A DNA stretch of 62,937 nucleotides, counting the filler, from Octopus bimaculoides (taxonomy: Eukaryota), in NCBI RefSeq assembly GCF_001194135.2. It is 8 parts of 8 records of this genome, joined end to end, with 100 filler letters (N's around TTAATTAATTAA, not from the genome) between each part and the next. Parts side by side here need not be neighbours in the genome. Positions count along the whole stretch, not along the records: positions 4,033 to 19,170 come from NC_068986.1; 7 more parts are not named here. The stretch is one strand, 5' to 3'. A program made the position numbers and the translations under genes. Every line of letters begins with the position of its first letter. Within the stretch, counting starts at the first letter, position 1. Under the pieces are notes generated by a model that searched no databases, was not told the origin of the DNA, and saw only the letters and a program-made list of their open reading frames with translations. Shown here one piece after another: positions 1-62,937 of this stretch.

Positions 1-38
<38 letters not shown>

Positions 39-1269
39 AAGTATATATAATAAATCTCCAGATATCTACGAAACCTTTAGTCACAAAGCATTGAATCCAT
101 CGGTTTCCGGTGAATCCCCGTTATGCCAGACACCATAAAAATGAGCATCCCAAACCGTGTAAACTGTTAAGAAATGTATCTCGTGTGTGTCAACTATTTC
201 ATTTCTCAGAATGAGAAGATACATAGTGACAGGAGGTTGCATGCTGATTTATCAGTAACCCATGTCTGTTGTGATACGCCACTAAATATTACAGGAGTGT
301 TACGGTGTTATGATTTAATGCTATATTATTATACACAGCATATCTACCACTCTTTAGCCAATAATGTCTCTCTATATACGATATTTTCCTGGACAGAAAA
401 GAGGGATCAGTCAGGCTAATTTAAGATACCATCAGTGCCTGAATATCATTTCAATCCGTCGAGGCGGAGGTCCGGAATATAATTCTAATTTTACAAACCC
501 ATCACCATATGCTTAACCGAAACGAACTGACAAATTTGTTATCGCTTGGCAGCAAGTTTGGTTAATAACTTATAGGTGATCAGATAGTGTTTGTTTTTTT
601 TTTCCTATACTGTACCACAAAATGTTTCTATTGGTTTTAGCCAACAATTGTTAAGACAGTTGCTAAGACCTTGTATTTATATACATATCTTCATAGCATC
701 TTGGAAATAAATTTATTTGTGTAAATGTTTGTGTGAATGTGTCAGTTTATGTGTCTTTGCTTGCGTGTGTGAGGTGGGGTATGTGAGCAAGTCAATTTAT
801 TGAAAACAGTTTATCGAAATATATTTGGTAGAAAATGTTGATCGAAGATGCGTGTAAGTTGGAATCTCAGTCGCTACAAAGTCCTCTAAATGCTCTTCTA
901 GAATGCACTCTAGCAACGATTATAGCCGAGGATTAGTAACTGTCAAGTTCTAATCAAGTTCACTTTACTCGTTTCTGATGTGGCCTCAATCAGAATCTGC
1001 TAGTGTACCGAAAAAGGCTGGACAGTGCAGAAGATGCACATAAACATCTGAGCAACAACGCTTTCCAATTACCGCTTTTCCGAATGTCATGAAGAAGGGG
1101 TCTTCAACCCGAAATATAGAAATATAGAAATACATTGTTGTTTTGTTTTCCTTTTGTAGTTTACTCTGTACCTTCTCGCATTGTTCCGGCTTTACACAAC
1201 TACATTCGTATCAAAATAAGTTTTTAGCCTGCTATACAGTATATAATCTCACGCAATGTACAGCTACAA

Positions 1270-1301
<32 letters not shown>

Positions 1302-1989
1302 TTGTGTTGTGTGTGTATGTGTATACTTATATATGGTGTTTATATTTACAGTCTAAAACACTTGACATTAAAATATAAACATGACTAAAATATAAACACA
1401 TTTGAATTAAGACAGGTTTTTTTTACACTGTACATAAAAAGAACTATTTTAGTAAAACCTGACAATATAAACTTATTTTAGTGTTTTAATATTTACAGCA
1501 ATTATTTTGATATTTCCTCTAATTTCGATTAATTGTTGATTCGAGTAGCTGTTACTCCGAGTGATTGCTTTTCAGTCAGCGGTTTTCGATAATTTGTATT
1601 TCGATGAATTTTCTTTTGCTTACCTGTCTTCATGTTCACTTAAGCAAAGTTTAATAAGTACATAGGCGCAGGAACAGTTGAATGTTTTGGGGTTTCACTT
1701 CGGGAACAAGAACTTTCATGCTGGATCCCTCTAAAACCTCGGATTGGGTACAGCCTTGTGAGTAAAACTGAGTAGACGAATGCTGTGCTGAAACTCCTTG
1801 GATAGTTATACTTGTAATTCAAAGGGTTAAGTGTCTTAAATTCTCTTTACTCAACAATCAAATTTTAGTAACCAACACTTTTCTTCTTTTCTGTTTTTTT
1901 TCTTTTTCAAGCTTCCTTTTTCTCAGTTCAAAGATATATGTAACTGAATACGTAACGAATTTACTTTATGAGATAAGTGGTACTGCCTT

Positions 1990-2470
1990 GTTGATACTAT
2001 GTTCCGAATGTCAGGTTCGATTCGAAACAATAGTTGATCAGGTTTTAACAGATCTAAAAAATTTCGGCTATTCCAGCAAATTTGAAGACTCTTTCGATAT
2101 AATATGGATTTCCTTTAATACGGATTTACACGCAGTTTCCGTCAATCAAATGAAAAATCCGCATCGTTCCCCAAGACCATGATTTTAACCAATTCCTTTC
2201 ATCAAATAGTCTCACACTCCACTCGCAAAAAGAAACCTAAATGCTAAAATACCTCGAGGCCAGGTAAAATCACAAACACCTGAAATAACAAGGTCCTGAA
2301 GAAATCCCTTCACGCAGCAACATCTGTAAATACTCGTGCCAACATTTTCAAATTCCCATAACCTAGAAGGGCAAAAATTAAAGCAATTCGAAAGTCCAAA
2401 AAGGTAGCAAAAAGGAAATTCTCTGTGTTATTTGATCCTATGAAGTCAACTTGCCATTCATTCTTCTGAG
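1990..2470 (-). pseudogene. Heavily decayed non-LTR (L1/Tx1-like) reverse transcriptase remnant, tentative
   Basis: Only traces of RT-like motifs on - (LDQ...FL, ADD-like); no continuous frame. Confidence 0.25.
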
Positions 2471-2824
2471 GTCGATAAATAAAGTACTTATCTAGAGCGA
2501 TGAAGAGAAGGAATTGTTAGAGCCCCGGACAAAATGTCTTGTGGTATTTGTTCCAGCTTTTTGTCTTCTGAATTAAAATCTCTATTAGGCCTCCTTACGT
2601 AGTAGACTTGATCCCTCGCTCAGTTTAATGCCATCACTTGATTCTAAGTTGTCTTTGACGGAGTTCACTCAATTGTAGGCTTCGGACCAGTTCTCTGCTT
2701 TGAGGACACCTTCCTCTTTTCCTTCAGTTCGTCTCAGAGATTCTCCTCACTACTCATTCCTTCAGAATTAATGATAAAAAGACACATCGACTTCCACCCT
2801 CAATTATTATAGGAAGATTCATTC

Positions 2825-3760
2825 GTGACACTAATTTACCCACACATCCCAATCTCCAAATCACAGCAGAAATTCATCCCACTACAGTCAATAAACTTAT
2901 TACTTACAAATCTAACAATAAAAATCATTACCATTGTAACTGTCCTTGACATAAGGAAAGCTTTCGAATCTATTTCTGGTTATCTACTCATCAACACGTT
3001 CTGGCTAGTAAGCTGTCAAACCCCACTAAAGCCTATGGTGTACAATGTTTCCAGGACCTGTAATACTACAGCCATCCGTTCCCTTACTCTGTCCAGCTTA
3101 TACCTGCATGACTATCCCACACTTTCATAGAATATACAGACAGCTTCGTACGCAGAGCACATCACAATCTACAGCGATGAAGTGAAGGAATCATGTTCCC
3201 TCTTTTTTTCAAGAGACTCAAGATACTGCTGCACAAATACTTTGACTTTATTTAAATCCATAAAAAATATTCTTTTCTACTCTAGGTACAAGGCCCGAAA
3301 TTTTGGGGGAGGGGGCCAGTCGATTAGATCGACTCCAGTACACAACTGGTACTTAATTTATCGACCCCGAAAGGATGAAAGGCAAAGTCAACCTCGCAGA
3401 ACCCATAAAAAATATTACCACACAGTAAACAAAAAGCAGATCTTACTAAATACAATGTCTCCCTTCTTCCAATATTACCAGAGAACACTCAACCCTCATA
3501 AACACAGTACATATACTAAAGACGGAACGCTATGAGACGCATGCTGAAGTTGAAGAAAATAAAATGGTGGACAAAAGTACATAGTGCTATCAAAATTTGT
3601 TCGACAAGAAGGTAATATTAACAATGGGAAACAAACAAAGCATGATCATAGATTATGGTTAGGTCTGCTGGATACTCAATCTTACACAAGAAACCTCAGT
3701 AAAGAGCAATGAATACTAAACAACAGATTACACATCATAAGATGTTGTACACGGATCACA
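2825..3760 (+). pseudogene. Decayed non-LTR (Jockey/I/L2-like) RT fragment interrupted by a SINE piece at ~3290-3410
   Basis: VLDIRKAFESI (LDxxKAFD motif) at ~2941-2975; SYAEHITI (YADD-like) near 3146; multiple stops. Confidence 0.5.
3320..3400 (-). mobile_element. Fragment of a tRNA-derived SINE (same family as 58216-58363)
   Basis: Shares ctggtactta...tcgaccccgaaagg...gaaaggcaaagtc(a/g)acctcg with the 58.2-kb copy. Confidence 0.7.
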
Positions 3761-3880
3761 GCAATTTCGGGGAAAGGTGCGAGTCGATTATACTACCTCG
3801 AGTGCTGAACTTGTACTTTATTTTATCGTCTCCAAAAGGATGAAAAGCAAAGGCGACCTCGGAAAATTTAAACTCAGAAC

Positions 3881-3932
<52 letters not shown>

Positions 3933-4032
3933 NNNNNNNNNNNNNNNNNNNNNNNNNNNNNNNNNNNNNNNNNNNNTTAATTAATTAANNNNNNNNNNNN
4001 NNNNNNNNNNNNNNNNNNNNNNNNNNNNNNNN
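3933..4032. other. Artificial 100-bp scaffold-joining spacer (N-TTAATTAATTAA-N); the same linker occurs at ~19215, 36622, 41941, 51391, 57247 and 61513
   Basis: Identical 12-mer carrying stops in all six frames, centred in ~44-N flanks, seven times. Confidence 0.95.
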
Positions 4033-4921
4033 TTGATGTGCTATCAGTTGGACTTATTCTTTCCACATTAGGCATATTGATATTATATGAACTATGTCCT
4101 TGATCACTATTATTTCTATTGGAGTTGGGCCTATCATCAACTTCAGATAAAACCGCAACGTCATTACTGATGCATTCTATTTGTTGGTTGAAATTATGGT
4201 TGGTAGGACTAAGTATATTGTTACTATCTTCATTATTGGTATTAGCTAGATTATTATGTGTATTCATATGACCACTATTTGTAACTTCATTTATTCTAGC
4301 TGACTTGATGTTCTTTTTGTTTAACCCATTAGGAAGGGTAGAGTAAGAAATTCTGATTGTATGACAAGAGAAGATTTTACTATATCTGTGGGAAGACGGG
4401 AAATTTTTTTGTAAAATATTCATGAATTTTTTGTAAATAATACAGTAATTTACTGCATTTTCATGCAGCTGAAGATTGCTCTTCATATTGCATTTAATGT
4501 AATGCTCGCATTACTTAAATAAATTGGAGTAGCATGAAACGTGCGTACTGCAATCACCTTTGAAATCCGTGTTGCTTATTTTTTTATTTATATATATATA
4601 TACATACATGTATATAAGTAAATCAGAGATTAAAAAAAAAAAAACAAGAAAAAACAACAAAGTCAATTAGATGTACACAGTGAATATATTAGATTGACAC
4701 TCAGTGAAAATTTTAATTGGAAAAAATAGGCGTAGGAGTGGCATTTCGAACGAGGATCTTCGTGGGAAAGAGGGAAAAGTTCAGAGAGAAAGTGGGGGAA
4801 GAAAGAGCAGACAGTCTGGAGAAAAGCACGTGCTGTTACATGGCCAAAAATACATTACATATATAAAAGATAAGTGTTTTTGCATCATAGTTCAACTGAA
4901 ATCATATTAGTATACGTAGTC

Positions 4922-5697
4922 TTATAGTGAGTTTGTGTTGTGTGGACGCCCCAGACGACCGAAATAGATGAGGAATGGCTGGTGGAAGCCATCCTGTTTA
5001 ACTATGAGAACGAGACTGAGATTATCAAGGTGGCGAATTCGGCAGAGATAAACTGGCAAGGGAAGAACTTTGACGAGCCCAGAGAGCATGGAGTGGGCTT
5101 TGCAGTAAGGAACAGCTTGCTGAATATGATAGAACCAAACAGCGGCGGCTCTGAGCGACTCCCAACACTCTGCCTTAACACAAGCGAAGGCCCCATCAAC
5201 CTCGTCAGTGTGTACGCCCCAACGTTGTCTGCCACTTAGGACACTAAGGATGAGTTCTACGAGAACCTTGCATCTACCATCAGGAATATACCAAGTACCG
5301 AACAGCTTGTTCTCCTGGGCGACTTCAACGCTAGAGTGGGTGCAGACAACGACTCGTGGCCCTCTTGCCTTGATTCGTTTGGAGTGGGAAAACTCAATGA
5401 GAATGGTCAGCGACTGCTCGAGCTTTGTGCCCTTCACAACCTGTGCATCGCCAACTCCTTCTTCAAAACGAACCCCCAACACAAGGTCTCCTGGAGGTAC
5501 CCGCGCTCAAAGCACTGGCACCAACTGGATCCGATTGTGGTCAGGCGTGCTGCCATAAAAAACGTTCTCCATACACGCTCTTACCACAGTGCGGACTGCG
5601 ACACAGACCACTCCCTGGTATGCTGTAAGATCAGGCTGCAACCAAAAAGGTTCCACAGTGCAAAGAAGCCGGGGGGCCTCGCACATTGACGTTAGCA
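4922..5697 (+). pseudogene. RTE-clade non-LTR retrotransposon fragment, apurinic endonuclease (EEP) domain, frameshifted
   Basis: GVGFAV, LVSVYAPT, LLGDFNARVG, GKLNENGQRLLELC, IANSFFK...HKVSWRYPRSKHWHQLD, DCDTDHSLV across overlapping ORFs 4940-5239, 5208-5558 and 5336-5689. Confidence 0.9.
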
Positions 5698-6303
5698 AGA
5701 TTTTTCATTCTAAGTAAATTACCAGTCATTAACAGTCATGTACTGGGACCAATAATAATGACTAGCATCAAACAAAAATTTCTGCTCTTGACATTCCGAA
5801 TTCAAATTCTGCTGTGGCCACCTTTGCATTACAATTATTTTGGAGTCAACAGGATAAATTACCAGTCATCACTATTCTACTTACAAACACTAACTACAAA
5901 TACTGTTTATTACTAATTTTTATCTTTTTACTTGTTTGCACTCAATGGACTGCGACCACGAAGGGTTTTTAGTCAAACAAATCTAAGTCTTATTCTATAT
6001 TTTATCAGCCATTTTTTGCCAGATTGCTAAGTTAGAGGACGTACGTAAACTAACCCCAACACCAGTTGTGAAGTGGAGAGAGGCAAAAACAAAACAAAAC
6101 ATACACACTTAACAAGCTTCCACATAGTTTTCATCTACCAAATTCACACACAGTGAATTGGCCACCTAGAGCTACAGCAGAAGACAAACTAGCCCAAGAT
6201 GTCACACAGTGGAACTGAACCCAAAATCACGTAGTTGCAAATAATTTTTTAAAATGACAAGACTCCTTTTAGAAAGTAGATATCAGAAACTGAAGCTGAA
6301 TAC

Positions 6304-6445
6304 AAGCGATATTTGTGGCAAAACTTTCTCTCAAAGTGGCAGTTTATCTTCCTACAGACGTACTAACACAAGAGAAACCATACCATTTTGGTAAAATTTT
6401 CTCATAAAACGTTAGTTTATCTTCCCACAAAAGAACAAATTGAAA
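6304..6445 (+). pseudogene. Two decayed C2H2 zinc-finger repeats
   Basis: DICGKTFSQSGSLSSYRRT, then a frameshifted EKPYH linker, then GKIFS*NVSLSSHKRT. Confidence 0.6.
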
Positions 6446-6488
6446 ATGAAAAATTGAGGGAGATTAGTTTTTCTCAAGAAAAGGTTTT

Positions 6489-7997
6489 ATGAAAAAAGGG
6501 AAATCATGTAGTTCAGAACTCATCTGGAGAAAAAAGCAGCCAGAGTATACGAAGTATTCTAACAGAACTGATACTTATGATAAGAGCTTCAGAAAAATGA
6601 GAGACGCTTTGCAATATTATGGTCCACTTGAAATATTTGAAACAATAATCACTCCAGAAATATATGAGCACATCATAAAGGAAATGTGAGGTATTCTGCA
6701 ACCAGTAAAAATAATACTGACGCACAATCAGTAGACAAACTCAAAGCATTTATTGGCATTCTCATGTTGTCCAGTTACCACAAGTTGCCCTCCACTAGAC
6801 AATACTGGTCAAATGAAGAGGATTTGAGTGTATCTCTGATCTATAAAGCTATGACAAGGAATCGTTTTCAGAATCTGAAAAGCATAATTCATTTCTATAA
6901 TGAGAACTGGGAGGAAAATAAAACTGATAAAGGTTTCAAAGTTCGCTCTCTAATTGAAATGATCCAAAACTCTTAAAAAATACAAGATTTTTGAAAAAAC
7001 TCTTTCAGTTGATGAAATGGTAATCAAGTACTACGGACACAATTCACTGAAACAATTTGTTAAAGGTAAACCCATTAGATTTGGTTACAAGTTTTGGGCC
7101 TTGTGTGGAGTGTCTGGATATTGTTATAACTTTGAACTATTTTGCGGTAAGAATGGAAAAGAAAGTCAATATGATGATCTCACTCTGGAAGCAGAGTTGT
7201 TCTTCAAATCCTTGAAGTGGTAGAAGATCCTCTCTCACACTGTATTTTTTGACAATTTATTTACAAGTTATGATTTGCTGGTTCACCTGTTGGAGAAAGG
7301 ATTCCAAGCAACAGGCACAATGAGAGAAAATCGACTAAAGAAATGTCCATTAAAAGATTCAAAATTGATGAAAAAGGAAAAAGAGGATCTTATGATTACA
7401 GATTTAATGTGACCAATGAAATACTTATAGTCAAGTGGCTTGACAATAAATGTGTGTCAATTGGTACTAACTTTGATGCAATTGAACCAACTAGTAATGT
7501 ACTTCACTGGAAAAGGCATGAAAAAACTAGAGGTAATGTTTCTCAACCTCACATTTTGACTACATATAACTATTGCATGGGAGGTGTCAATAAACATGAC
7601 TGGCTAGTGTCAAAATACACAGTTTCCATTCAAGGTAAAAAGTGGTATTGGCCACTATTTACATGATTTCTTGACATGGTCGTCGTGAATGCATGGGCTA
7701 TTTATAGTTTAGTTCATGATGGAAAGGGTGAAATATTAACATTACTCAACTTTCAAAGATATATTTGTCTTACATATCTGAAAAGTTCAACAAAAAAAAC
7801 AAACCAAAGGCATGACATCTTCCATCTCTAAGCTAATAAACAGCATGAGATATGATAGCAAAGGACATGCAATCGCAAAGCAAGAGAAGCAAGGGCAGTG
7901 TCAACATACAGACTGCCAAAGCAAACCCCTCAATTATTGTCAAAAATGCAATGTCACCCTTTGTGTGGATTCTTTTAGTCCTTATCATTCAAAATAA
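6489..7997 (+). pseudogene. piggyBac-family transposase (PGBD2/3-like), inactivated by stops and frameshifts
   Basis: AFIGILMLSSYHKLPS, MTRNRF, SVDEMVIKYYG, KPIRFGYKFWAL, FDNLFTSY, YNYCMGGVNKHD and a C-terminal Cys-rich domain (C-H-DC...CQKCNVTLC). Confidence 0.9.
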
Positions 7998-8359
7998 AAA
8001 GTACGATTGAGGTTTTGAGAGCAAATTTACAAGAACGGATATTTACGTTAATTTTCATAATTTCATTTACTTATTTATCAATTATCAACAATAGACATGG
8101 TATTTTTTTTTTTTTTTTTCATAAATTAGCCAAATTAAGTTTTATACATAATTTTTCATCAACATAGATGCTCACATTCAGCATCATTAAGTTTATTCCA
8201 AATATATACATATTGTTCTTTAGTTATAAATATATAGCATCAGTGCCCAGTGTCCTATATATAGGACAGACATATATTTGTTAATAAAGAAAGGAAACGA
8301 ATTTTACCTACAATTATTTTTATTTAAGCCTATTTTAAGTCTGATGTAAGAATTTGAAA

Positions 8360-8830
8360 GTGATACTCCAGAAATTAGACACCCTGGGACTTTACCTTTC
8401 ATCTAGTCAAGAAATTTTTAATGTAAATAAGGATTATTATAACTCAACATTGGCTAAGGCAGGATACAAACAGAAAATTAAATTTGACACACATAATGAA
8501 AACCCACCGGACAAACAACCAGGTAAATGAAAACTTGGTTATAATACAAATCAACCAAAAATTAACATAAAAAAGAATAATAAAAATATAAATATGAATT
8601 ATAATGAATCCAACTACAGACTAAACAATAAAAAAAACTATAAAAAATCTTTAAAACGTAAGAAACATGTTCTATATATAAAACATACACTCAAAAGCAA
8701 CGAGAAATGCCTGAATAAAAAGGATAATAATAATATCTGGCTTATCTTACCTTATGGCAAGAAGATAAGGACTAACCTTATCTGAGTAATTTGTTCTACC
8801 ATAGATAAACATTTCACTTCTAATAAATAT
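8360..8830 (+). pseudogene. Penelope-like element fragment (RT thumb/linker region)
   Basis: LSSSQEIFNVNKDYYNSTLAKAGY and NNIWLILPYGKKIRTNL...IDKHF resemble the PLE segment downstream of the RT. Confidence 0.65.
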
Positions 8831-9049
8831 AGTACTATAATAAATAACAGAATAATAAGGATTGGATTTTTGGTAATGAACTCTCAAAATGGCCGTAGAT
8901 GTTGGATGTTAAATTATCTTTTGGAATGATTTGTGAAGATGAGGACTAGTTACCCGATTGGATTCATATCATGCTCCTGCAATTATCATAGATGACTATA
9001 TTGACTTTTACATTTTATATATAATTTTCATGGTTGGGTATAATTTTAT

Positions 9050-9960
9050 TTTATATACTTTCTCTTTAAATTTTTAGTCGATTTACTTACTGTAATAATT
9101 TTTGGATTAATATGCCTAAGTCTGATTTGGGCAGGATTAGCAAGTTTATTATTGATAGAATTATTCCCATTGTTAGGGATAAGGTTAAGCTTCCCCTTTG
9201 GGGTTCCACTGGGAACATCATTTTTTCGTTTAGTTCTCTCACAGATAGGCATGATCTGAAACTTATCCAATGGGACATTTTGAATTACTATAATTCAATT
9301 TCCCTTAGACTGCTAAACAAAACCCTTATCTTCACCTAGAATTTTGTGAATATACCTCATTCTGACATCGATATAATCTTAGCAGCGAGGGAGACCCTTA
9401 TTTCCTTTAATAAGCATGATTGGATGAGGGCAAATATGAAAATCTTTTTGATGTTACTATGGGGTCTTCAGACTCGGTACAGGTAACCAACTTGGTGCGG
9501 TTTTACCTACTTTCTTAAACTAAGGATAGCTTTCCCCTCCTTACTGGAGGACTGTATAGGGACGATGCTCTCTTAGCTGTACGCTGACAATCAAGAACTG
9601 CATTAAATAGAGGAAATCCCTGAGAAGCTTCTTGAAGGATTTTTCCAATTTTAATATAATTTTCAATGTCAACTTATTGAATTTCATAGATGTTACCTTG
9701 GACTCGGATACAGGTTTGTTTTACCCTTTTTGCAAACCTAACAAATCCATCTCCTATATTAATGCATCCTCAAATCATCCAAAATCCACCATTGATAGCA
9801 TTGTTACTGCTATTTCGATAAGAATATTTAATTTGTCTGCCAATAAGGAGATTTTTTATCTGTATACTCTATGTTTAAGTGGATTTAAGACTAAAATATC
9901 GAATATACCAGATACAAGATTTAAGAACAAAATGGCTAGCCTACCACCAGATAATGTTAG
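9050..9960 (+). pseudogene. Penelope-like element reverse transcriptase fragment
   Basis: PKSDLGRISK, LIQWDILNYYNSIS, FDVTMGS, GLYRDDAL (~9550), NFIDVTLD, YINASSNHP. Confidence 0.85.
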
Positions 9961-10240
9961 GGAAAATCTTGAGAAGCACAACACCTTAGTTAGCTGTAAA
10001 AAGTATAAGCCATCCAGTATTTTCTTTTCTATTTTTTTTCTTAAAATATATATATAAACCCTGGTTAAAAAGGAGAGCAAATGAATCATCACAGGAGACT
10101 TCAATTAGACATTCAGAAAATGCTGCAAGTATAGTTACTGCAAGTGCAACAGAAAGTGATGAGCAGCGTAGTATTCACCTGACCAGGAATGCTGCATTAA
10201 CAGCTTCAGCACACACTAGACAGTCAAGAAGAGCGTATTA

Positions 10241-10480
10241 TCCACCATATAAGGAATGCTACAGCAACTGCTGCTGCACAAGCTGCAGAGAATGAAGAAC
10301 AATGTGCAATTTGCCATACAAGGAATGTTGCAACATGAGCTGCAGAGAATGAAGAACAATGCACAATTTGCCAAACAAGGAATGCTGCTGCATGAGCTAC
10401 AAAGAATGAAGGACAACCTGCAATTCAGCAGACAAGGAATGCTGCAATTGCTGCTGCACAAGCTGCAGAAGATTGAGATA
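10241..10480 (+). repeat. 57-bp (19-codon) degenerate tandem repeat in the Helitron 5' coding region
   Basis: The aatgaagaacaat-like unit starts at 10291, 10348 and 10405. Confidence 0.8.
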
Positions 10481-11376
10481 ATCGGCTGGAGAATAATGTT
10501 CAGCAGAGTATTTCAAGATCATGCAGTTCTCTGTTATCATTAAAAGCATTCGACTATGATTCTAATGTTAATTATGTTATCCACTCTGATATTAAAATTG
10601 GCAATATGTCTACCATTTGCCAGTTTTGCAACACCAAAAAGTGGTCATGAGAAACTCCTGGAATGTGTTGCTCCAATAGGAACGTTAAACCCCATCAGCA
10701 CCCTTGAGGATCTACCACAGCCATTGAAGCTTCTACTTACAAGCACAACAACAGAGTCAAAAAATTTTCTAGATAAGATCAGAAAATATAATTGTGCCAT
10801 TCAAATAACCTCTTTTAGGGCAAATATTGTCAGGGAAGGTGGATTTATGGCCACTTTCAAAGTGCACGGATAGGTGTATCACAGGACTGGATCATTCCAG
10901 CCTCTGGCAAATGAAGAGCTTCAATTTCTTCAGCTGTACTTTGTTGGCAACTATCAAGAACAAGCAGTCAGGCAGAATTCTATTTCACCTGGTACTAACC
11001 TGGATCTCACACTAAAACTTCAAGAAATGGTACGTGTGAAAAACAGCTATGTCCAGAGCTTCAAATATGCCTTGGAAACAGCACCTACAACAAATTTTAA
11101 TGAGGTACTTAATGCTGGCCAAAGGCCATCTCGGGAACATGCAGGTCACTATAATGTATCTGCATGCAATGAAATTGCTGTAGTTCTCCATGGTGACCAG
11201 CACAAGAAAAGAGACATTGTTCTCAAGCGTTGTGACAACACCTTACAATGGATCAGTGAAACACACAGATCCTACAATGCGCTCCAATATCCAGTGCTCT
11301 TCATGAATGGTGAAGATGGATACTATTTCAGTATTCTACAGCATAATACTGATGCAACCAATGAAAAACAAATTAA

Positions 11377-12378
11377 TGTTATATCCCTATCTCCCGAGCT
11401 GGGTTTGAAACCGTATTCTGGTTGTTGAGGACAATGGTATTTCCTTTGTCCTGTCAACAACCACAGCTATTTTTAGCGTAGGTGTGATCAATGACTCTTT
11501 CCGGTCATCGAAAGTTCAGAAAAACAAGTGAGGAATTGTACTGAACTGACCCAGCTTTGGAGGGGGGAAAGTAGCACTGTAAAGCTATGGCATTTGTGAT
11601 AAATACAACGGTCGAGTTGGTATCAAGGAGTTGGCGAGAGCAGTTGGCATCAAGCGGTTGGTGGACAGCAGTTGGATGAAGAACGCGAGCCGGTGTGAAG
11701 GCTAGCAGCCAACCAAGATGAACAGAGAGTCTGTCAGGCAGAGGCTGAGAAAGTACTAGTTAACCGATAGGGACTGAAGCAATGAGAGAGAGGAACAGAG
11801 AGATGGAACTGTTGTGGCAGCCAAGAGATGGTAGTAGTCAGTTGGTCACTTCTTGGATTGTAGTAGGAGCTTCGAAGAAAAGAAAATTCGTGCGGTGAAG
11901 GTTTGCTTAAATATTCTTTAAAAGTGTACTTGTCGTTACATGTTTTGAAAAAGAAAAAGAGATTTCGTTAACTGTGATGTTGACGGGTGGAAAAGAAAAG
12001 AAATAACTTTGTGACATGTTGTTAATGGAAAAGAAAAACAACGAAGTGAAGGAACTGTTAATTCGACTTGATATATGAACTCTTGATTGTAAACTTGTGA
12101 TTATGTAATGTTCTGAAACCTTTGTTAAATGCTATTGAATTTATAGTTATGCTTTATGCTCTGTTATGTATTGTTTGATGTAAAAAGAAAAAAAGTTAGT
12201 TCCACTACCCAACACATGGTCTCCGTGTTATTTCTTCCTCCCTTTGCCTGTTGTCTTTGTTACGTGCTCCGGCCTGGGCTTGGTCGTGGCGAACATCCCG
12301 ACTCACTGAGCGTCGACGTTCACGCGCGCGCGAGTTCTCTCTTCGTTTGAGGTGCTTCGCATGCGGACTTTCGTAACA
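11377..12378 (+). mobile_element. 5' LTR (~1.0 kb) of a Gypsy/Ty3 retrotransposon
   Basis: Begins TGTTA where the Helitron frame breaks, ends TAACA (inverted termini), and is followed by a PBS. Confidence 0.85.
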
Positions 12379-12381
12379 AAC

Positions 12382-12399
12382 TGGTGTCAGAAGTGGGAT
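12382..12399 (+). promoter_or_regulatory. Primer-binding site TGGTGTCAGAAGTGGGAT (tRNA 3'-end complement, probably Leu)
   Basis: TGG-initiated 18-mer 3 nt after the LTR end; a typical Gypsy PBS sequence. Confidence 0.85.
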
Positions 12400-12424
12400 T
12401 GATAGATTTGCTGCAGTGAGTTAG

Positions 12425-13366
12425 TTGTTTGTTATGGCTTCGGAAGGAGAGCGTACGAAGGGCCAGGCAGGGAGGGAGGAAGTATCCCTGGCCTTGATTG
12501 TGAGAATGCTGGAAGGACAGAAGGAGAGCTTCGCTGAACTCAGGAAAGAGCAACAGCAAATGACTACTGAAAAAATAAAAGAAAAATATAGAAACAGTTC
12601 ATGGAGAAAATGGCAACAGGAACTGTTAGATGAACTACAGAATGAACCAGATCAGCGTAAAATAATATGGTATTCGGATCCTATTGGGAATAGTGGAAAA
12701 ACATATTTATCGAGATACCTGCAGACTTTAGATGGTATAAGATTCGAGAATGGAAGAAGTCTGGATATAAAGTTCATGTACAATGGACAACGCATTGTTA
12801 TTTTTGACTTAACAAGAAGTCAAGAACAACATATCAACTACGAGGTTATGGAAAGCGTTAAAAATGGTCTGATATGTTCCTGTAAATACGTATCTGTCAC
12901 CAAAAGTTTTGAAATACCGCATGTAGTGGTATTTGCTAATTACGATCCAGATCAAACAAAGATGAGTGCGGATAGATGGGATATTCGTCCTCTTACACCC
13001 GCAGACAACACAATGGTATTTAAAGAAATACTACAAGAATTTCTAGAGAATGAGGTTGATATTGAAAATATGCCAGCGTTAGAAGATATAACCAACATGT
13101 ACAGTCAGGACACCGATGAATTAATTGACGAAATGAATCGTTCTGAATGTGAATACGAAATGGAAAAATATAAGAAGAGAAAGCTTAACTCCCCTACTCC
13201 TCTTATTAGACATGATGCAATAGACGGTAACATTTCATTCTTCTGCAATAACAATGTCGAGAAATGTAATTGTCAATTTGTTAGAAGAGAAAATGAAATG
13301 CTGATGGAGAAGATAAAGATGTTAAATGAAAAACTTGATAAATACGAAAGTGTAGATTCTGAATAA
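12425..13366 (+). CDS. Chimeric 313-aa ORF: Gypsy Gag N-terminus (~aa 4-46) fused in frame to a CRESS-virus Rep SF3-helicase domain (~aa 47-190) and an acidic/coiled-coil tail
   Basis: WQQELL...RKIIWYSDPIGNSGKT (Walker A), IVIFDL (Walker B), YEVMESVKNG...KY (B'), VVVFAN (motif C), SADRW (Arg finger). No HUH motifs. No stops. Likely start ATG at 12434. Confidence 0.85.
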   Translation: MFVMASEGERTKGQAGREEVSLALIVRMLEGQKESFAELRKEQQQMTTEKIKEKYRNSSWRKWQQELLDELQNEPDQRKIIWYSDPIGNSGKTYLSRYLQTLDGIRFENGRSLDIKFMYNGQRIVIFDLTRSQEQHINYEVMESVKNGLICSCKYVSVTKSFEIPHVVVFANYDPDQTKMSADRWDIRPLTPADNTMVFKEILQEFLENEVDIENMPALEDITNMYSQDTDELIDEMNRSECEYEMEKYKKRKLNSPTPLIRHDAIDGNISFFCNNNVEKCNCQFVRRENEMLMEKIKMLNEKLDKYESVDSE

Positions 13367-13770
13367 AATCTTTATTTCACGTAAATACATTGTTTGTTAT
13401 TTACGAATGTTTTTGCATCCTCTTGCACGTTATATGTATACTAATAACCCCAAAACATTCGCATCTTCGTCACGTCACGCGACGTTTACTCAATCACTCA
13501 TCCTTCTGCAGTGTGCTTTGTTGATAGTCAATCATTGTATGTAGCTCCGTTTCTGCGACCATAACAACGAATAATGACAAAATTGGTATAATCCATTACG
13601 GTATCTTTCGAAGACTGAACACACATTGCGATACCGTTAGCTGAATGTTGAGGAAATGCTTTATCGGGTACCTGGCCGAAAGGGGCCTCAGCCATATCCC
13701 ATTTCTGAACTCCACGAATATACATAGTAGGATATGGCATGCTGTCATTAGGATCGTAACTTTTGGAATC
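12563..13770. mobile_element. Endogenous CRESS-DNA-virus-like fragment (Rep 3' half, intergenic region, convergent ORF 3' end) inserted in gag
   Basis: Gag-like coiled coil stops at ~12562 and resumes at ~13771 (RQFREEFRRLSSDV). The intervening DNA is visibly more AT-rich and encodes the Rep helicase. Boundaries are uncertain by about 10 nt. Confidence 0.8.
13528..13770 (-). pseudogene. 5'-truncated convergent ORF, possibly the C-terminus of a viral capsid protein
   Basis: Frame is open from the gag junction: DSKSYDPNDSMPYPTMYIRGVQKWDMAEAPFGQ...DYTNFVIIRCYGRRNGATYND*. It is convergent with Rep. The capsid identity is inferred from position and composition only. Confidence 0.4.
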
Positions 13771-14898
13771 ACCGACAATTTAGGGAGGAGTTCCGCAGAC
13801 TGAGCAGTGATGTCGCATGGTGTAAACAGCAGGTGGAAAGGCTTAACGAGAGGATGGAGCGTGTTGAGAAATTTTGTGCTGCCGAGCCTGAGGTTGCTAA
13901 ACCTGAAGAAGTTGCTATTGCTGCGTCATCACGTGATACTCCGACGTCTGAGTGCGGATCTCCTGAAGTTCAGAGTAGCGGTGTGGTCCCAATTAGGAAG
14001 AAGTCACAGGAGTTTGATGGCAAGGTGTCGTGGGAAGCCTACCGGATCCAGTTCGAGATGCTAGCAGACCAAAACGATTGGGACGAGGGGCAAAGAGCCG
14101 TTCAGCTTGCCACTAGTCTGAAGGGTCCTGCACTGGAGGTGCTGGGCCAGCTGTCGAAAGTAGACAGGAATCAATACTCGGCGCTAGTTGAAGTTCTCAA
14201 CAGGAAATATGGCACTATGTGCCAGAGTGAAGTGTACAGGGCACGTCTCTGCACCCGTGTTAGGGTTCGAGGGGAGCCTCTACAACAGCTTGCCCAGGAT
14301 TTGGAAAGCACGGTACACAAAGCATACCCGACNNNNNNNNNNNNNNNNNNNNNNNNNNNNNNNNNNNNNNNNNNNNNNNNNNNNNNNNNNNNNNNNNNNN
14401 NNNNNNNNNNNNNNNNNNNNNNNNNNNNNNNNNNNNNNNNNNNNNNNNNNNNNNNNNNNNNNNNNNNNNNNNNNNNNNNNNNNNNNNNNNNNNNNNNNNN
14501 NNNNNNNNNNNNNNNNNNNNNNNNNNNNNNNNNNNNNNNNNNNNNNNNNNNNNNNNNNNNNNNNNNNNNNNNNNNNNNNNNNNNATGTGAAATCTAGCAC
14601 CGGAAATTTCCGGGTGAGTAACAGCTCCGGATTCATGGCTAGGAGAGTAAAAGTCCGTGAAGCTGAAGGACTTCGAAATAATCGAAAACTTTGTGAGCGG
14701 AACGAAGAGATGGCTGGTGTGTGTTGTTGGCACTGTGGGAGAAGTGGACACAGGCAGCGGGACTGCTACAGTTGGCGGCGAGAGAAGAAACAGAACGATA
14801 GAGCAGGATCTGTTTTCAAGGGCGAGTGTTGGTGTTGCAAGAAAAAGGGACACCTGAGTTATGACTGCCCAACAAGAAATAAAGAATCGGAAAACTAA
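13771..14898 (+). pseudogene. gag: Remainder of Gypsy gag (capsid-like domain plus two CCHC zinc knuckles), with an N gap at 14333-14584
   Basis: FDGKVSWEAYRIQFEMLADQNDW...LATSLKGPALEVL; CWHCGRSGHRQRDC and CWCCKKKGHLSYDC. Confidence 0.9.
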
Positions 14899-14947
14899 GA
14901 GGAGCTGGTGTTAAGGAGCCTCACACTCGAGGCGGGCATTCGTAACA
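14899..14947 (+). mobile_element. Short right end of the Gypsy element (pol absent; LTR-like 3' terminus TTCGTAACA)
   Basis: gcgggcattcgtaaca resembles the 5' LTR end gcggactttcgtaaca. The Helitron frame resumes immediately after it. Confidence 0.65.
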
Positions 14948-17499
14948 ATACCAACAAAACATTTCCTGCGTGGACTTCCATGCATTTCGCTTTATGACCC
15001 GAGTCAACTGTTTTAATCACCTCCACCATTCACAAGAACTCTATCACCAATTTACAGTTGATATGGGTGCAAAAATGGAGTCAGAAGGATTGTGGTACAT
15101 AAAATTAAATCAGAAAAAGTTGCATTCTGAGATTTACATTTATCTTCTAAATGGCACCAACAATGATGCAGCTCCTGGAAGCCTAGGACAAGTCTGTATC
15201 CTGCCATCAACTTTCACAGGAGGTTCCCACTACATGCACGAGAGAACCCAAGATGCTATAACATGCTGTATTATGGCAGGCCTGACCTATTTATAACTTT
15301 TACTTGCAATCCTAAATGGAATGAGATCAAGAATGAACTCCTCCCAGGTCAAAAGACCAAAGACAGACATGACCTCCTGGCCAGAGTCTTTCAGCTGAAA
15401 GTTAATTAAACTCCTCAACCACATCAAGAAAGTGCAGGTATTTGGATCTGTAAAATGTGACATGTACACAACTGAATGGTAAAAAAGAGGCTTTCCACAT
15501 GCGCAAATTCTGATTTGGCTGTCAACAAAAATCAGTTCCAATGACATTGACAAAATTATCTCTGTAGAGCTTCGAGATCCATCTACTGACAAGGAATTGC
15601 ATGTGATAGTGAAGACAAACATGGTGCATGGTCCATGTGGGTGTGGCTTCAACCTAATCTTACCATGTTTGAAAGACAATGTGTGCACCAAAAAGTTTTA
15701 CAGGCAGTTTTTTTCAAGAAACCCAGACTGGCGTTGACGGATATTCATCATGCAGACAAAGGAAACCAGAAGATGGAGGATTTACAGCAAAGATTGGTCA
15801 ACACGGGGTTGACGACAGATGGATAGTATTGTACTGTCTACTCCTATTAAAGGCATTCAATGCCCATATCAATGTTGAGTTCTATAACTCTGAGAAGTCC
15901 ATCAAGTACATAGATGATTATATACACAAGGGTTCAGATGCTGCCATGTTTAGCTGTCAACAAGAAAACAGCCGAGATGAGGTAACACAATACCAAGTGG
16001 GACGATACATCAGTAGCAATGAAGCTTTCTGGCGCAATTTTTTTTTTTACTTTACACTACACCAAAGGCACCCTGCCATTGAACAGCTTGCAGTGCACCT
16101 GGAAAATGGTCAAAGTGTGTACTTCACCAATGCTAATGCAGCTCAATTGACACAGGAACCAAAGGACACCACCCTCACTGCATTTTTCAAACATTGCCAA
16201 GTAGGTCCATTTGTTCAAATCTTGCTGTATCCCAAGGTACCATCCTACTACACCTGGAACAAGAAGACATGGACACAAAGACAGGCAGGTCAAGCTATAT
16301 TGATGGACAACCTGGCATAAAGTTTAACAATTGCATGTGGAGAGTTTACACAGTCATCCCAGCCAACACATGTGTTACCATTTCTGTCTGCTACTGCATG
16401 AGGTCAGAGGACCAGGTTTCCAAGACCTAAAAACTGTTGATGGACAAGTTTGTGCTACATATAGGGAAACCAGCTTTAAACATGGACTACTAGAACATGG
16501 TGCACAGTGGGATGCAATTTTGGCCACCTAGAAGTCTTGGGGCACTATTTGCAATATCATTGCTACCATGTGAACTGTATGATCCTCTTTGTGGCTCAAG
16601 TATAGAGATGACCTGCCTGAAGATCTGAAACATCAAGCACAATTGCAGTTTCCTATCATGGAAGTAGGTTTCAGTCATGAAGTCTAATTGACATAGAAGA
16701 CATGAAGCACTAATTGACATAGAAGACAAGATTGTTTTAATGAGTAGAAATGCTTTGCCCACATATGGCCTGCCCCAAACCTAGCAAACAGGGTCAACCA
16801 CCTTTCCCAAAGGTATCTTAGAAGAAACATCCTACAACATTGATGCTCTTGCCAGATATGTCATTGAAACTGAGTCAAAACTGCTTCCGGACCAGCAACG
16901 GGCTTACAACACTATTGTTGACTGTATGTGCCACTGAAAAAGAGGCATCTTTTTCTTGGAAGCATCTGGCGGAACAGGAAAAATATTTGTGACAAAACTT
17001 CTCCTCACCCAAGTTAGGCAGCACAAGAACATTGCATTAGCTGTGGCATTCTCTGGGATTGCTGCAACTTTGCTGCCTGGTGGCAGGACAGTACATTCAA
17101 CCTTTAAGCTTCCTCTGAATTTAGCAACATCAGCAAGAGCTCAGACAAGGCACAAGTGCTAAGAAGGTACCAGCTCATTGTGTGCACCGTGACACACAAA
17201 GGAGCACTTGAAGCACTTGATAAAACCTTACAAGACATCAGAGACTGTCAGGATCCAATGGGAGATGTTACTCTCCTGTGGTCTGAGGATTTCAAGCAGA
17301 CTCTTCTAGCTATTCCCAAAGGAATCAGGGCAGATGAAGTCCGAGCATGTCTTATGTCCTCTTCATTGTGGCACCAGGTCACAACATTGACTCTTAACAC
17401 CAACATGAGAGCTCCACTGTACAGCAACCAACCGTCAGCAAAATCCCTGAGGTCATGACAAAAACATTTTTAGACAGACAACAATAATGGGGATTTCTT

Positions 17500-18560
17500 T
17501 TTTCCAGATGGCCGGTCACTTGACTGTTCAGGAGTGAGCTAAGATAGCAGAATGCTATGAAGTGTGGAATTCCACTGTTTTGGTTCAGAGATGGTGGCAT
17601 GCATGGAAAGGTAAGCATGCAACACTACATCTGGAGACAATAAAAAGTTGTCATGCAAAGCTGATGACTACGGGCTCTGTGAAAGATGCAAGAAGTGGCC
17701 GTCCAGCCACATCCTGATCAGTGGAAAACGTGGCAACAGTGCAAGAAATGTTTAATCACAACCTGAAAAAGTCAACACATCAAGCAGCTTGTGAAAGTGG
17801 ACTAACAAGACACACAATAGGTATGGTATTGCATAAAGAAATGAAGTTTTGTCTGTGGAAACCCCATTATGTAGCTAAAACCAGGCTGACTTTGACCACA
17901 GAATGGAATATGGAGAGTTAGTGCTAGGTTGGCATGACAATTGGCCTGAATTATTTGAAAACATCCTCTGAAGTAACGAGGCTGCATTCCATGTTGGTGG
18001 TTTCATTAGTCATCATAACTGCCATTACTGGGCATCATGCGATAAGAATCTGAACATGACAGTTGAGAGGATGCAAGCTCAACCAAAAGTGACCATGTGG
18101 TGCTGAATGACAGCAACTAGAGTCATCAGCCCACATCTGTGTGACACCATGAATATGGACTGCTATCTTCCGATGCTTGAAAATTATGTGTGGCCCATGG
18201 TGTCTGGCTGGGATAAGATTGGTGGCCTGATATTCATGCAGGATGGTGCACCATCCCATTTTGCTCTTTCCAGGAGCCCAGATGAGACAACACGGTCCTC
18301 ATGAATGGCCTCCAAGAAGTTCAGATCTCACTCCATGTGATTTTTACCTGTGGGTTACACAAAAGAGATGTACAAAACAAAACCTCACACACTGGAGTAC
18401 TTGGAGACATGGATACAGGAGGTTCTCAAGGATATCCCTGACGATGTACTTCAGAAAGTTGTTCATTCCATCCATGGTCATTTGAGGAAACTGGTTGATG
18501 TCATCACCCACCCACCCACCCTGTCTGTCTATCTATCTCTATGGACGGACGGTAGACACA
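17500..18560 (+). pseudogene. Tc1/mariner superfamily transposase remnant (maT/DD37D-like)
   Basis: TGSVKDARSGRP, KSTHQAACESG, EAAFHVGG..HNCHYW, IFMQDGAPSHF, WPPRSSDLTPCDFYLW. Confidence 0.85.
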
Positions 18561-19270
18561 TCGGCTCCAAGTAAGTTTGCATTTTTTGCCTTTAAAAGTT
18601 TGTTTTTGAATCATATTTTGTATATAAAAGTTGTGCAACAACTGATACATTCGGTTGTGCAACTTGTTTGCACGGGAAATCTGCACCATGTGGCGTATTT
18701 CCCGATTTTATAAAATTAATTTCGACTTTCTTAGCCATTTTTATTTTGAGAATGGCCACTCCAAGCCATGTGACGAAAGCCGGTCTGTTTGGCCACTCGT
18801 TTGACATTAATTTCCCTACACTGCCTTCACAACTTCACGAAGTAGCACACAAACAGGTGCCAGTGTTAGCATGAATGCTAACACTGCCACCACCACTACA
18901 AATGCTACCACCATTACAACTACCACCAACATCTATCTATCTATCTATCGACTGACGTGTTGACGCATCGGCTCGCAAGGTAACCTTTTATTTTGACCCT
19001 TTTCTCGCCCACATTTTGAAAAAAATTTTTGAACATTGTCTGTATAAGGCACCCAACTTCGTTTGTGTGCTTTTACAGGGGAGGAATTGGCCGCTAGGGG
19101 CAGTTTCAACCCAACAAAACTTGTGTATTTTTTCTCAACATTTGGAAAATGTCGAGGAATGTTGTAATGGNNNNNNNNNNNNNNNNNNNNNNNNNNNNNN
19201 NNNNNNNNNNNNNNTTAATTAATTAANNNNNNNNNNNNNNNNNNNNNNNNNNNNNNNNNNNNNNNNNNNN

Positions 19271-19503
19271 GGCACATAAAAGACACCATTTCGAGCGTGG
19301 CCGTTTTCGTGCGGGTGACACGTAAAAGCACCCACTACACTCTCTGAGTGGTTGGCGTTAGGAAGGGCATCCAGCTGTAGAAACTCTGCCAAATCAGACT
19401 GGAGCCTGGTGTTGCCATCCGGTTTCACCAGTCCTCAGTCAAATCGTCCAACCCATGCTAGCATGGAAAGCGGACGTTAAACGATGATGATGATGATGAT
19501 GAT
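19271..19503 (+). mobile_element. SINE 3' portion with RTE-like tail ending in (GAT)n
   Basis: ggcgttaggaagggcatccagc...gcatggaaagcggacgttaaacgatgatgatg; related decayed sequence on - at ~27200-27370 and ~32470-32660. Confidence 0.65.
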
Positions 19504-20079
19504 ATTCACATACATACATGCAAACACATATTGCCTACATATACATAATATATATATAGACACACACACACATGTATAGTCTGTACCTGCTCCATAAACG
19601 CTTAATACTAACTACCATTATCCATTACTAAACCAATATTAATATATTAATATATTAATATTAATATTTGAAAGTGACCAGCCAGACATTTCCCAGTTAC
19701 CAGAATCCCTTCCAACACAGGAATTCTTTTCCCACTTTTTTGTTTAAATCAGAGCTATTTACTCAGATATATATATAAAAAACAACAAAAAACTCTAATC
19801 AATAAAATTTGTGATTAATTATGAATTATTTTCATAATTAATTTTTTACATCTTTCAAACTTTTGGACTGCGGTCATGCAGGAGCATTGTCTTGAAGGGT
19901 TTTTCTTGAACAAACTGATTCCAGTAATTATGTTTTTTGTTTTTCTTGCTTTTTTTGCAAATCTGGTTTTTATTTTATTGGTCACTTTTACAGAACTGCT
20001 AAATTTTTGGGACATTAACAAACCAACACACCAATTCTCAAGTGTTGATGGCAGACGCAAAGATAGAGAGATGCATTAG

Positions 20080-20200
20080 AAGTTTGCTTCCTAACCACAT
20101 AATTCTGGGTTCAATCCCACAGTGTAGAATCTTGGGAAAGTGTCTTCTACTATAGCCCTAGGCCAACCAAAGCCTTGTCAGTTGATCTGATAGATGGTTG
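20080..20200 (+). mobile_element. tRNA-head SINE fragment; related copies at ~22310-22480 (-), ~25790-25880 (+), ~30960-31110 (-), ~57340-57435 (-), ~57820-57970 (+)
   Basis: B-box-like ggttcaatccc/ggttcaaaccc followed by a shared core (gtgtcttctactatagccc...ccaaagccttgt). Confidence 0.65.
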
Positions 20201-21599
20201 ATGGGACAAGTGTGCTTGCTATATCAACTTATTACTTGAGAACTGCTTAGTCTATGAAGCCCTGGAGGGATGAAAAACAAAGTAAGTTTTGACTGGTTTT
20301 GAACGCAGGCCAAAGAGAATGCAGTAAAGGGGAGTGGGGGGGGGGCAATACAATACAATGAAATATTGCAAAGCATTTTGTCCACGGCGCTACCAAAGAT
20401 ACTACGATTTACGCCTTGATTAATTTAATGGCAAAAAAAAAGAAAACAAGAGACATGCAATAAAATAACAGGGTACCTTCTAATGGACACACACACACAC
20501 ACACACGAATAACACCCTACCTTTTTTTTTATTTATTACATTAATATTTGTCTCTATTATAATAACTGCGTGAGAAACTATACAAGTATAATTGCAAATG
20601 CGCTTATGTGCATTAAGAGTGTGCATGTGTGTGTGTGAGCCTGCATGCAAATGAAAAGATGATGCGTGAGTCTATTCTGGTGTTGGTAGATAATATTTTT
20701 GCTAGTCTCTGTGTTTATATTCTTTGTGTTACATGTTTTTAACTGTTATTTTCCTTTTATTTGTTTCTTATTTTTCTTATTGTATTTTTCCCTCTTCCCT
20801 CTTCTTCTTCTTCTCGGTCTTTTCAGTAACAGCTTGCTCTAAAAGGAGACAACAAAGAACATGTCTCATATTATACTGAAGGTGTTCCTATCAAACAGTA
20901 ACAAAAAGAAAAAGAAAAAAGTACGTGGACCAGGACAGTGATCAGCATGCTGGTGATGATGATGATGATGATGGTAATAACAGTGGTGGGAGTGGCAGCG
21001 GTGGGGATGTACTGTAGCATTACTAATAACACATTGTAACAGGATTACTAATAGTTTATCTTAAAAGACAGATACACACACACACGCATGCATATATATA
21101 TATAAATACATACATGCACATACATACACACAATACTTATATATATACCTATACATATATATATATATACACACACACATAGGTTTATATACACATGTAT
21201 ATAAACTACTCAGGGAGAAGATGATAACAATAAGGTGTTGTAGAGGTGGCTGAAGAAATGAATTACAGGACAATGGTGACAACATCTTTATCATCATCAT
21301 CATCATCATCATCAAGGTGAACAACAATAGAACTTTCGGAAACAACAGTAACACCACCACCAACAACAACAACACAACCTAAACTGATTCACAGTTTGGG
21401 TGTGGTCGAACATTAGCCTGGTTTCTGCGAAGGATAGTAAGAAAAGGATAGAAATTTAAATCATCATAGGTTGACTCTTTACTATCAATTTTTACTGTTT
21501 TTAGTCAGTGGTAATTATTTATTTATTTTCTACCTTTTTTTTCTCATATTGATAAAAAAAAGTAAAGACAACAGAAAAAGGTGACTGTCATGGTTTTCC

Positions 21600-22250
21600 C
21601 AAAAGGAAGTTCTCATGGAGATTTCACACTGAGTCACTGTTCAGTAGAAGGAAAGCTACTGAAAGGCGCAATTCTGAAAATGGTTAATGAGTTTACCTGG
21701 CTGGGAAGTACCATCAATTCAACAGAAAATGATGTCCAGCTAAGGACTGCAAAAGCATGGAATTCCCTATACAGACTTGGAATCATATGGAAGTCCTCCC
21801 TTCTTGACAACATGAAGAGGAGCTTCTCCAAAGCAGTTATTGAATCAGTCCTTCTTCTCTGTGGTTCTTCAGCCATGGACATTGAATACGATAAGTCAAA
21901 AGAATTCTCATGGAATCATGCATGAGAATGCAGTTCTCAATCTCTCTTGGCAGCATCACCCAACAGACCAGTGGCTGCATGGCAATCTTACGACCATCAC
22001 CTCGGTAATCAGAGAAAAAACAAGTTATGCAGAACACTGCTGAAGAAACAAAGATGAAATATCCATTGATTTCCTACTCTGGAAACCCAGACATGGACAT
22101 TGAAGGTATCAGCAGACCAAGAAGAGAATACATTGATCAACATGTGGAAGGCACTGGATAACAAGTTGAGGAGATGAAGACTATTTATGGAAGATTGGGA
22201 CATTTGGCATGGAAAGGTTGCATTGGTCTGGCCAAGTCAACTGATTGGAT
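21600..22250 (+). pseudogene. RTE-like LINE 3' fragment (post-RT region)
   Basis: EFTWLGSTINSTENDVQLRTAKAW...IWKSSL...KAVIESVLL; AVLNLSWQHHPT..WLHGNL. Confidence 0.75.
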
Positions 22251-22529
22251 ACATAGAGAGGCAGAGAGGAGCAATCTGGCACAGACCAGCGCCAGTTATC
22301 AAACAGTGGGCGGGCAGAAACACACACATATATGATGGGCTTCTTTCAGCTTCCATCGACTGAATCCACTCACAGGCCTTTGGTTCGCCTGGGGCTATAG
22401 GAGAAGACAATTGCCCAATGTGCCAGACAGTGGGACTGAACCTGAAACCCTGAGGTTGGGAAACATACGTCTTACAACACAGCTACAATATTTTGCCATT
22501 TTTTCAAGGCACATACAGGGTCACAGATT

Positions 22530-22562
<33 letters not shown>

Positions 22563-22869
22563 CATACACATTCGCACGTGCACAGACACACATACAATAA
22601 AAAAAAAAAGAAAAAGGAATTACAATAGAATGAAACTCAAAGACATTGCTTCCTAAAGAAAGAAACTGGGATACATTTAAAGGGACATTCAAATGCATAT
22701 ACAATCAACCATGCATGCATTCACACAAACACACACACAAGGATACACACACGTCCACTCAGAGACAAACACACAGTCTTATACATGAAGACACACATTC
22801 ACCCCAACACATACACAAGCATTCACACAAACACATAATTGTAGTCATGCAGACATGCATACACACTCT

Positions 22870-22913
<44 letters not shown>

Positions 22914-37450: not shown

Positions 37451-38526
37451 GGTAGCAGTCAGTTTTCTGCATTAGATTCCTTGGAAGAAAGCAGCGAATG
37501 TATACATAAACAAGGACGGGAAAAAAAAGCGAACAATGTTACACAAATACAATAAAAATAATAACAGGACATAGCAACAGATGTCTTTCGACTAAGGACG
37601 AATTAAATTAAGCTGGCGTTGTGGAAATAAGGCCTTATGGCAGGAATACAAGATTTCACAGGCACAGGGAAGAATAACGATGTTACACGTACAACGGCCG
37701 GCCAAGAAAGAAAGATCACACTTTTATTATTTTTATTATTTTTTTATTATTTTTATTGTATTTGTGTAACATTGTTCATTTTTTTTTCGCTCTTGTTTTT
37801 GTATATATTCGCTGCTTTCTTCCAAGGAATCTAATGCTCTTAGCTTAGTTTTTCCTTGGGGCTGGCCAGATTGGAGTAATATCGCCTGAATGCATACTAG
37901 GCTGGGTGGGGGTGCTTGTCTCCCCCTCGCAAATATGAGGACACAGGAAATGTGTCAAGGCCGACATGAAGCGGTCCAGCTTCCTAGGGCTAAATAGTGG
38001 CAGTATGATTCCCTTATTGGGACAGTCACATTAAGTTGACAGTATACAACTGCTTTATCGTAACACTGCTGCTTAATTTTCTATATGAGATTTATAATTA
38101 GATCATTTCTAATTTTTGTAATCAGTAAATGTGTTTTCACTGAAAATATATATTTGCGAGGGTTTGACATGCATCTTCAGCCAGCTGGTGTTGCTACTTC
38201 AGGCTGATGACGAGAAATGACTCAGAAACATTTCTCGAGAATAACCAGCCGAAATTGCAAGTATAAACTGGATCTCGACTGAAGAGAGAAAACTCCGAAT
38301 GACCTGTCCGTGTTTTCTTTGTATCGCCTATCTGTATGTTTTGGACCTTTCGTGTATCACCTCACTGTCTGGATGTTTTGCGTCCTTGTTCCATTTTGTA
38401 TTATTTATACAGTGGCAGGTAACGCTAAGTAAGTGCTATGGACAGACCGTAGTTAAACTCTTGGTTCGATAGTAATACGACTGAGGAGTCTAATGTGGGT
38501 CTTGTATTAGCATGCATATATATATG

Positions 38527-38759
38527 TTAGACAAAATGAGATAATAAAGCCAAGCCTGTGAGCAGTTTTCAGGACATTTATAAGGAAAAAGATATATAGT
38601 CTTACAGCTGTTTATGGGATATCATGGACATCTCTTCATCAGATGAAGAGATGTCCATAATATCCCATAAACAGCTGTAAGACTATATCAATATCTTTTT
38701 CCTTATCAACGTCCTGAAAACTGCTCACAGCCTTGGCTTTGTAATCTCATTTTGTCTAA
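38527..38759. repeat. Near-perfect ~233-bp palindrome (foldback element) between TA runs
   Basis: Arms 38527-38640 and 38642-38759 are reverse complements with few mismatches and small indels around a 1-nt centre. Confidence 0.9.
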
Positions 38760-38874
38760 TATATATATATATATATATTGATAGAAAAGACAACAAAAGG
38801 AAGAAAGAGACCTCGATATTATGTAAATAAAGGAATTTATCTGTAAAACTATATGACAATTATTCGGTAGCGAT

Positions 38875-38935
38875 GATAAAACTCCGAGTTTCGGATGCCG
38901 GGGCGGAAACTCATGCCGCGATCTCTTCAGTTATC
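38875..38935 (-). ncRNA. Putative minimal type-I hammerhead ribozyme (Penelope-type)
   Basis: GAUAA-CUGAAGA-[stem II region]-GAAA-CUC-G-GAG-UU-UUAUC: intact core boxes, 5-bp stem I, pseudo-palindromic stem III; stem II is imperfect. Confidence 0.5.
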
Positions 38936-39579
38936 CGGCCATTGAAAATTCCTATGAAAATGACCGTTAAACAAAGGGAAATTACTGTGTGGTTGACTAT
39001 TATTAAGACAACAGATTTATTAGAATGACCGATAACTGAGCGGGGAGTAAAGGTAAGGGAGTAAAAAAGTCCATAGTATTCGCACCAATCCGTACATNNN
39101 NNNNNNNNNNNNNNNNNNNNNNNNNNNNNNNNNNNNNNNNNNNNNNNNNNNNNNNNNNNNNNNNNNNNNNNNNNNNNNNNNNNNNNNNNNNNNNNNNNNN
39201 NNNNNNNNNNNNNNNNNNNNNNNNNNNNNNNNNNNNNNNNNNNNNNNNNNNNNNNNNNNNNNNNNNNNNNNNNNNNNNNNNNNNNNATATATATATATAT
39301 ATATACATATAAAAGTAGGAGTAAGTGTGGTTTGTGTTTGTATGATTGGGTGTACGTGTGAGTGTGTGCGTGTGGGTGTGTATGAGCGTGTGTATGTGTA
39401 ATAAATACTTCAATGAAAACCAGTCTTGTACATTGATTATGTTTTGTCATACTTGATGATATTGTAATACTTTTACATATATTACTATGGGTATCACTTG
39501 GCAACATAGGGCAGTATGTATATGAGAGAGAGAGACGCAGTATGAAAGATACAAGAATCATTATTGATCACTACAATTG

Positions 39580-39780
39580 TTTTCACCTATCTAGCATCGA
39601 TCCCTCTATCTGTCTGGTCATCTGGTAATTGATTGCCTTCACTGTTGACTACCTGTCCCCTTCTCATGAGTAATATTGCACACTTATCTATGCCAAATCC
39701 CATGCCTATATCTTTGCCGAAGAGTCTTACAGTCTTTATGAAGGATTCTATCTCTTTTTCATTCTTACAACTGCCCAACG
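39580..39780 (-). pseudogene. R4/Dong-clade non-LTR RT fragment
   Basis: KTVRLFGKDIGMGFGIDKCAILLMRRGQV. Confidence 0.75.
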
Positions 39781-40999
39781 AACGGGTACATGGATCCCTG
39801 AGTAGCAGTTTTTTTGTGATGTTTTTGTGGTGTTTTTGCAGCTTTGATAATAAAGCATATTACTCTATTCGAGTACAATTTTTTCCCCCTTCTTTCACAT
39901 GTATATACATTTATGTATGAGCCTCTTTTATCGCTCCAGATACGTTCGTAAAAATTTTGTGATTATATAGGTCATAATAACGTAGCATAATAAGAAATGC
40001 GAGCTTGACAGACTATTTTTAATAGTGATACTATATCTAAATGACGATGATACAATCGCCAAAGGACGGAGAATTTCAGAGTACTCGTTGTCGCAACGTA
40101 CAAGCACTTAATCACTTTTAGATAAGTTCACACAATGTGATATCACACATTGTGACCTAAAATTACGATAAAATTACAAAACAAATTTGCTATCTAATGT
40201 TTTTTATGAAATTATAATGCAGGTCATATTCATCAGAATCAGAAGTACACAGGCTTATTCACCACTACTTCGGTTGAAAAGGAACACCGAGAAATAGGAC
40301 AAGTTATAGTTGAGATAAGGATTCAGACTATGATTCTATCCCAGTTATTGGTTACTCTTTGAGATATCTAGCACTTAGCTGTGTAGCTCTAAAATGACAA
40401 AATGGTTAAGTCTGGAAAATTTTGACCATCAACAATAGTAATCATTATTAACTTCACTTAGATTGAAACCAAAATCACAGTTGTCCTCAAGTTACAATCT
40501 ACGGCCTTAAAAATAGGGCAATGGGATATCTTAAAGAGCATTAAATAATATCTTAAAATAGGGCACATTAGATAATTAACCAAGAAAAATCCTGGCTACG
40601 GTAGCTACCATATCAGACCATGTGATCTTAAAAGTAGGACAAACTAAATAATGTCCTAGAGTAGTGTACAATAAATTATGTTAATTACGTTTACATGAGT
40701 CTTCTTTTACAAAGTAAGATATCACGTGAAGAACATTGCGTTTGAATTCTCAGTCGGGGTTATTCTCAGGGAACTGGTACAGATTTCTGTTATCTTGGTA
40801 GAGGGATAATCTGTTTCTCCACTAAAGTGTCCAAAAGTGCAAGGAAGGTAGAAATTACATCCGTATCCATGTGTAGGATAAAGGAATTGGCATCTTAGTG
40901 GGAGGAGAACTGCTTCGACAGCATTGTAAATCTGAAAGATCCTGAAGTTCTAAAAGTTGCTTAGATTATTATCAATTACCCACAATACCTTAGATTTAA

Positions 41000-41896
41000 A
41001 GCTAAGCTGTTCGACATATATTCTGACTGCTTCACAAAAGCACGAAACAAACCATTGCGTGAAGGTTGATATTGTCACTCAGGCTTCTGGTTTTCAAATC
41101 ACAAAAGCATTTTTCCCAACCAAGCTTTTCGATCTTCTGTAATGTGATATTTGCAGTGTGGGGTCGCGCATTGTCCTGATAAAACATCACTCCTTTTCGA
41201 TTCACTAAAGCGGGTCTTTTTTTCTTCAAAGCTTGGTTCAAACGCTCTAATTGCTGACAGTAGACTTGAGCATTGATTGTTGCATTAGGTGGTAACAATT
41301 CAAAGTGTATTACTCATTTGCAATACAACCAGATTGAGAGAAGAACCTCTTTTTCCATGACGTTCCCTTCTGGATTGTGCTTGAACTTTTCCCCCTCTTA
41401 CCAAGCCACTGTTTACGACGTTTAACATTTCGATAAAAGATCCATTTTCGTCACCAGTCACAAGTCTATCGAAAAAGGGTGAAATGAGTTCGCAAGAATG
41501 GAGAAAAGGGCAGATGTCAACTCGGGATTTGCGGTTGCTTTTAGAAAATTCATGAGGCACCCATTTTCCAAGTTTAGGAACCTTTCAACGTTGTTGAAGA
41601 TGATGAATAGTTGTATTGCTTGAACTAAGCTTTATTGCCAATTCTTCAACTGATAATGCAGGATTTTCTTCAAGGAGCTTATCATGAAACTCAACTGGAC
41701 GTCCTGTTCGATCTTCATCTTCAAGGCTGAAATCTCCACTTCTGAATTTTGCAAACCATTTTCTGCAAGTTCTTTCATTCAAGCATTCTTTCCCATAAAC
41801 TGAATGTATGTTTCGAGTCGCTTTGGCTGCAGAGTTTCCTTTTTTGTACTCATAAAGCATTCTGTGCCACAAATGCTCTTTGGATACTTCCATGTT
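41000..41896 (-). pseudogene. mariner transposase remnant (Mos1/SETMAR-like), copy 1
   Basis: HTH region MLYEYKKGNSAAKATRNI...KWFAKFRSGDFSLED, WVPHE, LVTGDE, FYQDNARPH. Confidence 0.9.
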
Positions 41897-41996
41897 NNNN
41901 NNNNNNNNNNNNNNNNNNNNNNNNNNNNNNNNNNNNNNNNTTAATTAATTAANNNNNNNNNNNNNNNNNNNNNNNNNNNNNNNNNNNNNNNNNNNN

Positions 41997-42036
<40 letters not shown>

Positions 42037-42119
42037 ATATATATGTTGACCGGGAAGCATTAGCTTTTTATCCTTGAGATGTTACCTCTTGTATTGTGTT
42101 TGGGCGTGTAACGCTTTGG

Positions 42120-43558
42120 TTTACGAGGTTGCTGGTGGAAGTTTATTTCATTGGGTGAATGCTGTATAGAGTGTGTCTTGTATTTGTAGGATATTTCGTT
42201 TAGGTTGTATTATTGAATTGATAGTGTCTTGCGTAGGATGTGGGTTGTTCTTAGCAGGGCTATTTTTGGGACAGTGTGTAGTGTTAAAGATCCAAGTATA
42301 GCGTCTACGTTTTTGTTCATATGATTTTTTTTTATCATGCCCAATGCCCCAGTTATTATTGTTTTTACCTTCATGCCACACATTTTGCATAATTCAACAT
42401 CGAGGTCTTTGTACTTTGACAATTCCTCCTCTTCTATTTTCACAATATTTTGATCAGAAGGTACTACAATGTCTATCAGTAAGCAGGTGTTTTTTTTACC
42501 CAAGCCTTTACTGTTATGTGTGGGCGATTAGCTGTTATTCCTTCGTCGGTTTGGACCGGCGTATCCCAGAGGATTACAACCTGGTTGTTGTCTTGTACCT
42601 TGCTGGTACATTCTGATACCACCTGCTGTCAGTTTTGATGTAATCTTGGCATAGTGTCCAGTAGATATAATTAATTGCATTCTCGTGTCTGTATATATAT
42701 TCAGATTTGGCAAGGACTGGGCAGCCCGTGATGATGTGGCCAACTGTCTCATTGTTGCTGGTTGCACATTCTGCATTTGGTGTTGAGGACAGTTTTCATT
42801 ATTTTGTTTTCATAATTGTTTGTAGTCAGGCATTAATCTTGTGCAGCGAGAATCAGTCTTTCCGTTTCGGCTTGTAGTTCAGGGATTTCGAGTCATTGTT
42901 GGCTTTTACTTAGGCACACTTCATCTCAGTGAAGCCTTGCAGGGTATTGGCCATAAAGTGATTTTTCTCTCCATTTCTTCTTCAGTATCTTTTGTAATTC
43001 TGTATTCATGTTTTTTTTTTGTCTCTTGGACCATTTCTTCTATGCTGTCATCTGCTATGTAGTCATTAATATTATTATTATAATTCAGTAGTTTTATTTT
43101 TATAACGTGCTTTCACTTCACTACCGAGCGCTGCTCTGTGTGCTTTGTGTATGTTCTGTGGTTTGCTGTGATGCTCTTATGGTTACTGTATTGAAAGTGT
43201 TTTGTGTAGGATGTGTGCAGTGCCCAGTAGTGCAATTTTCTGTGTTATATATACTTGTAAGTCTTGATGTTTCTGTCTGAATATTTTTTATCATACCTTA
43301 TGCACCCACTATGAGAGGAATTGTTTCTGTTTTTACATTCTACATTTGAGTTACCTCTATTTCCAGGTTTTTGTATTTTGAAAGTTTCTCTATTTCTTTT
43401 AGGGAAACGTTGTCATCTGCTGGTATCGATACATCAATTAGAAAGCATTTTTTTCTTCATGATCTCTGACAACTATATCTGGCATATTGGTCTTAATTTC
43501 TCTATCTGTGTGTATTCGCATATCCCAGAGTATGGTTGCTTTATTATTATTTTATTAC

Positions 43559-43595
<37 letters not shown>

Positions 43596-43880
43596 TTATA
43601 TTTGACTTTTCTTTTGCATTTGTACAAGTTGGATCCAAGTCTCACCCAGAGACCTCAAGAGACAACAAATTAGAAGTTCATGTAGGTGTTATGCCTAGGC
43701 TACCATNNNNNNNNNNNNNNNNNNNNNNNNNNNNNNNNNNNNNNNNNNNNNNNNNNNNNNNNNNNNNNNNNNNNNNNNNNNNNNNNNNNNNNNNNNNNNN
43801 NNCTTCAGATTCCACATTTTGCTAATTTCTATTTCAAGATCTTTATACTTGCTCAGTTTTTGGTAGGTCTTGAAAGATAC
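42120..43880 (-). mobile_element. Three head-to-tail R4/Dong-like (RLE) 3' fragments
   Basis: CCHC knuckle (ETVGHIITGCPVL), RLE motif LLIDIVVPSD...KYKDL (twice more as KYKDLEIEISKMW and QKIALLGTAHIL), and (TAA)n tails at ~43066-43085 and ~43545-43600. Confidence 0.8.
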
Positions 43881-43934
<54 letters not shown>

Positions 43935-44004
43935 GTTGTTGTTGTTGTTGTTGTTGTTATGGTTGTTGTTGTTGTTGTTGTTGTTATGGTTGTTGTTGTT
44001 GTGG

Positions 44005-44045
<41 letters not shown>

Positions 44046-44050
44046 GCTAA

Positions 44051-44082
<32 letters not shown>

Positions 44083-44990
44083 TTGTCGTTGTTATCATTA
44101 TTTCCTATACGCACAGCAGATTAGACCGCTGCAAAAGAAAAATGCCTAACAACCGGCTACAACAAATAATCTTAGATGTCATTAACTTTCCTAAGTATCC
44201 TAGCTGTCCCTGAAAAGCTGATTTCTGGAACTGCACTAAGATTATCAATATCAACATCAACAGCAGCATTATAGCCAATCAGTTTCCTTTTCCGAAAGTC
44301 TAAGAACCTATTGGAGAATATCGACTGAACAATTTGATTTTAATTTTCAACATACAAAACCCGTTATATGAAAAGAATCACGTGTATTCTAGTAATATCT
44401 TTCGAGAATTTTCTGTCATATTACAAAGTATGAACTGAGGTGACCTTTGAAGTTGTGGCAGTTGTAGGTTTTCAACACTCGAGCAAAGTACTGGCAGAAA
44501 TTGACTTTAATCTTGTCAATTGATAATCCAAACTAAATATTAAAGAGAATTAATTTTAAACTTCGAATGGTTTGGTAATTGAAATCATTATATTTCATAA
44601 CATTTAGTTCTATAGAAAATAGAATGTAACACCTTTGGCCTTATGTAGGATGAAGTAATATCTCCTTCTAATATGATTTTTAACACTTTTACAATTGTAT
44701 GAATTCATTGGGTGGACAAAATCGTTCAGGATATCTAAAGCACCTTCTATCTTTTGCTTGTTTCGGTCATTAAAATACAGCCGAGCTCAGGCAAGGTCTT
44801 GAAGAATTTGGTCGAACGAATTTATCTGAATACAATTTTTTTTTAATCCTGGTAATAATTCTATCGATCTCTTATGCGCAATAGATAGGTTAAAGGGACT
44901 TAAACACAATAACACAGGTTGTTAAGGTTCGTAGGAAACTATTATATACACGCACGTTCATGCACATGCATACGCATCTCTATCTATATC

Positions 44991-45268
44991 TATGGAATAT
45001 ATAATATATAATATAAAAAAAGATGGATGGTACAATGAAATGAAGTATTGAATGTCTTATTGAATATATGAAATATTGAGTGTTCAATATAAAGGATTAC
45101 ATGTATAAATATATAAAGGCGAATACGTATTTTCTATACCTTGTTGTATTTCATCATGGCCGGTATGACAGACTGTAACAAGCATATTCCATATACTCAA
45201 TAAGACATTCAATACTTCATTTCATTGTACCATCCATTTTTTAAATATTATATATTATATATTCCATA
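44991..45268. repeat. Inverted repeat with ~85-bp arms (44991-45076 and 45184-45268) around a 107-bp spacer
   Basis: Arms are reverse complements with a few mismatches. Confidence 0.9.
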
Positions 45269-45324
45269 TTCTATATCCCACATAAATTTTACAAGAATAT
45301 AAATAAAAAACATAAAAAAACAGA

Positions 45325-45506
45325 CTGATGGAGAAGATAAAGATGTTAAATGAAAAACTTGATAAATACGAAACTGTAGATTCTGAATAAAATCTTTATT
45401 TCACGTAAATACATTGTTTGTTATTAATGAATGTTTTTGCATCCTCTTGCACGTTATATGTATACTAATGACCCCAAAACATTCGCATCTTCGTCACGTC
45501 GCGCGA
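45325..45506 (+). repeat. Second copy of the Rep 3' end plus intergenic region (equivalent to 13301-13482)
   Basis: Ungapped 182-bp match with 5 mismatches by manual comparison. Confidence 0.93.
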
Positions 45507-45535
45507 GTACCATATTCAAGTACCATATATATATA

Positions 45536-45685
45536 TATATTTCAAGGTTTTTAACTTTTAAATTTGCATATTTAAAAGAGATAGAAACTTCAAACTCGAT
45601 ATATCCAAGATCGATTTATAAATCGAGTTTGAAGTTTCTATCTCTTTTAAATATACAAATTTAAAAGTTAAAAACCTTGAAATAT
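45536..45685. repeat. Hairpin with 65-bp arms (1 mismatch) and a 21-nt loop
   Basis: 45536-45600 is the reverse complement of 45622-45685, apart from one mismatch. Confidence 0.92.
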
Positions 45686-47959
45686 AAATATAAACTGTGA
45701 GAACGACCCTTAAGGAATCTAATTAATGATCCTCTAAGGTAAGTTCTTATGCTATATTGGTAACGGTTGNNNNNNNNNNNNNNNNNNNNNNNNNNNNNNN
45801 NNNNNNNNNNNNNNNNNNNNNNNNNNNNNNNNNNNNNNNNNNNNNNNNNNNNNNNNNNNNNNNNNNNNNNNNNNNNNNNNNNNNNNNNNNNNNNNNNNNN
45901 NNNNNNNNNNNNNNNNNNNNNNNNNNNNNNNNNNNNNNNNNNNNNNNNNNNNNNNNNNNNNNNNNNNNNNNNNNNNNNNNNNNNNNNNNNNNNNNNNNNN
46001 NNNNNNNNNNNNNNNNNNNNNNNNNNNNNNNNNNNNNNNNNNNNNNNNNNNNNNNNNNNNNNNNNNNNNNNNNNNNNNNNNNNNNNNNNNNNNNNNNNNN
46101 NNNNNNNNNNNNNNNNNNNNNNNNNNNNNNNNNNNNNNNNNNNNNNNNNNNNNNNNNNNNNNNNNNNNNNNNNNNNNNNNNNNNNNNNNNNNNNNNNNNN
46201 NNNNNNNNNNNNNNNNNNNNNNNNNNNNNNNNNNNNNNNNNNNNNNNNNNNNNNNNNNNNNNNNNNNNNNNNNNNNNNNNNNNNNNNNNNNNNNNNNNNN
46301 NNNNNNNNNNNNNNNNNNNNNNNNNNNNNNNNNNNNNNNNNNNNNNNNNNNNNNNNNNNNNNNNNNNNNNNNNNNNNNNNNNNNNNNNNNNNNNNNNNNN
46401 NNNNNNNNNNNNNNNNNNNNNNNNNNNNNNNNNNNNNNNNNNNNNNNNNNNNNNNNNNNNNNNNNNNNNNNNNNNNNNNNNNNNNNNNNNNNNNNNNNNN
46501 NNNNNNNNNNNNNNNNNNNNNNNNNNNNNNNNNNNNNNNNNNNNNNNNNNNNNNNNNNNNNNNNNNNNNNNNNNNNNNNNNNNNNNNNNNNNNTATATAT
46601 ATATATATATATATGAATGCATGCATTCATAATTAATTAATATTCCGAAAAATTGTTGCAATTCACACCCAATACATATTAAAAAAATATCTATAATAAT
46701 AATAACATAAGTTTGCATTTTGAAAATCGTGAGTGAAATATCTTCCGGGCAATGGACATCACGGAATTTACATGTTGATCGTTTGAGAAGCTCCAACAGA
46801 CTAAGGAGATGAAAGCATGTTTATTATGTGTGTCTCTGTGCGCGTACATTATCATTTATTTAAATATATTAATGATAACAATGTTAATAAAAATGAAGTA
46901 TATAAGAATAAAAATTAGAATAAAGAATGAAAATAAAGATTAATTATGAATAATGGAAATAATGAAATAATAAATTAACAATGAATATAAAATAACAAAA
47001 ATTAAAAAAACATGGACGTCTATGGTCTATTTTAGTTTGTGTCTGAGCGTATATTGATGTGTCCGCGTGTGCGCTTGTGTGTATGTATACAGATGCTTAT
47101 TGCCTATGTTAATCTATGTGTGTGTATGTGTGTATGTGTTTTTATGAGATTATCGAAATATATCGATTTATTTATTTATATATGCGTTTACAACTACGGA
47201 TGTCTATCGTTCGTTTCAGTTTATGCATGAGTGTGTGTGAGTGCGTGTGCATGTGTGTGTGTGTGTGCATGCGTACGTGTGTGCGTGCGCACGTGTGTGC
47301 GTGCGTGTGTGCGTGCGTGTGGGTGTGTGTGCGTGCGTGTGCGCGTATGTGTCTGTGCGTGTGTGTGTGTGCGTGCGTGCGATTTTGTCTGTGTGCGTGC
47401 GTGTGCGTTCGTGAGTGTGTGCGTNNNNNNNNNNNNNNNNNNNNNNNNNNNNNNNNNNNNNNNNNNNNNNNNNNNNNNNNNNNNNNNNNNNNNNNNNNNN
47501 NNNNNNNNNNNNNNNNNNNNNNNNNNNNNNNNNNNNNNNNNNNNNNNNNNNNNNNNNNNNNNNNNNNNNNNNNNNNNNNNNNNNNNNNNNNNNNNNNNNN
47601 NNNNNNNNNNNNNNNNNNNNNNNNNNNNNNNNNNNNNNNNNNNNNNNNNNNNNNNNNNNNNNNNNNNNNNNNNNNNNNNNNNNNNNNNNNNNNNNNNNNN
47701 NNNNNNNNNNNNNNNNNNNNNNNNNATGTGCGCATAAGAGTGTATGCATCTTAGTAGTGCAGTATCAAATCAGTTTGTTTGCACGAGGTGTGACCCAAAA
47801 GAAACAGGAAACGGTCTCTGTGGAACAAGCCCGTTGTTGTTCAGATTTCTGCTGCTAGAAGACACTTCATGGGACCCTCAGGTATCAGTCTGCCGACCGG
47901 GGTCGTACTGGCGAGTGGCGCCTCTCTGTCTTGCTGCGCTTCTCCCCAGTTCATCATTT

Positions 47960-48430
47960 TTTCCAATCGCTGAAACGAAGGAACAGCGTACTCCCGTGAA
48001 ATTCTTTTTTCTGCTGGGGAAAAGCGGCGGCTGAAACAGTTCTTCATGAAACAGAGTACAAGGACGCTGCCATGAGCAAAGCATAAGTCCACGAGTGGTT
48101 TCCACGCTTTGGGAATGGTATCTTGACCAACTTCGTTGAGGACGACCGTCGACGTCGCGATCGGTTGAAAAACATGAAAATTTATGAACTGATTTCGAAG
48201 AACTGTCACTGATATGACTGGTGTGTTCTGGAGCTCCTGCCAATGAACCTTCATCGCTGAATCGTGAATGAAAGCAGCAGCAACAAAATTTGTGGATCGC
48301 TTCCTTACAGAAGATCAAAAGAAGTCACGACTGAATGCACGTCGTGAACTGAAAGAACAGTTGCAAGATGATCTGAACCTTTCTTCTGGTGCCATTACTG
48401 GTATCGAAATCTGGTGCTACCGAATTTGCA
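47960..48430 (+). pseudogene. mariner transposase 5' remnant (distinct family)
   Basis: VKFFFLLGKS, VHEWFPRFGNG, KFVDRFLTEDQK, AITGIEIWCY. Confidence 0.7.
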
Positions 48431-48639
48431 GATGTCGAAGGGGTCAAGAAGAAGAAAACGACGGAGTAGTTAAAAGGCATCATTCGCAGAAGTTCCAGCA
48501 CTACTTGAATAGTGGAAAACACGCCTGGACCGATGCATTGCTTTAAAGACAGAATACTTTGAAGACGATACAAGTGTAAACATGTACAATTAAGTGAATA
48601 ATATATTGCAAAATCTCGGTTTCTTTTGCGTGTGCTTGT

Positions 48640-48697
<58 letters not shown>

Positions 48698-49137
48698 NNN
48701 NNNNNNNNNNNNNNNNNNNNNNNNNNNNNNNNNNNNNNNNNNNNNNNNNNNNNNNNNNNNNNNNNNNNNNNNNNNNNNNNNNNNNNNNNNNNNNNNNNNN
48801 NNNNNNNNNNNNNNNNNNNNNNNNNNNNNNNNNNNNNNNNNNNNNNNNNNNNNNNNNNNNNNNNNNNNNNNNNNNNNNNNNNNNNNNNNNNNNNNNNNNN
48901 NNNNNNNNNNNNNNNNNNNNNNNNNNNNNNNNNNNNNNNNNNNNNNNNNNNNNNNNNNNNNNNNNNNNNNNNNNNNNNNNNNNNNNNNNNNNNNNNNNNN
49001 NNNNNNNNNNNNNNNNNNNNNNNNNNNNNNNNNNNNNNNNNNNNNNNNNNNNNNNNNNNNNNNNNNNNNNNNNNNNNNNNNNNNNNNNNNNNNNNNNNNN
49101 NNNNNNNNNNNNNNNNNNNNNNNNNNNNNNNNNNNNN

Positions 49138-62937: not shown

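What the first reader, a model, noticed from the sequence alone, without database searches (positions are those of the whole stretch)
12425..13366. Intact Gag-Rep chimeric ORF: a CRESS-virus SF3 helicase fused to a Gypsy Gag leader downstream of an LTR
Seen: 313 uninterrupted codons starting just after the LTR and PBS. The first ~45 residues are the Gag coiled-coil leader, whose continuation lies 1.2 kb downstream. Walker A (DPIGNSGKT, ~12677-12703), Walker B (IVIFD), B', motif C (VVFAN) and the SxDRW arginine finger follow. Established: this motif set and spacing match the C-terminal helicase half of nanovirus/alphasatellite-like CRESS Reps; the N-terminal HUH endonuclease half is missing. 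Inference: the junction supplies a start codon and a promoter to a truncated viral gene. Nearly every other coding relic in the window is riddled with stops, so the event is either recent or the frame is being maintained. A nickase-less Rep could be a dominant-negative antiviral element or cargo spread by a retroelement.
Basis: partly seen in the sequence, partly recalled or inferred. Interest (0 to 1): 0.9.

Follow-up and report, generated by a model that had tools for sequence, protein, structure and literature searches.

The report
Young circular-virus fragment inside octopus retrotransposon
A 1.2-kb piece of a small circular DNA virus (the helicase half of its replication gene plus the tail of its coat gene) was recently inserted in frame into the gag gene of a broken Ty3/Gypsy retrotransposon in an octopus genome; its open reading frame most likely reflects youth rather than a new host function.

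Summary
A 313-codon ORF (12425-13366) begins with 42 codons of a Ty3/Gypsy gag and continues into an intact SF3 helicase with every family-invariant residue.

The origin is also correct. Window 12551-13770 is a fragment of an ambisense CRESS-DNA virus. It holds the last 275 codons of Rep, a conserved 3' intergenic region and, on the other strand, the last 80 codons of a circovirus-like capsid gene. The closest relative is a 2.47-kb contig carrying full Rep (endonuclease, helicase and the same long tail) and Cap. Uninterrupted octopus Gag paralogues show that the leader and the downstream gag are contiguous. Both junctions show short microhomology.

The host element is a Gypsy copy with one 1-kb LTR, PBS and gag only, lying inside a Helitron.

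Three parts of the interpretation are not supported:
- **Nanovirus/alphasatellite label:** the genome architecture contradicts it.
- **Frame being maintained:** the capsid remnant and both gag pieces are equally free of stops. The purifying-selection signal (54 synonymous against 10 non-synonymous changes) is matched by the capsid remnant (9:1), so it was inherited from the virus.
- **Cargo spread by the retroelement:** no second chimeric copy was found.

This is a new member of a known kind (an endogenous viral element within a transposon) and is of moderate interest.

The parts
10556..11376 (+). Upstream part of a decayed Helitron. Its reading frame stops directly before the LTR.
   Evidence: ORFs 10556..10873 and 10874..11428. 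The frame ends at 11376. The Helitron assignment rests on continuity with the downstream Helitron_like_N and PIF1 matches. The upstream ORFs themselves have no Pfam hit.
11377..12378 (+). Single LTR of a Ty3/Gypsy element, about 1002 bp, with inverted termini TGTTA...TAACA.
   Evidence: The 5' end is defined by the onset of homology to O. vulgaris locus L010. The 3' end is defined by alignment to the LTR end of L009, which has two LTRs.
12382..12399 (+). Primer-binding site TGGTGTCAGAAGTGGGAT.
   Evidence: The identical 18-mer follows the 5' LTR of the two-LTR element in L009.
12434..12559 (+). gag start codon and N-terminal leader (42 codons). The last 9 bases (12551-12559) are shared with the viral Rep sequence and form a microhomology zone.
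   Evidence: tblastn of P0075 residue 1 maps to 12434. L005 Rep homology starts at 12551.
12425..13366 (+). The finding: a 313-codon chimeric ORF made of the gag leader and the truncated Rep.
   Evidence: Public gene models of 310 aa (P0069) and 286 aa (P0001) exist.
12551..13770 (.). Inserted fragment of an ambisense CRESS-DNA virus genome, about 1.2 kb at 35.7% G+C, against 46.7% in the retroelement flanks.
   Evidence: blastn to L005 (74.8%) and L001 (78.5%) covers 12552-13765 and nothing beyond. tblastn gives Rep 12551-13363 and Cap 13770-13531.
12560..13366 (+). Rep remnant: one 5' truncation and no internal stop or frameshift. It keeps the C-terminal 275 of at least 426 residues: part of the linker, the SF3 helicase and the tail.
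   Evidence: The alignment with L005 and L001 Rep shows only indels in multiples of three. All invariant and nearly invariant helicase columns are kept.
12677..12703 (+). Walker A (DPIGNSGKT; K92 invariant).
12794..12808 (+). Walker B (IVIFD; D128 nearly invariant, R131 invariant just after it).
12923..12940 (+). Motif C (VVVFAN; N172 invariant).
12965..12979 (+). SADRW, the arginine-finger region (D183 and R184 invariant).
12989..13363 (+). Long C-terminal tail specific to this virus lineage: an acidic stretch, KKRK (nuclear-localisation-like, inferred from sequence only), a Cys motif (FFCNNNVEKCNCQF) and a terminal helix.
   Evidence: The tail is present in L005 full Rep, L001 and P0004. It is matched in only a handful of 7073 relatives. 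AF2 predicts helix 282-312 with pLDDT about 90.
13362..13367 (+). AATAAA overlapping the Rep stop codon.
   Evidence: It is conserved in the window, L001 and L005.
13424..13499 (.). Nearly invariant non-coding block of the viral 3' intergenic region, containing a 12-nt palindrome (one mismatch in the window).
   Evidence: Three-way alignment. No excess folding stability.
13528..13770 (-). Capsid-gene remnant: one 5' truncation and no internal stop. It keeps the last 80 codons plus the stop, and is convergent with Rep.
   Evidence: It is 77.5% identical to residues 178-257 of the 262-aa Cap of L005. L005 Cap matches PF02443 Circo_capsid at E = 2.7e-5, below Pfam's cut-off.
13767..14898 (+). Continuation of gag: capsid-like part and two CCHC zinc knuckles. 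It is interrupted by an assembly gap (N run 14333-14584) and has no stop on either side of the gap.
14899..14956 (+). Last retroelement bases. Homology to L009 and L010 ends here. No pol and no 3' LTR follow.
   Evidence: No long direct repeat was found in the piece.
14958..17458 (+). Downstream part of the same Helitron (Helitron_like_N, PIF1-like helicase).
   Evidence: PF14214 at 5.7e-14 for the ORF at 14970 and PF05970 at 3.8e-16 for the ORF at 17156. The frame resumes near 14958.

Best explanation
The locus is a young, probably neutral endogenous viral element.

**What it is.** A linear fragment of the double-stranded form of a circular ssDNA (CRESS) virus that infects octopuses, or something living inside them, was joined by end-joining with short microhomology into the gag gene of a Ty3/Gypsy copy. 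The fragment is the part of the circle that holds the convergent 3' ends of rep and cap.

**How the fusion arose.** The insertion landed in the sense orientation and in frame, a 1-in-6 outcome. As a result, the gag ATG and the upstream LTR now precede 42 gag codons followed by a Rep that lacks its HUH endonuclease. The ORF ends at the viral stop codon and poly(A) signal.

**Why the frame is open.** The insertion is recent, not because the host keeps it. The fragment has no endonuclease and no recognisable origin. The carrier retroelement has no pol and no 3' LTR. So the block is neither a virus nor a mobile element.

**Shown and inferred.** Shown: the anatomy, the homology, the junctions and the substitution pattern. 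Inferred: the joining mechanism, the recency and the lack of function.
For: **Viral origin**
- relatives are CRESS Reps with PF02407 upstream of the matched region.
- contig L005 carries a full Rep (PF02407 at 66.6 bits, the helicase and the same tail) and a 262-aa Cap with an Arg-rich N-terminus.
- the window matches L005 over 12551-13770 on both genes.

**Insertion into gag**
- the leader and the continuation are contiguous in P0075 and P0076.
- Microhomology covers 12551-12559 and 13767-13770.

**DNA-level origin rather than mRNA**
- The fragment runs about 400 nt past the conserved Rep AATAAA into antisense cap.

**Youth**
- Synonymous sites are saturated between the window, L001 and L005, while dN is 0.06-0.14.
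- The window-specific branch has 54 synonymous and 10 non-synonymous changes in Rep.
- The 80-codon cap remnant, which cannot be functional, shows the same pattern (9:1) and has no stop.
- The gag pieces of 189 and 103 codons are also stop-free.
- At most about 1.6% neutral divergence can have accumulated since integration.

**Real insertion, not a mis-join**
- Both junctions lie in gap-free sequence and are flanked by the two matching halves of one gag.

**Not mobile**
- No pol, no 3' LTR and no second LTR copy.

**Independent integrations of the same lineage**
- L001 and L002 in O. vulgaris have different flanks.
Against: - Recency is an upper-bound argument, not a date. There is no 3' LTR to date the element, and no orthologous locus could be examined.
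- Every helicase residue that is invariant across the family is intact, a decent start context exists at the gag ATG, and a poly(A) signal follows the stop. Expression and activity are therefore possible.
- Two public annotations call a gene here (P0001, P0069).
- A short period of host-level selection cannot be told apart from no selection with these data.
- The mechanism of joining (end-joining of DNA versus template switching during reverse transcription) is inferred from the content of the fragment only.
Confidence: 0.68

Rival explanations
1. Exapted antiviral gene. The LTR-driven Gag-leader/helicase fusion is expressed, enters mixed hexamers with the Rep of the infecting virus through its linker and helicase surfaces, and blocks replication (dominant-negative, EVE-derived immunity).
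For: - All invariant helicase residues are intact.
- The predicted SF3 core has pLDDT above 90, and one continuous helix (residues 36-56) runs across the junction.
- The gag ATG, the LTR and a conserved AATAAA frame the ORF.
- Gene models exist.
- An independent copy in O. vulgaris (L001) also keeps only the helicase half in an open frame.
Against: - There is no evidence of expression.
- The selection signal is shared by the useless cap remnant and so is inherited from the virus.
- Neighbouring gag pieces that lie downstream of the stop are just as open.
- The locus sits in transposon debris.
- The similar truncation in L001 is equally explained if both fragments derive from circles opened on the opposite side.
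Confidence: 0.08
2. Small-RNA template. The fragment matters, if at all, as part of a transposon-rich piRNA-producing region whose transcripts yield virus-matching piRNAs. The protein-coding frame is irrelevant.
For: - The fragment lies inside nested Gypsy, Helitron, piggyBac and LINE remains. In arthropods, EVEs that produce piRNAs tend to lie in this kind of context (general knowledge, not tested here).
- Both strands of the virus are represented.
Against: No small-RNA data were available. Nothing in the sequence itself shows a piRNA cluster. The evidence is context only.
Confidence: 0.12
3. Retroelement cargo. The viral piece was picked up by template switching during Gypsy reverse transcription and is copied around the genome with the element.
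For: - The viral fragment sits inside gag, with microhomology at both junctions. Copy-choice could also produce this.
- EVEs flanked by LTR elements are common in other invertebrates (general knowledge).
Against: - The fragment extends about 400 nt beyond the conserved Rep poly(A) signal into antisense cap, which a processed Rep mRNA would not contain.
- The carrier has no pol and no 3' LTR.
- No other retrieved protein or locus has the junction. All other Rep copies have other flanks.
Confidence: 0.06
4. Artefact. Viral contamination was mis-assembled into an octopus scaffold.
For: The scaffold has a 252-N gap 560 bp downstream. A close viral relative turned up as a contaminant contig in an unrelated bacterial assembly.
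Against: - Both junctions are in continuous sequence.
- The two flanks are the exact complementary halves of one gag with only 3-5 codons lost. A mis-join would not produce this.
- Independent integrated copies exist in a chromosome-level O. vulgaris assembly.
Confidence: 0.03

Closest known systems
Endogenous CRESS-DNA/circovirus-like elements of invertebrate genomes (listed, for example, for bivalves, gastropods, mites and spiders in PMC6069186)
   Same: It is a Rep-derived sequence integrated in an animal genome, fragmentary, and found next to or within repeats. Molluscan hosts are already on record.
   Different: The host is a cephalopod, and no paper in the searched library reports that. 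The fragment also retains a cap remnant and the 3' intergenic region. It is fused in frame to a retrotransposon gag.
The CRESS virus-like contig L005 (2467 bp, deposited within an Erwinia amylovora assembly, GCA_044652805.1) and the O. vulgaris loci L001 and L002
   Same: They belong to the same Rep lineage with the same unusual C-terminal tail and the same conserved intergenic block. Rep is 82% (L005) and 89% (L001) identical to the window, and the convergent Cap is the same.
   Different: L005 has the endonuclease half and a full Cap and is not visibly flanked by host DNA. L001 lies between GPCR genes. L002 is a much more divergent copy (about 50% Rep identity) and more complete. None is joined to gag.
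Helicase-only Rep proteins of parvoviruses (the AAV Rep52/Rep40 type; AAV2 Rep40 structures 1s9h and 9s0n came back in the fold search)
   Same: An SF3 helicase without the HUH nuclease domain. There is a structural match.
   Different: Those are regular products of an internal promoter in a different virus phylum. Here the nuclease is lost by truncation. Sequence similarity is not detectable.
Non-retroviral EVEs embedded in LTR retrotransposons in arthropod genomes (mosquito-type EVEs next to Ty3/Gypsy and BEL/Pao elements; general knowledge)
   Same: Viral sequence nested in an LTR element within a transposon-rich region.
   Different: Those mostly derive from RNA viruses through reverse transcription. 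Here the donor is a DNA virus, and the content of the fragment points to DNA end-joining.

Membership tests
CRESS-DNA virus Rep (Cressdnaviricota) | SF3 helicase domain with Walker A, Walker B, motif C and an arginine finger | tested here: met
   The window keeps all 13 invariant columns and all 11 nearly invariant helicase-region columns of a 47-sequence family alignment, including K92, D128, N172 and R184. The AF2 core has pLDDT above 90, and the best PDB fold matches are SF3 helicases, including a CRESS Rep, 9pqj.
CRESS-DNA virus Rep (Cressdnaviricota) | N-terminal HUH rolling-circle endonuclease domain (PF02407) | tested here: not met
   It is absent from the ORF and from the whole piece. 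It is present in 42 of 68 relatives and in L005 at 66.6 bits. The window sequence is therefore a truncated derivative, not a complete Rep.
CRESS-DNA virus Rep (Cressdnaviricota) | Closest sequence relatives are CRESS Reps rather than other SF3 helicases | tested here: met
   The only named viral hit is Cyanoramphus nest associated circular X DNA virus Rep (P0030). Pfam PF00910 alone is borderline, at 20.8 bits against a cut-off of 21.5.
CRESS-DNA virus genome fragment | A capsid gene adjacent to rep, and an origin with a nonanucleotide stem-loop | tested here: inconclusive
   A convergent Cap remnant is present. No origin-like nonanucleotide was found in 12551-13771. However, the pattern used was a degenerate 9-mer taken from general knowledge, and the origin would be expected in the missing part of the circle.
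   The window fragment and L001 carry a convergent cap remnant directly after rep. L005 is at least 2.47 kb and holds both genes.
   The protein libraries carry almost no names. One annelid genome protein is auto-named 'Para-Rep C1' (P0005). No reference set was available for a tree.
Ty3/Gypsy LTR retrotransposon (carrier) | LTR with TG...CA termini, a PBS, and a gag with CCHC knuckles | tested here: met
   LTR at 11377-12378, PBS at 12382-12399, and two CCHC knuckles in 14587-14895.
Ty3/Gypsy LTR retrotransposon (carrier) | pol with the order protease, RT, RNase H, integrase | tested here: not met
   The window has no pol. The order is met in the related two-LTR element of L009, with Asp_protease_2, RVT_1, RT_RNaseH, Integrase_H2C2 and rve, although that pol is split over seven ORFs. 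The family assignment therefore rests on gag, PBS and LTR homology.
Ty3/Gypsy LTR retrotransposon (carrier) | A second LTR and a target-site duplication | tested here: not met
   There is no long direct repeat in the piece, and no matching 4-6-nt duplication at 11372-11376 against 14948 onward.
Domesticated (exapted) EVE | Purifying selection after integration, conserved orthologues, and expression | tested here: inconclusive
   Low dN/dS is seen, but it is shared by the cap remnant, so it is attributable to the viral phase. Orthologues and expression are not testable with these tools.

The most novel reading that the evidence does not exclude
The Gag-leader/helicase fusion is transcribed from the LTR and translated. 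It acts as a nuclease-less Rep that interferes with replication of the still-circulating octopus CRESS virus. This would be a very young case of EVE-derived immunity, created by an in-frame landing inside a retrotransposon gene, and mirrored by the independently truncated helicase-only copy in O. vulgaris.
Probability: 0.07. Interest if true: 0.8.

Novelty: new member of a known kind. Interest (0 to 1): 0.38.

Why it matters
Most CRESS-DNA viruses are known only from metagenomes and have no assigned host. This work found several independent integrations of one Rep lineage in at least two Octopus genomes. They are little decayed and strongly divergent at synonymous sites. A near-complete free-standing relative was also found. 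Together these tie the lineage, marked by an unusual long C-terminal Rep tail and a conserved 3' intergenic element, to octopuses or to organisms living inside them. They also suggest that the lineage was circulating recently.

The locus is a clean example of how a DNA-virus fragment becomes a ready-made chimeric gene, with promoter, start codon and poly(A) signal, by landing in a retrotransposon. It also shows that an open frame in a young EVE is not in itself evidence of domestication.

Tried and rejected
1. **1-LTR circle or tandem element.** I first read a purine-rich run before 12010 as a polypurine tract, and I aligned the 338-bp LTR of L009 to 12010-12378. The alignment of 11400-12011 to the 3' internal region of L009 scored no better than shuffles, at 151 against a maximum of 147.5. 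L010 then showed that the LTR begins at 11377. The idea was dropped.
2. **Target-site duplication, or a microhomology deletion explaining the missing pol and 3' LTR.** The 9-mer TTCGTAACA occurs both at the LTR end and at 14939-14947. No duplication of the flank was found, so this remains an unproven hint.
3. **Single-sequence search of solved structures.** It gave only noise (Pumilio, E about 0.1). The family profile reached PCV2 and nanovirus Rep structures only through the endonuclease half, which the window lacks.
4. **PHROGs scan.** Nothing meaningful.
5. **IMG/VR scans.** No close relative was found with the single protein. The family alignment was too diverse for the tool.
6. **Literature.** No paper on CRESS elements in cephalopods was found. 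The octopus HGT data paper covers bacterial genes only. The run accessions of the Logan contigs are not cited anywhere in the library.
7. **Hairpin in the conserved intergenic block.** It folds no more stably than shuffled sequence.
8. **Look-ups by exact sequence.** The window's own protein and P0075 have no contig on record.
Full report
**1. Observation**

The ORF 12425..13366 (+) is real: 313 codons with no stop. Its first ATG is at 12434 and a second in-frame ATG is at 12560.
- Walker A, DPIGNSGKT, at 12677-12703
- Walker B, IVIFD, at 12794-12808
- Motif C, VVVFAN, at 12923-12940
- SADRW at 12965-12979

The viral part is A+T-rich (34% G+C), so a stop is expected every 12 codons. P(268 codons open) is 6.5e-11, and 0 of 20000 shuffles stayed open. 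The other five frames carry 7-33 stops. It is also the longest ORF in the piece that does not run through the N gap.

**2. What the helicase is**

Pfam alone is borderline: PF00910 scores 20.8 bits against a cut-off of 21.5. The large searches are unambiguous.

A search of 5.8 billion proteins gave 68 hits. Of these, 42 carry the CRESS endonuclease domain PF02407 upstream of the matched region and sit on contigs of about 2 kb. The only hit named for a virus is the Rep of Cyanoramphus nest associated circular X DNA virus.

The exhaustive search gave 7073 representative relatives, 4377 of them at E ≤ 1e-10. Nearly all match query residues about 4-150, and the match lies in the C-terminal half of proteins 300-450 aa long.

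In a 47-sequence alignment, the window ORF keeps all 13 invariant and all 11 nearly invariant helicase-region columns. These include K92, D128, N172 and R184.

An AlphaFold2 model has mean pLDDT 82.9, with the core above 90. Its best matches among solved structures are SF3 helicases: papillomavirus E1, poxvirus D5/E5, AAV Rep40 and a vientovirus Rep hexamer.

**3. The fragment is more than a gene piece**

G+C drops from 46.7% in the flanks to 35.7% between about 12551 and 13770. The O. vulgaris locus L001, which encodes P0002 (89% identical), matches the window only over 12602-13765 and has different flanks, namely GPCR genes. L001 also has a convergent 163-codon ORF directly after rep.

Searching with that ORF led to P0072 and its 2467-bp contig L005. 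L005 encodes two proteins:
- A 262-aa protein with an arginine-rich N-terminus and a weak Circo_capsid match (E = 2.7e-5, below the cut-off).
- Convergent to it, a Rep of at least 426 residues. This Rep has PF02407 at 66.6 bits, the helicase, and the same 125-residue C-terminal tail as the window ORF.

The window aligns to L005 over 12552-13764. Rep residues 152-426 map to 12551-13363, and Cap residues 178-257 map to 13770-13531 on the minus strand.

So the insert is a contiguous piece of an ambisense CRESS genome. It holds the last 275 codons of rep, the 3' intergenic region and the last 80 codons of cap. Each gene has exactly one break, a 5' truncation, and no internal stop or frameshift. 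The endonuclease half is nowhere in the piece.

This architecture contradicts the nanovirus/alphasatellite label. The tail is a trait of this virus lineage and not a host addition. It is present in L005, L001 and the divergent O. vulgaris protein P0004, but in only a handful of the 7073 relatives.

**4. The carrier and the junctions**

A search with the downstream gag piece alone returned octopus Gag proteins. P0075 and P0076 (O. bimaculoides) carry the window's leader and its continuation as one uninterrupted sequence. About 3-5 residues between them are missing in the window.

On the 5' side, gag homology runs to 12556-12559 and viral homology starts at 12551. On the 3' side, cap homology runs to 13770 and gag homology starts at 13767. 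Both junctions therefore show short overlaps of about 6-9 nt and about 4 nt.

Related elements define the other features:
- **PBS:** TGGTGTCAGAAGTGGGAT at 12382-12399. It is identical in L009, an O. sinensis element with two 338-bp LTRs.
- **Family:** L009 has the order protease, RT, RNase H, integrase, although its pol is split over seven ORFs. This makes the family Ty3/Gypsy.
- **LTR:** 11377-12378, about 1 kb, with termini TGTTA...TAACA, set by L010 from O. vulgaris.

Homology to both relatives ends at about 14947-14956, just after the gag stop at 14896-14898. There is no pol, no 3' LTR and no target-site duplication.

The whole 3.6-kb block interrupts a Helitron. The Helitron's frame stops at 11376 and resumes near 14958, followed by Helitron_like_N and PIF1 matches.

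The window is most likely from Octopus bimaculoides. The exact ORF product is in UniRef and EukProt (P0001, P0069), and the nearest Gag paralogues are from that species.

**5. Recent or maintained?**

Codon-level comparison of the window (W), L001 (V) and L005 (X) shows saturated synonymous sites in every pair, with pS above or near 0.75. dN is only 0.06-0.14, so ω is at most about 0.08. These copies diverged as replicating viruses and entered the genomes independently.

On the W-specific branch there are 54 synonymous and 10 non-synonymous changes in rep. The neutral expectation is about 1 to 4.5. The 80-codon cap remnant is an antisense C-terminal stub that cannot make a capsid. It shows the same pattern (9:1) and is also stop-free.

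The two gag pieces, which lie downstream of the fusion ORF's stop codon, have 0 stops in 189 and 103 codons. Everything in the retroelement-plus-virus block is open. Only the older Helitron, piggyBac and LINE remains are decayed.

The open frame is therefore explained by youth. At most about 1.6% neutral divergence fits the 10 non-synonymous changes. The data provide no evidence for host-level selection, and they cannot exclude it either.

**6. Mechanism**

AATAAA overlaps the rep stop in all three copies. The complementary signal for the cap strand follows 7 nt later. A processed rep mRNA would therefore end near 13390, yet the fragment continues 400 nt into antisense cap. That favours capture of viral DNA, probably the double-stranded replicative form, by end-joining with microhomology. 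Template switching on mRNA is less likely.

Both the window and L001 retain the segment with the convergent 3' ends and lack the 5' ends of both genes. This would fit circles opened on the opposite side and trimmed from both ends before joining. That is an inference.

It is unknown whether the viral piece entered an already truncated genomic Gypsy copy or an extrachromosomal Gypsy DNA that was then patched into the Helitron.

Landing in sense and in frame is a 1-in-6 outcome. The result is a transcription unit assembled from retroelement and viral parts: LTR, gag ATG, 42 gag codons, truncated Rep, and the viral poly(A) signal. The AF2 model draws one helix (residues 36-56) across the junction.

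**7. Function**

My reading is that the locus is a neutral, very young EVE (confidence about 0.68). The rivals are a dominant-negative antiviral protein (0.08), a piRNA template (0.12), retroelement-spread cargo (0.06) and an assembly artefact (0.03).
- **Cargo.** The missing pol and 3' LTR weaken this reading. No other retrieved protein or locus carries the junction.
- **Artefact.** The two complementary gag halves flank the insert in gap-free sequence, which weakens this reading.

**8. Comparison with what is known, and novelty**

CRESS-derived EVEs are known in many invertebrates, including bivalves and gastropods (PMC6069186). I found no report for cephalopods in the searched library. EVEs nested in LTR elements are a familiar pattern.

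The finding is therefore a new member of a known kind. Its value lies in three points:
- It links a CRESS lineage to a host.
- It documents several independent integrations, at least some of them recent (the window, L001 and L002, plus short contigs L004 and L006-L008 of unknown source, one of which has one frameshift in cap).
- It shows a ready-made chimeric gene at birth.

**9. Limits**

- No eukaryotic genome could be searched at the DNA level, so copy number, orthology and polymorphism are untested.
- No expression or small-RNA data were available.
- The origin-motif scan used a degenerate 9-mer recalled from general knowledge and is a weak test.
- No repaired, joined or consensus sequence was built. 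The gag pieces were compared separately.

Noticed in passing
window 13424-13499 (and L001 10846-10921, L005 994-1065): This non-coding block of the viral 3' intergenic region is almost invariant among three copies whose synonymous sites are saturated. It contains a 12-nt palindrome, CGTCGCGCGACG, with one mismatch in the window. It is not more stably folded than shuffles. It is probably a viral cis element of unknown role.
   Followed up: partly
L005 (GCA_044652805.1, JBFBPM010000001.1), whole 2467 bp: This is a near-complete CRESS virus-like contig with a full Cap and a Rep with endonuclease, helicase and tail. It is deposited as part of an Erwinia amylovora assembly and ends in a homopolymer run. 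It is almost certainly a contaminant. It is the closest free-standing relative of the octopus elements.
   Followed up: partly
L002 about 29360-31270 (O. vulgaris OX597828.1): A much more divergent copy of the same lineage (Rep about 50% identical, Cap about 32%), and more complete, with nearly full-length Cap convergent to Rep. Part of the endonuclease region is missing (one deletion). The annotation models it as the last part of a 20-kb multi-exon gene, named 'Replication associated protein' by UniRef.
   Followed up: partly
L001 9911-11440 (O. vulgaris OX597824.1): An independent integration that keeps almost the same part of the viral circle (the rep helicase half and the 3' 60% of cap, both open). 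It abuts the start of a 7tm_1 GPCR gene and is annotated as a hypothetical protein (P0002).
   Followed up: partly
window 12370-12378 and 14939-14947: The 9-mer TTCGTAACA that ends the LTR recurs where retroelement homology stops after gag. It may mark a microhomology-mediated loss of pol and the 3' LTR, but no target-site duplication supports this.
   Followed up: partly
window 13172-13183 and 13241-13282: The Rep tail has KKRK (nuclear-localisation-like) and a Cys-containing motif, FFCNNNVEKCNCQF, followed by a confidently predicted long helix (residues 282-312). These features are conserved in L005 and L001 and rare elsewhere in the family.
   Followed up: partly
window 4940-5689, 6686-7666, 10260-10496: Other debris in the piece: LINE-like ORFs (no Pfam hit for the one ORF tested), two fragments of a piggyBac-type transposase (PF13843), and four 57-nt tandem repeats lying within ORF 10256..10543, just upstream of the first Helitron-attributed ORF.
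   Followed up: partly
L010 (O. vulgaris OX597821.1), gene model P0079: A gene model named 'arsenite methyltransferase-like' joins a 7tm_2 receptor fragment to Gypsy gag with a CCHC knuckle. It looks like an annotation chimera across a retroelement. Homology of this copy to the window also ends just after gag; what follows in L010 was not examined.
   Followed up: no

What the first reader, a model, noticed from the sequence alone, without database searches (positions are those of the whole stretch)
12563..13770. ~1.2-kb endogenous fragment with the layout of an ambisense circular ssDNA virus in a probable cephalopod genome
Seen: Rep 3' half on + (stop at 13366), a ~160-nt non-coding interval, and a second frame on - that is open from the right junction to a stop at 13528. 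Both genes lack their 5' ends, as expected if a linear piece were cut from a circle across the 3'-3' intergenic region. Established: many CRESS viruses have convergent rep and cap genes, whereas nanoviruses and alphasatellites are one gene per circle. Inference: a nanovirus-like helicase paired with a convergent gene points to an unclassified CRESS lineage infecting the germline of this host, or to a CRESS-derived mobile element.
Basis: partly seen in the sequence, partly recalled or inferred. Interest (0 to 1): 0.8.

Follow-up and report, generated by a model that had tools for sequence, protein, structure and literature searches.

The report
Circular DNA virus fossil in octopus
A 1.2-kb piece of a small circular single-stranded DNA virus (the back ends of its replication and coat genes, facing each other) sits inside a retrotransposon gene in an octopus genome; it is a well-preserved but incomplete viral fossil of a known kind, and it points to a virus lineage that has entered octopus germlines more than once.

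Summary

**What is there**
- Window 12563-13366 (+) is the 3' two-thirds of a CRESS-virus Rep. It holds the whole SF3 helicase and a lineage-specific tail of about 120 aa. The HUH domain is absent.
- 13367-13527 is a 161-nt spacer.
- 13528-13770 (-) encodes the last 80 residues of a circovirus-like capsid protein.

**Evidence for a viral origin**
- A 2.47-kb public contig (L005) carries the same two genes at full or near-full length, converging on each other.
- O. vulgaris chromosomes hold two further copies with the same layout but different ends and flanks.
- The copies differ mostly at synonymous sites (pS 0.67-0.86, pN 0.09-0.15). They therefore diverged as working viruses and integrated separately.

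**How it sits in the host**
- The piece splits a retrotransposon gag ORF. About five gag codons are lost and there is no target duplication, which fits end joining of a linear piece of the circle.
- That gag element lies inside a decayed Helitron.
- Neither viral fragment contains a stop or frameshift, so the integration looks young.

- "Nanovirus-like" and "CRESS-derived mobile element" are not supported. The nearest relatives are unclassified circovirus-like viruses.

**Extra finding**
- A 76-nt non-coding block in the spacer is conserved as strongly as second codon positions.

Verdict: a new member of a known kind, of moderate interest.

The parts
12552..13770 (.). The whole virus-derived fragment (endogenous viral element), about 1.21 kb. 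The left end is ambiguous within 12552-12562; the right end is 13770 +/- 1.
   Evidence: blastn to L001 (O. vulgaris chromosome OX597824.1) covers 12602-13765 at 78.5%. blastn to L005 covers 12552-13764 at 74.8%. G+C drops inside the fragment.
12563..13366 (+). Rep gene fragment, 5'-truncated. It holds the SF3 helicase domain, a lineage-specific C-terminal extension of about 120 aa (about 13010-13363), and the stop codon. Walker A is at 12686-12703, Walker B at 12800-12808 and motif C at 12932-12940. Breaks: one 5' truncation, 0 stops, 0 frameshifts.
   Evidence: Homologues are listed and aligned. All 18 invariant and 31 nearly invariant family columns are kept. tblastn with L005 Rep residues 152-426 gives 80% identity in one frame.
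13362..13376 (.). Back-to-back poly(A)-signal hexamers: AATAAA on + (13362-13367, overlapping the rep stop) and TTTATT (AATAAA on -, 13371-13376).
   Evidence: Read directly from the sequence. Both are kept in window, L001, L005 and L004. That they function as poly(A) signals is inferred.
13367..13527 (.). The 3'-3' intergenic spacer, 161 nt.
13424..13499 (.). Conserved non-coding block of 76 nt. It holds a short hairpin (stem 13429-13433 / 13444-13448, 10-nt loop) and a near-palindrome (13472-13485).
   Evidence: Only 8 of 76 columns vary among window, L001 and L005. Third codon positions of the flanking genes are identical in only 33-35% of columns. One frame is open in all three copies, but 7 of its codons change residue, so the pattern is not coding-like. 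One stem pair changes on both sides in L001. There is no Rfam match.
13528..13770 (-). Capsid (cap) gene fragment, 5'-truncated: the last 80 codons plus the stop. Breaks: one 5' truncation, 0 stops, 0 frameshifts.
   Evidence: Translation is. tblastn with L005 Cap residues 178-257 gives 77.5% identity. The family alignment is. hhalign against the CynNCXV capsid is.
12434..12562 (+). Host retrotransposon gag, N-terminal about 42 codons. It is fused in frame to the Rep fragment, giving an ORF 12434-13366 of 310 codons.
   Evidence: Aligns to the N-terminus of O. bimaculoides gag-like protein P0041. ORF list. The 310-aa product is present in public protein sets as P0062.
13770..14898 (+). Host retrotransposon gag, the remainder, including two CCHC zinc knuckles. 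An assembly gap lies at 14333-14584.
   Evidence: Octopus gag-like homologues at 59-86% identity. Pfam zf-CCHC, with weak PNMA and DUF1759 matches. The N run is located.
10556..17458 (+). Decayed Helitron Rep/helicase ORF pieces (10556-11428 and 14970-17458). The gag element lies between them, roughly 11.4-14.96 kb; these bounds are approximate.
   Evidence: Pfam Helitron_like_N for 14970-15293 and PIF1 for 17156-17455. ORF list. That 10556-11428 is the Helitron N-terminal part rests on my own reading of the translation, not on a tool hit.

Best explanation
The fragment is an endogenous viral element: a contiguous arc, about half, of the roughly 2.4-2.5 kb genome of a circovirus-like virus (Cressdnaviricota) whose rep and cap genes converge.

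**What the arc contains**
- It runs from the middle of rep, through the 3'-3' intergenic region, to the last third of cap.
- It lacks the HUH endonuclease domain, the 5' intergenic region (where the closest relatives keep their stem-loop origin), and two-thirds of cap. It therefore cannot replicate or be packaged.

**How it got there (inferred)**
- A linear double-stranded piece of the viral circle was joined into a chromosome break inside the gag ORF of a resident retrotransposon copy.
- The joining was non-homologous or microhomology-assisted. About five gag codons were lost and no target duplication was made.
- That gag copy sits inside an older, decayed Helitron.

**Independent and recent**
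- The event is independent of the related insertions in O. vulgaris.
- It is recent relative to the divergence of those viruses, because both viral frames are still unbroken.

**Shown versus inferred**
- Shown: homology, layout, truncations, host flanks, and purifying-selection divergence between copies.
- Inferred: the end-joining mechanism, the germline route, and the age.
For: **Rep**
- The Rep fragment matches CRESS Reps at 51-63% identity over the helicase, including relatives with PF02407.
- Walker A, Walker B and motif C are intact.

**Full-length relative**
- L005 has a complete Cap ORF of 262 aa with an Arg-rich N-terminus.
- It converges with a Rep that carries PF02407, motifs I-III and the same C-terminal extension.

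**Same layout elsewhere**
- The convergent layout recurs in L001 and L002 (O. vulgaris chromosomes), in L009, and in L010, the published circular genome JX908739.

**Host flanks**
- Intact gag paralogues read straight through the insertion site. The window lacks about 5 codons there.
- Both junctions fall within the same short stretch of gag.
- The window's gag matches 14 gag-like proteins, mostly from three Octopus species; where their translations cover the insertion site they read through it uninterrupted.

**Independent integrations**
- pS is 0.67-0.86 and pN is 0.09-0.15 for both genes among window, L001 and L005.
- The flanks are unrelated and the truncation points differ.

**Young age**
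- There are 0 stops and 0 frameshifts in 347 codons.
- 5.3% of single-base changes would create a stop, so P(no stop) is 0.064 at 5% neutral divergence.

**Where the origin lies in relatives**
- L009 has a 9-bp stem with TAGTATTAC, and L010 has CAGTATTAC. Both lie in the 5'-5' intergenic region on the cap-sense strand.
Against: - No orthologous empty or filled site in another octopus species could be examined, so germline fixation and age are not shown directly.
- The exact host assembly of the window was not returned. A look-up of the window's own protein found no contig.
- The left junction cannot be placed to the base, and no gag DNA close enough for a nucleotide-level junction comparison was available.
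- Rep is in the same orientation and frame as gag. An RNA-level capture during reverse transcription would also give that result.
- Unbroken frames could also mean selection on the fused ORF rather than youth.
Confidence: 0.8

Rival explanations
1. Capture at the RNA level. While a retrotransposon RNA was being reverse-transcribed, the enzyme switched from the gag template to a read-through rep-sense viral transcript and then back to gag. The chimera was therefore born during retrotransposition and inserted into the Helitron as one unit.
For: - Rep has the same orientation as gag and is in frame with it.
- Both junctions lie about 5 codons apart in gag, and the left one has a short microhomology.
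- The gag copy is itself unbroken, so it is also young.
Against: - The fragment runs about 400 nt past the conserved AATAAA at the rep stop and into antisense cap, so the transcript would have had to ignore its poly(A) signal.
- Same orientation and frame has a 1-in-6 chance by accident.
- Where gag homologues cover the insertion site, none of their translations carries the insert.
Confidence: 0.12
2. It is a co-opted host or transposon gene. The 310-codon gag N-terminus::Rep-helicase ORF is expressed and kept open by selection, for example as a helicase-only Rep that interferes with related viruses.
For: - The ORF 12434-13366 is unbroken and begins at the gag ATG.
- All invariant helicase residues are kept.
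- The nonsynonymous branch leading to the window copy is the shortest of the three (pN values).
Against: - The cap fragment and the non-coding block are equally well preserved, although they would be useless to such a gene.
- No expression data were available.
- It sits in a nest of transposons.
- Low dN/dS between copies is explained by divergence before integration.
Confidence: 0.06
3. It is a CRESS-derived mobile element, or an assembly or contaminant artefact.
For: - Several copies exist in octopus genomes.
- One relative, L005, sits in a bacterial assembly where it must be a contaminant.
Against: - The copies have different ends and unrelated flanks, and show no terminal repeats or target duplication.
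- Cap is under purifying selection between copies.
- Both junctions lie in contiguous sequence inside one octopus gag ORF.
- Relatives lie on chromosome-scale O. vulgaris scaffolds of 78-100 Mb.
Confidence: 0.02

Closest known systems
Cyanoramphus nest associated circular X DNA virus (JX908739; unclassified CRESS-DNA virus) and the metagenomic contig L009
   Same: - Rep helicase is 51-61% identical.
- rep and cap converge, and the 3'-3' intergenic region is long (332-386 nt).
- The capsid is remotely homologous (hhalign 96%).
- In these relatives the stem-loop origin lies in the 5'-5' region on the cap-sense strand.
   Different: - The octopus lineage has a Rep C-terminal extension of about 120 aa that they lack.
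- Its capsid is too diverged for BLASTP to detect.
- It has a 76-nt conserved block in the 3' spacer. That block was not found in viral, metagenome or prokaryote-genome collections.
Circovirus and other CRESS-virus endogenous elements in animal and protist genomes. An example is the whole CRESS genomes integrated in Entamoeba and Giardia (PMC7493932). That circovirus Rep fossils occur in vertebrates is from my own knowledge.
   Same: Virus-derived Rep, and sometimes Cap, is flanked by host DNA. Such elements are used to infer the host of a virus lineage otherwise known only from metagenomes.
   Different: - The host here is a cephalopod, for which I found no report in the searchable library.
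- The piece spans both gene ends and the spacer.
- It lies inside a retrotransposon gag, in frame with it.
Circoviridae (Circovirus and Cyclovirus)
   Same: - The Rep family profile matches porcine circovirus 2 Rep structures best, at E about 1e-28.
- Cap relatives touch Pfam Circo_capsid.
- The layout is ambisense.
   Different: - Circo_capsid scores stay below Pfam's cut-off.
- The genome is evidently larger: L005 holds 2.39 kb of unique sequence.
- The 3' spacer is long and Rep has an extension.
- The origin was not observed in the octopus lineage.
Small intergenic region of mastreviruses (Geminiviridae). This is a lead from my own knowledge and was not tested here.
   Same: It is a conserved non-coding region between the 3' ends of convergent genes, holding both poly(A) signals and a site used for complementary-strand synthesis.
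   Different: No sequence relation was tested or expected, and the function of the octopus-lineage block is unknown.

Membership tests
Endogenous viral element of a CRESS-DNA virus (Cressdnaviricota) | Rep homologue with SF3 helicase motifs | tested here: met
   Walker A, Walker B and motif C are present, and identity to CRESS Reps carrying PF02407 is 51-63%.
Endogenous viral element of a CRESS-DNA virus (Cressdnaviricota) | HUH endonuclease domain of Rep | tested here: not met
   It is absent from the window, where Rep begins at residue 152 of the L005 protein. It is present in the relative L005 (PF02407, E 2.8e-18, motifs I-III). The element is therefore a truncated derivative.
Endogenous viral element of a CRESS-DNA virus (Cressdnaviricota) | Host DNA on both sides in contiguous sequence | tested here: met
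   The two halves of an octopus gag ORF flank it, about 5 codons apart in intact paralogues. The nearest assembly gap is 560 nt away.
Endogenous viral element of a CRESS-DNA virus (Cressdnaviricota) | Inherited through the germline (same site in other individuals or species) | not testable with these tools
   No octopus genome or read collection could be searched by DNA. The look-up of the window's protein found no contig.
Circoviridae | Stem-loop origin with a nonanucleotide between the 5' ends of rep and cap | tested here: inconclusive
   That region is not in the window, and L005 is cut off there. It is present in the relatives L009 and L010.
Circoviridae | Capsid protein of the circovirus family (Pfam PF02443) | tested here: inconclusive
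   L005 Cap scores 25.0 bits and relative P0059 scores 35.4 bits, against a cut-off of 36.2. The window's 80-aa fragment alone gives no hit. The structure model failed, with pLDDT 37.
Circoviridae | Genome of about 1.7-2.1 kb (figure from my own knowledge) | tested here: not met
   L005 holds about 2.39 kb of non-artefact sequence and is still incomplete. L009 is 2445 nt and L010 is 2308 nt.
Nanoviridae / alphasatellites | One gene per circle, with no capsid gene next to rep | tested here: not met
   A convergent cap lies next to rep in the window, L001, L002 and L005.
Nanoviridae / alphasatellites | Rep closest to nanovirus Reps | tested here: not met
   The family profile matches circovirus Rep chains at E 1e-26 to 1e-29 and nanovirus Rep chains at 4.5e-11.
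Transposon derived from a Rep-encoding element (Helitron-like or other) | Repeated copies with the same termini, terminal repeats or hairpins, and target-site features | tested here: not met
   The window, L001, L003 and L002 end at different points of the viral map and have unrelated flanks. There are no terminal repeats around the fragment, and a target deletion instead of a duplication.

The most novel reading that the evidence does not exclude
A still-circulating, undescribed circovirus-like lineage infects octopods and repeatedly leaves pieces in their germline. L005 could be a near-complete present-day genome of it. In this reading, the window's unbroken gag::Rep-helicase ORF is expressed from the retrotransposon promoter, either as a truncated helicase-only Rep or as a source of small RNAs, and acts against the virus. 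The 76-nt block in the 3' spacer would be a new kind of cis element for this lineage, such as a complementary-strand origin or a capsid-mRNA 3'UTR signal.
Probability: 0.12. Interest if true: 0.65.

Novelty: new member of a known kind. Interest (0 to 1): 0.4.

Why it matters
Very little is known about DNA viruses of cephalopods, and most CRESS viruses known from metagenomes have no assigned host.

- **Host assignment.** Several independent integrations, each carrying both rep and cap, tie one unclassified CRESS lineage to octopods. The same kind of argument tied other lineages to Entamoeba and Giardia (PMC7493932).
- **Mechanism of integration.** The clean junctions inside a known host ORF are a small natural record of how such DNA enters a chromosome.
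- **A likely functional element.** The conserved 76-nt spacer block marks a probable cis element that nobody has described.

It does not change the general picture of viral fossils.

Tried and rejected
- **Structure of the capsid part.** AlphaFold on a 9-sequence alignment gave pLDDT 37. The model was unusable, so no fold search was run.
- **Solved structures.**
  - The capsid profile found nothing in the PDB.
  - The Rep fragment alone gave only spurious Pumilio matches.
- **Other libraries.** PHROGs gave nothing for the capsid fragment. Rfam on the spacer gave only a chance sub-threshold bacterial sRNA match.
- **Origin in the 3' spacer: considered and set aside.** The short hairpin has a loop resembling a nonanucleotide. 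However, the two closest genomes keep a canonical 9-bp stem-loop in the 5' region. The hairpin here has only 5 weak pairs, and three sequences give no usable covariation.
- **Small ORF in the spacer: rejected.** One frame is open in all three copies, but nearly every variable column changes the residue.
- **Searches for exogenous relatives.**
  - The exact spacer pattern was sought in viral, metagenome and prokaryote-genome contigs.
  - Rep was sought in viral and metagenome contigs.
  - All were negative.
- **Source of the window.** The exact-protein look-up found no contig.
- **Literature.** Searches for cephalopod or octopus CRESS fossils found nothing relevant. The accession prefix of the Logan read sets gave an unrelated paper, so the species behind L003-L008 is unknown.
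- **Circularity.** No terminal repeat was found in L005, L009 or L010. In L009 the capsid frame runs off both contig ends, which fits a circle but was not taken further.
Full report
**1. What is in the sequence**

The Rep frame on the + strand runs into the stop TAA at 13364-13366. A 161-nt spacer follows (13367-13527). A frame on the - strand is open from 13779 down to its stop at 13530-13528. G+C falls to 0.33-0.36 across the fragment, against 0.43-0.47 on either side.

**2. The + frame is a CRESS-virus Rep without its front half**

- The translation of 12563-13363 finds 37 proteins.
  - Octopus vulgaris proteins match at 88% and 51% identity.
  - A tubeworm (Lamellibrachia) protein also matches.
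  - Many Reps from small contigs carry Pfam PF02407. They include Cyanoramphus nest associated circular X DNA virus, and match at 51-63% identity over the helicase half.
- Walker A, Walker B and motif C are present (12686-12703, 12800-12808, 12932-12940). All 18 invariant and 31 nearly invariant columns of the family alignment are kept.
- The last 120 residues or so (about 13010-13363) are shared only with the octopus copies and contig L005. They form a lineage-specific extension.
- A profile of the family matches circovirus Rep structures at E about 1e-28, and nanovirus Rep at 4.5e-11. "Nanovirus-like" is therefore not the best label.

**3. The - frame is the end of a capsid gene**

- Its longer homologue in O. 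vulgaris (L001, 163 codons) led to P0038.
- P0038 lies on L005, a 2467-nt contig in an Erwinia amylovora assembly, where it can only be a contaminant.
- L005 carries a 262-codon ORF with an arginine-rich N-terminus and a weak Circo_capsid match (E 2.7e-5, below Pfam's cut-off).
- That ORF converges on a Rep with PF02407 (E 2.8e-18), motifs I-III, the helicase and the same C-terminal extension.
- The window holds Cap residues 178-257 at 77.5% identity and Rep residues 152-426 at 80% identity, each in one frame with no stop.
- A library-wide HMMER search found only nine capsid relatives. Three of them are full-length, Arg-rich proteins of about 280 aa, one of which scores just under the Circo_capsid cut-off.
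- The family profile matches the capsid of the Cyanoramphus virus at hhalign probability 96%, E 4.5e-9.
- A structure model failed (pLDDT 37), and sequence search of the PDB found nothing.

**4. The layout recurs, and relatives are circles**

| Locus | Source | Layout |
|---|---|---|
| L001 | O. vulgaris chromosome OX597824.1 | Convergent rep and cap; both unbroken but truncated at points different from the window's |
| L002 | O. vulgaris chromosome OX597828.1 | A more distant relative. Near-full-length Rep with one internal deletion and one frame change; near-full-length Cap with one stop |
| L005 | Contaminant contig in a bacterial assembly | Convergent; genes full or near-full length |
| L009 | The closest metagenomic Rep contig, 2445 nt | Convergent |
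| L010 | Published circular genome JX908739, 2308 nt | Convergent |

- In L009 and L010 a canonical stem-loop or nonanucleotide (TAGTATTAC, CAGTATTAC) lies in the 5'-5' intergenic region on the cap-sense strand. Their 3' spacers are long, at 332 and 386 nt.
- That 5' region is absent from the window.
- L005 breaks off there in an 80-nt poly-C artefact.
- I therefore did not see a circular junction for the octopus lineage itself.

**5. Independent integrations**

- Window and L001 share 78.5% of nucleotides over 1179 nt, but their flanks are unrelated: gag in the window, GPCR genes in L001.
- Among window, L001 and L005, synonymous sites are saturated (pS 0.67-0.86) while pN is 0.09-0.15. This holds in rep (both the helicase and the extension) and in cap.
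- Third codon positions are identical in all three copies in 33-35% of columns. Second positions are identical in 88-89%.
- The copies therefore diverged while both genes were under purifying selection, as viruses, and entered the genomes separately.
- Further truncated copies occur on short Logan contigs of unknown species (L003, L004, L006-L008).

**6. The host site**

- The flanks are the two halves of a retrotransposon gag ORF.
- The window's gag finds 14 gag-like homologues, mostly in three Octopus species (O. bimaculoides, O. vulgaris, O. sinensis). It has CCHC zinc knuckles.
- Intact paralogues read ...LRKEQQRL(R/Q)EDH(R/W)QFKEEF... The window reads ...LRKEQQQ[insert]HRQFREEF... About five codons are missing and nothing is duplicated.
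- Right junction: capsid homology ends and gag homology begins at 13770.
- Left junction: both partners read an AACAGCA-like string, so the break lies somewhere in 12552-12562.
- Where homologues' translations cover the insertion site they read through it with no insert.
- The gag piece lies between parts of a decayed Helitron ORF (Helitron_like_N and PIF1). LINE-like and piggyBac remains lie further upstream.
- A small deletion, a possible microhomology and no duplication are what end joining of a linear DNA into a break would leave. This mechanism is an inference.
- A double template switch during reverse transcription is the main rival. It needs a rep transcript that reads about 400 nt past its conserved AATAAA.

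**7. State of preservation**

- Each viral gene has one 5' truncation and no stop or frameshift, over 347 codons in all.
- 5.3% of possible single-base changes would create a stop. The chance of seeing none is 0.33 at 2% neutral divergence, 0.064 at 5% and 0.004 at 10%.
- Either the insertion is young or the frames are maintained.
- The gag start codon at 12434 opens a 310-codon gag::Rep-helicase ORF, which public protein sets already list (P0062). No expression data could be consulted.

**8. A conserved non-coding block**

- In the spacer, 13424-13499 has only 8 variable columns out of 76 among the three diverged copies. That is as conserved as second codon positions.
- It is not coding. One frame is open in all three copies, but 7 of its codons change residue.
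- It holds a 5-bp hairpin with a 10-nt loop, in which one pair changes on both sides in L001. It also holds a 14-nt palindrome that is perfect in L001 and L005 and has one mismatch in the window.
- AATAAA at the rep stop and AATAAA on the other strand a few bases later are kept in four copies. If both are used, the block lies in the 3' untranslated part of the capsid mRNA.
- Its function is unknown. I rank the candidates as follows:
  1. a complementary-strand or other replication element;
  2. an mRNA 3'-end element;
  3. the origin itself, which is least likely given where the relatives keep theirs.

**9. Comparison and novelty**

- CRESS-virus fossils in animal and protist genomes are a known kind (for example PMC7493932).
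- I found no report for cephalopods in the searchable library. I also found no close exogenous relative in viral, metagenome or prokaryote-genome collections.
- The element is a new member of a known kind.
- The lineage features that look undescribed are the Rep extension, the long 3' spacer with its conserved block, and repeated entry into octopus genomes.

Noticed in passing
window 13424-13499 (also L001 about 10845-10920 and L005 about 983-1058): A 76-nt non-coding block in the 3'-3' spacer is as conserved as second codon positions among three copies whose synonymous sites are saturated. It holds a short hairpin and a near-palindrome. Its function is unknown.
   Followed up: partly
window 13362-13376: AATAAA overlaps the rep stop, and an AATAAA on the opposite strand follows a few bases later. 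Both are kept in four copies. They look like back-to-back poly(A) signals for the two convergent genes.
   Followed up: partly
window about 13010-13363: Rep of this lineage has a C-terminal extension of about 120 aa, with an acidic stretch, a small Cys cluster and a coiled-coil-like tail. It is shared by the octopus copies and L005, absent from other CRESS Reps, and matches no Pfam family.
   Followed up: partly
window 12434-13366: The gag start codon and 42 gag codons are fused in frame to the Rep helicase fragment, giving an unbroken 310-codon ORF. Public protein sets already list it as a predicted protein (P0062).
   Followed up: partly
L005 (JBFBPM010000001.1 in GCA_044652805.1, labelled Erwinia amylovora): A 2.47-kb contig in a bacterial assembly encodes a eukaryote-type CRESS Rep and capsid about 75% identical in DNA to the octopus fragment. 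It ends in an 80-nt poly-C run. It is almost certainly a contaminant of unknown source.
   Followed up: partly
L002 about 29360-31270 (O. vulgaris OX597828.1): A near-genome-length fossil of a more distant relative (Rep 50%, Cap 32% identity to L005), with the same convergent layout and only a very short spacer. It has a few breaks, and the genome annotation calls it 'Replication associated protein'.
   Followed up: partly
proteins P0057 (589 aa) and P0058 (1110 aa): Two long predicted proteins hold capsid-like stretches in tandem: 4 exact repeats with a period of 137 aa, and at least 9 looser repeats. Their source and context are not available.
   Followed up: no
window 10260-10496: Four tandem copies of a 57-nt unit lie inside an ORF just upstream of the Helitron ORF pieces.
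   Followed up: no
window 4922-5690, 6686-7666, 10556-11428, 14970-17458: The surroundings are a nest of decayed transposons: LINE-like ORFs (my reading), a piggyBac-type transposase (DDE_Tnp_1_7), and Helitron Rep/helicase pieces (Helitron_like_N, PIF1).
   Followed up: partly
L001 9565-10032 (-) and gene model 10949-20801 (-): In O. vulgaris the related fossil abuts the start of a 7tm_1 receptor ORF. The public gene model joins the capsid-like ORF to a receptor gene, which is probably an annotation artefact.
   Followed up: no
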